A stretch of DNA of 64,000 nt. Origin: Chthoniobacterales bacterium (lineage in GTDB: Bacteria > Verrucomicrobiota > Verrucomicrobiia > Chthoniobacterales > UBA6821). The DNA lies in NCBI GenBank assembly GCA_019747735.1, contig JAIEQL010000007.1, positions 10,456 through 74,455 on the forward strand, read 5' to 3'. Positions within the stretch are counted from its first letter, which is position 1; each line of letters begins with the position of its first letter. A program made the translations under genes and the position numbers. The notes below the pieces were generated by a model. That model saw only the letters and a list, made by a program, of their open reading frames with translations, was not told where the DNA came from and did no database searches. Shown piece after piece: positions 1 to 64,000 of this stretch.

Positions 1-6842: not shown

Positions 6843-9569
6843 CTAAAAATTCTGTGGCTTGGGCGGGCCAAACAACCCTAAAATGCCCTTCTTTTTAGGC
6901 TTAGGCATGGGTGGTGGTTCCAATTGGTATTTGAGGTTCTTTGCTTTTTTTCCAAGTTCCGATTTGCCTCCTTCTTCTTCACTTACTTTTTGCATTGTTT
7001 CATTCGAATCAATGACTATTGGCTGAATCATCACCACAAGTTCTGTTCTATTTCTATTTTGCTTGGTATGTCCTCCGAGCAAAGGTCCGATTACCGGAAG
7101 TGCACTAAGATAAGGGATGCCAGACTTATTATCTTCTTTTTCGTCTTGGATGAGTCCTCCAAGTACAATGGTGGAGCCACTGGGAATACGAACGCTGGTA
7201 TTGAGTTCTTGAGTATTAACAACAGGAGCATTGACCTTTTGTTGGGTTAACGCAGCGGTAGCGGCTACATCAACAGATTGGTTCTGTTGAGAAATAATGA
7301 GGTTAACTTCTTTATCGGAATTAATCAGTGGGATCACTTCCAATTTTAAAAGTACATCTTGATAGGAGATGTTAGCCGTCAGAGAATTGGCTGATTGATT
7401 TGGATTTGGGGTTGGAGATCCAGCAACAACACTACTGAGTGTTGAAGATTGATAGGGAATCCGTTGGCCTGAAAAGATCGTGGCTTTACGGTTGTTGCTT
7501 GTATACACGACGGGACGTGCAATGGTACGAAACTTGCCGGTGGTCTCTAAAAAATTAGCATACGCATCGACAGAACCACTGATAGCTCCAAAGAGGGTGA
7601 GTCCTCCTGCTCCCTGAGCAAGAGCGTTAGCGGCTGTTGTGGGAATACCCGCTGCTCCACCTCCTGGTGGAATTAATTGGGAGCCATCACCACTGAGAAG
7701 CGTGTTGAATCCTTTGTAATGGAAAAGGTAAGCAGCTCCATAATCCATTCCGTTGCCTAGCTTCATTTGGCCAATAACCGCAGCCAGATAAACTTGCTTG
7801 GGACGTTGATCGAGAAGGTCGATAATTTGACGTGCCTTGGCTTTGCTCTCTGGAGGACCGTAAACAATAATACTATTCGCTGTCGGATCAGCTACCAGAC
7901 TGGTCGCGCCAATGATGGCAGATTGAGGAGGAGCTTGTGGAGTGGACTCATTTAAACGATCGGCGGTATTTCCTCCTCCAGAACCTGACATGCCTCCTGA
8001 GGAGGAGCTTCCAGAAGAGCCATCCATCGAACCAGAAGAGCCACCAAGCCCTCCTCCCATGATGCCATTGCTATTTTTAGAGCCGTTTGCAGAGGTCGCT
8101 TGTGGGGTGGCTGTAATATTGTTTGTCGAGGAATCGTCATCTTTATTTTTGAGCATCTGAATAAGCACAGGAAAAACATCGGTGACCGACATATAGTTGA
8201 GTGGTCTTACGAGTGGCTCTTCTGGTTGCTGAGCTTGATCGAGTTTGTCAATGAGTTCTCGCACGTAGCGGTAGTTTTCAGCACGGGTCACAAGAAGAAT
8301 GCGGTTAGTTCTTTTATCGGCGACAAATTGTACTTTGCCACTGACCACGCGCTCTTCTTCAGTGCTTTCTGAGGAAGATTGAGTCACCGCTGGTTGTCCT
8401 TGTTTTCCAAGGCTTCCTGGGCCACCAGGGCCGCCAGGAGCTCCTGAGCTGCCACTGCTGGCAGCCTTACTGCTACCGGGAATGCTACTGCTCTCTTTTC
8501 CAAAGATCTGATATAAGGTATCGACTGTTTTTTCAGCATCAGCACGCTGAAGTTGAATAAACTCGGTGATGATTTGGGAAGGCTCGTGATCGATGACTTG
8601 GAGGATAGCAAGCGCTTTGCGCACGATGGGAGTCTTGTCGGTCATGACAAGAGCGCTTTTATTAGGAACAGCAACAATCGATCCAAAGGGATTAAATTGA
8701 ACGACCCCTTGCAAAATATTGATCGCTTCATTAGGTGTCAAAAAATGAAGTGGTTGATAAAAACTAACAAGTTTATCCCCGTCAACTGGAAGAGCTGATT
8801 CTTCCAGGTAGAGAGGGACACCTTCTGTGCGAGGAGGACGATTTGGGCCAAGGATCTTGATCGTTTTTTCATCTGAAGGAACCAAGGTATAACCATTCAG
8901 AAGCATGGAGCTTTCCAGAATGCTGACGGCATCTTTTTTAGAAATAGGATCAGCAATCATAATCGAGAGCTCAGGACCAGAGAGATTGGAGTCACGAATA
9001 ATTCGTTTGCCTGTCAGCGTTTCATAAAGAGAGAGAATTTCTTGAATCGAAGTATGTGGAAATTGGATTTTTATTTTGTCATTAGGAACATTCGAGGAAG
9101 GGGAGGGCACAACACTAGATTGTGAGGAGATAAGTTCTGTAGTAGATCCTTTTCCTTTGAGGGTTGGGAGTGTTGCAGCAATAGGAGGAAGTGCTATGGG
9201 AGATGAGTGGAGGTTAGAAGATGAAGTTGAAGTGAATTCTGCTTGTTTGTCAGCGTCACTCTTCGATGTTTTCTTGGGTTTTTCAGAAGGTGCTGCTATG
9301 GGAGCAGTAGCAGAAGAAGGATTGGAGGGTTGATTTGTTGAGGATATCGCTAGAGTTGGTGTTGATGATAAATCAGGAGAAGGTGTTGAGGAGGGTGATA
9401 GTGAGGGTGAAGTCGTTGGCGTTGATATCGCTGTTTCCGTTGGTGTCGCTGTTTCCGTTTTCTTGGAAATTTCTTCCAAGGCTGATTTTATAGCAGAAGC
9501 TTTCTCCTCTTGGGCGATAAGAGGAAATGATAAAAAGAAGAAGATGGTGATAAACAAAAAACGATTCAT
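6843..9569 (-). CDS. secretin (PilQ/GspD family) with Ser/Thr/Pro-rich N-terminal and Gly/Ser-rich internal low-complexity regions
   Basis: 908 aa with a signal peptide. C-terminal secretin motif ...GGLIQDEKEDNKSGIPYLSALPVIGPLLGGHTKQNRNRTELVVMIQPIVI. It is the last gene of the pilus/T2SS-like operon. Confidence 0.85.
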   Translation of the reverse strand: MNRFLFITIFFFLSFPLIAQEEKASAIKSALEEISKKTETATPTETAISTPTTSPSLSPSSTPSPDLSSTPTLAISSTNQPSNPSSATAPIAAPSEKPKKTSKSDADKQAEFTSTSSSNLHSSPIALPPIAATLPTLKGKGSTTELISSQSSVVPSPSSNVPNDKIKIQFPHTSIQEILSLYETLTGKRIIRDSNLSGPELSIMIADPISKKDAVSILESSMLLNGYTLVPSDEKTIKILGPNRPPRTEGVPLYLEESALPVDGDKLVSFYQPLHFLTPNEAINILQGVVQFNPFGSIVAVPNKSALVMTDKTPIVRKALAILQVIDHEPSQIITEFIQLQRADAEKTVDTLYQIFGKESSSIPGSSKAASSGSSGAPGGPGGPGSLGKQGQPAVTQSSSESTEEERVVSGKVQFVADKRTNRILLVTRAENYRYVRELIDKLDQAQQPEEPLVRPLNYMSVTDVFPVLIQMLKNKDDDSSTNNITATPQATSANGSKNSNGIMGGGLGGSSGSMDGSSGSSSSGGMSGSGGGNTADRLNESTPQAPPQSAIIGATSLVADPTANSIIVYGPPESKAKARQIIDLLDQRPKQVYLAAVIGQMKLGNGMDYGAAYLFHYKGFNTLLSGDGSQLIPPGGGAAGIPTTAANALAQGAGGLTLFGAISGSVDAYANFLETTGKFRTIARPVVYTSNNRKATIFSGQRIPYQSSTLSSVVAGSPTPNPNQSANSLTANISYQDVLLKLEVIPLINSDKEVNLIISQQNQSVDVAATAALTQQKVNAPVVNTQELNTSVRIPSGSTIVLGGLIQDEKEDNKSGIPYLSALPVIGPLLGGHTKQNRNRTELVVMIQPIVIDSNETMQKVSEEEGGKSELGKKAKNLKYQLEPPPMPKPKKKGILGLFGPPKPQNF

Positions 9570-9593
9570 GGGAAAAAAAGAGTGAGGTATATT

Positions 9594-10310
9594 CTAATCA
9601 AGATCATCTATATCACTGGGTGGCACATTATGAGCTCCTGGGGGATTGGGCATAGGAGGCCGGGTGATAGTCCGACGATCATTAGAATGAGGTGGAGTTG
9701 GAGAGTAATGAGGGGATGTTGAATAAGAATTTCCAGAATAATGAGCAGGTGATGGATAATTAGGAGATGGTGGATAAAAATTACCTTTATGAGTAGAGGG
9801 ATTAATACCAGGAGGGTAAGGACCTTTATTATTAGGGGGCGGAAAATGAGAAGGAGGCCCCATTCCAGGCTTGTTGGGAGTCACCTCTAGCTCAGAGAGT
9901 GTTCCTGTTTCTCCTCCAATAGAAACGGTAGCTTTTAGTTTGTTAGGATCTTCTTGAGGAATAACGGCAATGAGAGCCATTGCTTTTTCATTAGGTGTTT
10001 TGCTGACTAGTTCATGGCTTTGATCGTTACGGTCAAAAATAAAAATTTTATCTTCTCCATTGAGGTTAATAATTCCGGTAATGGCATAGCGCTCTGAGAG
10101 TGGCGAAGATTCTTCTATGGAGGATAAAGAAAAAGGAGAGTGTTGTAAAAGTACTTGAAAGCTCGAGAGCTGGCGCGGTTTTGTCCATGGAGCAGAAAAA
10201 GTTGGTGTGTTATAATTTTTTGATTCTTGGGAAATGGCATGAACGCCATTCCATGCAAGGAACAAAGACACAAGAAAAAATAAAGAGCGTTGAATCCAGG
10301 AAGGCATCAT
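9594..10310 (-). CDS. periplasmic protein, possible PilP/GspC-like secretin partner with a Pro/Tyr/Ser-rich tail
   Basis: Signal peptide. Central beta-rich segment YAITGIINLNGEDKIFIFDRN... C-terminal PPSHFPPPNNKGPYPPGINP...SPTPP. Its position between the PilO-like gene and the secretin matches pilP. The start overlaps the upstream stop by 4 nt. Confidence 0.45.
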   Translation of the reverse strand: MMPSWIQRSLFFLVSLFLAWNGVHAISQESKNYNTPTFSAPWTKPRQLSSFQVLLQHSPFSLSSIEESSPLSERYAITGIINLNGEDKIFIFDRNDQSHELVSKTPNEKAMALIAVIPQEDPNKLKATVSIGGETGTLSELEVTPNKPGMGPPSHFPPPNNKGPYPPGINPSTHKGNFYPPSPNYPSPAHYSGNSYSTSPHYSPTPPHSNDRRTITRPPMPNPPGAHNVPPSDIDDLD

Positions 10311-10858
10311 GACGAAGGAGGAGGTGTGTCAACGGGAATGGCTCTAAAAAATTGTTTTAACTCCAAATCAATGACGACTTTTGTCGGTTCTGTATCACTC
10401 TTAATTATAAATTTATTAATGGCACGCCATCCTGTTGGGGACTGTAACTCAAAAAGTAATTTGACCAACCCTTCGAAGGGTCCTGAAAGTTTCATTTGAA
10501 CGCTGACAGAGTCGGCAATAGCAGAAGCACGAGGAGGTAGTAAGTTTTCTTCAAGAATTTTCAATCCATTTTTTTCTGCTTCACTTCGTTCACATTTTAA
10601 GAGTTGAGCACTTGCCTGATCGTTATTCCAGAGGGGAAGAGGATGGGCGGTGAGCCAGTCTTTGGCTGGCTGCAAGGCCTCTCCAAGAGTAATGATGTTT
10701 TTGGCTTCTGCTATTTTTGAACGTGCTCCTGCTATCTTAGACCCAAGTTCGCGATGGATGTTCAAAAATACTCTTAGACTCAAAAGATTCAGAGCTAAAA
10801 AAACAGCTCCACAGAGTACTAGAAAAAGAGTTTTTTCATTCGGGGCTAGTTTTCGCAT
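10307..10858 (-). CDS. PilO/GspM-like inner-membrane assembly protein
   Basis: 183 aa with one N-terminal TM (LFLVLCGAVFLALNLLSL), a coiled coil and a C-terminal ferredoxin-like pattern (VQMKLSGPFEGLVKLLFELQ...VVIDLELKQFF). Confidence 0.6.
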   Translation of the reverse strand: MRKLAPNEKTLFLVLCGAVFLALNLLSLRVFLNIHRELGSKIAGARSKIAEAKNIITLGEALQPAKDWLTAHPLPLWNNDQASAQLLKCERSEAEKNGLKILEENLLPPRASAIADSVSVQMKLSGPFEGLVKLLFELQSPTGWRAINKFIIKSDTEPTKVVIDLELKQFFRAIPVDTPPPSS

Positions 10859-12221
10859 TGGGTAAAGATCCTTCTAGTTCAAAACGAACATTGTTTTTTC
10901 CTGCTAATTTAGGTTGCTCACTGACCCACTGGTATTCTTGAAGCTCAGGAGCGGCTTTAATAGATTCGATAAAATGATAAGCTTGGGACACATCAGAAGC
11001 TTCTCCAGTAATTTGCAGTTTTCCATCAGCTCCTGCGAGCGTAATAAGACGAATTTTTTCTCCTTTCATTTTGCTAGCAATGGTAGCTAACAAATCGAGA
11101 ACATAAACTCTCGGATCAAAAGCACCTCGAAACTCGTGCCAAGTAAGAATTGTTTGAGTCGCTTTTTCAATAGCCGGCTGGTTGCCTGCAAGTTGATGAG
11201 TGAGGTGGCGCAAAATACCTTCTTTCACCAAGAGATTGGCCCCTCCCAAAAAAAGAAAGAAAAAATAAACTAAGAATGCTAGAGCGATAATTTTTTTTAC
11301 CTGTTTTCTTTTTTCTTCTAACAAGCGAGCGTGACGTGCTTGTGGTGAGGGAAGGTCAAGGGGTGGGGTGGGGAGTATGGGTGCTGGCAGAGAAGCATCC
11401 GCTTGATCTTCCAAAACTTCTTGGAAAGAGCCTTTCAAGAAGAGGCGTGCTTCTTCGGAAAAAGGACCAAAGAGACGTACTTTTTGAGGGATTTTTTCAA
11501 GAATAGCTTCTGCTTGAAATTGAAAGGCCATTCTTTTGATCAGCCCAAGAAGTGATTGGGTGACCTCTGTTTCGCCACTTCCTGAAAACCAAACCAACTG
11601 ATCTTCTCGTAGAAAACCAAAACAAATTTCGCCAAGCTCTCGCCAGAGAAAGAGCTCTGCTCCCTCAGCAAACAAGAACCTTGCAGCAGCTTCAAAATGA
11701 GTTGCGTATTCCAAGTAAGGAACAGTCGAAGCCGATGGGGTGGCTGTAGAGGCCAGCGCCACAACGAGTGTGCGTCCTTCTTTTTGGCATAAGGGAATTA
11801 TTTTTAATCCCTCCGTCATGTCTCGCCGGAGCAGATGTTTGCTGGAGAGTTCCAGCATTGCCAGTTCGTGAAGGTTGCCTTCTGAGGCAATCCAAAGCGG
11901 ATGGATGATCAGGTCATTTGTCGGAACACCAACCACAAGATTTGCTTTTGGTGAAGGAATAGTGAGGGAGGAGGCTTGTGCTTCAAGAAGAAGTGGCGCT
12001 AATGTCTCTTCCTTTTTTTCTTGGGTCGATTTTCTAGAAGGTATTTTCCAAAGCTGCCATTCTCCTTTTTCAGACGCTGGACGCAATACAAGGAGATCAT
12101 CTGCAGAAGAAGCAGGGAGCAACTGTTCTGCCCATTCTTTTGCTTGATCGAGGGGAAGCATTCGAGCTAACGCCTCTATTTTTTCAAGTAAAGAGGAGAT
12201 GGAAAAAGAGAACTTATTCAT
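10836..12221 (-). CDS. PilM-PilN fusion / GspL-like assembly platform protein
   Basis: 461 aa: a cytoplasmic domain of about 310 aa, a TM (IIALAFLVYFFFLFLGGANLLV), then a PilN-like periplasmic tail (KLQITGEASDVSQAYHFIESIKAAPELQEYQWV). Confidence 0.6.
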   Translation of the reverse strand: MNKFSFSISSLLEKIEALARMLPLDQAKEWAEQLLPASSADDLLVLRPASEKGEWQLWKIPSRKSTQEKKEETLAPLLLEAQASSLTIPSPKANLVVGVPTNDLIIHPLWIASEGNLHELAMLELSSKHLLRRDMTEGLKIIPLCQKEGRTLVVALASTATPSASTVPYLEYATHFEAAARFLFAEGAELFLWRELGEICFGFLREDQLVWFSGSGETEVTQSLLGLIKRMAFQFQAEAILEKIPQKVRLFGPFSEEARLFLKGSFQEVLEDQADASLPAPILPTPPLDLPSPQARHARLLEEKRKQVKKIIALAFLVYFFFLFLGGANLLVKEGILRHLTHQLAGNQPAIEKATQTILTWHEFRGAFDPRVYVLDLLATIASKMKGEKIRLITLAGADGKLQITGEASDVSQAYHFIESIKAAPELQEYQWVSEQPKLAGKNNVRFELEGSLPNAKTSPE

Positions 12222-12256
12222 TGTTCTTGGTATCTGACAACGTGCCGTTGGCAGAT

Positions 12257-12411
12257 GTTTAGGGGTTTAGGAGTCTAGAGGTTTAGGAATAAAGAAAAGG
12301 TTAGCTCTGAAGTTCAAACCCTATTGAGCATGGATACATAATTTATTTTTATTAATTCAATTTGTTCTTCTGTTTCAACCTAAACTCCTCAACTTCTCAA
12401 CTCCTAAACAC
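12257..12411. repeat. inverted-repeat element with a C-free arm (gtttagg words) and a G-free arm, between the gspK-like and pilMN genes
   Basis: Left arm gtttaggggtttaggagtctagaggtttagg (12257-12287). Right arm aacctaaactcctcaacttctcaactcctaaacac (12377-12411). A compound hairpin ctaccaatgtcatgcaatgacctggtag follows (12411-12438). Confidence 0.8.
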
Positions 12412-12438
12412 TACCAATGTCATGCAATGACCTGGTAG

Positions 12439-13578
12439 TTATTGTTCTTGCCAGCTTAACATACTGTTATTTCCACCCACAGACATGACGACAATGATGC
12501 GATGAGTGACCCCATAACAAGAGCCAGAGCTATCAATACGACGTACGTTTCCTGTGATATCAAAATAATTTTTAAGAATGCTTTGTTGAAGTTGATTAGG
12601 GCCAATCAGTTTAATGGCATCGTCAATACTACTAAAAGGAACTCTTTTTCCAGAAATAGTATCAGGCTGATCGCACAACTTAATAAAAGTCTCCACTTGT
12701 TCTGGGGTGAGGCCAACGAGATCAATCAGCATATCTGGACTGCAAAACATAATATTAATTTTGCCAGGATTAAAAGTTGAGAAATATCTTTTCCATTGAG
12801 GCTTTGCTTTCATGACGGGAGCAAAACCCATCACCATGGCCATCTCTTGAGTATTAACAAAAGGAGCATTGGGTGGATAGCCATCTAATCCAATGGCCTC
12901 ATAATCGCCGCTTTTGGCGCCATGAGTTGAACGCAACATGGTAGGGCTTTGCCAGTCATAGAGTCCATCGATAGCAGTTTCTTGGTCTTTTTCTGAAACT
13001 CCCCAAGCTGTAAAGAGCCTTTGAAAGATAATGCGATCTGATTGTGCGAGCCAAATATTAGGATTGATGAATGCTGTTTCATTGTTGAGTTGGACCACAA
13101 AACTTTCTCCTTCTTTACTCGTAGGATCACCTTTCACTAAAAGTGGGTCGCCTGGTTTGATGTTGGTATTCATTCCCATGGCAATCCCGCTGAGAGCCAT
13201 TTGACGCGCACGGAAGACTCGTTCAGCGTGTGACTCTTCTTCTACCCAGTTATTGACGGTTTTTACCGTCAAGAGAAGAAGACCCGCTAGGAAAGCAATA
13301 ACCCAAAGAACCATGGGAAGGGCGAAGGCTCTAGAGTCTGTCCAAATGCTACTGCTGAGGCGCAGAGTGGCGTCGCTGTGATGCTCGTGTCCTCGAGTAT
13401 TTCCATATACACTGCGGTACTGCGCTTCTTGCTTCTTGCTCTGCATCCTGAGCAGCGCATTTGGGCCAGACTCTTTCATTTTGAAGCGACAGATTTTTTT
13501 AAATGTCCAAATGCTTGAAGTCATCGTGTTGCGATGACGAGTTAACCGAAGAGTGAGAACTGAAAACTTTTGTTTCAT
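12439..13578 (-). CDS. GspK-like minor pseudopilin with a repeat-derived N-terminal extension
   Basis: GspK-type N-terminus RAFALPMVLWVIAFLAGLLLL followed by a large periplasmic domain. The ORF start overlaps the gspJ-like stop (ATGA). About 80 extra N-terminal residues include the PE-A element. Confidence 0.65.
   Translation of the reverse strand: MKQKFSVLTLRLTRHRNTMTSSIWTFKKICRFKMKESGPNALLRMQSKKQEAQYRSVYGNTRGHEHHSDATLRLSSSIWTDSRAFALPMVLWVIAFLAGLLLLTVKTVNNWVEEESHAERVFRARQMALSGIAMGMNTNIKPGDPLLVKGDPTSKEGESFVVQLNNETAFINPNIWLAQSDRIIFQRLFTAWGVSEKDQETAIDGLYDWQSPTMLRSTHGAKSGDYEAIGLDGYPPNAPFVNTQEMAMVMGFAPVMKAKPQWKRYFSTFNPGKINIMFCSPDMLIDLVGLTPEQVETFIKLCDQPDTISGKRVPFSSIDDAIKLIGPNQLQQSILKNYFDITGNVRRIDSSGSCYGVTHRIIVVMSVGGNNSMLSWQEQ
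13333..13474. repeat. PE-A element inside the 5' part of the gspK-like ORF
   Basis: Termini agagtctgtccaaatgctactgctgagg (13333-13360) and cctgagcagcgcatttgggccagactct (13447-13474). The core gcgtcgctgtgatgctcgtgtcctcgagtatttccatatacactgcgg...ctgcatc is homologous to the acnA copy and to the 2050 copy. Confidence 0.85.
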
Positions 13579-14330
13579 CGTGCAGGCATTTTAAGGCCCG
13601 CTGGGGCTGGAGCTTTATTAAACTTTGGGTCTGACTGAGAGTTAGAATTCGTGACGTTAGGTGGCCTTATTGGCATGAAGGAAGAAAAAGAATTTTTAAC
13701 AAGAGCCGGAACATAAAAAATCGCCTCCACCATGCTTCTCATTCCAACAACTTCCATTTCAAGGCGGACTAACTGAGGTCTTCCAGCTCCTTGAGGCCAC
13801 TCATCAGACCATGTGCCGTTTTTAAAAAAACTCCAATGAGGTCTTTTTATTTTTGGTAGAAGAGTTACCCAAGTGTCCCCTTCATATAGCGTAGCTAATT
13901 CGGAACCTTGAATATTTTTAGGAACTCTCAAGATGGAAAAAGAACGTGTTTTGTCGTTGGCAGCTCGTGGTGAAAGGATCAGCGTTCCACCAGCAAGGCT
14001 GGCAAAACCAAATAAGCCTGTAGCATTTTGAAAATAGAGATCAGGAACTCCATTGTTGTTGGAAGCATTGTCGGTGTTTAAATAAATAGATCCATTAGCA
14101 GGGAGATTGAGAAGGGCATCACGTGTGAGGTGCAAAAAACCTTCGAGACGCCGCATCGTAAATTGCTCGATAAGTGCTTCTTTAGTAGACTCAATAGCAG
14201 CTGTGGAAATGGAGTAGAGCGCTCCTGCCAACAAGGCTAGAATAGTCATGGCAAGGACGATTTCTAGTAGTGTGAAGGCGGAATGCTTGGAACGACCATT
14301 GTCGTTGCAGTTGATAGCGACATTTCTCAT
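13575..14330 (-). CDS. GspJ-like minor pseudopilin
   Basis: Prepilin-type N-terminus KHSAFTLLEIVLAMTILALLAGALYSI. 251 aa. Overlaps both neighbours by 4 nt. Confidence 0.65.
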   Translation of the reverse strand: MRNVAINCNDNGRSKHSAFTLLEIVLAMTILALLAGALYSISTAAIESTKEALIEQFTMRRLEGFLHLTRDALLNLPANGSIYLNTDNASNNNGVPDLYFQNATGLFGFASLAGGTLILSPRAANDKTRSFSILRVPKNIQGSELATLYEGDTWVTLLPKIKRPHWSFFKNGTWSDEWPQGAGRPQLVRLEMEVVGMRSMVEAIFYVPALVKNSFSSFMPIRPPNVTNSNSQSDPKFNKAPAPAGLKMPAR

Positions 14331-14761
14331 GGACGATAAATAAGAATTTCAGCAGAGTCTTTTGTTTTTTTATTTTGAGCAGTAATTGTCAGGCGAGAAA
14401 TGCCCACTACCTCTTGATTGTTAGCGTTGTTGAGGGTAAGTGGGGTGAGGGATTCAGTGATAGCGATGCCGCTGCTAGTTTTAATAGTGCGGTCTCCTTC
14501 TAGTGGAGGATCGACCATGTTGTAAGCAAGGCGTGATTCTAGTTCCAGGCGGGAAAGTGCTCGTTCACGGGCTTCAATACAGGCTTCTGCCACTGATTCT
14601 AAGGCAATCACCAACCCTCCCACAGCGAAAGAAAAAACAGTGAGGGCTACTAGAACTTCGAACAAAGTAAAACCTCGTGCTCTCGCAAAGCCATGGTAGT
14701 TCGTCTCCCCGCCTCCGCGGGGAGAAGGTTGTAATTTGTGGTTCGTAGTTAAATGAGCCAT
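14327..14761 (-). CDS. GspI-like minor pseudopilin
   Basis: RGFTLFEVLVALTVFSFAVGGLVIALESV prepilin motif. 144 aa. The long leader contains a GC mini-hairpin (14705-14724). Confidence 0.65.
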   Translation of the reverse strand: MAHLTTNHKLQPSPRGGGETNYHGFARARGFTLFEVLVALTVFSFAVGGLVIALESVAEACIEARERALSRLELESRLAYNMVDPPLEGDRTIKTSSGIAITESLTPLTLNNANNQEVVGISRLTITAQNKKTKDSAEILIYRP

Positions 14762-14787
14762 GTCAAAAATTTATTTTATAGGATAGG

Positions 14788-14889
14788 AGAGTCTGATCAA
14801 AATGCGCTGCTGCGGAGGAGAGCAAGGCACGAGGCGAGCACCACAGTAATGTAGCTCTACGCCGCAGCAGTAGCATTTGGACAGACTCT
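14788..14889. repeat. PE-A element, short variant (102 bp), between the gspH-like and gspI-like genes
   Basis: Arms agagtctgatcaaaatgcgctgctgcgg (14788-14815) and ccgcagcagtagcatttggacagactct (14862-14889). The termini nearly match the 13333-13474 copy in inverted orientation. Core cacgaggcgagcac...gtaatg. Confidence 0.85.
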
Positions 14890-15323
14890 TACTCATCACG
14901 GGCGACTTGAGCAGTTATAGGATCAAACTTCATGGTAAAAGATGCTCCTTTTCCTGAAATTTGCAAACTGAGGGGATCACATATTCCTTCACTATTAAAT
15001 TGCCAGAGTTCATTAGCTGTGGGGGGGCGAAATTTTTTATCGTTAAAGCGCCTTATTTGAAGCTGCCAGCCTTCCGGAAGAAGATGGGAATCGGAGAGAG
15101 AAATAAATTTTGTTTCACCAGTAGTAAGTGCTTCTGAATGTGTTTTTTCAACCAAGGTAGCGATCGAATCTTGAATCCGGTCTACTTCTGTGTGATGCCA
15201 GGCATCAGCCATGTAAGGGGCGGCAGCAACCATCAAGATGGCAACAACGGCAAGGGCGATAAGAATTTCTAAGAGGGTGAAGCCGTTCTTTTTTTTCAAA
15301 ATGATAGATAGATTAAGTCTCAA
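14889..15323 (-). CDS. GspH/FimT-like pseudopilin
   Basis: KKNGFTLLEILIALAVVAILMVAAAP prepilin N-terminus. 144 aa. First gene of the minus-strand operon. Confidence 0.65.
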   Translation of the reverse strand: MRLNLSIILKKKNGFTLLEILIALAVVAILMVAAAPYMADAWHHTEVDRIQDSIATLVEKTHSEALTTGETKFISLSDSHLLPEGWQLQIRRFNDKKFRPPTANELWQFNSEGICDPLSLQISGKGASFTMKFDPITAQVARDE

Positions 15324-15456
15324 TGAGGAAAAATGTGAATAACATGAGAAGAACTCATTTTTACCAAGGCAAAGATTAACTCATCTATTGGTTATCTCAA
15401 GGATGATAAACGATCTGAACTAAGGCTATTTTTAGGATTGACGCTGGTGTGAATAA

Positions 15457-15481
15457 GTGGGAGAAAGTGGGGTGTTGTGGG
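15457..15481 (+). promoter_or_regulatory. three GTGGG direct repeats at 10-bp spacing, candidate MraZ operator
   Basis: GTGGG occurs at 15457-15461, 15467-15471 and 15477-15481, about 45 nt upstream of the probable mraZ ATG. This is the same repeat and spacing as the E. coli MraZ binding site. Confidence 0.6.
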
Positions 15482-15525
15482 GAAAAATGGTTTTATCATT
15501 TTTTCCTCAGTGTTTTTCTCCTCTC

Positions 15526-15978
15526 ATGACTTCTTCTCCTTTAAAGCCTATTATTTATGCTGGCACGTTTGAACGTGTGATCGATGGGAAGCATCGTGTC
15601 ACGATCCCTGCAGCGTGGCTTGGGAAAGGTACTAATGAATTTCATGCCATTCCTAATCCTGTTGAAGAATGCCTTATTGTGATGCCTTCGGAGGAGTTTA
15701 ATTCCATCGAAGAGAGGATTCACCAAAGCGGTGCCGCCCCTGCAGAGCGTCGTAAAGCTATTCGGCAATTTTATAGCCAAGCGCGCATGGTGAGTGCTGA
15801 TAATCAAGGACGCATTCTTTTTTCCGAGGAACAATGCAAGGTGCTTCAACTCCGCTCTGAAGTTGTCTTAGTGGGAGGACGGAGTCGTTTTGAAGTTTGG
15901 AATTCCCAGCGTTGGAAAGCTGTTTCTAAGGACGAGCATGCTTCCTTCAGCAATATTGCTTCTCTCATTGGCCTCTAA
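15526..15978 (+). CDS. mraZ: transcriptional regulator MraZ
   Basis: Two SpoVT/AbrB-like halves: IDGKHRVTIPAAW and DNQGRILFSEEQ...VVLVGGRSRFEVW. The start is placed at the ATG at 15526. The track ORF start at 15457 (GTG) lies in the GTGGG repeats. Confidence 0.85.
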   Translation: MTSSPLKPIIYAGTFERVIDGKHRVTIPAAWLGKGTNEFHAIPNPVEECLIVMPSEEFNSIEERIHQSGAAPAERRKAIRQFYSQARMVSADNQGRILFSEEQCKVLQLRSEVVLVGGRSRFEVWNSQRWKAVSKDEHASFSNIASLIGL

Positions 15979-15996
15979 AAATATTTTTCACTACGA

Positions 15997-16983
15997 ATGA
16001 CCTTCATGGATCTACTTCCAGCTGCTTTTTCTCATCGTCAAAAGGTGACAACAGAGAATAAAAAAGAGGAAAAAACTTTTTCGCATCGCTCGGTGTTAGC
16101 TCAAGAAGTTGTTGACGCCTTGCGACCTTGCCCTGGTGCCGTCATTGTTGATGGCACGCTTGGTGGTGGTGGACATGCGGAGTTATTATTAGAAGCAGGG
16201 GCCACGGTGATCGGTTTTGATCGCGACCCCGAGGCTTTATCACATGCAAGTGCTCGTCTAGAGCGTTTTGGAGAACGCTTTCGTTGTTTTGAAGGAAATT
16301 ATGCAGAAGTCAACACGCTTCTTGCTGCAACAGGAATAACTCAAGTTGATGGTATCTTGCTTGATTTGGGGGTTTCCTCCTATCAACTCGATACCGCTGA
16401 GAGAGGATTTTCTTTTCAACGAGAAGGTCCTCTGGACATGCGGATGGGGAGGTCGTTGTCAACAGCGGCTTCGATTGTCAATAGCGCTGAGTTAAGTGAA
16501 TTGGTCAAAATCTTTCGTGAATATGGAGAGGAACCTCGTGCCATGATGATGGCTACACGCATTGTGCGTGAACGTGCCCGGGGTCCCATTACCACAACGA
16601 TTCAGCTTGCTTCCCTCATTGCCGCGGGAGTTCCTTCAGGTCCACGCCATCCAGCTACTCGCATTTTTCAAGCATTGCGTATTGCTGTGAATGAGGAAAT
16701 AACTTCTTTGCAATCAGCATTGCCTCGTTTTGCTAATCTCCTTAAGCCAGGGGGACGTTTGGGGGTGATCACCTTTCATTCTTTGGAAGATCGTTTGGTT
16801 AAAAAATTTTTCAAAAAACATGCTGCTTTAGAAATTGATGATCCTACCTGGCCGGCTCCACGTCCCAATCCAGAGCGTCTTTTTCTCCTTTCTAAAAATT
16901 GGTCTCTACGTCCTAGTGCCGAGGAAATAGCAACCAATCCTCGTGCGCGTAGCGCCCGACTGCGTTGGGCAGAACGTCTTTAA
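15997..16983 (+). CDS. rsmH: 16S rRNA (cytosine1402-N4)-methyltransferase RsmH
   Basis: Motifs HRSVLAQEVVDAL, DGTLGGGGHA, DLGVSSYQLD, GPLDMRM and ITFHSLEDRLVK. Confidence 0.92.
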   Translation: MTFMDLLPAAFSHRQKVTTENKKEEKTFSHRSVLAQEVVDALRPCPGAVIVDGTLGGGGHAELLLEAGATVIGFDRDPEALSHASARLERFGERFRCFEGNYAEVNTLLAATGITQVDGILLDLGVSSYQLDTAERGFSFQREGPLDMRMGRSLSTAASIVNSAELSELVKIFREYGEEPRAMMMATRIVRERARGPITTTIQLASLIAAGVPSGPRHPATRIFQALRIAVNEEITSLQSALPRFANLLKPGGRLGVITFHSLEDRLVKKFFKKHAALEIDDPTWPAPRPNPERLFLLSKNWSLRPSAEEIATNPRARSARLRWAERL

Positions 16984-16986
16984 AAC

Positions 16987-17385
16987 ATGAGTCATTATTA
17001 TCAGCATTCTTTTCATGCTAATCACCGTCGCGCCAATAATGGTATTGAAGTTCCCTTGTTAGTGCAGTGGCTGATGCTTGTTTTTATGATGGGCCTGGTT
17101 GGTTTGTTTTTTGTCTATCTTAAGAATCAGCAACATGCCCTTGGTGAGCAACTGCGCATGGTAGAACAAAAAACGAGAGAACTTCATGCCCATGAAGAGG
17201 CTTTGGTTGCTAAGATAACCTCTTTAACCTCTCGTGGAGCCCTTCAGCGTCGTGTTGAGGAACACTATGTTGATTTAGTTCCCATTCCAGAGACAGCTAT
17301 TGCTCGAATGAATCCTATTCCTATTCGAGGAGAGCAGCACACATTGCAAACAGCAGCCCTCACTAAAAAGGTAATGGCCCAATAA
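16987..17385 (+). CDS. ftsL: FtsL-like cell division protein
   Basis: 132 aa with a single TM (LLVQWLMLVFMMGLVGLFFVYL) then a coiled coil. Position between rsmH and ftsI. Confidence 0.6.
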   Translation: MSHYYQHSFHANHRRANNGIEVPLLVQWLMLVFMMGLVGLFFVYLKNQQHALGEQLRMVEQKTRELHAHEEALVAKITSLTSRGALQRRVEEHYVDLVPIPETAIARMNPIPIRGEQHTLQTAALTKKVMAQ

Positions 17386-17394
17386 TCCTACCTT

Positions 17395-19089
17395 GTGAAA
17401 AAAATTGGTACTCGCATTGGCTTAGTCTGCTTTTTGATGGCGCTTCTCTTTACTTTTTTTGCACTGCGTTTAGTTAATATTCAAGTAGCTGATCATGAAA
17501 AATTTTTGCACCTTGCTGCCGAGAAACATGGTTTCAAGCAGCCTATTTTTGCACAACGGGGAACTATTTTTGATCGGCATGGAGAGGCGCTAGCAGTGAA
17601 TGTCCCAGTGCGTACTGTTTATGCAGATGGGACGCACATCAAAAATCCAGCGGCACTTGCTCATGTAGCGGCTTCTTTTTTAAATATCCCTGAAAAAGAA
17701 TTGACCGCCAAACTCACCACCAAGCGGCCCTACATTGTCATCTGTTCTGGAATGTCAGAGCTTGATGCCACAGCAATGATGAAGGCCTTGGAACAAGCAA
17801 AGCTCTCTGGACTCTATCTACAGCCTGGTTCAGAACGTGCTTATCCTAATGGTAAGATGCTCTGTCATGTCCTTGGTTTTGTGGACCACACGGGACATGG
17901 AGTTGATGGCATAGAACATGTCTTTGACAAAGAATTGTCAGGGCGCAACGGCTATCGTCATATTGAACATGACCGCAAAGGCCTTGAAATTGTCCTCTAC
18001 CGAGGTCAAGAAGAGCCGGCGGAAGATGGAGCCAATATCACCTTGACTATTGATATGGGGTTGCAAGCTATTTTGGAAAAGCAACTCGACAGTGCCGTAG
18101 AGACTTATAAGCCCGCGGGCGCAACAGCTATTTTAGCCGATCCAAAAACTGGGGAAATTTTAGCGATGGCAAGCCGCCCTAATTATGATCCCAATCATTA
18201 TGGTGAGGCAACACCTGAACAGATGCGCAATCGAGCTATTACCGATATGTACGAACCTGGCTCTGTATTTAAAATTGTGGTCACTTCCTGCGCGCTCAAT
18301 GAAGGAATCATGACCAAGGACTCGGTAGTTTTTTGTGAGCGTGGTTCTTTTTTATATGGTGGAAAAATTCTGCACGATGCTCATGGTGATTATTTTGGAG
18401 AGCTTTCTGTGAGTGATGTATTGGTCCATTCTTCCAATATCGGCGCGGCAAAGATTGCCCTTAAAGTAGGAGGAGAAAAATATTATGATTATGTGCGTCG
18501 TTTTGGTTTTGGAGAACGAACCAACATTTCACTCCCTGGAGAAATTTCAGGATTAGTCAATCCTCCCTCGCGTTGGGATAAGTTAACCATTACACGCATG
18601 GCAATGGGACATGCTGTAGCAGCGACCCCTATTCAAGTGATGATGGCGATGGGGACCATTGCCAATGGAGGAAAGCTCATGGCACCTCAATTGAAGTTGT
18701 CTTCTAATAAAGCAGGTAGCAATGATGACGCTTGTATCAAACGAGAAGTAGTCACTCCCAAAGTTGCTAGCGACATTAGTAATGCTCTTGCAGGAGTGGT
18801 CGCACGAGGAACAGCGATGCAGGCTAAAATTGATGGCTATGCCGTTGCTGGAAAAACAGGGACTGCTCAAAAAATTAACCCTCATGGAGGATATCTCGAA
18901 AATCACTATATTGTTTCTTTTGCAGGATATTTCCCGGCGGAGAATCCACGCCTTATTGGGTTAGTCGTCGTGGATGATGCTCGTTTGGGAAGTAGTGCTA
19001 ATTTTGGAGGGTTGGTTGCCGCTCCCATTTTTTCAAAAATTGGAGAAGCTTCGGCTCGTTATCTCGACTTAATTCCATCCACAAAGTGA
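17395..19089 (+). CDS. ftsI: peptidoglycan D,D-transpeptidase FtsI (PBP3)
   Basis: GTG start and N-terminal TM. Transpeptidase motifs SVFK, SSN and KTGT. Confidence 0.9.
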   Translation: MKKIGTRIGLVCFLMALLFTFFALRLVNIQVADHEKFLHLAAEKHGFKQPIFAQRGTIFDRHGEALAVNVPVRTVYADGTHIKNPAALAHVAASFLNIPEKELTAKLTTKRPYIVICSGMSELDATAMMKALEQAKLSGLYLQPGSERAYPNGKMLCHVLGFVDHTGHGVDGIEHVFDKELSGRNGYRHIEHDRKGLEIVLYRGQEEPAEDGANITLTIDMGLQAILEKQLDSAVETYKPAGATAILADPKTGEILAMASRPNYDPNHYGEATPEQMRNRAITDMYEPGSVFKIVVTSCALNEGIMTKDSVVFCERGSFLYGGKILHDAHGDYFGELSVSDVLVHSSNIGAAKIALKVGGEKYYDYVRRFGFGERTNISLPGEISGLVNPPSRWDKLTITRMAMGHAVAATPIQVMMAMGTIANGGKLMAPQLKLSSNKAGSNDDACIKREVVTPKVASDISNALAGVVARGTAMQAKIDGYAVAGKTGTAQKINPHGGYLENHYIVSFAGYFPAENPRLIGLVVVDDARLGSSANFGGLVAAPIFSKIGEASARYLDLIPSTK

Positions 19090-19236
19090 AAAAACAGATT
19101 TTCAGGCTGCAGGTTACAGCGAATCAGTTAGCTGATTTTAAAAAATTGTCAAAGGGTACAAGATGCTTTTTGCCTGTTATCCTGCAACTTGTGTCCTGAT
19201 GATCTCGTAGCATACTTTTCACTCTTTACTTTTTTT

Positions 19237-20724
19237 ATGCTTTTAAAACAACTACTTGCCTCTCTGCGGATCCTTTCTATTAAAGATCCACAAGGAACAC
19301 TTGCGCAGCTTAATGTGAATCATCTTTGCTTTGACTCTCGTGAAGTAACGGAAGAATCGCTCTTTTTTGCTTTGCCAGGTCTTCATCATGATGGTGCTGC
19401 TTTTGCTCAAGAGGCTGTGAATCGAGGTGCTGTGGCTGTGGTAACGCAACAAGAAGATCTCACTCTTACTGTGCCCATCATTCGCGTTGCCCATGCCAGA
19501 AAAGCAATGGCAGTCGTAGCAGCTACATTTTATGAGGATCCCAGCACTAGACTTTCTCTTTGCGGTGTGACAGGAACTAATGGAAAAACGACGACAACCT
19601 ATCTTGTGCGCCATCTTTGTGATGCGGTAGGAAGGGCTTGTGGTCTCATTGGAACAGTAGAATGTATTTTTCCAGGCAGGAGAGAAGAAGCTTTTCGGAC
19701 AACACCTGAATCAATTCCTATTCAACAGATGTTGGCAGAGATGCGTGATGGTGGTTTTAAGGCAGTTGCTATGGAAGTTGCAAGTCATGCCATCGTGCAA
19801 CAACGTGTTGATGGTATCGAATTTGATGTGGCTGTTTTTACCAACCTCACGCAAGACCATCTCGATTATCATGGGACCATGGAGGCTTATTTCGAAGCCA
19901 AAGCCTATTTGTTTGAGATGCTCGCTTGCCAAGAAAAAAAGAAAGGACGTGCTGTGATCAATGTTGATGATCGCTATGGGCGCCAGCTGATAGATCGCTT
20001 TTCTTCGCGATTAAAAGTCACGACCTTTGGTCAATCAAATCATGCTGATTTTCGGGCTAGTGCTATTCATTTTAGTCCTACGGGCACGACCTTTTGTCTC
20101 ACGGCACGTGGGAGAGACTATTTAGTCCGCTCTCCATTCATTGGGCTTTTTAATGTTTACAATGTGCTAGGAGCCCTTGCTGCAGCTGCCTCGATGGGGC
20201 TTGAGTTGCGCCGTGTTATCAAGGCTTTGGAGAGTGCTCCCCAAGTTCCAGGACGACTTCAACGGCTTTCTGGTAAAAGAAATTTTCAAGTTTTTGTCGA
20301 TTATGCTCACACTCCAGATGCTCTTGAAAATGTGCTTAGCTCACTTAAGCAATTGAACCCCGAACGCCTCGTCGTTCTTTTTGGTTGTGGAGGAGATCGC
20401 GATCGTGCCAAACGTCCTTTAATGGCTGCGGCTGTGGAGCAGTATGCTGATCAAATCATTGTCACCACTGACAATCCACGAAACGAAGATCCTCAGGCTA
20501 TTATTGCAGAGGTTGAACAAGGCTTTCGTCACAAGCGCTACAGAAGTATTGTTGATCGTGAAGAGGCCATTAGAAGCGCTGTAAAAGAAGCCTTGCCAGG
20601 GGATTTTATTGTCATTGCTGGAAAAGGGCATGAAACGTATCAAGAGGTTGCTGGCCTCTGTTTGCCCTTTGATGATGTACAAGTCGCTCAGCGCGCTATG
20701 AAGGAAATGGTACTAAATTTTTAA
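19237..20724 (+). CDS. murE: UDP-N-acetylmuramoyl-tripeptide synthetase MurE
   Basis: GVTGTNGKTTT P-loop, DNPRNEDP and the Mur ligase C-domain. The ATG at 19237 is preferred over the TTG at 19189. Confidence 0.9.
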   Translation: MLLKQLLASLRILSIKDPQGTLAQLNVNHLCFDSREVTEESLFFALPGLHHDGAAFAQEAVNRGAVAVVTQQEDLTLTVPIIRVAHARKAMAVVAATFYEDPSTRLSLCGVTGTNGKTTTTYLVRHLCDAVGRACGLIGTVECIFPGRREEAFRTTPESIPIQQMLAEMRDGGFKAVAMEVASHAIVQQRVDGIEFDVAVFTNLTQDHLDYHGTMEAYFEAKAYLFEMLACQEKKKGRAVINVDDRYGRQLIDRFSSRLKVTTFGQSNHADFRASAIHFSPTGTTFCLTARGRDYLVRSPFIGLFNVYNVLGALAAAASMGLELRRVIKALESAPQVPGRLQRLSGKRNFQVFVDYAHTPDALENVLSSLKQLNPERLVVLFGCGGDRDRAKRPLMAAAVEQYADQIIVTTDNPRNEDPQAIIAEVEQGFRHKRYRSIVDREEAIRSAVKEALPGDFIVIAGKGHETYQEVAGLCLPFDDVQVAQRAMKEMVLNF

Positions 20725-20762
20725 TGAATATTTTTTTGAACAGAGTTTATTGATTCTAAAGT

Positions 20763-20878
20763 GATGAAAGTTTGAGTGCTAGCAGTTTCAGTTTAATAGA
20801 TGCTTCGGGCTTTATTTTTTAAAGCGACCAAGCGCGAAGGTGACTCAAACTCAAACTAGAAATACTCAAACTTTCATC
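20763..20878. repeat. PE-C element (116 bp) in the murE-murF spacer
   Basis: Left arm gatgaaagtttgagtgctagcagtttcagttt (20763-20794). Right arm gactcaaactcaaactagaaatactcaaactttcatc (20842-20878). The centre, gcttcgggctttattttttaaagcgaccaagcgcgaagg, is homologous to the 32007-32120 copy. Confidence 0.85.
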
Positions 20879-20919
20879 ATGCCTAGTTTCATTTTTCTCA
20901 GATAAACAAACCAACAATA

Positions 20920-21034
20920 ATCCTAAAAACGTGAATGGAAACAGAAAATCTGACGCAATATACTCGACCTCAAAAATCTTTTTTAGATCAAGTCCTTACA
21001 CCATATTTCCCATTTCCATTCACGTTTTTAGGAT
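20920..21034. repeat. 115-bp element with a perfect 22-bp terminal IR, just upstream of murF
   Basis: atcctaaaaacgtgaatggaaa (20920-20941) pairs with tttccattcacgtttttaggat (21013-21034). Confidence 0.9.
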
Positions 21035-21059
21035 AATAGATGACCCTCTCTAACCTTCT

Positions 21060-22448
21060 ATGAACAACATTCCTCTTTCTCAAATTGCCATCTGGAGTCA
21101 AGCAAAGCTAATAGCCGGTGATCCTACGTTGCTTGTGAGTGGAGTTTCTCACGATACGCGTACATTGAAGCCAGGAAATCTCTATATTGCTATGAAAGGA
21201 GAACGTTTTGATGGAAATGATTTTCTCTTAGAAGCCGCTCAAAAAGGGGCTGTGGGAGCTATTATTGATGGAGAAATCCCAGAAAATTTGCCAACAAAAT
21301 TTGGAATAATACGAGCTGCTCATTCGTTGGAGGCTTTACATTCTTTAGCTCATAAGTGGCGCGGACAACTCTCCTTACGGGTCATTGCTTTGACAGGAAG
21401 TAATGGAAAAACAACAACCAAAGATTTCACAGCAACCGTGCTTCGAACGCTCTTTTCTACGACAAGCACCCAAGGGAACTTTAATAACAATATCGGACTG
21501 CCTCTTTCTATCTTGGCTGCCTCTCCTTCTGATCAAATAGCTGTTTGGGAAATAGGAATGAATCATCGCCACGAAATAGCTCCTTTAGCAAAGTTGGCTG
21601 CTCCTGATATTGCCATCATCACTAATATAGGTGTAGCACACATTGGTCTTTTAGGTTCTCGCCAGGCCATTGCAGTAGAAAAGGGAGATTTGCTTGCGGT
21701 GCTTTCTAAAAATGGCGTTGCTATCTTACCAGCAGGAGATCCTTTTTTTACGCAGCTTTCTATGAGGACTTCTGCTCCTATTATTTCTGTGGGAATTAAC
21801 TGTGGTGTTCTTCATGCAGAAAAAATTGTTGTAACGCCTACAGGAAGTGAGTTTGAAGTTCATTATGAAGCTTCCTCTTACAAGGCCTTTTTACCAGTTT
21901 TTGGAAGGCATATGATCCATAATGCTTTATTAGCACTGGCTGCTGGACTCTGCTGTGGTGTCCCATTGGAGAGAGGAATTCAGGCGTTAGAAAAAATAAC
22001 TCCTTCTAAAAGTCGTCTTGCCATTCACCAAGTGGGGGGCGTTACCTTGGTTGACGATAGCTACAATGCGAATCCTGACTCGATGGAAGCAGCGCTTCTA
22101 ACTGTTAGTACTATGTCTTGCCCAGGGCGACGTATTGGTGTTTTGGGGTGTATGAGAGAATTGGGCCATTATGAACACGAAGGATATACTCGTGTGGGTG
22201 GTATGGCTGCTAAGGCATTAGATATTCTCATAACCATAGGCAGTGAAACAGTATCTCTGGTAGAAGCCGCACACAAAGATGGTTTAAAGAAGATTTACCA
22301 AGTTAATAATAACCAAGAAGCCTCTGACCTTCTCAACACACTCCTTCATGATGGAGATCTTGTTTTAGTTAAAGGCAGTCTCTCTGCGAATCTCAAAGAA
22401 GTAGTTTCTAAACTTATTTCAGCTCCACCTAAGCCTCGCTGCCTCTAG
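21060..22448 (+). CDS. murF: UDP-MurNAc-tripeptide--D-alanyl-D-alanine ligase MurF
   Basis: LTGSNGKTTTKD P-loop and full-length MurF-like sequence. Confidence 0.9.
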   Translation: MNNIPLSQIAIWSQAKLIAGDPTLLVSGVSHDTRTLKPGNLYIAMKGERFDGNDFLLEAAQKGAVGAIIDGEIPENLPTKFGIIRAAHSLEALHSLAHKWRGQLSLRVIALTGSNGKTTTKDFTATVLRTLFSTTSTQGNFNNNIGLPLSILAASPSDQIAVWEIGMNHRHEIAPLAKLAAPDIAIITNIGVAHIGLLGSRQAIAVEKGDLLAVLSKNGVAILPAGDPFFTQLSMRTSAPIISVGINCGVLHAEKIVVTPTGSEFEVHYEASSYKAFLPVFGRHMIHNALLALAAGLCCGVPLERGIQALEKITPSKSRLAIHQVGGVTLVDDSYNANPDSMEAALLTVSTMSCPGRRIGVLGCMRELGHYEHEGYTRVGGMAAKALDILITIGSETVSLVEAAHKDGLKKIYQVNNNQEASDLLNTLLHDGDLVLVKGSLSANLKEVVSKLISAPPKPRCL

Positions 22449-22465
22449 CCTCTAGCCTTCATTTT

Positions 22466-23584
22466 ATGCTCTATTATCTTTTTCAACTTAGTGAATGGCT
22501 CCATGGAAGCACTCTTGCAAAGGCCTTTCATGTTTTTCAGTACATCTCTTTTCGTGCAATGGGAGCTGGGCTTACGGCTTTTTTATTGCCACTTCTTTTT
22601 GGAAAAAAGGTCATCCGGCGCCTCATTGTTCTCAAAATTGGTCAACCTATTCGCACTGCCCAAGAGGTACACCTACTTCATACACTCCATGAGAGCAAGG
22701 AGGGAACACCGACGATGGGAGGAATTTTGCTCATCGGTTCGGTGATTCTTGCCAGCTTGTTTTGGGCTCGCCCCACGAACCCCTTTGTCTGGATTACCCT
22801 TTTTACAGGGGCTTATTTGAGTGTATTAGGTTTTTTTGATGACTACCTCAAAGTCACTAAGAAAAAATCGGATGGAATCAGTAGTCGTTTGAAATTTCTG
22901 TTGCAGACCTGCTTGGCAGTTATTGTCACCTTTTTCTTTTTGCTCATTCCCTCTTTTTCTACACAAGCAGAAGCCCTCTATGTTCCTTTTTTAAAAGAGC
23001 CACTCATAGCCCATTTGGGAATAGCTACTTTTTTCTTTTATCTCTTTGTCATCGTAGGGACATCAAATGCTGTCAACATCACCGATGGGCTTGATGGCTT
23101 GGCTGCTGGCTGTACGGTGATGGCAGCCATTGCTTATGCAATCTTTACCTATGTGGCAGGAAACCTCAAAGTTGCGATTTATTTGGAAGTTCCTCATAAT
23201 TCCTATTCTGGTGAGCTTGCAGTAGTAAGTATGGCCCTGGCCGGAGGAGCAATGGGATTTCTCTGGTGGAATTGTCATCCAGCACGGGTCTTTATGGGAG
23301 ATACGGGCTCTTTGGCCATTGGTGGAATGCTGGGTGTCTTAGCAATTAGCTGCAAACAAGAAGTTGTGCTCATTTTGGTAGGAGGGATTTTTGTGGCTGA
23401 GGCGCTTTCAGTGATTTTACAAGTAGCCAGTTTTAAACTTACCGGACGCCGCATTTTTAAAATGTCCCCACTCCATCATCATTTTGAATTGAGTGGTTGG
23501 AAGGAGTCGAGTGTGACGGTACGTTTTTGGATTATGGCCATCATTTTTGGAATCATAGGACTTGCTACTTTAAAATTACGATGA
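22466..23584 (+). CDS. mraY: phospho-N-acetylmuramoyl-pentapeptide transferase MraY
   Basis: NAVNITDGLDGLA, MGDTGSLAIGG, a polytopic membrane profile and the PLHHHFE motif. Confidence 0.93.
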   Translation: MLYYLFQLSEWLHGSTLAKAFHVFQYISFRAMGAGLTAFLLPLLFGKKVIRRLIVLKIGQPIRTAQEVHLLHTLHESKEGTPTMGGILLIGSVILASLFWARPTNPFVWITLFTGAYLSVLGFFDDYLKVTKKKSDGISSRLKFLLQTCLAVIVTFFFLLIPSFSTQAEALYVPFLKEPLIAHLGIATFFFYLFVIVGTSNAVNITDGLDGLAAGCTVMAAIAYAIFTYVAGNLKVAIYLEVPHNSYSGELAVVSMALAGGAMGFLWWNCHPARVFMGDTGSLAIGGMLGVLAISCKQEVVLILVGGIFVAEALSVILQVASFKLTGRRIFKMSPLHHHFELSGWKESSVTVRFWIMAIIFGIIGLATLKLR

Positions 23585-24912
23585 GTTACGAAGGAAAAAA
23601 TATTCTTGTCCTAGGCCTTGGTTGTAGTGGCCTGGGTGCAGCGCGCCTTTTAAAGAAGGTGGGAGCCACTGTTACCGTCGTTGATAGTGGGACAAGCGAG
23701 TTGCTTCACCAGCGTGCACAGGCGCTACGCGCAGAAGGGATCAACGTGTTTCTTGGGGCTGCAACTGAGCAGAGTGATTTGTTTTATGATCTTGCCGTGC
23801 TTAGTCCAGGTATTGAAAAAAGTGCACCCCTTGTGCGCAATATAACTGACAAAGGAATTCCTTTGCTAGGAGAAGTAGAATTGGCTTATTCGCTTTGCTC
23901 GCTTCCCATTGTGGCCATTACTGGGAGCAATGGGAAAACAACCACGACAGAACTAACCACAAAAATGCTTCAAGGAGCCGGAGTCCGCGCACTGGCTTGT
24001 GGAAATATAGGCCTTTGCTTTTCAGAAGCGGTTTCTAAGGCTCATGACTATGACATTTTTGTGCTTGAGATCAGTTCCTTTCAATTGGAAACAATAGAAA
24101 AATTTCATCCCAAAATTGCTGTATGGCTTAATCTATCGCCAAACCATCTCGACCGCTATACCAGTATGGAAGAGTATGCACGAGCAAAGTTAAGAATTTT
24201 TAAAAATCAACAGGCAGGGGATATTGCCGTCGTTCCCAAAAATTTTGATCGTTACTGTGTGCCGCTCTTGGCCTCCTGTTTAACTTTTAGTGCCTACGAA
24301 CTAGGTGCTGATTTTTCATTTAAAAACAATCAACTCTTTTATCACGAAAAACCATTGCTCAATCTTCAAGAGACTCGTTTGCGCGGATTGCATAATGTCG
24401 AAAATCTTATGGCTGCTTTTGCTGTCGGAGTGGCTCTGAAGTGTGACCTGAAGCTGATGGTCGAGGCAGTGAAAAACTATACTCCTCCTCCGCATCGCTG
24501 TGAATTAGTGGCAACTCATTGCGGTATCACTTGGATTAATGATTCCAAGGCAACGACACTCGATGCGATGGAAAAAGCCATTAGTGCCATTGAAAAGACA
24601 AGCCCTATCATTTTAATTGCAGGAGGTAAAAATAAAGGTTCTTCTTTTGAGTCTATTTTTCCTTTGGTAAAAGCGCGCGTCAAAAAGGCTATTATCATTG
24701 GTGAGCGGAGCGATCTTATTCTTGCTGAGTGGCCTGGAATGGCTGCGAGTAAGGCTCCGAGCTTGGAAGAAGCCGTGGCGTTGGCAGCGGCTTCTGCTGT
24801 TGCTGGCGATACTATTTTGCTCTCCCCTGGAACGTCCTCGTATGATATGTTTACCGACTATCAAGAGCGTGGAGAGTGTTTTAAAAAAGCTGTTCACCAA
24901 CTAATTCTATGA
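23581..24912 (+). CDS. murD: UDP-MurNAc-L-alanine--D-glutamate ligase MurD
   Basis: MSYEGKNILVLGLGCSG Rossmann N-terminus and ITGSNGKTTTTEL. The ATG at 23581 overlaps the mraY stop (ATGA). Confidence 0.9.
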   Translation: MSYEGKNILVLGLGCSGLGAARLLKKVGATVTVVDSGTSELLHQRAQALRAEGINVFLGAATEQSDLFYDLAVLSPGIEKSAPLVRNITDKGIPLLGEVELAYSLCSLPIVAITGSNGKTTTTELTTKMLQGAGVRALACGNIGLCFSEAVSKAHDYDIFVLEISSFQLETIEKFHPKIAVWLNLSPNHLDRYTSMEEYARAKLRIFKNQQAGDIAVVPKNFDRYCVPLLASCLTFSAYELGADFSFKNNQLFYHEKPLLNLQETRLRGLHNVENLMAAFAVGVALKCDLKLMVEAVKNYTPPPHRCELVATHCGITWINDSKATTLDAMEKAISAIEKTSPIILIAGGKNKGSSFESIFPLVKARVKKAIIIGERSDLILAEWPGMAASKAPSLEEAVALAAASAVAGDTILLSPGTSSYDMFTDYQERGECFKKAVHQLIL

Positions 24913-25694
24913 AATTACCATCATCTCAACGTCGTATCCACCGTCTTCGTGCCAAAGCAGCTGCTGCTGATGGTTCCGCTTTTGAAGATTATGGACAAGA
25001 ACCTAACATGAAACTCTCACACGCTTTTCTTGTTGTCTTAGCGCTTCATATCATTGCTGTAGGAGGGTTGTTTGCTTTTAATAAAGTGAAAGCTCATCAC
25101 GCTCTCTCTACGGTAAAAATAAAAACAGAGAATGCTCTGGAATCCTCTGTTGCTGGCTCTTCAGAAGCGGCTCCATTGAGTGCACAGGGAGCGGAAAAAA
25201 AGGGAATTTCCTCTCATTCACCTAGCGCAACAGCAGGGCTGCTTCATGCTGCGCCAATGGAGATGCCTGCCAATACACCCTCTGCACCTCCTGCAACCAC
25301 GATGCCACCCCTTGCTCAAACTCCTGGTGGTTCAGGGATTCCACCAACGCCACCACCCTCATCTTCTTCTGCGATTCCAGCAGTTGTTGCTCCTACTACT
25401 CCCGAAGCCACTCCCACGGCGGCAACAACTGAGTATACGGTTGTCAAAGGGGATAATCCTTACAAAATTGCAAAGAAATTTCATGTGAGCTATGACAGCC
25501 TCATGAAGATCAACAACATTACTGATCCCCGCAAAATTCAAATTGGTCAGAAATTGCAGATCCCTGCTCCTCTGCCAACAGCCTCTCACAAGGTTCCGGG
25601 ATCACCCTCTCATCAAGCTTCATCGACAGCTTCCCATAAAGCTGCAACATCGCTTCACAAAGTGGCTAAGAAGAAAACGAAACACTCTGGCTAG
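24909..25694 (+). CDS. membrane-anchored LysM-domain protein (no catalytic domain recognised)
   Basis: TM LSHAFLVVLALHIIAVGGLFAF, a Pro/Ala/Thr/Ser linker, LysM YTVVKGDNPYKIAKKFHVSYDSLMKINNITDPRKIQIGQKLQIP and a basic SHK-repeat tail. The start overlaps the murD stop. Confidence 0.75.
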   Translation: MKLPSSQRRIHRLRAKAAAADGSAFEDYGQEPNMKLSHAFLVVLALHIIAVGGLFAFNKVKAHHALSTVKIKTENALESSVAGSSEAAPLSAQGAEKKGISSHSPSATAGLLHAAPMEMPANTPSAPPATTMPPLAQTPGGSGIPPTPPPSSSSAIPAVVAPTTPEATPTAATTEYTVVKGDNPYKIAKKFHVSYDSLMKINNITDPRKIQIGQKLQIPAPLPTASHKVPGSPSHQASSTASHKAATSLHKVAKKKTKHSG

Positions 25695-25731
25695 AGTCGT
25701 TACTGCTAACTAGCATCAGATTCTCGTTTTC

Positions 25732-26877
25732 ATGCAACGTAACGCCGTTTATCTCTTGCTTCTTTCTGTAGTTGCTCTCATTGCGCTTGGTACGGTGATG
25801 CTTTTTAGTACCAGCGCCTTTGCCCAAGATAGTCATGGCGACATTTATTATTTTGTGAAACGGCAAGTGCTTTGGCTGGGAATCGGCATGGTTGCTTGTG
25901 TGGCAACTTCTCTCACTGATTACCATTTTTGGAGAAAAACGTGGGGGATCTGGTTTGGAGCGGCTCTCTTTTTGTTAGCCTGTTGTTTTGTGCCTCATCT
26001 GGGTATGCGGATTAATGGCTCGTGGCGTTGGTTGAATTTGCGCGTGGTGGTTTTTCAACCCAGTGAACTCGGAAAAATTGCTTCGGTTTTTTTTATGGCG
26101 TGGTGGTTTTCTCGTGAGCAGGTCAAGAGTGGTTCTTTTTTACAAACGCTTGTTATTCCTCTTGCCATTATTTTTCTTCCCATGGCTCTTATTGGCGCGG
26201 AAGTGGACCTTGGCACAACGGCCCTGATTGGCACAATGGCTCTTGCCATTATGTTTGTGGGAGGCACACGTGGTCTTTATCTTTTTCCGATTCTGGGTGG
26301 AGGTATTGCCGGATTGATAGCGATCATCCATCTCATTCCAGAACGAGCTGCTCGTTTGATGACCTTTTTGCATCCTGAGTCAGATAAGTTGGGAAAAGGA
26401 CTCCAGCAATGGCAAGCCTTGATTGCCTTCGGGTCTGGTGGTATCGAGGGACTGGGCCTCGGGGAGGGGCGCCAAAAGATGCTCTATCTTCCCTATGCCC
26501 ATACCGATTTTATTTTTCCGATGATTGGAGAAGAGCTTGGTCTGAGAGCCACATGGGGAGTGATTTTTTGTTACCTCCTCATTCTTTTTTGCGGGGGACT
26601 CATTGCTGCTAATGCTCGCGATATCTTTGGAAAACTCTTGGCTATCGGACTTGTTTTTCTTATTTCTCTCCAAGCCATCGTCAATATAGGGATGACAATT
26701 TCATTGCTACCTAACAAAGGCATGCCACTCCCCTTTATCAGCTATGGCGGGTCTAATCTGGCTGCATGCCTATTCATGGTGGGTATTTTAGTCAACATTC
26801 ATCGAGGTGGCCTTCCTCTGGTGATGCCGGAAGAGGGGGCTGCGATCTTGGGCGGACGTGCTATTCCGAGGTTTTAG
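25732..26877 (+). CDS. ftsW: SEDS-family peptidoglycan polymerase FtsW
   Basis: 10-TM SEDS profile, YAHTDFIFPMIGEELG and LPFISYGGSNL. dcw context. Confidence 0.88.
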   Translation: MQRNAVYLLLLSVVALIALGTVMLFSTSAFAQDSHGDIYYFVKRQVLWLGIGMVACVATSLTDYHFWRKTWGIWFGAALFLLACCFVPHLGMRINGSWRWLNLRVVVFQPSELGKIASVFFMAWWFSREQVKSGSFLQTLVIPLAIIFLPMALIGAEVDLGTTALIGTMALAIMFVGGTRGLYLFPILGGGIAGLIAIIHLIPERAARLMTFLHPESDKLGKGLQQWQALIAFGSGGIEGLGLGEGRQKMLYLPYAHTDFIFPMIGEELGLRATWGVIFCYLLILFCGGLIAANARDIFGKLLAIGLVFLISLQAIVNIGMTISLLPNKGMPLPFISYGGSNLAACLFMVGILVNIHRGGLPLVMPEEGAAILGGRAIPRF

Positions 26878-26945
26878 CTAGGAAGGGATATCTTTCCTAT
26901 TCGATTTGACATCCCTTGACAGTATTTAGTAGCGTACTGGGTCCT

Positions 26946-27818
26946 ATGAAACCCCAAGCGAAAAAGCTCGTTCAGTTTGATTGGGCCATTAAGACGCTCT
27001 TGAGACGAGAGGCTAATTTTCCCATTCTGGAAGGATTCTTATCGGAGCTGCTTCACACCACTGTGAAGATCGAGTCACTGCTAGAAAGCGAATCGAATAA
27101 AAGCCATTCTAAGGATAAATCAAATCGTGTTGATGTTTTTGCCAAGCTAGGAAATGGAGAGCGGGTGATTATTGAAGTGCAGTGTGAACGCCAGTGGGAC
27201 TTCCTTTCACGCATGTTATATGGAGTTTCCAAAGTGGTGGTGGAGTATCTCAAAGAAGGGGATTCCTATGGCGTGATCCCACGGGTCATTTCTGTCAATA
27301 TTGTCTACTTCGACTTAGGCCAGGGAGAAGATTACATCTACCATGGCACTACTCATTTTAAGGGTATTCACAAAAAAGACTTGCTTCAGTTGAGTGAAAA
27401 AGAAAAAGAGCATTATCCAGCTAATGTCAATCAGCTCTCTCATGTGTTCCCAGAATATTACGTACTCAAAGTCAGCGGATTTGATCTCCATGTGCGTGAT
27501 ACGCTTGATGAATGGATTTATGCTTTGAAGGAATCAGAAGTGAAGCCTGAGTTCAAAGCCCAAGGCATTCGTGAAGCCTCACAACAGCTGACTCTTCTCA
27601 ATCTTTCTGAGGAAGAACGGGCCGCTTATGATCGTTACATTGGCGATATGAGAGTGTCTCGAAGCACGTTGGAATCTTCTTTCAGTGAGGGGAAGGCTGA
27701 AGGCAAGGCTGAAGTTGTTCTCAACATGCATCAGTTGGGTTTGCCAATAGCTGAAATTGCTAAGCTTGCCAAACTTTCACTGGAACAAGTAGAAGGGATT
27801 TTGAAATTAGCAGCATAA
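26946..27818 (+). CDS. Rpn-family recombination-promoting nuclease / PD-(D/E)XK putative transposase
   Basis: PD-(D/E)XK core RVDVFAKLGNGERVIIEVQCE and a C-terminal helical tail with a KAEGKAEGKAE repeat (DUF4351-like). The ATG at 26946 is preferred over the TTG at 26916. Confidence 0.7.
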   Translation: MKPQAKKLVQFDWAIKTLLRREANFPILEGFLSELLHTTVKIESLLESESNKSHSKDKSNRVDVFAKLGNGERVIIEVQCERQWDFLSRMLYGVSKVVVEYLKEGDSYGVIPRVISVNIVYFDLGQGEDYIYHGTTHFKGIHKKDLLQLSEKEKEHYPANVNQLSHVFPEYYVLKVSGFDLHVRDTLDEWIYALKESEVKPEFKAQGIREASQQLTLLNLSEEERAAYDRYIGDMRVSRSTLESSFSEGKAEGKAEVVLNMHQLGLPIAEIAKLAKLSLEQVEGILKLAA

Positions 27819-27844
27819 CTTCCTAAGTTTTGCAAGAGCGATTA

Positions 27845-30787
27845 TTACGCAGTAAGCAACTGCCTCAAAATAAAAGGCAAGATTCCTCCGTGTTTGTAAT
27901 ACTCAATTTCAATAGGAGTATCGATGCGGACTAGAACCGGAATCTCCTCGCTTTGCCCATTAGCCCTCGTGCATAACTCTACTGCTGACGCGCATTGCGT
28001 CGTCGCTCCAGTGCTCACTCCCTCGAGTACCTTATGTACACTTAGTTGCTGTGCGCTGGAGGCTTCTGGCACTGCATCGCCAGCAGCGAATTCTACAAGA
28101 GGTCTATTTTTTCTAGTGATGCGCAGGATTGCTTCCTGGCGAGGTTGGAGTTTTTCAGAGAGTCCTAAGAGATCGTAAGTTTCTGTCCCATTAAGGTTGA
28201 GGGATTGCGCAGAAATTCCTTCTAAAAACTGTAGTGGCAAGACCCCCATGCCAATCAGGTTGGAGCGATGAATTCGCTCATAGCTACTGGCAATGACTGC
28301 CCGGACGCCAAGGAGTCGTGTCCCTTTAGCAGCCCAATCACGGCTGCTCCCTGTTCCATACTCTTGCCCTGCAATCACCAGGAGAGGAGTTTTTTCTGCG
28401 GCATAACGCAGCGCAGCATCATAAATGCTCATGCGTGTCTCTTCTGGTTGATGAAGTGTTTCGCCTCCTTCCACCCCTGGTAGTATGAGGTTTTTGATGC
28501 GAACGTTTGCAAAAGTACCACGCGTCATCACACGATCATTGCCGCGACGGCTTCCATAGCTGTTAAAATCTTCTGCCTTGACGCCTTGCTCTTTTAAGAA
28601 AAGACCAGCAGGTCCTTGCTGCTTGATAGCACCAGCCGGAGAAATATGGTCTGTAGTCACGGAGTCTCCAAAGATTGCTAACGCACGTGCGTTTGTAATT
28701 TCTGGAATAGGCTCAGGCTTCATTGAGAAGTGTTCGAAAAAAGGTGGCTCCTGAATGTAAGTGCTCTTTTCGTTCCAGAGATAGGTAGCTCCTGAGGTTG
28801 AGGGAATCTCATTCCAGGCAGGATTGTGTGCAGCAAAGTCAGAGTAGTATTGCTGAAAAACTGCTGGTGAAAGGGCATCCTGTAGCGTTGCTCGAATTTC
28901 AGCGAGACTAGGCCAGAGATCGCGGAAAAAAACGGGTTGTTTATTTTTTCCAAAACCAACTGGTTCTGTTGCCAGGTCGATATTCACACGTCCTGCTAAG
29001 GCGAAGGCAACAACAAGTGGTGGCGACATCAAGAAGTTGGCCTTAATGGCAGGATGAATACGTGCCTCAAAATTACGATTTCCCGAGAGGACTGCAGCAG
29101 CAACCAAATCATGTTCTTGGATGGCTTTTTCTATTGAAGGATGAAGTGGCCCAGAGTTGCCAATACATGTTGTGCAGCCATAACCTACGGTTTCAAAACC
29201 GAGTTGATCCAAGTAGGATTGCAATCCTGTTTTTTGAAGATAGTGAGTCACTACTCGAGATCCTGGAGCCAGAGAGGTTTTGACAGTGGGATTGACTCTT
29301 AAGCCATATTCTACGGCTTTTTTAGCGAGTAGCCCAGCAGCTAACATAACGCTAGGATTGCTAGTATTTGTACAGCTGGTAATGGCGGCAATGAGAACGC
29401 TCCCATGATGAATTTCTAATCCATTTTCATGGAAAGGAGATTCTGGCATTTGTTTAACAGGATCCGGGGTGGGGCGATCTAAGATCATTTCCTGTTCATC
29501 ATGCGGAAGTAGTGAGGCTCCAGAAGAAAGAGAGAACCGCTCTTTGAGCAGTTTCTTGCTCTTGCCGTAACCACCTTCAGAAACATTTTTTTCAAAGAGT
29601 GTCTCCAATGTTGGTTTTAATTGAGAGAGTTCAATTTGATCTTGTGGTCGCTTAGGCCCAGCCACACTTGGTTTGACGCTGCCAAGATCGAGGGAAAGAT
29701 CCACGCTGTAATCAATGTCACCAGCTTGTGGCATGCCAAAAAGTCCTTGTGCTTTAAAATAATTTTCAAAAACGGCGCACTCTTCTGTACTGCGTCCTGT
29801 TGCCTTGAAATAAGCAACGGATTCTTGATCGACAGGAAAAATGCCCATTGTGGCTCCATATTCAGGGGCCATGTTGGCAATGGTGGCGCGATCGGGAGAG
29901 GTTAACTTTGCTGCCCCTTGGCCATAGAACTCAACAAATTTGTTCACTACCTTGGCAGCTCGTAAAAAGTGGGTCATGTGCAGCGCAAGGTCTGTGGCAG
30001 TGACCCCTTCTGCGAGTTCTCCTGTGAGATGGACTCCGACAACCTCAGGGGTTAGGAAATAAACAGGTTGGCCGAGCATGCCTGCTTCTGCCTCAATACC
30101 GCCAACTCCCCATCCAACAATACCCAGCCCATTGACCATCGTTGTGTGAGAGTCTGTTCCCAGCACGGTGTCAGGATAATAGAGTTCTCCTTGTGAGAGG
30201 GACTGGTGAAGGACTCCTTTTGCCAAATATTCTAAATTGACTTGGTGCACGATCCCAATTCCTGGAGGGACAATACGAAAGGTTTTAAAAGCTTGTTGTC
30301 CCCATTTGAGAAATTCATAACGCTCTCGGTTGCGCTGAAATTCCATTTCTAAGTTGAGGTCGATAGCATCGGCTCTTCCGTAGTAATCAACCTGCACAGA
30401 GTGATCGACCACCAGATCAACTGGCACCAACGGTTCTACAATCGAAGGATTGCCACCTAGTCGTAACACTGTGCTACGCATGGCAGCCAAGTCGACAAGG
30501 AGTGGAACGCCCGTAAAATCTTGCAATACGATACGCGCAACGACAAAAGGAACCTCCTTTGCTGCTGTTTTTTTGGCATTCCATTTCGCCAAGTCCATGA
30601 CATCTTGCTGAGTGATTTTGCGACCATCACAATTTCTTAAGACCGACTCAAGCACGACCCGAATACTAAAAGGAAGCCGTGAAATCGGCCCTGCACCTTG
30701 CTTCTCGAGTTCTGGTAACGAATAGAAAAACCCTTTTTTACCAGGAGTGATTTCAAAGGTGGAAAGAACGTCGAAAGGATCGGTCAT
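27845..30787 (-). CDS. acnA: aconitate hydratase A carrying a 49-codon repeat-derived insertion near the C-terminus
   Basis: [19 protein letters not shown] and SGNRNFEAR Fe-S ligand motifs. The ORF is 980 aa, and the excess length is accounted for by the inserted 49-aa segment. Confidence 0.93.
27959..28105. repeat. PE-A element (147 bp, 49 codons) inserted in-frame in acnA
   Basis: The DNA ctactgctgacgcgcattgcgtcgtcgctccagtgctcactccctcgagtacc...ctgcatcgccagcagcg is homologous to 13333-13474 (same orientation) and 2050-2195 (reverse). Imperfect terminal IR 27962-27987 pairs with 28079-28105. Confidence 0.85.
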
Positions 30788-30860
30788 GGGTAGTGGTGGA
30801 TTAAGGTTATTTAGAATGAAAATTCGTAACTACCAACGTAATCTTTAAGCGAAGAAATTC

Positions 30861-31017
30861 ACAGGGATAGAAGCGATTGAAGGGATGGCAGAAAAAAATG
30901 AATTTTCTTAAAAAGTTTCCTTCCCTTTTTTTCTTTGTGTTCTTTTGTGGCTATTTCTTATCCTTATTTTGAACAGTGATCCCACTTCTTCATCCCTTCA
31001 ATCGCTTCTATCCCTGT
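30861..31017. repeat. 157-bp element with a perfect 27-bp terminal IR between bcp and acnA
   Basis: acagggatagaagcgattgaagggatg (30861-30887) pairs with catcccttcaatcgcttctatccctgt (30991-31017). A solo arm fragment cttctatccctgt recurs near 63826-63838. Confidence 0.9.
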
Positions 31018-31028
31018 TAATAGTTTTT

Positions 31029-31535
31029 CTATTTCAGCTCAGCCAACTTCGCTTTGATTTTTTCAAAGTTGGGGAGCTGTTTGGGATCATCATTGACCTC
31101 TGCATATTGAATGATCCCTGCGCGGTCGATAAGGAAAGCAGAGCGTTTGGGCACCCCGCTCATGCCAAGGCCAATCTCGGGAAGAAAGCTTTCGTAAGCG
31201 ATTCCATAGGCCGTGGCAACGTGATGCTCGTAATCACTGAGCAAGGGGACCTTGATTTTTTCTTTTGCTGCCCAAGCTTCTTGAGCAAAAGGATTGTCCC
31301 CACTAATGCCATACACAGTAGTGTTCAAATTGGCATAAAGAGAGAGTTCCGAAGTAACCGTGCAGAATTCTTTCGTGCAAACAGGGGTAAAGGCCATAGG
31401 AACAAAAAGGAGAAGAACTGATCCTTTTTGATAGCTTTCACTGAGGGTTATTTTTTTTGGACCTTCTGCTGTTGTTGTAGAGAGGGTGAAATTAGGTGCT
31501 GCATCGCCAACGGAGAGGGAGAGTTTTTGTGACAT
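31029..31535 (-). CDS. bcp: peroxiredoxin, BCP/PrxQ-like
   Basis: AhpC/TSA fold with the FTPVCTKEFC motif (two Cys spaced by four residues). Confidence 0.8.
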   Translation of the reverse strand: MSQKLSLSVGDAAPNFTLSTTTAEGPKKITLSESYQKGSVLLLFVPMAFTPVCTKEFCTVTSELSLYANLNTTVYGISGDNPFAQEAWAAKEKIKVPLLSDYEHHVATAYGIAYESFLPEIGLGMSGVPKRSAFLIDRAGIIQYAEVNDDPKQLPNFEKIKAKLAELK

Positions 31536-31592
31536 AAAAAGAATGAATGCGAAGAGTGAGTATGGTTAAATTACTGCTCTACTTTTAGAACA

Positions 31593-31988
31593 ATGAGACC
31601 AAAGGCACAAAGAAAAAACGAACTACCAATGGGAAAGCACAAAAAATGGATGAGCTTGGTGAACTTTGTTTATGCCATTGAAGGGGTTCTTTTTTTAATG
31701 AAGACGGAGCGCAATCCCGTGATCTATTTAGTCTTTATGTTTATTCTCGGTGTGCTCGGTATTCACTGTCATCTGACGCTTCACGAATGGATCGCCCTCA
31801 TTATCCCGATGAGCCTTGTTTGGATGGCCGAAGCACTGAATACCGCCATTGAATTATTGGCTGATGAGATTAGTGAAGAAAAGCGAGAGCGCCTCGGAAA
31901 AGCTAAAGATGTGGCTGCTGGAGGAGTGCTTCTTGCAGCGTTAGGGATGGCGGCGGTGGTGGTGATTGTATTCTTACCACATCTTTAG
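31593..31988 (+). CDS. dgkA: diacylglycerol kinase (DgkA family)
   Basis: Three TMs and the conserved MAEALNTAIELLADEI...AKDVAAGGVLL block matching the E. coli DgkA EILNSAIE...AKDMGSAAVL block. Alternative start at 31629. Confidence 0.85.
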   Translation: MRPKAQRKNELPMGKHKKWMSLVNFVYAIEGVLFLMKTERNPVIYLVFMFILGVLGIHCHLTLHEWIALIIPMSLVWMAEALNTAIELLADEISEEKRERLGKAKDVAAGGVLLAALGMAAVVVIVFLPHL

Positions 31989-32006
31989 ATTTTAGTTAGG
32001 AAGCAC

Positions 32007-32120
32007 ATCAATCATTCATAAAAGTTTGAGTTATCAGTTTGACTATAAATAGGCGCTTCACGTTTTATTTTTAAAAATGCGCGAAGCGCGAAGAGGACTC
32101 AAACTCAAACTGGTAGCACT
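32007..32120. repeat. PE-C element (about 114 bp) between dgkA and the TPR gene (convergent)
   Basis: Left arm cataaaagtttgagttatcagtttgact. Right arm ggactcaaactcaaactggtagcactcaaactttct. Centre gcgcttcacgttttatttttaaaaatgcgcgaagcgcgaag. Confidence 0.85.
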
Positions 32121-32130
32121 CAAACTTTCT

Positions 32131-34413
32131 TCACTTTTCCCAAAGGAAATTATCTAGGCGCAACTTGCTAATTCTTGCTTGGGCTTCAGCTGCACGAGGC
32201 CCATTTTCAGCAGCAATTTGCTGATAGAGCCGAATCGCTTCACTCCATTGTTGCTGTTGTTCTAATAAACGAGCTGCCTCAAAAGCGGCCTTGTCGTGCC
32301 ATAGTGGCTCTGGTTCTTGCGAGGTATTGCTCTTCATCGCCTCATAATAAGCCGCTAGAGCAGCATCATTGTCTTTTAGTTTTTCTTCGATGAGTCCTAT
32401 TTTGCAGAGTGCTTGATTGCGCCAGTAAGCAGGGGTATCAGGTGTTTCGGCTAGTTGGCGCCAGACAGCAATAGCTGCTTGATAGTTTGCAGGATCCTTG
32501 GCTCCGAGCCCGCTGAGCGTATCTCCCTTGGCCATTTGGGCTGTTCTTTTTATTTCAAGAGGCGCTTCCTCTGAGGCTAAAATCTGATCATCAATAGCGA
32601 TAGCATCAAAAGGTAAAGCTTGAGCATTTTTTAAAGCCGCTTGCTCCAGACGTGCTTGCCAGAGGTCGGAGCCTGCCTTGCTACTTTGAGCGACTTCTTC
32701 AAGAAGCATGAGAGCATCGTCGATCGACTTGGAGTCCATACTGCGAGAGGCTGCTTGAGCAGCCAGGAGTAATGCTTGACGGCCTAATTCTGAAGAGGAT
32801 TCGGCTTTGCCCACCGTTTCAAGCTCCACGCGTGCCTCTCTAACATTACCAGAAGTTAATAATGCTTCTCCTAGTTTCATGCGCACCTCATTGGTAAAAG
32901 GGGAATTCGGATGGGTTTTTAAAAAAAGGTGTGCTGCTTGAATGACTTGAGCCGCACTGTTGCGGGTGCCTTTGTCACTATCGAGAATAGCAGTGTATTC
33001 TGCTTTTTCGGTAGTGCTTGCATTCTCTTGTTTGTCGGTAGCCGTGTTGGGAAAGCTAAGAGGGACTGTTTCTGATGAGGTTGCCATCATATGCACGAGC
33101 CCTTGATTGTAGAGGGCATCTGCAGCGAGATAGGAATCAAGAGAGGCGGCTTGTGTAAAGTCGTGTTCCGCTGCTTGGAGGTGGTTCAATGCAATTTCAG
33201 CTAGGCCGTGCTCAAAAGCATATTGTGCCTGCATAGCGGGAGTAAGATTGGTGTGATCATGAAGATAAGTAAGAGCACTGTTAGGGTCTCCTTCTGATAA
33301 TTTATTTTCAGCTAATTCTAACGACGCTTCTTCAGCAAGTGGGTGATGAGGATAAGTAGCTAGAAAAAAAAGAAGCAGTTGATCTGCCTGATCACGATGG
33401 CCTAACCGTCGCATCATCCGTGTGTAAGGAAGAAAGGCGTAAGAAGCACGCAAAGGTTGCGAGGTATCCTGGCTCCATCTAGAAAGCGAGCTCACGTCAT
33501 TGCTATTTTGCAAAAGTAAGAGTTGCTCGTATTGAGCCATTAATTCAGGGATGCGAGGCGACTTAGGATTTTCTTGAAGATACTTTTCTAACAATGGTTG
33601 GGCTTGTGCAGGTTGATGAAGAGCAATATCGCAAGCAATCATTCCCGAGAGAGTTGCTGAGGAGACCCAGTCGTTTTTCAAAGGAAGAGAGCTCCATCGT
33701 TGTAGGGCCTCTGAGGCATCACCTCTAGCCCAAGCAGCAAGAGCAAAGAGATAAGCGAGGCGTGGTTCTTTGAGCAGTTCCGGTTTTTGTTGCAAGAGTT
33801 CTTCGGCTTCTCCTGTGCGATGAAGAGCTAGTAGTAGGGCTACCCGTTCTTGTAGTGCTACGGCTCCCATGGATGAAGTCGTAGAGAGAGGCTCCAGTTC
33901 TTTCAGGGCTTGATCATATTCCTTATGATCTCGAGCAATACGTGCTAGGGCGATGTGAGTGGCATCACGGCAGACCTGTGGCAATCGAGGTGCGTTGAGG
34001 ATTTGTTCAAAGAGTTTTTGCGCTTCTGCTGAAGCTCCTTGCGCAAGCAGCGCTTGAGCTTTCCAAAATACAACCATCTCATCGAGCTTGTCCGTTTCTT
34101 GAGGGGTAAGATCACTTGAATTTAAGAGGGTGAGCGCCTCTTCAGGTTTGCCTTCTGTTAAGAGAATTTCTGCAAGCCTCAAGGCAATCGCTGGACGTTT
34201 TTTGGGATCAGTTTCTTGTTGTAGTTGGGTGCGTAAGATAGAAGTTGAGATTTGTGGCAAGTCTTCAGAGGCAGCATGAGCAGCAAGATCATTGTTAGAA
34301 GCAGTAGAGACCGTTGGAGTCAATGCTGCTTGGGAGTTGGTTTCTTGAGCAGGCGCTGATGCTAAAAAAACCACTAAGAAAAAAATGAGGGCAAGAATAT
34401 TATTTTTCATCAA
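32131..34413 (-). CDS. secreted TPR-repeat protein (760 aa)
   Basis: Signal peptide and a helical repeat character with Ala/Leu/Gln richness throughout. Overlaps the lpxI 3' end by 14 nt. Confidence 0.7.
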   Translation of the reverse strand: MMKNNILALIFFLVVFLASAPAQETNSQAALTPTVSTASNNDLAAHAASEDLPQISTSILRTQLQQETDPKKRPAIALRLAEILLTEGKPEEALTLLNSSDLTPQETDKLDEMVVFWKAQALLAQGASAEAQKLFEQILNAPRLPQVCRDATHIALARIARDHKEYDQALKELEPLSTTSSMGAVALQERVALLLALHRTGEAEELLQQKPELLKEPRLAYLFALAAWARGDASEALQRWSSLPLKNDWVSSATLSGMIACDIALHQPAQAQPLLEKYLQENPKSPRIPELMAQYEQLLLLQNSNDVSSLSRWSQDTSQPLRASYAFLPYTRMMRRLGHRDQADQLLLFFLATYPHHPLAEEASLELAENKLSEGDPNSALTYLHDHTNLTPAMQAQYAFEHGLAEIALNHLQAAEHDFTQAASLDSYLAADALYNQGLVHMMATSSETVPLSFPNTATDKQENASTTEKAEYTAILDSDKGTRNSAAQVIQAAHLFLKTHPNSPFTNEVRMKLGEALLTSGNVREARVELETVGKAESSSELGRQALLLAAQAASRSMDSKSIDDALMLLEEVAQSSKAGSDLWQARLEQAALKNAQALPFDAIAIDDQILASEEAPLEIKRTAQMAKGDTLSGLGAKDPANYQAAIAVWRQLAETPDTPAYWRNQALCKIGLIEEKLKDNDAALAAYYEAMKSNTSQEPEPLWHDKAAFEAARLLEQQQQWSEAIRLYQQIAAENGPRAAEAQARISKLRLDNFLWEK

Positions 34414-35227
34414 TTCCCCAAAGAGTCATGCTGTGCTCTGCAGCTAGTGATTTTAAGGCCTCTTTTTCTAAAAGTAATGTTCGTCCAGCTTCCATGGCAA
34501 TGAGTCTGATTCCCGCTTGGGAAGCGACTTCTAATGTTTTCTTTCCAATCACAGGAACATCAAAACGCATATCGTGATGCGGTTTGGAAACCTTCACCAT
34601 ACATGACTTTCCTTGTCCCAAGGCGCCTCCGCGTTTGATGGTTTCATCAGTGCCTTCAAATCCTTCCACAGCCAGCACCGTGCCGCGTTTGACGATGACC
34701 GTTTGACCAATATCGAGACGACTGACTTCTTTGGCAATGCGCCACCCAAAAGCAATCTCCTCGAGGGCTCGAGAGCTTGGTTTAGGACCGGCGATCAGCC
34801 CTGGCGAGGCAAGGTTCTTTTCTAAAAAAGTAGTTGCAGGCAACAGTGTCACTCCGTTTTTTGAAAGCTCTGCTGCGATGGTGGAGAAGAGCGTTTCGGC
34901 GTTACGTTCTTTTAAAGTCGCTAGCAGGAACAATGCTTTCAAATCGGGGCGCAGATTAAAAAGATTTTTAGGAGCAATCTGTCCCGCCATGATTCCATGG
35001 GCGGCGCCACTCTTGCGAGCTGCCTGTAAGAGGCGTCCTATTTGCCCAACGCGCATCCAAACGATTTCATCAACGTGATTAGCAAGCTCAGGATTCGTTT
35101 CCCCTTCAAAAGCGGCAATACTAATTTTTTTTACACCAGCAGCTCGTGCTTCTTTGGCAATCAGGAAAGGATAAGTGCCATTTCCGGCAATTAAAAATAG
35201 AGCTGAGAGAGGAAGGGTGGGTGTCAT
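34400..35227 (-). CDS. lpxI: UDP-2,3-diacylglucosamine pyrophosphatase LpxI (DUF1009)
   Basis: RLDIGQTVIVKRGTVLAVEGFEGTDETIKRG and DVPVIGKKT blocks match the Caulobacter LpxI pattern. Confidence 0.8.
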   Translation of the reverse strand: MTPTLPLSALFLIAGNGTYPFLIAKEARAAGVKKISIAAFEGETNPELANHVDEIVWMRVGQIGRLLQAARKSGAAHGIMAGQIAPKNLFNLRPDLKALFLLATLKERNAETLFSTIAAELSKNGVTLLPATTFLEKNLASPGLIAGPKPSSRALEEIAFGWRIAKEVSRLDIGQTVIVKRGTVLAVEGFEGTDETIKRGGALGQGKSCMVKVSKPHHDMRFDVPVIGKKTLEVASQAGIRLIAMEAGRTLLLEKEALKSLAAEHSMTLWGIDEK

Positions 35228-35315
35228 GCAAAATTATTTATCTGAAACAAAGTATCATCAATCGATTTACTTTCAAAAAAGAAGTTAGTTGATCGAAAAT
35301 GAAAAATGGAAAAAT

Positions 35316-35448
35316 GGGGTCAGGGTTCGAATATGGACTGATTTTAAATCAAAGTTAAGATAATCAAATTTCAAATCTTTGAGATTTTACATATTCGATA
35401 AGCTGCAATGGCAATTATTAAATTATTTTTTGTCCATATTCGAACCCC
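35316..35448. repeat. inverted-repeat element beginning with GGGGTCAG (PE-B-related)
   Basis: ggggtcagggttcgaatatggac (35316-35338) pairs with gtccatattcgaacccc (35432-35448). The IR core is 16 bp and the centre is AT-rich. Confidence 0.75.
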
Positions 35449-35491
35449 AATCTGGCAGTACCCTAATTATTTTATTTATTCCTTTCCTAAC

Positions 35492-35520
35492 TTGATTACA
35501 TTTTCTCTTTTTTCTATTCT
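35492..35520 (+). promoter_or_regulatory. sigma70-like promoter of TA pair 1 (TTGATT-17-TATTCT), probably leaderless
   Basis: -35 at 35492-35497, a 17-nt spacer and -10 at 35515-35520. The ATG is only 6 nt after the -10. Confidence 0.5.
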
Positions 35521-35526
35521 CGCAGC

Positions 35527-35712
35527 ATGAGCGTCCTTGAAGTCATTGAAGAAATTCCAAAATATTCAAAAAGCGATCTGCAGCTCTTGCATGCTTCTAT
35601 TGAAGACTTTCTCGAAGAGGCTCAAGATTACATAGAGGTAAAAGAGGCTTTAGCAGAGGATCGTAGTAAGTGGAAAACATTAGAAGAATGGATGAAGGAA
35701 CGTAATCTGTGA
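35527..35712 (+). CDS. putative antitoxin (61 aa)
   Basis: Small acidic protein directly upstream of, and overlapping, the RelE-family toxin gene (GTGA overlap). Confidence 0.6.
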   Translation: MSVLEVIEEIPKYSKSDLQLLHASIEDFLEEAQDYIEVKEALAEDRSKWKTLEEWMKERNL

Positions 35713-35975
35713 AATGGCGTATTGTTATTTCTTCTCATGCACAGAAGCAACTTTCTAAAGTTGGCAGATCTGTAGAAATAGAGATTTCTCATTATTTAAA
35801 AACCCGCTTAGCAACAGCCGAAGACCCTTGTCGCTTTGGTAAGCCGCTTAGTGGCAAGCTTTCTGGGTTGTGGCGTTATCGAGTTAGAGATTATAGGGTG
35901 ATTTGTGAAATCCAAAATCATGAGTTGATCATCTTAGTAGTGAGAGTAGGACATCGGCGTGAAATTTATCATTAG
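35709..35975 (+). CDS. relE: RelE/ParE-family type II toxin
   Basis: 88 aa. ...LSGLWRYRVRDYRVICEIQNHELIILVVRVGHRREIY is the classic RelE/StbE C-terminal pattern. Confidence 0.85.
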   Translation: MKWRIVISSHAQKQLSKVGRSVEIEISHYLKTRLATAEDPCRFGKPLSGKLSGLWRYRVRDYRVICEIQNHELIILVVRVGHRREIYH

Positions 35976-36101
35976 TCACTCTTGTCCAAAATAAGAATCA
36001 ATAACAGAAGTAGGAGAGCAAGTGGGCAGCGATCGTAGCAATAAAAAGCATTTCTTATTTCAAATTAAAAAATTGTTTTTGGACAGCTATGTTAAAAAAT
36101 C

Positions 36102-36842
36102 ATGAAACAGCCCTCCATTCAAAATATCTATGATGATCCTGATTTTTTTTCAGGGTATAAAAAGCTGCGGCAAAATAACCAAGGTTTTAATGATGAGATT
36201 GAGCAGAAAGCTATTCGATCCCTGTTGCCCAATCTTGAAGGGGCGAGCGTCTTAGACATTGGGTGTGGTTTTGGTAATTTCTGTTATTTTTTATCCACTC
36301 AAAAAATTAAGGAGGTCATAGGCCTCGATCCTTCTCAGAAGATGATTGCTGAAGCGAAGCGGCTGCATTCCAATAATCTTATTACCTATCAATGCTGCCC
36401 TATAGAAACCGCTTCTTTTTCTTCCAATCAATTTGACTTGGTGGTCTCTTCTGTGGCACTTCACTATGTGGAAGATTATGCAGCTATCGTTAAAAAAGTA
36501 GCTCACTGGCTCAAGCCGAATGGCTATTTGATATTTTCTGTGGAGCATCCCATTTGTACGGCTAATCCGCTATGCCGTTCTTTAAAAGATAAAGAGAATA
36601 CGGAGGTTTTTCCTCTCTACAATTATCGCGATGAAGGACGCTTTCATCAAACATGGTTTATCGACAACGTGCAAAAATACCATCGTACGCTCTCAACCAC
36701 CATCAACACGTTACTGCAGCATCAATTTTCACTTTGTTCTATTTTAGAACCCATGCCTACTGATGAACTTATTGAAGAAAGACCTGCCTTTGCCGTTCAT
36801 AAAATCAGGCCTCCTTTATTGATCATCAAGGCACAGAAATAG
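36102..36842 (+). CDS. class I SAM-dependent methyltransferase
   Basis: Motif I VLDIGCGFGNFC and a Methyltransf_11-like layout. Confidence 0.8.
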   Translation: MKQPSIQNIYDDPDFFSGYKKLRQNNQGFNDEIEQKAIRSLLPNLEGASVLDIGCGFGNFCYFLSTQKIKEVIGLDPSQKMIAEAKRLHSNNLITYQCCPIETASFSSNQFDLVVSSVALHYVEDYAAIVKKVAHWLKPNGYLIFSVEHPICTANPLCRSLKDKENTEVFPLYNYRDEGRFHQTWFIDNVQKYHRTLSTTINTLLQHQFSLCSILEPMPTDELIEERPAFAVHKIRPPLLIIKAQK

Positions 36843-36896
36843 AAAAAAGTCGCTCTAGGCCAACGTTTTTACTTCTGCTATGTCAACACTCATAAA

Positions 36897-37226
36897 CTAT
36901 TCTTTCCAATTCCAAGGTTGAGGTATTTTTGCTTTTGATCTTGAGGCCCGCTGGCGTTGCTGGCGCTGAAGTTGAACTTGTGTCATAGGGCTTATTGTTT
37001 CCGCTGGAAAAAGAGATCGGAAAGCCTCGAGTAGTTCTAAGCTTCTTAAAATTCTCATGAAGCCTGCAAGCTGTATGGAAGAACCACGCTCAAGGCGCTC
37101 TAAGGTGCTTTTGGAAACTCCTGCCTGCACGCTTAGGTCGCGCTGTGTCCAATTTTTTTGAAGGCGAAGAGAAGTGATTTTGTGACCAAGTTCTTGTAAA
37201 ATAAGATCGTCAGTAGAGCTTTTCAT
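36897..37226 (-). CDS. XRE-family HTH regulator, HipB/y4mF-like, no partner gene adjacent
   Basis: HTH LRLQKNWTQRDLSVQAGVSKSTLERLERG followed by IQLAGFMRILRSLELL. Basic tail ending PQPWNWKE. Confidence 0.75.
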   Translation of the reverse strand: MKSSTDDLILQELGHKITSLRLQKNWTQRDLSVQAGVSKSTLERLERGSSIQLAGFMRILRSLELLEAFRSLFPAETISPMTQVQLQRQQRQRASRSKAKIPQPWNWKE

Positions 37227-37565
37227 AATTCTTCAAAAATGCTAAATTAAGTTCTAAAATAAGGCTTAATTCGTCATTAAGCAAGAATAAAATTGGAAAA
37301 AAAGTAAAAGATAAAGAGTGAAGAGGCACTTGACGGTGGTTCGCAGTTCGTGGTTGAAGGTACTTATCTTTGGCAAAAAAAATTAAAATAAAGCGAAGCT
37401 AAAGCAACTCAAACTTTTCAACCTTCAGCCTATCTAGCTTTTTCAAAAAATAATTTGAACAAAATTGCGAGTGAGGTGCTTTTTTCTTTGTGTTTTTTTT
37501 AATTATTATGATAAAAATTAGGAGCTTGCTTTATCACCCCTTAACCCGAACCATAAACAAACAAT

Positions 37566-38291
37566 ATGACTAAAATAAAATTATTAACTTGCCTTTGTGC
37601 AATGTTCGCTATCGTGAGCGCTGCCTTTGGAGAGCCCGCCCAACAGCCTCTTTTTACTCAAGAAGAGACACCTCAATTACAACAGAAAAATAGTCTATGC
37701 CTCTACCAAAGTTTTACTGAACGTGATGCAGGGACTCTTATTGCCGTTCCTCAAAATCAAGGAATATCAATTTCTCTTGCGGTGAGCGAGGGTTCTGATT
37801 TTGATGAAATCTGGGAATTTGTAGACACTCATACTGCTTCTTATGATTCAAAAGAGCTAGTACCTATTACGACTAACGGAGATGGCAAGCTGAGATTGCA
37901 GCGGAAAGCAGAAGTTTTTTCTCTTCATCATACATATGACTTTGATTTCGTGTATAACAATTACTCTCCTATTGAAGAACCAGAAACCACAACGCTTGTC
38001 TTTAAGCATACAAAATTGAGTAATCCTTCTGTAGTGGAGACAATTCAATACACCATTACCATTCTTCCTCCAGATAAGTCTCTTGATGTGGATATTCTTG
38101 CTTTGGAAAAAGCCAGGATGGAGCTTATGGAAAAAATAAGCAAATTTGATCAGGAGCTTCAGAATTCGAAAAACATACATATGAAAATTATGGGAGAACC
38201 TATTACTCTAAGTACAAAGACTGAGAAAAGCAGCCGCCACGTGCCTTTTTCCACACGAGGAGAACTGAAGAGCACTCTTATCATTCACTAA
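37566..38291 (+). CDS. hypothetical secreted protein (241 aa)
   Basis: Signal peptide MTKIKLLTCLCAMFAIVSAAFG. AT-rich. A strong terminator follows. No family recognised. Confidence 0.6.
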   Translation: MTKIKLLTCLCAMFAIVSAAFGEPAQQPLFTQEETPQLQQKNSLCLYQSFTERDAGTLIAVPQNQGISISLAVSEGSDFDEIWEFVDTHTASYDSKELVPITTNGDGKLRLQRKAEVFSLHHTYDFDFVYNNYSPIEEPETTTLVFKHTKLSNPSVVETIQYTITILPPDKSLDVDILALEKARMELMEKISKFDQELQNSKNIHMKIMGEPITLSTKTEKSSRHVPFSTRGELKSTLIIH

Positions 38292-38337
38292 TCAATAGTA
38301 TTTTTCGGAGATAGTTTTTTATTTCTCTAAAAATTTG

Positions 38338-38372
38338 ATAGCAGCGCTCCTCGGAGTGCTGCTATTTTTTTT
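38338..38372 (+). terminator. rho-independent terminator
   Basis: atagcagcgctc-ctcg-gagtgctgctat stem (one G:U pair on the plus-strand RNA) followed by T8. Confidence 0.8.
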
Positions 38373-38484
38373 GTCCTATTTTGAAAAAGATCCTTATGGT
38401 GAAGGCTCATGGTAGCGCGAAGAGACTTGGAACTTTTTTGCTTCGCGAAGCATGCTCTTCACTCTTTACACTTCACTTTTCCTT

Positions 38485-39555
38485 ATGAATGTTCCCATCA
38501 AACTTTTTATTCCCGGCCCTGTTCATGTTTCACCAAAAACATGGGCTGCTTTTTCCACACCACTTATTGGACATAGAAGCCAAGATTTTCAAAAACTTTA
38601 CGCGACCTGCCAACCTAGGCTCCAAGAGCTTTTTGGAACGATACGACCCGTTTATATTTCTACCTCTTCTGCATGGGGCGTGATGGAAGGTGCCTTGCGT
38701 AATTTAGTAAAAGGGAAGGTCCTCAACTGCATGAATGGTGCCTTTTCGGACAAATGGTTTGATGTGGCCCAGCGTTGTGGCTACGAGGCTGAGAAGCTCC
38801 AAGTCCCTTGGGGAGAGCCGATCCAGCCCGCTGTGTTAAAGGCGCGTTTGGAGCAAGGTGGGATTGATCTGGTCACTCTTATTCATAACGAAACTTCGAC
38901 CGGTGTCTTAAGCCCATTACAAGAGCTTGCGGAGGTGATGAGGCAATTTCCCGATGTTCTGTTTGTGGTCGATACGGTCTCTTCTTTTTCTACCATGCCC
39001 ATTCCGATGGAGGAGCTTGGGATAGATGTGATGCTCACTGGCTGCCAAAAGGCACTGGCACTTCCTCCGGGGATGGCTCTTTTCTCAGTTTCAGAAAAAG
39101 CGATGGCTCGTGCTGCCGAAGTGAAGGGAAGGGGATACTATTTTGATTTTCTTGAGTTTCAAAAAAACCATGAAAGCAACATGACTCCTAGCACACCTTC
39201 GATTTCTCATATTTATGCCCTGGCTTCCAAGCTAGATGACATCTTTGAGGAAGGTATTGCCAAGCGCTATGAGCGCCACGCCGCTACCAATCAGCTTGTG
39301 CACGCATGGGTGAAGGAGCGCGGCTTTGATTTTTTTGCACCAGAAGGATATCGCTCGTTAAGCCTAACGTGTGTGAAAAACAATCGGGAGGTGGACGTTG
39401 CTGCTTGGATTGCACGCCTTAAAGAAAAGCATCACTGCGTCATTGATGGGGGTTATGGCCCTCTCAAGGGAAAAACATTTCGCATTTCCAATATGGGAGA
39501 TGAGACGGAGGAGACTATTGCGGAGTTGTTAGGATGGTTAGATGAGACGCTCTGA
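38485..39555 (+). CDS. class V pyridoxal-phosphate aminotransferase (serine-pyruvate / alanine-glyoxylate / phosphoserine type)
   Basis: MNVPIKLFIPGPVHVS N-terminus and the PLP-lysine context TGCQKALALPPG. The ATG at 38485 is preferred. Confidence 0.8.
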   Translation: MNVPIKLFIPGPVHVSPKTWAAFSTPLIGHRSQDFQKLYATCQPRLQELFGTIRPVYISTSSAWGVMEGALRNLVKGKVLNCMNGAFSDKWFDVAQRCGYEAEKLQVPWGEPIQPAVLKARLEQGGIDLVTLIHNETSTGVLSPLQELAEVMRQFPDVLFVVDTVSSFSTMPIPMEELGIDVMLTGCQKALALPPGMALFSVSEKAMARAAEVKGRGYYFDFLEFQKNHESNMTPSTPSISHIYALASKLDDIFEEGIAKRYERHAATNQLVHAWVKERGFDFFAPEGYRSLSLTCVKNNREVDVAAWIARLKEKHHCVIDGGYGPLKGKTFRISNMGDETEETIAELLGWLDETL

Positions 39556-39737
39556 TGAGTGAAGGTAATTGCTCATCTCTTTCTGGAGATAGGCATAGTT
39601 CTCAGTTGTCAGTTCTCAGTAAATTTAGATCGTTAATCAGTCTAAAAAAGAGGCTCAAATTATTGTGAAGCTATTTTTTGGCGTTTTTCTCTGTGACGCC
39701 AGTACTGACAACTTTATTGCTCGAGTGAACCTTTTTA

Positions 39738-39766
39738 TTGACATGCTTGTTTCTCAATGCTATAGC
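39738..39766 (+). promoter_or_regulatory. sigma70 consensus-like promoter of TA pair 2 (TTGACA-17-TATAGC), probably leaderless
   Basis: -35 at 39738-39743, a 17-nt spacer and -10 at 39761-39766. The ATG at 39774 is 7 nt after the -10. The track ORF start at 39738 is the TTG of the -35 box. Confidence 0.55.
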
Positions 39767-39773
39767 CCAAAGC

Positions 39774-39989
39774 ATGACCACATTACTATCTCCCTCTCAA
39801 AAAATAAAAAAGCAAAAGCCCTTTGCATACGATCGCTTTCTGGAAGAGCAGGCAGAGGCAGTGTTGATTGAAGAAACGCCCGAACTCCTAGCCGCAATTG
39901 ATGAAGGGTTAGAGTCTTTAAAACGTGAAGGAAGTGTCCCTTTCGAGGTTGTAAAAGCTCAATTGCAAAAAAAATGGGATACTCTTTAG
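39774..39989 (+). CDS. putative ParD-like antitoxin (71 aa)
   Basis: Small ORF overlapping the ParE-like toxin gene by 16 nt. Acidic helical C-terminus. Confidence 0.6.
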   Translation: MTTLLSPSQKIKKQKPFAYDRFLEEQAEAVLIEETPELLAAIDEGLESLKREGSVPFEVVKAQLQKKWDTL

Positions 39990-40270
39990 GTTTTGCTCCC
40001 CAAGCTATCCAGGACCTCGATCAAATAGTCACTTATATTTCTTATTCTAATCCTCCCGCAGCAATTCGTTTAAAAAAAGCGCTTCTTAGTAAAATAGAAC
40101 TGTTTAAAGTTGCTCCAGAAATGGGAGTTGCCGTAAGGCGACGGCAAGATATTCGCTATCTTGTTCATCCTTCTTATCTCATTTTTTATTATGTGGATTA
40201 TGGCTTAAAAAGGGCAGAGGTTCTTCGTTTTTTGCACGGAGCGAGAAACATTGAAAAAATAGCATTTTAA
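39974..40270 (+). CDS. parE: ParE/RelE-family type II toxin
   Basis: 98 aa. FAPQAIQDLDQIVTYIS...IRYLVHPSYLIFYYVDYGLKRAEVLRFLHGARN is the ParE plasmid-stabilisation pattern. Confidence 0.8.
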   Translation: MGYSLGFAPQAIQDLDQIVTYISYSNPPAAIRLKKALLSKIELFKVAPEMGVAVRRRQDIRYLVHPSYLIFYYVDYGLKRAEVLRFLHGARNIEKIAF

Positions 40271-40338
40271 TTTGTTCGCGTGCATTAGAGCTTCTCGCTT
40301 GCCCCTACAGCCTCCAGCCTCTAGCCTACACCTTCCTT

Positions 40339-43071
40339 ATGAGCCGCTATCGAGATACCGTTCTTCTACCTAAAACAGCTTTTCCCATGAGGGCAGGCCT
40401 TGCTACGCGAGAGCCCCAGTTGCTTGCTCATTGGGAAAAAGAAAATCTCTACACGCAGATTCAGCAAGCTCGGAGGGGTGCTTCTCGCTATGTGTTGCAT
40501 GATGGTCCTCCTTTTGCTAATGGGCATGTCCATATGGGGACAGCTCTAAACAAGGTATTGAAGGATTTAGTGATAAAATCCAAAACCATGTCTGGTTTTC
40601 AAGCGCCCTATGTCCCTGGGTGGGATTGTCACGGGTTGCCGATTGAATATAGAGTGGTCAAAACCTCTGCTGGTCTCACGCCAGTACAAGTGCGCGAGCA
40701 GTCTGAGGCGTATGCACGCAAGTTTATTGACATCCAGCGCGAGGAGTTTCGTCGTCTTGGGGTTTTTGGAGAGTGGGATAATCCGTACCTCACCCTCGAT
40801 CCTGCTTATGAAGCTACTGTGATCCGTTCTTTTGGACGGATGGTGGAAGAAGGACTTGTCTATCAAAATAAAAAACCAGTCCATTGGAGCACTGGTGCCC
40901 AAACGGCTCTGGCAGAGGCTGAGATTGAGTATCAAGAAAAAACTTCGCCAGCAATCTATGTTGCTTTTCCTTTTGCAAAAGATCAGCTAGCTATTTCTGA
41001 TGGTGTATCAGCTTTGATTTGGACCACGACGCCTTGGACTCTGCCTGCCAATGTTGCCATCGCAGTACAAGCAGAGGCAACTTATGTGGTGCTTCACGCC
41101 AAAAGCCGTAGCAATCCTGCTTTAGAAGGAAACTACTTAGTCGCAGAGGCTCTTGTAGAGAGCGTTTGCGAAGCATGTGATTTAGAAAAAATTGCTCTTG
41201 GTCCCACTTTTTTTGGTCGTGAACTAGAAGAAAAAGTAGTACAGCATCCTTTTTTACCACGAACAGCTACGCTCTTTTGTGGTGATTTTGTCACCCTCGA
41301 TACAGGTACTGGACTCGTTCACATTGCTCCTGGTCATGGAGAAGATGATTATGCTTTAGGTCTTAAAAAAGGATTGCCAATTTTATCTCCTGTTGATGAT
41401 GCTGGGTGCCTCACCCAAGAGTGTGGTGTGCCAGCGCTCGTTGGCATGAATGTGTTTCAAGCCAACCCTCTGATTATTGAGCTGCTAGATAAAAAAAGGT
41501 TGCTTCTTGGAAACCGCGAATATCGCCATAGCTATCCTCATTGCTGGCGTTCCAAAACACCGATCCTCTTTCGTGCGGTGGAACAATTTTTTATCAATGT
41601 TAGCAAACTCCGTGAAGCTGCACTCAAGGCCGTGGACGCAGTTTCTTGGATTCCTGGATGGGGTAAGAGCCGTATTAGCGCTGGAGTCGATCGTCTTGAT
41701 TGGTGCATTTCGCGCCAACGTTCTTGGGGAGTGCCGCTCCCTGTTTTCTATGATTCGGACAAAAAGCCGATACTTGATCCAGTGCTTATTGCAAAGATTG
41801 CGGATATTTTTGAAAAAGAAGGGTCCAATAGTTGGTTCACTTGGGATGACGCTACTTGGTGTCAGCGCCTCCGAAAGCCAGAGGGCTCCTTGCATCGGTC
41901 CTCACTTGACATTCTCGATGTCTGGATTGAAAGCGGAGTGAGCCATGAAGCGGTTTTGCGAACACGACCTGATTTGCACTTTCCTGCAGATCTTTATCTT
42001 GAAGCCACTGATCAACATCGTGGGTGGTTTCAATCTTCGCTGATGACATCGGTAGCCCTCAATAAAGTGGCTCCCTACAAAACCGTCCTCACTCATGGTT
42101 TTGTGGTCGATGTCGATACGCGTCAAAAAATTTCAAAATCAAATCAAGGTGCTGCTGGATATCAAAAACCAACAGAGGCTACTCATTTCATTAAGACCTA
42201 CGGGGCAGATATTATAAGGCTTTGGGCCAGTAGTATTCAATTTACCGATGAGGTGCCTTTTTCTGAAGAAATTTTTGCCCGTGTGACCGATTCCTATCGG
42301 CGTTTGCGCAACACACTTAGGATCTTACTGGGAAATATTCATGATTATGATCCGGCTTCTCAACCAGCGCCAAAACTCACTGGCGTGGATGAGTGGATTT
42401 TAGGGCGCTTGCAAGAAGTCGTGAATGTTTGCAGGAAAGCTTACGACGAATTGGCCTTCCAACGCGTCTATCATACGATCACTCAGTTTTGCACCGTCGA
42501 TTTGAGTAGTCATTACATCGATGCGACTAAGGATCGTCTTTACTGCGATGAACCTTCCTCGCCAAGACGTCGTGCTACGCAGGCTACGATGGCTCGCATT
42601 TTTGAAACCATCGTGAAACTCCTAGCGCCGATCTTAGTCTTTACCTCAGAAGAGGCTTGGAGCTATTTCCGTCCAGGGAGTTCCGTTCATTTGGAACTTT
42701 TTCCTGAGGCCGCTCCTGTGGCAACAAGCCTCTTAGAGCATTATGAAAAACTCTTTGCTTTACGTGCTCAGGTTTCTCAAGCCTTAGAACAAGCCCAACG
42801 CGATAGTGTCATTGCCAACCCACTGGAAGCGATTGTGCGTGTGACAACTCCTGATCACGATCTTGTAAAGAACGTGGCTACTCCTGAGCAACTGGCCGAA
42901 GTTGAAGAGCTCTTTATTTTGAGCCATCTGGAGATTGTGGAAGGCCCAGAAAAAATCGTTATTGAAAAAAATGCTGCTGAAAAATGTGAGCGCTGCTGGC
43001 GCCATCGTGAGGATGTGGGGATTCATAGTGAACATTCAACGCTTTGTGCTCGGTGCGCGGAGGTGATTTAG
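40339..43071 (+). CDS. ileS: isoleucine--tRNA ligase (type 1, C-terminal zinc finger)
   Basis: HIGH region PFANGHVHMGTAL, KMSKS-like KISKS, CP1 editing domain and C-terminal CERCWRH...CARC. Confidence 0.95.
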   Translation: MSRYRDTVLLPKTAFPMRAGLATREPQLLAHWEKENLYTQIQQARRGASRYVLHDGPPFANGHVHMGTALNKVLKDLVIKSKTMSGFQAPYVPGWDCHGLPIEYRVVKTSAGLTPVQVREQSEAYARKFIDIQREEFRRLGVFGEWDNPYLTLDPAYEATVIRSFGRMVEEGLVYQNKKPVHWSTGAQTALAEAEIEYQEKTSPAIYVAFPFAKDQLAISDGVSALIWTTTPWTLPANVAIAVQAEATYVVLHAKSRSNPALEGNYLVAEALVESVCEACDLEKIALGPTFFGRELEEKVVQHPFLPRTATLFCGDFVTLDTGTGLVHIAPGHGEDDYALGLKKGLPILSPVDDAGCLTQECGVPALVGMNVFQANPLIIELLDKKRLLLGNREYRHSYPHCWRSKTPILFRAVEQFFINVSKLREAALKAVDAVSWIPGWGKSRISAGVDRLDWCISRQRSWGVPLPVFYDSDKKPILDPVLIAKIADIFEKEGSNSWFTWDDATWCQRLRKPEGSLHRSSLDILDVWIESGVSHEAVLRTRPDLHFPADLYLEATDQHRGWFQSSLMTSVALNKVAPYKTVLTHGFVVDVDTRQKISKSNQGAAGYQKPTEATHFIKTYGADIIRLWASSIQFTDEVPFSEEIFARVTDSYRRLRNTLRILLGNIHDYDPASQPAPKLTGVDEWILGRLQEVVNVCRKAYDELAFQRVYHTITQFCTVDLSSHYIDATKDRLYCDEPSSPRRRATQATMARIFETIVKLLAPILVFTSEEAWSYFRPGSSVHLELFPEAAPVATSLLEHYEKLFALRAQVSQALEQAQRDSVIANPLEAIVRVTTPDHDLVKNVATPEQLAEVEELFILSHLEIVEGPEKIVIEKNAAEKCERCWRHREDVGIHSEHSTLCARCAEVI

Positions 43072-43206
43072 GCTACGAGTTGCAAAGGGTGCTGAAAAAT
43101 AAATGCTAAAGATTGTTATCAAAACTCATTTTCCTAACTGGATCCCTGCCTTCGCAGGGATGCGGCTAACTTCGTAGTGGCACTTCAACTTTTACCTTTA
43201 ACTTTT

Positions 43207-43665
43207 ATGACCTCTCCACTCTATTTTATCCCACTGATTTTCCTCCTTCTTGCTTGTGATCAGCTCACCAAGCTGCTTGTTTGTTACGCGATTCCTCTTT
43301 ATGGAACGCTAGCACTGATTCCCAAGTTTTTTTATCTCACGCACCTGTATAACACAGGAGCTGCTTTTGGAATGCTGCATGATAGCAACCGTTTTTTTAT
43401 CGGCGTTTCGTTGGGAGCGTTCTTATTTCTTTTTTGGCAACGCCGTCATTTTGCCTCTACTTCAATGCAAGTTGGCTGGATTTTGATCATGAGTGGCATC
43501 TTGGGAAATCTCTGTGATCGGCTTTGGCGGGGGCACGTGGTTGATTTCCTCGGTTTTGAAATACTCGGTTATTACTGGCCTCCTTTTAATATCGCAGACT
43601 CCTGTATTTGTATTGCAACAGGATTTTTCTTATTGAGTGCTTTCTCTTCCTCGCGAGGGAGGTGA
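43207..43665 (+). CDS. lspA: lipoprotein signal peptidase II
   Basis: NTGAAFG, GNLCDRLWRGHVVDF and FNIADSCI motifs. The ATG at 43207 is preferred over the GTG at 43177. A GC mini-hairpin lies upstream at 43142-43161. Confidence 0.88.
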   Translation: MTSPLYFIPLIFLLLACDQLTKLLVCYAIPLYGTLALIPKFFYLTHLYNTGAAFGMLHDSNRFFIGVSLGAFLFLFWQRRHFASTSMQVGWILIMSGILGNLCDRLWRGHVVDFLGFEILGYYWPPFNIADSCICIATGFFLLSAFSSSRGR

Positions 43666-43682
43666 AGTTGGAAGATTCCTAT

Positions 43683-43734
43683 AAAAAAGGGGTCAGTCCG
43701 GGTATCCCGGGATACCCGGACTGACCCCTTTTTT
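43683..43734. terminator. PE-B perfect 52-bp palindrome acting as a probable bidirectional intrinsic terminator between lspA and the GNAT gene
   Basis: aaaaaaggggtcagtccgggtatcccgggatacccggactgacccctttttt is its own reverse complement. A GC-rich stem flanked by A6 and T6. It overlaps the last 14 codons and the stop of the GNAT ORF. Confidence 0.8.
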
Positions 43735-44253
43735 GATGCCATAAATGACATGCTTTGAGAGAAGGTGATCTTCTGGAAGTTTAGGATGAGCAAAATCGCC
43801 TTCTGGTAAATAAGTCATTCCAATTTTTTCCATCACCCGTTGGGAACGCTTATTCAGAGCGGAAGTATAAGAGAAAATTTCTTGGAAGCCTAATGTTTGA
43901 AATCCGTAAGTGAGCACTGCTTGTGCTCCTTCGGGTGCATAACCTCTCCCCCAATATTGAGAGTCGAGGCGCCATCCAACTTCTATTCCTAAAATGGGAA
44001 AAGGAGGCAATACTTCCTGCAGCCCGATAAAACCAAGAAGAGCCTTTGTTGCTTTTTCCTCAACAGCCCATAAAGTATATCCTGTTTCCTGTAGCGTCTG
44101 ATTTTTATCAGTGATGAACTGCTCCACTTGTTCTCGTGAGAGGGGACCAGGTAAAAACTCTAAGACTTTTGGATCTTGGTTCATTTGATAATAGGCCTGG
44201 GCATCTTCTTTTTTCCAGCCTCGTAGCAAGAGTCGATCAGTTTCAATGTTCAT
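43693..44253 (-). CDS. GNAT-family N-acetyltransferase (RimJ/RimL-like); C-terminus and stop codon encoded by a repeat
   Basis: MNIETDRLLLRGWKKEDA..., QYWGRGYAPEG acetyl-CoA site. The tail KKGVSPGIPGYPD* is read from the palindrome. Confidence 0.8.
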   Translation of the reverse strand: MNIETDRLLLRGWKKEDAQAYYQMNQDPKVLEFLPGPLSREQVEQFITDKNQTLQETGYTLWAVEEKATKALLGFIGLQEVLPPFPILGIEVGWRLDSQYWGRGYAPEGAQAVLTYGFQTLGFQEIFSYTSALNKRSQRVMEKIGMTYLPEGDFAHPKLPEDHLLSKHVIYGIKKGVSPGIPGYPD

Positions 44254-44274
44254 AAGAAAAAATATTCACTCGGA

Positions 44275-46038
44275 TCAAGCAATCATCTGTTTGGATTGCA
44301 TCCTCCAGAGTTTTGCAAAATGTCCTTCCTTCTTAAGCAGCTCAGCAATAGTGCCATCCTCGACAATGTTACCTTCATGAAAAACTAGAATGCGGTCCAT
44401 CGCTGCAATGGTAGAGAGACGATGAGCGATAACAATCGTGGTGCGGTTGTTCATGAGGAGAGCGAGGCTTTCTTGAATTTTTTTCTCGGTGGAAGAATCA
44501 AGCGAGGAGGTCGCTTCATCTAGCATTAAAATGGGAGCGTTCTTTAAGAAGGCTCTTGCAATAGCGATGCGCTGACGTTGGCCGCCAGAGAGCTTGATAC
44601 CACGTTCTCCTACGAGCGATTCATATTGATTATGGAGTTGTTCAATGAACTCGTGGCAATGAGCTTGTTGTGAGGCTTCGATGACTTCTGCATCGGTTGC
44701 CTCCAGTCGACCGTAGCGAATGTTCTCCATGAAGGTACGATGAAACAGCGAAGAATCTTGAGGGATGACAGCGATGTTAGCGTGGAGTGATTCTTGGGTG
44801 ACTTGAGCAATCGATTCTCCATCGATGAGAATTTTTCCAGCATCGAGATCGTATAAGCGCAATAGAAGATTCATAAAAGTTGTTTTTCCTGCGCCTGATA
44901 AGCCGACAAGACCTACTTTTTCTCCAGCTCGAATAGTGACGTTGAGGTTGTTAAAAACAGGATGGTTTCCAGGGTAAGAAAAAATCACATTGTCAAAATT
45001 GATTTCTCCATGGGGCACTGAAAGAATTGAAGCTCCTGGAGTGTCCAAAATATCATGAGGCTTTTGAACTAAGGAGAGAGCGGAGTTTACTGTAGCAGCA
45101 TTCCTAATGAAAAATTTTATTTGGTCACTGACGAACCATACCCACCCTGAGAGATAGAATGACTGCATCATTATTTGTGCGAAATCTCCAAGACTAACCC
45201 AGTGATGTTGCCAACCATACATTAGCAAAAAAAGCATTCCTGTAATGAGAAAGGTGTGGTTGATACTAAATGCAACTTGGGTCCATTCTAAGTGGCTGTA
45301 AGCCTGCTTTGATGCATTGACTTCTTGTTCTTGAGCTTGATGAAAAAACGCTTTCTCTTCTTTTTCACGAGCAAAGAGTTTGACATTTTGGATATTGCTA
45401 AAGACATCTACGAGCTTTCCAGAAAGTCTTGTTACAGCGTTAGCATGCCTTTTTAAGAGTGGGTTTGCTTTCTTAAGAAAGAGAAAAGTGATTGCAAAAT
45501 GTAGAAAAAGCCAGATGAGCAACAGAAGTGCAAAGAGTGGGCGACTCATCCACATGCTGATGAATATCGTCAGAGCCATGACAAAAGCTGTGGTAAATTC
45601 GACACACAGCATACTGACCATCATTTCACAATTGGTCGGAATATCTGACATTTTGCTAGCAACAGTCCCTGAAAAGTGAGTCGCAAAGTAAGAGGTGGAG
45701 TGAGTCTGTACATATTGGAAAAGAGCTTCACGAATAGATGCTCGAAAATCTGCACAAAAATGCACTCGAAAGACAAATCCTTGGAGAACGTGAAAGAAAT
45801 GGACAACAATCCATAAGCCAATAATCATGCCTGCTATTTTGATGCTAGTAGTATGAATTTGAGAAACAGTTGCCGACTGAGATGAGAGAACATTAATCAG
45901 GCTCTTTAAAAAGTAGGGAAAAAGAGCGCTATAGATTCCCCACGATGCAGCAGCAATGATAGCAATAAGAACTTTAATCCACTGCTGGCCAACAAAATAA
46001 AAAATAAAAGGGAATACTTTTTTGGGAAGGTGATGCAT
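44275..46038 (-). CDS. ABC exporter, fused permease/ATPase (MsbA-like)
   Basis: Six-TM N-domain, Walker A GLSGAGKTT, signature LSGGQRQR and Walker B ILMLDEATS. Confidence 0.88.
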   Translation of the reverse strand: MHHLPKKVFPFIFYFVGQQWIKVLIAIIAAASWGIYSALFPYFLKSLINVLSSQSATVSQIHTTSIKIAGMIIGLWIVVHFFHVLQGFVFRVHFCADFRASIREALFQYVQTHSTSYFATHFSGTVASKMSDIPTNCEMMVSMLCVEFTTAFVMALTIFISMWMSRPLFALLLLIWLFLHFAITFLFLKKANPLLKRHANAVTRLSGKLVDVFSNIQNVKLFAREKEEKAFFHQAQEQEVNASKQAYSHLEWTQVAFSINHTFLITGMLFLLMYGWQHHWVSLGDFAQIMMQSFYLSGWVWFVSDQIKFFIRNAATVNSALSLVQKPHDILDTPGASILSVPHGEINFDNVIFSYPGNHPVFNNLNVTIRAGEKVGLVGLSGAGKTTFMNLLLRLYDLDAGKILIDGESIAQVTQESLHANIAVIPQDSSLFHRTFMENIRYGRLEATDAEVIEASQQAHCHEFIEQLHNQYESLVGERGIKLSGGQRQRIAIARAFLKNAPILMLDEATSSLDSSTEKKIQESLALLMNNRTTIVIAHRLSTIAAMDRILVFHEGNIVEDGTIAELLKKEGHFAKLWRMQSKQMIA

Positions 46039-46478
46039 AAAAAACTCCGTGAAATGGTCAAGTGAAAACGAGAGGTGCCAAAAAATGATTGGCAGGAAGA
46101 AATAAGCCGTAATCGGGCTTGCAAAGAGGGCTGCTTAAAAAAGGAAGCAGGTGAGAAAAGCTAGAAAAAACTAGAACTTCATTTCAACGGAATAAAAAGA
46201 GCTTGACTAAGTAGCAGGGAATTTTTAGTGGAGTCAAGTTTTTTTGAAAAAAAGAACGTGTCATCAATTGAAAAGCAATAAAACTCTATAGCTTCATTAA
46301 AAATAGTGTGTGTATTTCAGAGCTAACAATCACTATATCCCAGGCGTCATTCCCCCGGAGGAGGGAAGCCAGGAGACTATCAATGCTAATTTAGGCAGTA
46401 GCGTCAAAAAATCTTAAAAATATTTTTATGAAAAACTAACATTCGTAACGACACGAAAGAGGTCGGTCCCGCAGTTTG

Positions 46479-47615
46479 CTAATTTTCCTCTAGAGCCACT
46501 TGCAATGGCTTGGCCACTATCTTCTCTCCTAACAAGAAGGTTTCCTTTCCAGGATAAATAACATCGAGGCGATCCAGACGTAGCGTTTCCATTGCCATGA
46601 TCATTGATTTTGTCACCCTAGGAGTTTCCGTATGTTTAATCTCAAAACCATAACGTTTGCCATCGTTGATGACAAAAAGATCGAGCTCTGCGCCCGCGTG
46701 TGTGGACCAAAAATAAGCATTGCGATCTCCCACTATGCTAAGCAGTTGTTCGATACAAAAACCTTCCCAAGAAGCGCCGCATTTTGGATGGCCATTCAAG
46801 ATGTTTGACGTGCCAATATCAAGCAATGCATGGAGCAGTCCACTATCACGAATATAGACTTTGGGTTGACGCACGATTCTTTTTCCTACGTTCTCAAACC
46901 ATGGAGGAAGAATACGCACCATGAAAAGACCACTCAGAATGTCGAGATGACGTCGTGTTGTTTTGTACGATTCTCCTAGGGAACGTCCAAATTCAGAAGC
47001 ATTCCAAATGCCACCATGATTATGAGCAAGCATCTGCCAAAGGCGCCGAAGAGATGCTGGTGAAGTTTCTAAACCAAAGGCACGAACATCGCGTTCTAAA
47101 AATGTTCTTATAAATCCAAGGCGCCAAGCGAGGCTGTCAGCATCTTTTTTTGCTAACCAGGAAAGCGGAAATCCACCACGAAGCCAAAGTTTTGACTGAT
47201 GCTTCACTCCAACTTCTTCAAGTTGAAATCCACTAACATCAATAAACTCGATGCGACCGGCAAGACTTTCAGAAGCATTGCGAATTAGTTCGGGGGAAGC
47301 ACTTCCTAAAATTAAAAAGCGAGCAGGGTTCTTGGTGCGATCAGCCAAAACCCTTAAGATTGGTAAAAGATCTGGACGTAGCTGAATTTCATCCAGGACA
47401 ATTAATCCTTGAAAGGCTTCTAGTGTCTGCTTGGGAAGCGAGAGGCGCGCTTGATCAGTGAGGTCTTCAAGATCAAAAATAACTCCTCCTTTTTTGGCGG
47501 CAATCTCACGAGCTAAGGTTGTCTTACCAACTTGCCGAGGCCCTAGCAAAGCTACAATACGACTTCGTTTCAGCGATTTTTGAACAAGCTCTAAAAGCTG
47601 TGGTCGGAGAATCAT
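46479..47615 (-). CDS. AAA+ ATPase with a DUF4143-type C-terminal domain
   Basis: Walker A GPRQVGKTT and Walker B LIVLDEIQ. The C-terminal region ...GASWEGFCIEQLL...AELDLFV...FEIK is a restriction-endonuclease-like pattern typical of AAA_14/DUF4143 proteins. Confidence 0.75.
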   Translation of the reverse strand: MILRPQLLELVQKSLKRSRIVALLGPRQVGKTTLAREIAAKKGGVIFDLEDLTDQARLSLPKQTLEAFQGLIVLDEIQLRPDLLPILRVLADRTKNPARFLILGSASPELIRNASESLAGRIEFIDVSGFQLEEVGVKHQSKLWLRGGFPLSWLAKKDADSLAWRLGFIRTFLERDVRAFGLETSPASLRRLWQMLAHNHGGIWNASEFGRSLGESYKTTRRHLDILSGLFMVRILPPWFENVGKRIVRQPKVYIRDSGLLHALLDIGTSNILNGHPKCGASWEGFCIEQLLSIVGDRNAYFWSTHAGAELDLFVINDGKRYGFEIKHTETPRVTKSMIMAMETLRLDRLDVIYPGKETFLLGEKIVAKPLQVALEEN

Positions 47616-47652
47616 CCTTGAAATATAGACTTTAGGTGTCTATATTTCAAGG
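47616..47652 (-). promoter_or_regulatory. perfect 15-bp inverted repeat abutting the ATPase start codon, containing a TTGAAA-17-TATATT promoter-like arrangement
   Basis: ccttgaaatatagac-tttaggt-gtctatatttcaagg. On the minus strand the -35 is at 47650-47645, the -10 at 47627-47622 and the ATG at 47615. Confidence 0.55.
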
Positions 47653-47674
47653 AAAAAAACAAGGGGCGTAGAGG

Positions 47675-50600
47675 TTATTTTTTAACCCTAGATTTCTTAG
47701 CAGCGGCCTTAGTGGGCTTGCTCTTTTTTGTTGTTTCTGAATCTTTTGTTTTTGAATGATACAGGATCTCTTTTAAGAAAGGAGCGGTGCGGCTCTCTTT
47801 GTTTTCAGCGACTTCTTCTGGCGTTCCTGTGGCCACAATTTTGCCACCTTCATGACCGGCTTCAGGACCAACATCGATGACATAATCAGCCTCTGCGATT
47901 AGGTCTAGGTGATGCTCGACGACAATAACCGTGTTGCCTTCATCGACGAGGCGGTGCAAGACATCAAGCAGAAGCGCGACATCAGCTGCATGGAGACCGA
48001 TGGTAGGTTCTTCAAGTATGTAGAGGGTGTTTTTCTTTGTTTTGACTGTTTCTGCATTTCCACCACGAGAAAGCTGGGATACCAATTTAATTCGCTGAGC
48101 CTCACCACCACTCAAGGTTGGGCTTGGTTGTCCTAGTTGAAGATAACCCAGGCCTGTTTCTACTAGGAGCTGTAATGGACGGCGAATTTTCGGATGAGCA
48201 GTAAAAAATTCTGCTGCTTGTTCTACTGTCATTTTGAGGACATCGCTAATTGATTTTCCGTCGTACCTAACTTCTAGCGTCTGTCTATTAAAGCGTGTTC
48301 CATAGCAGTCTTCACAGGGCATATAGGAAGTAGGGAGAAAACTCATTTCAAGTTTGATGAGACCTTGTCCCTCACAGGTCTGGCAGCGTCCGCCATGATT
48401 GTTAAAGGAAAATCGGCTTGCTGTGTAACCTCTCAAACGAGCTAGTGGAAGCTCTGCATAAAGATTACGAATGATGTCAAAAATTTTTAAATAAGTAGCT
48501 GGTGTGGAGCGAGAGGTTTTGCCAATAGGGGATTGATCGACCTCAATCACTTGAGCTAGTGAGGAAGTACCACTTAAAGAGGTCCAGCATTCAGCTCCTG
48601 TTTTTTTGCGCTTAAGAGCAAGCGCCGCTTCTACTGCAGGTAAAAGAATGCCTCTCAGGAGAGTGCTTTTGCCTGAGCCACTAATTCCTGAAATAGCAGT
48701 AAGGCGTTGTAATGGAAAAGCGATGTCTATGTTATGTAAGTTATGCTTAGTTGCTCCTTTGAGCTCTAACCACTCAGGGACTTCTTTTAAAGGACGTCGC
48801 GAGCCTTTCAAGGGATGAGCAGGGGGATGAAGTAAAAATTTCCCAGTTAAAGAAACAGGGCTCTTCATGATGTCTTTAATACTCCCTTGAGCCACGATCT
48901 CTCCCCCTTTGGAGCCAGCGCGTGGCCCTAGATCGATGATAGAATGAGCACGGCGCATTGTTTCTTCGTCATGTTCTACAATGACAAGAGAGTTGCCATG
49001 AGCTGCCAATTCTTCGAGGGCATCCAAAAGACGATTGTTATCACGGGGATGAAGGCCAATCGTTGGTTCGTCTAAGACATAGAGTACCCCTCTAAGGTTT
49101 GATCCTAATTGAGCAGCAAGACGGATACGCTGTGATTCTCCACCACTTAATGTTTTCACCGAACGATCGAGCTGGAGGTAATCAAGGCCAACCCGTGAAA
49201 GGAATGAGAGTCGCTGTGAGACTTCAGGAATAATATCCCGGGCGATGAGTTGATCACGGCCTGTAAAGTCCCATGTTTTGATGATAGAGAAAACATCAGC
49301 AGCTGAGTGAGCCGTGAGTTCAGGAAGTGATAAATTGTTGATCTGTACGGTGGAGGCTGTGGGATTAAGGCGTTTTCCGTGGCAAGCAGGACAAAGACGT
49401 GTTTCTCCTTCTTCACGATGATCGAATGATTTTTCCTCAACAAGCTCGGCTTCAAGTTGTGAATCAAATTCACGAGAAGTTTTTTCTATCCATGTCTCTC
49501 CGAAGCCACGACACTGTTCGCACCAGCCATGTGGTGAGTTAAAAGAGAAAAATCGTGGATCTAATTCCTCAAAGGAACGAGAGCATTGCGGACAATTCAT
49601 TTCCATGCTCAAAAGCTGTGTCACAAATTTTTCTTTCGCTTTTTTATTAGGATTTTCCTGACGAAGTTTAGCCGCTCCTTTTCCAACCTCAAGAGAGCGT
49701 TGTACTGTTTTTAAAATTCCTTTGATTTCTCCTTGAGCGAGAGTTTCTACCAGCACATCGATCGTATGTTCCTGAAAGCGTTTGAGTGGTTTGAAGTCTT
49801 CAGCAGCCACAATCACTCCATCGACAAGTAAGGTCGTGAAGCCTTGAGCAATAGCCCATCTGGCAACTTCTGTGTGTAATCCTTTTCGTCCACGTACCAG
49901 TGGTGCAAAAATCTCGACAGGTCCTTGGACAACGAGTTGTTCTACTCGATCTGCAATAGCGGTTAGGGAATTTTTTTCAACAGGGACATGACAGTCAGGA
50001 CAATATTGGGTTCCTAATTTTGCATAGAGTAAGCGGAGGAACTGATGAATTTCTGTCACCGTTGCTACGGTGGATTTGCCACCGCCACGGGTAATGCGTT
50101 GCTCAATAGCAACACTGGGAGGAAGGCCGTCGATCTGATCGACGTCAGGTTTTTCCAGTTGTTGTACAAACTGACGAGCATAGGGAGACATGCTGTCTAA
50201 AAAACGGCGCTGCCCTTCTGCAAAAAGAATATCAAAAGCAAGCGTCGATTTTCCAGAGCCACTCAAACCTGTGATAACAACGATCTCATTGCGAGGAATT
50301 GAGAGGTTGATATTTTTTAAATTATGTTCACGAGCCCCATGAATAGTGATGGCTTTATCGCTGCTCTTTCTCACTGAGGGAGTTTGTGTGATGCTCAGTG
50401 GGGAGCGACCTGCGAGCACTTCACGGAGATAGCGTCCTGTGTGAGAGGTAGGATGTTTGGCTACCTGTTGTGGCGTCCCAGCCACGACAAGCTTGCCACC
50501 TGCCTCCCCAGGCTCTGGACCAATATCAATGATCCAGTCTGCTGATTTAATCACATCGAGGTGATGCTCAATAACAATGAGGCTATTTCCTTCTTGGACG

Positions 50601-53302
50601 AGGCGGTGAAAGACTTTGAGAAGAACAGCAATGTCATCAATGTGAAGACCTGTGGTTGGTTCATCAAAAATTAAAAGAGCTTCTCCTGGTTCTTGGGCAG
50701 AAAGCCGTGCTGCTAATTTTAAGCGTTGTGATTCGCCTCCGCTCAGCAAATTAATTGGTTGACCTAATTTTAGATAATCAAGTCCAACCTCTGTGAGTAG
50801 TTGTAAAGGAGCGAGGATCGACTTTGCTTTGCTTTCATCTTTAAAAAAGTCAATCGCTTCCTGCGCTGTCATTTCTAGAACGTCGTGGATCGATTTTTCA
50901 CGATAGAGGATATTTAAAACACGTTGCTGATAGCGGCGCCCATCGCATTCAGGACAGCGCAGAAAAAGATCACTCAAGAACTGCATCTCAATTTTTTCAA
51001 ATCCAAGACCAGCACAACGATCGCAGCGACCAAGGCCTGAGTTAAAAGAAAAAGCTGATGGGGTTAATCCTGTCTCAATAGCCTCTTTGGTCATTCCAAA
51101 AATATCTCGGATGGTATCAAACACTCCCATATAGACCGCCGGAGTTGAACGAGGCGTTTTTGCTAGAGAAGATTGATCGACCATCACAATGTCGCTCAAG
51201 TATTCTCCTCCTTTAATCGAACGGCAGAAACCCATGGCATCATCTTCTTCAAGGGTGGCAGAAGTTAAGTGACGATAGAGGACATCACGAATCAGCGAGC
51301 TTTTTCCAGAGCCAGAAACACCGGTGACACAACAGAAAACGCCTAGTGGAATTTTGACATTGAGATTACGCATGTTGTGATGGGTAATCCCTTCCATCGT
51401 AATCCACTCCTTGGGTTTGGTCGCTTTTTTTGGAGTAGGAATCGATTTTTCTCCGCGTAGGTAAGAAGAGGTCAGAGACTTTTTACAAGAAGCAAGATGG
51501 CCTAAAGATCCTGAATACATCAAGGATCCACCACTGTTGCCACGACCAGGGCCTAGATCAACAATGTGATCTGCTGCGCGCATGATGGCTTCTTCATGCT
51601 CTACTACAAGTAACGTGTTTCCCTTATCACGTAGAGAGTGCATGACATCGAGTAAGCGAGCAACATCTCGAGGATGAAGGCCTACGCTTGGCTCATCCAT
51701 GACAAAGAGAGTGTTGACCAGAGAAGCGCCCAGGCAGGTGGTCAAATTAACACGGGCAATTTCTCCGCCAGAGAGAGAGCGTGTTGGACGGTCGAGAGAA
51801 AGGTATCCTAGCCCAACGGTATCAAGATACCCTAAGCGTGAAATAATTTGATCGCATAGCATCTGCATGCCGGAATCATCAGGGGAGACGGGTAATGTTT
51901 TTAATAACGGGATAAGAGTACTGGCCGGGAGTGCTGTGATTTCTGGTAGAGTGAGTGGCTTAGAAGGAAGGGGAAGATAATAATTGAGCGTATCAGGCTG
52001 AAAGCGCCCTCCATGGCAGCTTTCGCAAGGCTTGTAAGAGCGGTAGCGGCTTAGAAAGACGCGGATAGGCATCTTGTAAGTTTGGCGCTCAAGACCCCTA
52101 AAGAAGCCTTCTATGCCACACCAAGGAGCATCACTTTTTATAGGATGGGTAATGGGTGCATTGGCTTCTCCTTTAATAATAAATTCTTGTTGTTTGGGAG
52201 AAAGATTTTCAAAGGGGTGGTGCACATCAATTCCTTGAAGAACACAAACTCTTAAAAGATGTTGTTGGTATTCTCGTGCTTGACCGCTTTGAAATGGCTT
52301 AATAGCTCCATCAATAATACTCAAAGAACGATTGGGAATGACTCTATTATAGTCAAACCCGATGACACGACCAAAACCGCGACAGACAGGACAAGCGCCC
52401 AAAGGATTATTAAAGCTAAAAAGACCTGGAGTTGGTGGTCTAATATTAATATCGCAATGAGCACAATGCCATCCAGAAGAGAAAGGGTGAACCGCTCCCG
52501 TTGTTGCCGAAATAAAAGAAATACGATCTTTGCCAAGACGAAGAGCCGTCTCGATGGATTCAATAAGACGACTCAAAGAGTGAGGATCAATTTGAAGGCG
52601 ATCTTGGATCACGAAAACTGTTGGAGGAAGATTCTGAAAGGTAGGTGGCTCATCAGTGCGGTGAATCTTTCCATCAATCCAAATGCGAAGATAGCCTTGT
52701 TCTCGTAAAAAATTGAAAAAGTCGCTGGGAGTTCTTTCCTTGGGAGGTCCCTTTTCTTGAGGAGTTGATGATGCTGTGTTTTCTTCAAAGGTAAAAACCT
52801 CCTCCTCTTCTTCTTCCAGCATTCCTGTTGTGACTGGAAAGACAATAAGGAACTGCTCCTTAGGAAAAATCTTTGAGATTTTTTTTGCAATAGACTCAGC
52901 TGATTCTGTTTGAATGGGATGATGGCATTGGGGGCAGAACGCCTTAGATCCTTTAGCCATCAAGAGCTTAAGGTAATCATTAATCTCCGTAATGGTGCCA
53001 ACAGTAGAACGAGTTGTTTTGACGCTATTGTTTTGTTCAATAGCAATAGCAGGAGGAATTCCCTCAATAGAGGTCACTCGTGGCTTATCCATCCGCTCGA
53101 GAAATTGTCGAGTGTAAGGACTAAAGGTTTCTACATAGCGGCGCTGCCCTTCAGCATAGATAGTATCAAAGGCAAGACTGGACTTGCCACTGCCGCTTGG
53201 GCCAGTAACAACAATGAGCGATTGTGTTGGCAGATCAAGATCGAAGCCTTGAAGATTGTTTTGCCGAACACCACGAAGGCGTATCCAAGTAGAGCTAGTC
53301 AC
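47675..53302 (-). CDS. uvrA: tandem-duplicated UvrA (two complete UvrA modules in one 1875-aa polypeptide)
   Basis: Module 1 starts [50 protein letters not shown]. Module 2 restarts at about residue 975 with [50 protein letters not shown]. There are four Walker A sites, four LSGGE signatures and several CxxC zinc modules. GTG start. Confidence 0.9.
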
Positions 53303-53352
53303 TCTTTAGAAAAGAATCGTGGAAAAAGAAATGTCGCTAAAATAAGTTTTTC

Positions 53353-53673
53353 TTAAGAGTTGGAAGAATTTTTCAATGCTTCTGTTCTTAGAAGAACACG
53401 CTGACGCATGACTTTTCCTGCTTTGAATTTTACAGTGGCTCGCGCAGGAATAGTTACATCAACCTCAGGACGATTAGGATTGCGTCCTACACGAGGGCGA
53501 GTTAAGCGCACTTCAAAAACACCAAAATTTCTCAGTTCAACATTTTGACCTTCTACAAGAGCTTTTGTAATGTGATCAAGAGTTTTTTGAATTACCGAAA
53601 AAACATCAGCCTGGATAAGCCCTGTTTCATTGCTAATAGCTACCACAAGATCACGTTTAGTAAGGTTTGGCAT
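53353..53673 (-). CDS. HU/IHF-family DNA-binding protein
   Basis: MPNLTKRDLVVAISNETGL... and the RNFGVFEVRLTRPRVGRNPNRPEVDVTIPARATVKFKAG arm motif. Confidence 0.88.
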   Translation of the reverse strand: MPNLTKRDLVVAISNETGLIQADVFSVIQKTLDHITKALVEGQNVELRNFGVFEVRLTRPRVGRNPNRPEVDVTIPARATVKFKAGKVMRQRVLLRTEALKNSSNS

Positions 53674-53796
53674 AAATGTTGAAAATTATAAAAATTGGCT
53701 CCTATATCACAGGACCACAGTACCCAAATGGGAGGCGCGGCATGTTACAACAAAAGTCTAATGCTAGCAACAGTAATCTAGAAATAAATTTTAGCT

Positions 53797-64000: not shown

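Follow-up and report, generated by a model that had tools for sequence, protein, structure and literature searches.

The question raised by this locus is how a 142-bp palindromic repeat can sit within the 5′ end of a gspK-like pseudopilin gene, directly before the segment that encodes the mature protein, and whether the repeat is translated there. We addressed it in a 64,000-nucleotide stretch of a Chthoniobacterales genome (hereafter the window) and in related loci, designated by L numbers where they need to be told apart.

The maximal gspK-like ORF spans positions 12439..13578 on the minus strand (379 codons), the conserved mature part starting at the F of codon 85 (13326-13324). It matches the Pfam family PF21687 (T2SSK_1st) with 35.4 bits against a cut-off of 26.2 (E = 1.9e-8) and has 93 homologs in Verrucomicrobia, the close ones being from Chthoniobacterales MAGs and several being named GspK by their source. 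The gene stands in a gspH-I-J-K context: the Pfam N_methyl signature was found in the three genes upstream, all on the minus strand, namely a gspH-like pseudopilin (14889..15323, 35.5 bits), a gspI-like pseudopilin with a 30-residue leader (14327..14761) and a gspJ-like minor pseudopilin (13575..14330, 28.6 bits, with a T2SSJ match under the cut-off), and a GspD secretin is encoded at 6843-9569. The homologs of the gspK-like ORF are mostly 291-315 amino acids long and span only about 78% of the query. The difference lies at the N-terminus, where the window protein has 84 residues before its prepilin-type junction versus a median of 13 (interquartile range 9-22.5) among the 67 homologs with residues before the junction, which bears out the abnormal extension described in the initial annotation.

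GspK is a prepilin-like protein inserted N-in, with a leader that is removed by prepilin peptidase. Its junction in the window, R-A-F-A-L-P-M (13312..13332, minus strand), has a predicted cut (↓) between A (13329-13327) and F (13326-13324). In the homologs the junction takes the form A or G↓[M/F/I/L]-A-L-P-[M/L/I/V]-V-L-W, with Ala at position -1 in 36 and Gly in 31 of the 67 sequences, and with M, L, I or V but never Glu at +5; the window sequence R-A↓F-A-L-P-M-V-L-W, without Glu at +5, fits this GspK pattern. We take the [A/G]↓FALP junction to be the GspK version of the prepilin-peptidase site, at which XcpX/PulK are processed according to published work. By analogy, the leader is probably cut off at A↓F by prepilin peptidase. 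The 84-residue leader contains 17 Lys+Arg versus 5 Asp+Glu (net charge +12) and no hydrophobic stretch, and the membrane anchor follows from residue 85, where the Kyte-Doolittle maximum of 2.6 begins. The residue at -1 is Ala and not the canonical Gly; Ala is as frequent as Gly in the GspK clade, and the gspJ-like protein here also has Ala.

The palindromic element, of the PE-A subfamily, occupies 13333..13474 on the minus strand, in gspK orientation (142 bp), with the coordinates and sequence initially assigned to it. It is bounded by the terminal inverted repeats AGAGTCTG...CAGACTCT (also written AGAGTCTGTCCAAATGC…GCATTTGGGCCAGACTCT), and its RNA is predicted to form one end-to-end hairpin (MFE -59.5 kcal/mol, z -5.5) that none of 200 shuffled sequences equalled in stability. 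A hairpin of -59.5 kcal/mol in a coding region would hinder ribosomes, which counts against translation through the element. In the gspK frame the element provides 47 stop-free codons, from GAG (13473) to TCT (13333), so that about 47 of the extra residues do derive from the 142-bp copy, as had been proposed. The encoded peptide, ESGPNALLRMQSKKQEAQYRSVYGNTRGHEHHSDATLRLSSSIWTDS, abuts RAFALPMVLW without a gap in the ORF, and the window junction reads ATG AA[A GAG TCT … GAC TCT] AGA GCC. No Rfam family matched at the gathering threshold across the whole window, and in E-value mode the element gave chance-level matches only (E 4-9); the element is thus no described Rfam RNA family.

Four copies of the repeat family, mutually alignable, are present in the 64-kb window. 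A 29-nt core pattern matches three times versus 0.00 expected and a 25-nt terminus twice versus 0.00 expected; these counts and the four-copy alignment agree with the earlier assignment of the gspK and acnA copies to the same family. The second PE-A copy (14788..14889, plus strand, inverted relative to 13333-13474) is 102 bp long, with the core deleted, and folds into a hairpin of -48.9 kcal/mol; it sits between the gspH-like stop, its last base lying inside the TAA, and the gspI-like start. Two inverted arms match it to the gspK copy, one of 55 nt (84% identity) and one of 29 nt (83%). A weak hybrid -35/-10 appeared at the edge of this 14788 copy in the promoter scan. The third copy, from another subfamily, lies in frame inside the aconitase gene (27961..28105, approximate boundaries, minus strand) and encodes an insert of ~53 residues, residues 161-220 of the query standing opposite only 7 residues of rabbit IRP1 (3sn2). 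The fourth is intergenic (2050..2195, approximate boundaries, plus strand), belongs to a third subfamily and has the ends TAAGAGGG...CCCTCTA.

The gspK and aconitase copies were initially described as being read in different frames. In gspK the conserved CTCGAG core does appear as ACT-CGA-GGA, in acnA as CTC-GAG-GGA, and the claim holds for the 3′ half of the element; it does not hold for the 5′ half (…AGT GTA…), where the reading frame is identical in both genes. In PE-A the apical loop is longer by one base (GGAAAT vs AAGG-T), and this 1-nt indel is the reason why the 3′ half of PE-A falls in the ACT-CGA-GGA frame. The PE-A peptide …RSVYEHTRGREHRSDAVLRFSSSIWTDS was also seen at L071 and L023.

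The two PE-A copies bracket gspI and gspJ in inverted orientation, as the initial annotation stated, but the inversion that it considered possible between them is unsupported. An inversion would place two operon genes antisense; the two copies share no identical run longer than 25 nt. In at least four samples, contigs of the same species (L076) carry gspH–copy–gspI–gspJ in the window orientation, and collinearity with the window extends to the related loci holding both gspI and gspJ, so that an inverted arrangement found no support across the upstream-copy junction in these samples. The short-read contigs end about 186 nt past gspJ, inside the element, and the second junction is therefore beyond their reach.

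Outside the window, the core pattern was retrieved from 61 metagenome contigs, yielding 46 distinct full copies, while the scan of genome-collection contigs returned one Chthoniobacterales MAG only (L001). The metagenome census was anchored on the core, which makes the seemingly conserved core and variable arms an ascertainment effect that we left uninterpreted. Since RNAfold overshot into the flanks when applied to flanked regions, copies were folded in fixed 142-nt windows: end-to-end folding was predicted for 41 of the 46 (median MFE -54.7 kcal/mol, median z -5). The family termini fall into at least five types, and short-read contigs break within the element. In-frame insertions with conserved protein on both sides were found in a GspE-like ATPase (L027), in an LpxL/heptosyltransferase ORF (L029, two copies), in MiaB (L034, two copies) and, in the opposite orientation, in PDDEXK_2 proteins (L035, L066). 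Together with the aconitase insert, these cases speak for translation of the family at other loci. We found no report of such repeats in Verrucomicrobia in the open-access literature, and this repeat family of freshwater Verrucomicrobia is apparently undescribed so far.

A depletion of stop codons had been suspected for the element and is present among the metagenome copies. Counted over 28 clusters at 85% identity, each copy has on average 1.57 fully open frames versus 0.73 ± 0.14 in dinucleotide shuffles (0/1000 reach the observed value) and 9.0 stop trinucleotides versus 12.3; the copies are related, so that the shuffle test overstates their independence. When the 3′ half is anchored on CTCGAG, the frame R0 (CTC-GAG) is open in 39 of the 46 copies and R2 (ACT-CGA-G) in 32, versus a single copy for R1, in agreement with the earlier statement that the element is stop-free in at least two frames of this strand.

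This property matters for the question of translation. An unlikely explanation, but one with several points in its favor, is that the element is an untranslated intercistronic RNA, the gspK-like protein starting at a near-cognate codon at or just past the element's 3′ end, or at Met 13314-13312, in which case Ala-Phe-Ala-Leu-Pro would be dispensable. The open frame would then reflect the element's intrinsic lack of stops, as suggested by R0 and R2 being open in most family copies whatever their context. At L071, the start codon of a heptosyltransferase gene (MKLLLIRND…) directly follows a PE-A copy, and the same frame is open through that copy although this gene has its own ATG. An open frame alone is therefore no proof of translation, and open frames are partly an intrinsic property of the element. 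Many other PE-A copies likewise abut start codons from the 5′ side: at L019, L043, L067, L059 and L024 a gap of 0-8 nt separates the element from the start codon, as in a 5′-UTR element.

The gspK-like ORF of the window has four in-frame ATGs, all on the minus strand. The first (13576..13578) overlaps the gspJ-like TGA as ATGA and would give the 84-residue leader; that the frame stays open up to this overlap was confirmed, and the same junction exists at L002. A further ATG lies at 13524-13522. The third candidate (13477..13479) lies just ahead of the element, whose first full codon comes two codons later (ATG AAA GAG...), and, judging from the sequence, is likely to be the ancestral short-leader start. 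The last (13446-13444) is inside the element. A Shine-Dalgarno-like sequence is missing in front of each of them, so that all four are candidate starts, and the upstream ATGs lack this support against an untranslated element. If a canonical start is assumed, at least 40 leader residues are translated, 39 of them encoded by the element. Beyond ATG 13446 only near-cognate codons are available in frame, a CTG at -13 (13365-13363) and an ATT at -7 (13347-13345), on which initiation downstream of most of the element would have to rely unless Met 13314-13312 is used. Against the latter, [G/A]-F-A-L-P is conserved in 67 homologs and its residues must therefore be translated.

Support for translation through the element came from a comparison of the window with nine related gspK loci (L002, L004-L009, L074 and L075). 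A family member occupies the same gspK junction in five of the ten (the window, L004, L006, L007 and L008) and is absent from the five others (L002, L005, L009, L074 and L075), which provide the uninterrupted alleles whose search in relatives had been recommended. The closest relative, L002, whose mature GspK is 90.8% identical to that of the window, has the same ATGA overlap with gspJ and a 46-codon open leader. Short leaders occur at L009 (MKISRISNFKKKPRA directly before FALP) and at L005 and L074, where the start codon is TTG or GTG, while L075 has a 98-codon open leader unrelated in sequence to the element. Among the occupied loci, the GspK identity to the window is 81% for L004 and 57-58% for L006, L007 and L008; the elements of these four end 0-2 codons before [A/G]-F-A-L-P and are read in the aconitase frame, as exemplified by P0015 (FADADERQGVDGAQKVSVHEVLEASSTGATKPFAAAIEY), which was compared with the aconitase insert.

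Each of the five occupied loci has an open frame that runs through the element to the conserved motif, and the element's length keeps an upstream ATG and the motif in frame, which counts against an untranslated RNA. This frame begins at an ATG located 1-3 nt past the stop of the upstream gene in L004, L006 and L007 and overlapping the stop in L008. An in-frame ATG within 4 nt of the gspJ stop is found at all six loci whose open frame directly adjoins gspJ, again arguing against an untranslated element. Furthermore, at L004, L007 and L008 no ATG, GTG or TTG lies in frame inside the element or between it and F-A-L-P, so that an intact GspK can be made only if the element is translated. In L007 and L008, which are short metagenome contigs, possibly chimeric at the repeat, the motif moreover reads LPIVLW, which leaves no downstream Met that could serve instead. 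The combination of an element with a closed frame was met in none of the ten loci, including L074 and L075, which were chosen for their short-called N-termini; long-leader loci surfaced via gene callers that extend ORFs, and these two loci are a partial control of this ascertainment bias.

Taken together, it is reasonably probable, from these comparisons of sequences, that translation of gspK includes the element, as a segment of a long precursor leader, and that the element represents a tolerated in-frame insertion. In the scenario that we propose, PE-A, a non-autonomous repeat belonging to a wider family of Chthoniobacterales-type Verrucomicrobia, would have entered the 5′ end of gspK as an in-frame insertion of 141 nt (47 codons), past the start codon and directly before [G/A]↓F-A-L-P. 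Translation would start before the element or at its 5′ boundary (ATG 13578 or ATG 13479), and the element would encode a portion of a cytoplasmic leader that is long, basic and non-hydrophobic. Prepilin peptidase would then remove this leader at the junction and leave the mature GspK unchanged, which may be why this position accepts such insertions repeatedly. The insertion upstream of a prepilin-type cleavage motif, a point missed in the initial annotation, would be the simplest reason for the tolerance.

The history of the site appears to involve more than one event. The window copy shares 82-84% identity with the PE-A copies of the unrelated loci L071, L023, L043 and L057, whereas it matches the copies at the orthologous site over about 66-70% of its length only. 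Orthology of the window copy with those of L004 and L006-L008 was rejected on these values and on the absence of the element from L002. This absence and the closer likeness to copies from unrelated loci point to recurrent insertion, and the simplest history suggested by the sequences is that different subfamilies inserted independently at one spot, or that one replaced another. The repeated occupation of the spot in turn implies a preferred target or an unusually permissive site. Element-free junctions read …TTG AAA AAT AGA GAA… at L005 and …CCT AGA GCA… at L009, and an in-frame insertion of 141 nt immediately past the short-leader start 13479-13477 could account for the window allele. The comparison of these gspK alleles with and without the element (L005, L009) gave no readable clean target-site duplication; PE-A copies are flanked by xA...Tx and those of other subfamilies by TA...TA, which is indistinguishable from an extension of the inverted repeats. 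We infer that the element moved by transposition.

The absence of the element from the closest relative means that the insertion is probably recent, and this would suit a damaged gspK, i.e. an incipient pseudogene or silenced gene whose open frame is a short-lived accident. We regard this as highly improbable: the mature part is undamaged and shares 91% identity with that of L002, the whole operon is intact, and more distant lineages retain both an element and an intact gspK.

It is also conceivable, though we hold it to be distinctly unlikely, that the RNA hairpin regulates the operon, by gating or lowering gspK translation or as an RNase III site, its coding content being incidental. The RNase III variant would uncouple the stability of gspHIJ from that of gspK and the genes downstream. 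A regulatory role of either kind is compatible with translation of the element. The very stable fold of 13333-13474, the second copy between gspH and gspI, and the presence of an element at the gspJ-gspK junction in half of the orthologous loci are all in keeping with such a role, which the MITEs Correia and ERIC do play (PMC10969869). However, L002 and four other loci do without the element, the different subfamilies at the site have the look of repeated colonization and not of conservation, and promoter and terminator scans remained at chance level.

These features invite a comparison with the Rickettsia palindromic elements (RPEs), short palindromic repeats that interrupt housekeeping genes without loss of the reading frame (Ogata et al. 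2000 Science 290:347; Claverie & Ogata 2003; summarized in PMC10969869). Both kinds of repeats are about 100-150 bp long, palindromic and non-autonomous, with many dispersed copies and several subfamilies, and both occur repeatedly in frame in unrelated housekeeping genes that are left intact, with a recognizable peptide in a preferred frame. The likeness is one of behavior; a resemblance in sequence was not apparent. The hosts differ, being free-living/freshwater Verrucomicrobia (Chthoniobacterales) here and obligate intracellular Alphaproteobacteria for RPEs. The gspK insert lies in a presumably cleaved prepilin leader, whereas RPEs lie in a surface loop of the mature protein, and, unlike RPEs, many of the verrucomicrobial copies stand directly 5′ of start codons.

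The family also resembles MITEs such as the Neisseria Correia/NEMIS, the enterobacterial ERIC and the Coxiella QMITE1 elements (PMC10969869, PMC5896051). It shares with them a small size and terminal inverted repeats, the termini here being AGAGTCTGTCCAAATGCTACTGCTG and its imperfect complement, as well as internally deleted variants (the 102-bp copy), locations within operons and overlapping ORFs, and ends often flanked by T and A. It differs from them in that no parent insertion sequence or transposase with the same termini was found among the 75 loci searched here, the terminus pattern occurring only at short elements. On the evidence of these sequences, the PE-A family is RPE-like in behavior with MITE-like features.

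Type IVb and other long-leader prepilins offer a parallel for the site itself: they have a basic cytoplasmic leader before a [G/A]↓hydrophobic junction and membrane anchor, and their mature protein is unaffected by the content of the leader. Their known leaders are about 15-30 residues long and not repeat-derived; that of the window GspK, in contrast, would have 40-84 residues, 39-47 of them from a mobile repeat. The particular feature of this case is the repeated colonization of a presumably cleaved prepilin leader, which would explain the tolerance.

Several PE-A copies lie 0-8 nt from start codons and the gspK start was colonized independently; on these grounds one may ask whether the family homes to translation-start regions as a portable module, the gspK copies being positively maintained. 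The module may be a cleavable N-terminal pro-peptide, or an RNA hairpin setting the output of the downstream cistron. We consider this reading very unlikely.

If the element is indeed translated as part of a cleaved leader, selfish DNA within coding genes, classically known from Rickettsia, would extend to abundant free-living freshwater Verrucomicrobia, and a cleaved leader peptide would be a natural safe harbor even for a 47-codon hairpin-forming repeat. The gspK loci would constitute a natural experiment on the leader length tolerable in a prepilin. In practical terms, variable and often wrong N-termini are to be expected from gene callers in these genomes, and short-read assemblies break or may chimerize at these repeats.

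A minor observation concerns the leader segment located upstream of the element in the gspK frame. A decayed second copy in 13475-13578 was considered and rejected, the terminus repeat there being 12 nt only; outside this repeat, 13475-13600 shows no significant similarity to the element (32 of 300 shuffles score equally high). The 12-nt direct repeat of the element terminus, TGTCCAAATGCT, is located at 13504..13515 (plus strand), its second occurrence being at 13339-13350, and is possibly a solo-end remnant of the element.

The gspK leader of the closest relative (L002, whose GspK is 91% identical) lacks a PE-A copy and carries, in the same leader region as the copy of the window, a different insertion of ~65 nt (in the stretch 3040-3125 of L002) with an imperfect 10-nt direct repeat on its flanks (CCATCGCAAC … GTCGTCACAAC). 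The hairpin GTCATCG-CAACA-CGATGAC is common to this leader region and to positions 13525-13543 of the window. In the close GspK homologs P0004, P0006, P0007, P0009 and P0010 and in the related locus L075 (1-408), the leader is open over 41-118 residues, and its sequence bears no relation to the PE-A element; these long leaders may reflect the colonization of the same region by other repeats. Insertions may be collecting in the leaders of other pseudopilins of the window as well: the gspI-like leader is unusually long, at 30 residues, and contains a small GC-rich palindrome (CTCCCCGC-CTCC-GCGGGGAG, 14701-14720) encoding the peptide SPRGGGE.

PE-A-type copies end 0-8 nt from an ATG, the apparent start of the adjoining gene, in six metagenome contigs (L019, L043, L067, L059, L024 and L071), with flanks of the type TTTCAT|AAAGAGTC. 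This proximity suggests either that start-codon regions are preferred as targets or that the copies have a function in the 5' UTR. Members of the family are also found in tandem, as pairs spaced by 120-175 nt, in the Chthoniobacterales MAG contig L001 (1-240), in L013 (about 11500-11700) and in the metagenome contig L034 (100-400), the last within a MiaB that carries both copies, each in frame.

The PE-A repeat breaks short-read assemblies, as all short-read contigs of the same species as the window (L076-L078, Logan assemblies SRR150851xx) stop within the element, ~186 nt past gspJ; on these contigs, the gene caller likewise placed the gspK start at the ATGA junction. In the 3-kb metagenome contig L008, a gspH-like gene (838-1245) is directly followed by gspK with the element (1235-2305), with neither gspI nor gspJ, an arrangement explained either by a deletion between repeat copies or by an assembly chimera at the repeat.

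Upstream of gspI, a weak sigma-70-like site lies on the minus strand at 14773-14800, its -35 (TTGATC) falling within the end of the inverted 14788-14889 PE-A copy and its -10 (TAAAAT) outside it; the count of such sites is at chance level for the region (one found vs 1.6 expected).

The window harbors two further repeat families. A second palindrome family, unrelated to PE-A and of the form AAAAAGGGGTCAGTCC…GGACTGACCCCTTTTT, is represented by copies at 2801-2850 and 43684-43733 and by a related 117-nt hairpin at 6079-6195, inside an aroE-like ORF (5614-6606). mutL contains a perfect 50-nt copy in frame, encoding the peptide KKGSVPGSRDPGTDPF. The third copy, which overlaps the C-terminal end of a GNAT-like ORF and has convergent genes on either side, looks like a bidirectional terminator. 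The third repeat family, built of AAACTCAAACT / AGTTTGAGTTT units present in both orientations, occupies positions 5461-5593, 9206-9232, 20758-20879, 32016-32137 and 43181-43210.

Follow-up and report, generated by a model that had tools for sequence, protein, structure and literature searches.

How has a conserved enzyme of central metabolism come to carry 49 additional residues near its C-terminus, and what is the DNA that encodes them? The open reading frame (ORF) in question, named as the aconitate hydratase AcnA, lies in a 64,000-nucleotide stretch of DNA (hereafter the window; Table 1) from a MAG of the Chthoniobacterales (Verrucomicrobiota), in agreement with an earlier note on this DNA that had placed the genome in the PVC group. 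The same note had described 49 extra codons inserted in frame in the C-terminal region of AcnA, and the reading of the ORF confirms it: the protein continues from ...ILRITRKN into the block RPLVEF...CTRAN and then into a further 14 residues of the downstream flank. The extra codons occupy 147 bp (positions 27959-28105), through which the acnA frame runs without a stop codon, and the conserved C-terminal 37 residues stay in frame past the insert, leaving the ORF intact. An identical 980-aa AcnA is encoded on contigs assembled from five separate sequencing runs and also in one NCBI MAG, and the insert is therefore not an assembly artefact.

Such a block could have been gained by this lineage, or it could be an ancestral AcnA segment that other lineages have lost, for which the earlier note had looked to distant orthologues carrying a homologous segment. 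The 49 residues are missing from all 16 of the closest AcnA homologues aligned (70-82% identical, mostly 929-942 aa) and from the rabbit and human cytosolic aconitase/IRP1, where the flanking segments are joined by about 7 residues. Nothing in favour of ancestry was found; some related AcnA proteins are also unusually long, but their extra segments sit at other positions. The DNA of the block is moreover a dispersed repeat which occurs between genes as well, and the empty site that had been sought is present in the closest orthologue, P0002 (L008), which reads AGG AAA AAT GGG with a single AAT, whereas the filled site reads AGA AAA AAT (144 bp) AAT GGG. The homologue alignment, the empty site and the IRP1 structures together refute an ancestral segment, the probability of which is close to nil.

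The reading preferred here, to which a probability of about 85% is assigned, is that the 147 bp arose by a single insertion event, of a palindromic element that is transposon-like and non-autonomous and belongs to the family of RPE-1, the Rickettsia palindromic element reportedly described by Ogata et al. in 2000. A 144-bp element with terminal inverted repeats AGAC...GTCT would have duplicated the 3-bp target AAT on insertion, adding 49 codons, and would have landed in phase 0, making the duplicated AAT itself a codon. A full-length insertion of this type would cause no frameshift, because 144 plus 3 is a multiple of three. The extent of 147 bp proposed in the earlier note thus stands for the insert and has to be corrected for the element proper, which is 144 bp long and accompanied by a duplicated AAT. 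The sense strand of the element is the acnA coding strand, on which it specifies the 48 residues 895-942, and it is 73% identical to the Verrucomicrobial consensus.

Table 1. Features of the acnA locus and copies of the element in the window
Feature	Positions	Strand	Evidence
Host gene acnA, aconitate hydratase A of 980 aa	27845..30787	(-)	ORF; Pfam Aconitase and Aconitase_C
RPE-1-family palindromic element, 144 bp	27962..28105	(-)	nhmmer E 3.5e-35, with a family profile that itself included this copy; hairpin; absence from orthologues
Target-site duplication, upstream copy AAT (codon Asn894)	28106..28108	(-)	Filled against empty site
Target-site duplication, downstream copy AAT (codon Asn943)	27959..27961	(-)	Filled against empty site
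Second copy, 142-143 bp	13333..13474	(-)	nhmmer E 2.5e-25; hairpin z about -5.5
Third copy	2050..2195	(+)	nhmmer E 1.8e-22; hairpin z -4.2 to -5.1
Fourth copy, centre deleted	~14787..14890	(+)	BLASTN; nhmmer; alignment; hairpin z about -6

Four copies of the repeat are present in the window. Homology of the 147 bp to the second copy in the same orientation and to the third in reverse had been claimed from inspection of the letters, with the significance of that similarity left to a proper alignment; in a BLASTN comparison within the window the matches are significant, with E values of 3e-8 to 7e-11. Each of the four copies folds into one long imperfect hairpin (on whichever strand folds better, z is -4.6 to -6.3), none of 200 shuffled sequences folding as well, and the hairpins together with the ORF reading bear out the description of the acnA insert as palindromic, a multiple of three in length and stop-free in the acnA frame. 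The second copy has on one side the stop codon of a GspJ-like gene (13575) and on the other the earliest conserved residues of a GspK-like ORF (12439-13578), neighbours recognised by Pfam T2SSJ and T2SSK_1st; an open frame runs through it, but a different one from that of the acnA copy, and its flanking triplets do not match. The third is intergenic, with convergent genes on either side (an ORF at 600-2030 and mutL at 2203-4068). Also intergenic is the fourth, flanked by pseudopilin genes (14327-14761 and 14889-15323), which is 84% identical to the second copy over 55 nt by BLASTN, matches the profile over its 3' half (nhmmer E 1.2e-5) and shows a central deletion in the alignment.

To study the family more widely, 116 near-full-length copies, no two of them identical, were taken from the window, from MAG assemblies and from about 20 metagenomes. 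The loci were gathered by a core-motif pattern, run with an internal gap of 6-8 on the metagenome contigs, while the genome contigs gave 10 stretches from one gap variant, none of them from the window's own genome. Taking as genic any copy with a stop-free frame extending at least 50 codons on both sides, 61 of the 116 copies lie inside long open frames, a proportion that depends on the gathering pattern and is not a genome-wide estimate. All 61 genic lengths are divisible by three, with 58 copies of exactly 144 bp and the other three of 135, 135 and 141 bp, whereas intergenic copies are mostly 143 bp (13 copies), 144 bp (10) or 142 bp (3). Among 181 profile matches in 842 kb (the window and related loci, not de-duplicated), 81 are in long frames, 44 of them in the main sense frame and 18 in the main antisense frame. 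One phase is stop-free on the sense strand, as is one on the antisense strand in all consensus sequences, with a second antisense phase open in some. With a stop-free phase on each strand and a length that is a multiple of three, a sizeable fraction of genic insertions would therefore simply add a peptide; the rule for survival in genes may be put as 49 codons for element plus duplication, with at least one open frame per strand. The hosts are varied: across 63 host ORFs, 88 Pfam families are recognised, examples being PurK, IspG, AcrB, PurA, GspE and acetate kinase, as well as UvrD, PheS, NadE, photolyase, SMC and Obg. For the insert peptides themselves Pfam holds no family, and Rfam, searched with the window at the gathering score and with the insert at E<=1, gave no match.

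The hairpin of the acnA element is very stable as RNA (-62.5 kcal/mol, z -4.6), and it could be imagined that the insert never appears in the mature protein, either because acnA is a pseudogene or because the hairpin is taken out or skipped in the RNA or during translation. This is a very improbable account, given an intact ORF whose conserved C-terminus remains in frame and the lack of any Rfam ribozyme or intron match. Furthermore, the genic copies, although stop-free by construction, all have lengths divisible by three and the intergenic ones mostly do not, a difference expected only if the inserts are translated. For RPE-1 in Rickettsia, translation of the inserts has been reported, guanylate kinase being one instance (PMC2229807). 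The reading frames thus argue for an acnA insert that is probably translated. An intein or intron was also considered and rejected, with 49 residues being too small, Rfam giving no matches and intergenic copies being dispersed.

As for where such a peptide would lie, an AlphaFold2 prediction from an alignment of 17 sequences was of low overall quality (mean pLDDT 45.8) and is used only for the flanking strands and the low-confidence insert; in it the insert (pLDDT about 25) falls between strands 885-891 and 946-953. By this model and the IRP1 structures, the element sits in aconitase domain 4, in the short turn that joins its final two beta-strands, where the added peptide is presumably tolerated as an extra loop, probably at the surface. 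It has also been considered that the peptide was co-opted for a selected new function in AcnA and other hosts, for instance as a binding loop. The insert remains intact, lineages about 75% identical in AcnA have an older acnA insertion in common, and the insert peptides are conserved across hosts, but the same peptide occurs in 88 unrelated Pfam families and lineage P0005 has retained merely 6-9 nt of the shared older insertion with its ORF unharmed. Variability in genic copies is equal at the three codon positions (entropy 0.58, 0.556 and 0.554), from which it follows that the conservation of the peptide reflects that of the DNA and not selection on the peptide. A selected peptide domain was dropped on this last ground, and co-option in general is judged improbable.

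The flanks of the copies bear on how the element moves. An exact 3-bp repeat flanks 34 of the 116 copies, against 8.2 expected by shuffling and a maximum of 17 in 2000 shuffles, and no copy has a 4-bp repeat; the exact 3-bp repeat is thus kept by only 29% of copies. The duplicated triplets are AAT, ATT and AGT in the subfamily with AGAC...GTCT ends and TTA, TGA and TCA in a second subfamily with GAAC...GTTC ends and TNA duplications, which is read mostly on the antisense strand. Being small, coding for no transposase and possessing both terminal inverted repeats and a target-site duplication, the element fits the definition of a MITE. In the Chthoniobacterales the repeat may be moved in trans by a DDE-type transposase making 3-bp staggered cuts, for which the IS5/Harbinger type, making 3-bp TNA or TWA duplications, is a candidate. 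A search of about 0.9 Mb of related loci for an autonomous element, or for a transposase sharing the ends, used fuzzy 21-nt ends and paired 11-nt ends 400-4000 bp apart and found none. Six ends turned up singly, along with a single pair whose triplets match; this pair was discarded as an autonomous partner, its right end being a known 144-bp copy and its left end being taken as another copy.

The failure to find a partner is one reason to weigh spread without DDE transposition, whether by an HUH/Y1 enzyme that recognises hairpins (as in IS200/IS605 or REP), by hairpin-mediated recombination or by template switching. The entire element forms one long hairpin. Terminal repeats have been mapped in about 120 copies, and the outer stems differ among copies but remain complementary within each, a pattern that fits recognition of structure rather than of sequence and that would be unusual if a single transposase recognised fixed ends. 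On the other hand, the flanking triplets vary among copies and yet match from left to right, at 3 bp and never at 4 bp; one AAT at the empty acnA site has become two at the filled site; and across phyla the terminal 25 nt show strong conservation (80-92%). Insertion of the IS200/IS605 type uses a fixed target and leaves no duplication. Spread of this kind is accordingly regarded as unlikely, with perhaps one-in-several odds, and transposition with duplication of a 3-bp target is retained as the preferred mechanism.

The earlier note had likened the insert to the selfish in-frame palindromes of Rickettsia, a likeness upheld by its lineage-specific presence and dispersed family, and one which the profile comparisons show to be true homology to RPE-1 and more than analogy. 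An hhalign comparison of 44 Verrucomicrobial insert peptides with 29 RPE1-annotated proteins aligned 48 of 48 columns with no gap, at a probability of 99.0% (E 2.5e-18). With a Verrucomicrobial DNA profile, nhmmer detected copies in R. rickettsii (2.5e-14), Ca. Tisiphia (8.1e-21) and the Wolbachia wFol (2.1e-24), each of exactly 144 bp and with terminal 25 nt that are 80-92% identical to the Verrucomicrobial consensus, although the central ~94 bp of the Verrucomicrobial element are merely 44-60% identical to these copies. Two of the three Rickettsiales copies examined have matching flanks (ATT/ATT and AAT/AAT). The only recurrent family match of the peptides is NCBIfam TIGR01045 (RPE1, a 48-residue model), found for 16 of 44 peptides at E<=1 with a best E of 5.9e-4; the family consensus matches positions 1-48 of 48 (14.6 bits, E 0.025), and the Wolbachia relative reaches 3e-6. 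No Verrucomicrobial peptide tested attains the curated cut-off of 30 bits, and the acnA peptide of the window taken alone has no TIGR01045 match at all. With a bridging profile, dozens of proteins annotated as RPE1 are recovered (E 1e-13 to 1e-7), with Legionella among the RPE1-annotated hosts; host diversity was taken from an exhaustive search of representative proteins, a word-index search having given 53 candidates, nearly all small ORFs.

When compared to RPE-1, the element shares its length of 144 bp (within the range of about 105-150 bp that characterises RPE-1), its palindromic form, an open frame of 48 codons whose peptide aligns over its full length with RPE1 proteins, near-identical termini (AGACYTCTTTC...GAAAGARGTCT) and a dispersal both between genes and in frame within unrelated housekeeping genes, at what are predicted to be loop positions. 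It differs in its host, a Chthoniobacterales lineage from groundwater and lake metagenomes and not a member of the Rickettsiales, in peptides that fall below the RPE1 cut-off, as a result of which the proteins are annotated as hypothetical, and in the second subfamily with GAAC...GTTC ends. A restriction to Rickettsiales, which fails for this host, stems from the name and history of RPE-1 and not from its structure. A 2007 review called RPEs Rickettsia-specific and gave their target duplication as unknown (PMC2229807), a 2024 review treats them as the one case with unusually frequent in-frame insertion, and neither names an RPE-mobilising enzyme. The closest named relatives of the Verrucomicrobial peptides are two small ORFs (P0138 and P0139) of wFol, the Wolbachia of Folsomia candida and hence an Alphaproteobacterial endosymbiont, whose 144-bp DNA copy shares 70% identity with the Verrucomicrobial consensus; the published discussion of WPEs relates them to RPE-4, -6 and -7 and not to RPE-1 (PMC3767692).

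Other families of small repeats resemble the element in part. Coxiella QMITE1, ERIC and Correia/NEMIS are likewise small, with terminal inverted repeats and target duplications, and in-frame fusion to host ORFs is on record for some MITEs of the QMITE1/ERIC/Correia type (PMC10969869; PMC2229807). No sequence relation to them was seen, however, many of them duplicate TA, and in-frame insertion is occasional among them, as opposed to 61 genic copies of the 116 sampled here. PARCELs are coding DNA with dyad symmetry which spreads between distant taxa (PMC2996958), but they are tandem units of 25 residues in ORFs of unknown function, and identity with the single 48-residue insertions found here in conserved enzymes was rejected on that account. 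REPs, which are also palindromic repeats dispersed around the genome, are extragenic, 20-40 bp long and tagged by GTAG or CGTC, and they do not duplicate their target (PMC3733652); membership of the REP/RAYT group was rejected for an element of 144 bp that is often intragenic and has a 3-bp duplication.

These comparisons place a known element family in a new phylum, with RPE-1 relatives in the Verrucomicrobiota having invaded dozens of housekeeping genes. RPEs are the textbook case of selfish DNA inside protein-coding genes, and the phenomenon is no quirk of reductive intracellular genomes. The balance tips somewhat towards a broader view, in which RPE-1 is not Rickettsia-specific but a frame-neutral, transposon-like element that has crossed phyla (Rickettsiales, Legionella, Verrucomicrobiota), probably by horizontal transfer, and looks recently active in some Chthoniobacterales, since copies there are highly similar and many duplications are intact. 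If activity is indeed recent, young copies with intact 3-bp duplications might allow the RPE transposase and insertion mechanism to be traced. For annotation, the family explains odd loops of 45-49 residues in Verrucomicrobial enzymes and many small hypothetical ORFs on intergenic copies.

A second, unrelated palindrome family (GGGGTCAGTYC) has also been observed in the genome of the window, inserted in frame in aroE and mutL, which suggests that this Chthoniobacterales lineage, like Rickettsia, is unusually tolerant of palindromes in coding regions.

The minus-strand acnA gene encodes an aconitate hydratase in which 49 extra residues occur near the C-terminus. The exact protein is also encoded in five separate sequencing-run assemblies and in one NCBI MAG, which excludes an assembly artefact, and since this MAG is named Chthoniobacterales bacterium, the genome is Verrucomicrobial. 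When the window protein was aligned with 16 of its closest homologues (70-82% identical, mostly 929-942 aa), the block was a clean gap in all 16, and approximately 7 residues connect the flanking segments in cytosolic aconitase/IRP1 of rabbit and human, bearing out the in-frame 49-codon block described in the earlier note. The homology it proposed between these 147 bp and two further stretches of the window, one in the same orientation and one reversed, has likewise been upheld, with significant DNA similarity. The palindromic nature of the repeat is also confirmed, as each of the four window copies folds into one long imperfect hairpin; z-scores range from -4.6 to -6.3 on the better-folding strand, with no shuffle folding equally well. 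The closest insert-free orthologue (P0002, locus L008) has the empty site AGG AAA AAT GGG, compared to AGA AAA AAT (144 bp) AAT GGG in the window, and thus the element proper is 144 bp long with AAT on each side. Insertion occurred in codon phase 0, the element supplying residues 895-942, so that the duplicated AAT reads as Asn894 and Asn943.

Features of the window discussed in the text (positions in the window)
Feature	Position	Strand	Remarks
acnA ORF	27845-30787	-	980 aa
RPE-1-like element in acnA	27962-28105	-	144 bp, AGACC...GGGCT, AAT both sides
Second copy	13333-13474	-	142-143 bp, same orientation as acnA copy
Third copy	2050-2195	+	reverse relative to acnA copy
Fourth copy, centre deleted	~14787-14890	+	found in follow-up
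GspK-like ORF	12439-13578	-	
aroE ORF (shikimate dehydrogenase)	5614-6606	-	
aroE palindrome	6079-6195		117 bp, near-perfect, in frame
mutL ORF	2203-4068	-	
50-bp palindrome, mutL copy	2801-2850		in frame
50-bp palindrome, intergenic copy	43684-43733		terminator-like
Transposase gene	26916-27818	+	PD-(D/E)XK_2 'nuclease family transposase', Pfam PF12784, E 2.2e-25
Further repeats	30857-31021; 20758-20879; 32069-32137; 5564-5593		

The second copy, whose length is not a multiple of three, sits towards the 5' end of a GspK-like ORF. The ATG of this ORF and the stop codon of the GspJ-like gene preceding it share bases (ATGA). No stop interrupts the element in this frame, which differs from that of the acnA copy; translation of the ORF may in fact begin at 13313 (ATG, MVLWVIAF...).

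The sense-frame peptide has a 48-residue consensus, RLLSKLAyADEVQGVDGAQKLSVQeLLDASSTGATKQFAAEVEFgKKS, and the NCBIfam model TIGR01045, 'palindromic element RPE1 domain' (RPE1, Rickettsia palindromic element 1), is likewise 48 positions long. The consensus matches it over positions 1-48 of 48 with an E of 0.025, a weak but specific match. Among 44 individual Verrucomicrobial peptides, 16 match at E<=1 (best 5.9e-4), all below the 30-bit cut-off, and only one other family among 18,950 models was matched, by a single peptide (E 0.12). The peptide profile also finds small ORFs in the Wolbachia endosymbiont of Folsomia candida (wFol), one scoring 3e-6 against RPE1, and a bridging profile of these ORFs recovers, with E-values of 1e-13 to 1e-7, dozens of RPE1-annotated proteins of R. 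rickettsii, R. honei, spotted-fever-group Rickettsia, Ca. Tisiphia and Legionella. Direct profile-profile comparison of the 44 peptides with 29 RPE1-annotated proteins gave a probability of 99.0% (E 2.5e-18, 48 of 48 columns, ungapped). At the DNA level, the Verrucomicrobial profile matches RPE-1 copies from wFol (2.1e-24), Tisiphia (8.1e-21) and R. rickettsii (2.5e-14), which, like the Verrucomicrobial element, are exactly 144 bp long and bounded by AGAC...GTCT; they are flanked by the triplets ATT/ATT, AAT/AAT and ATG/AAT. Against the Verrucomicrobial consensus, the terminal 25 nt of these three are 80-92% identical, whereas the middle is 44-60% identical. Peptide and DNA evidence together make the Verrucomicrobial element a diverged RPE-1-family member and not a mere analogue. 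The acnA insert is therefore an RPE-1-family element in a phylum new for RPE-1, in agreement with the earlier suggestion of an RPE-like selfish repeat in a PVC-type genome. The near-identity of the ends across phyla, perhaps a new finding, suggests horizontal spread and a shared transposase.

RPEs have been termed 'Rickettsia-specific', with their target duplication given as '?' (2007 review, PMC2229807), and were later reported in all Rickettsia and Wolbachia sequenced by then (2013 paper, PMC3767692), while a similar mechanism in other prokaryotes has been called 'conceivable' (2024 MITE review, PMC10969869). For Verrucomicrobia, no description of such RPEs or MITEs was found in the open-access literature and preprints. 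In database annotation the range of RPE1 already extends beyond Rickettsia, given the copies in wFol (L125), which among named relatives are nearest to the Verrucomicrobial ones, and the RPE1-annotated or RPE1-like small ORFs in Legionella norrlandica and L. anisa (P0315, P0324).

A core-motif scan located the element in further Verrucomicrobial MAGs and some 20 metagenomic data sets, several of them from lakes and groundwater as judged by contig names. A nucleotide profile built from the collected copies, those of the window included, gave 181 matches in 842 kb of loci and window, the window itself accounting for four. The flanks of the element are identical between contigs from the MAG SMAG_U8253 and the IMG set Ga0155638 (L010-L018 vs L064, L081, L092, L093, L114), and their proteins bear both HLB... 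and OHE... accessions (RIFCSPHIGHO2_12_FULL_41_10), so they appear to be assemblies of one or nearly one genome. Identical copies were removed because of this overlap, leaving 116 near-full-length ones, whose proportions reflect collection by core motif and are not genome-wide. With genic and intergenic calls made mechanically from stop-free extent, 61 copies lie inside a stop-free frame with >=50 codons on both sides (58 of 144 bp, two of 135 bp, one of 141 bp), 21 lie near a gene end, including the acnA copy (19 of 144 bp, two of 143 bp), 30 are intergenic (13 of 143 bp, 10 of 144 bp, three of 142 bp, four of other lengths) and four, all of 144 bp, are at a contig edge. Length is thus divisible by three in 61 of 61 copies inside long frames, while most intergenic copies are not so divisible. 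On the sense strand only phase 0 lacks stops; on the antisense strand phase 1 is stop-free, and sometimes phase 2. Before de-duplication, long frames contain 81 of the 181 matches, 44 in the main sense frame and 18 in the main antisense frame; copies labelled 'another sense frame' keep the sense frame at both ends, with compensating indels mid-element. Variability among genic copies is equal across codon positions (entropy 0.58, 0.556 and 0.554), so peptide conservation mirrors DNA conservation and not peptide selection. Head-to-tail arrays occur at L096 93-409, L021 11506-11691 and L023 1336-1520, within open frames on the antisense strand, their units spaced at 138 or 144 bp, distances that are both divisible by three.

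In 34 of the 116 copies the element is flanked by the same three bases on both sides, against a mean of 8.2 and a maximum of 17 in 2000 shuffled pairings; at least two of three agree in 68 copies, and a 4-bp match was found in 0 of 116. Copies ending in AGAC...GTCT are flanked by AAT, ATT or AGT, and a GAAC...GTTC subfamily by TTA, TGA or TCA. This pattern, along with the filled and empty acnA sites, indicates a true 3-bp target-site duplication, the signature of a staggered cut by a transposase, an enzyme that we infer; a search of the collected loci for an autonomous partner or transposase found none. The outermost stems vary in sequence among copies yet remain complementary inside each copy, a feature compatible with a less likely alternative, spread through a structure-recognising mechanism. 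The frame-neutral architecture of 144 + 3 bp, with its 3-bp duplication, may be new.

Matches of 63 host ORFs to 88 Pfam families (E<=1e-5) mark the element-bearing frames as real genes, among them PurK (split by the insert), IspG, AcrB, PurA, GspE, acetate kinase, UvrD, PheS, NadE, photolyase, SMC and Obg. When 1.84 billion cluster representatives were searched exhaustively with a profile, the sense-frame peptide was found in 435 proteins at E<=1e-3 (155 at E<=1e-10), many of the 435 being long with an internal match; ten checked from among the top-scoring long matches belong, where named, to the RIFCSPHIGHO2_12_FULL_41_10 / Chthoniobacterales lineage. The extent of gene invasion in Chthoniobacterales may be new.

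In related lineages AcnA has been struck at three or four sites (columns ~206-235, 520-567, 723-770 and 1049-1097), and aconitase appears, from these alignments, to have been invaded repeatedly in this clade. Extra segments are seen in P0013, P0022 and P0015 (columns 206-235) and in P0020 and P0006 (columns 723-770). Against the profile of 44 peptides, which contains those of the window and P0009 and makes their own scores circular, weak matches were obtained for P0020 at site 3 (E 0.038, full length) and P0013 (0.0035, partial profile). The insertion common to P0009 (144 bp) and P0020 (135 bp) at the second site is evidently older, since these proteins share only ~75% identity with the AcnA of the window and the flanking triplets have diverged. 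The P0005 gene (L130), ~90% DNA-identical to that of P0009 (L006), keeps only ATG AGA CCT CTT GGT at this site, namely the flanks and 6-9 nt matching the element start, AGACCTCTT. By comparison of L130 with L006, L007 (P0020) and L131 (P0004), this remnant reflects an in-frame deletion of 138 bp, for which two CTT repeats are the possible endpoints, and such inserts can therefore be lost again.

Within the protein, the acnA insert falls between predicted strands 885-891 and 946-953 with a pLDDT of ~25, in a model that is poor as a whole and only indicative. The IRP1 alignment has a short connection at this point and P0022 a 9-residue insertion three residues downstream, which is consistent with a tolerant turn, where the insert is presumably surface-exposed.

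Other palindromes occur in the window. That in aroE has the ends GGGGTCAGTTC...GAACTGACCCC and coincides exactly with ~30 extra residues relative to the solved structure 1nvt (query 122-157 vs chain 123-129); it is a second in-frame family, showing no apparent resemblance in sequence to the RPE-1-like element and no NCBIfam match. Two copies of a 50-bp palindrome, AAAAAGGGGTCAGTCC...GGACTGACCCCTTTTT, share 92% identity; one falls within the linker of MutL that joins DNA_mis_repair and MutL_C, where it encodes ...KKGSVPGSRDPGTDPF..., and the other lies between convergent ORFs. The window contains the core GGGGTCAGTYC 7 times, compared to 0.89 expected. A distance of 27 bp separates the end of the transposase gene from the acnA 3' end; no link between this gene and the RPE-1-like element was seen. 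Among the further repeats, one immediately 5' of the acnA start has inverted arms of 31 nt, 97% complementary and separated by 103 nt, and another repeat family, containing ACTCAAACTCAAACT, is found in at least three intergenic places.
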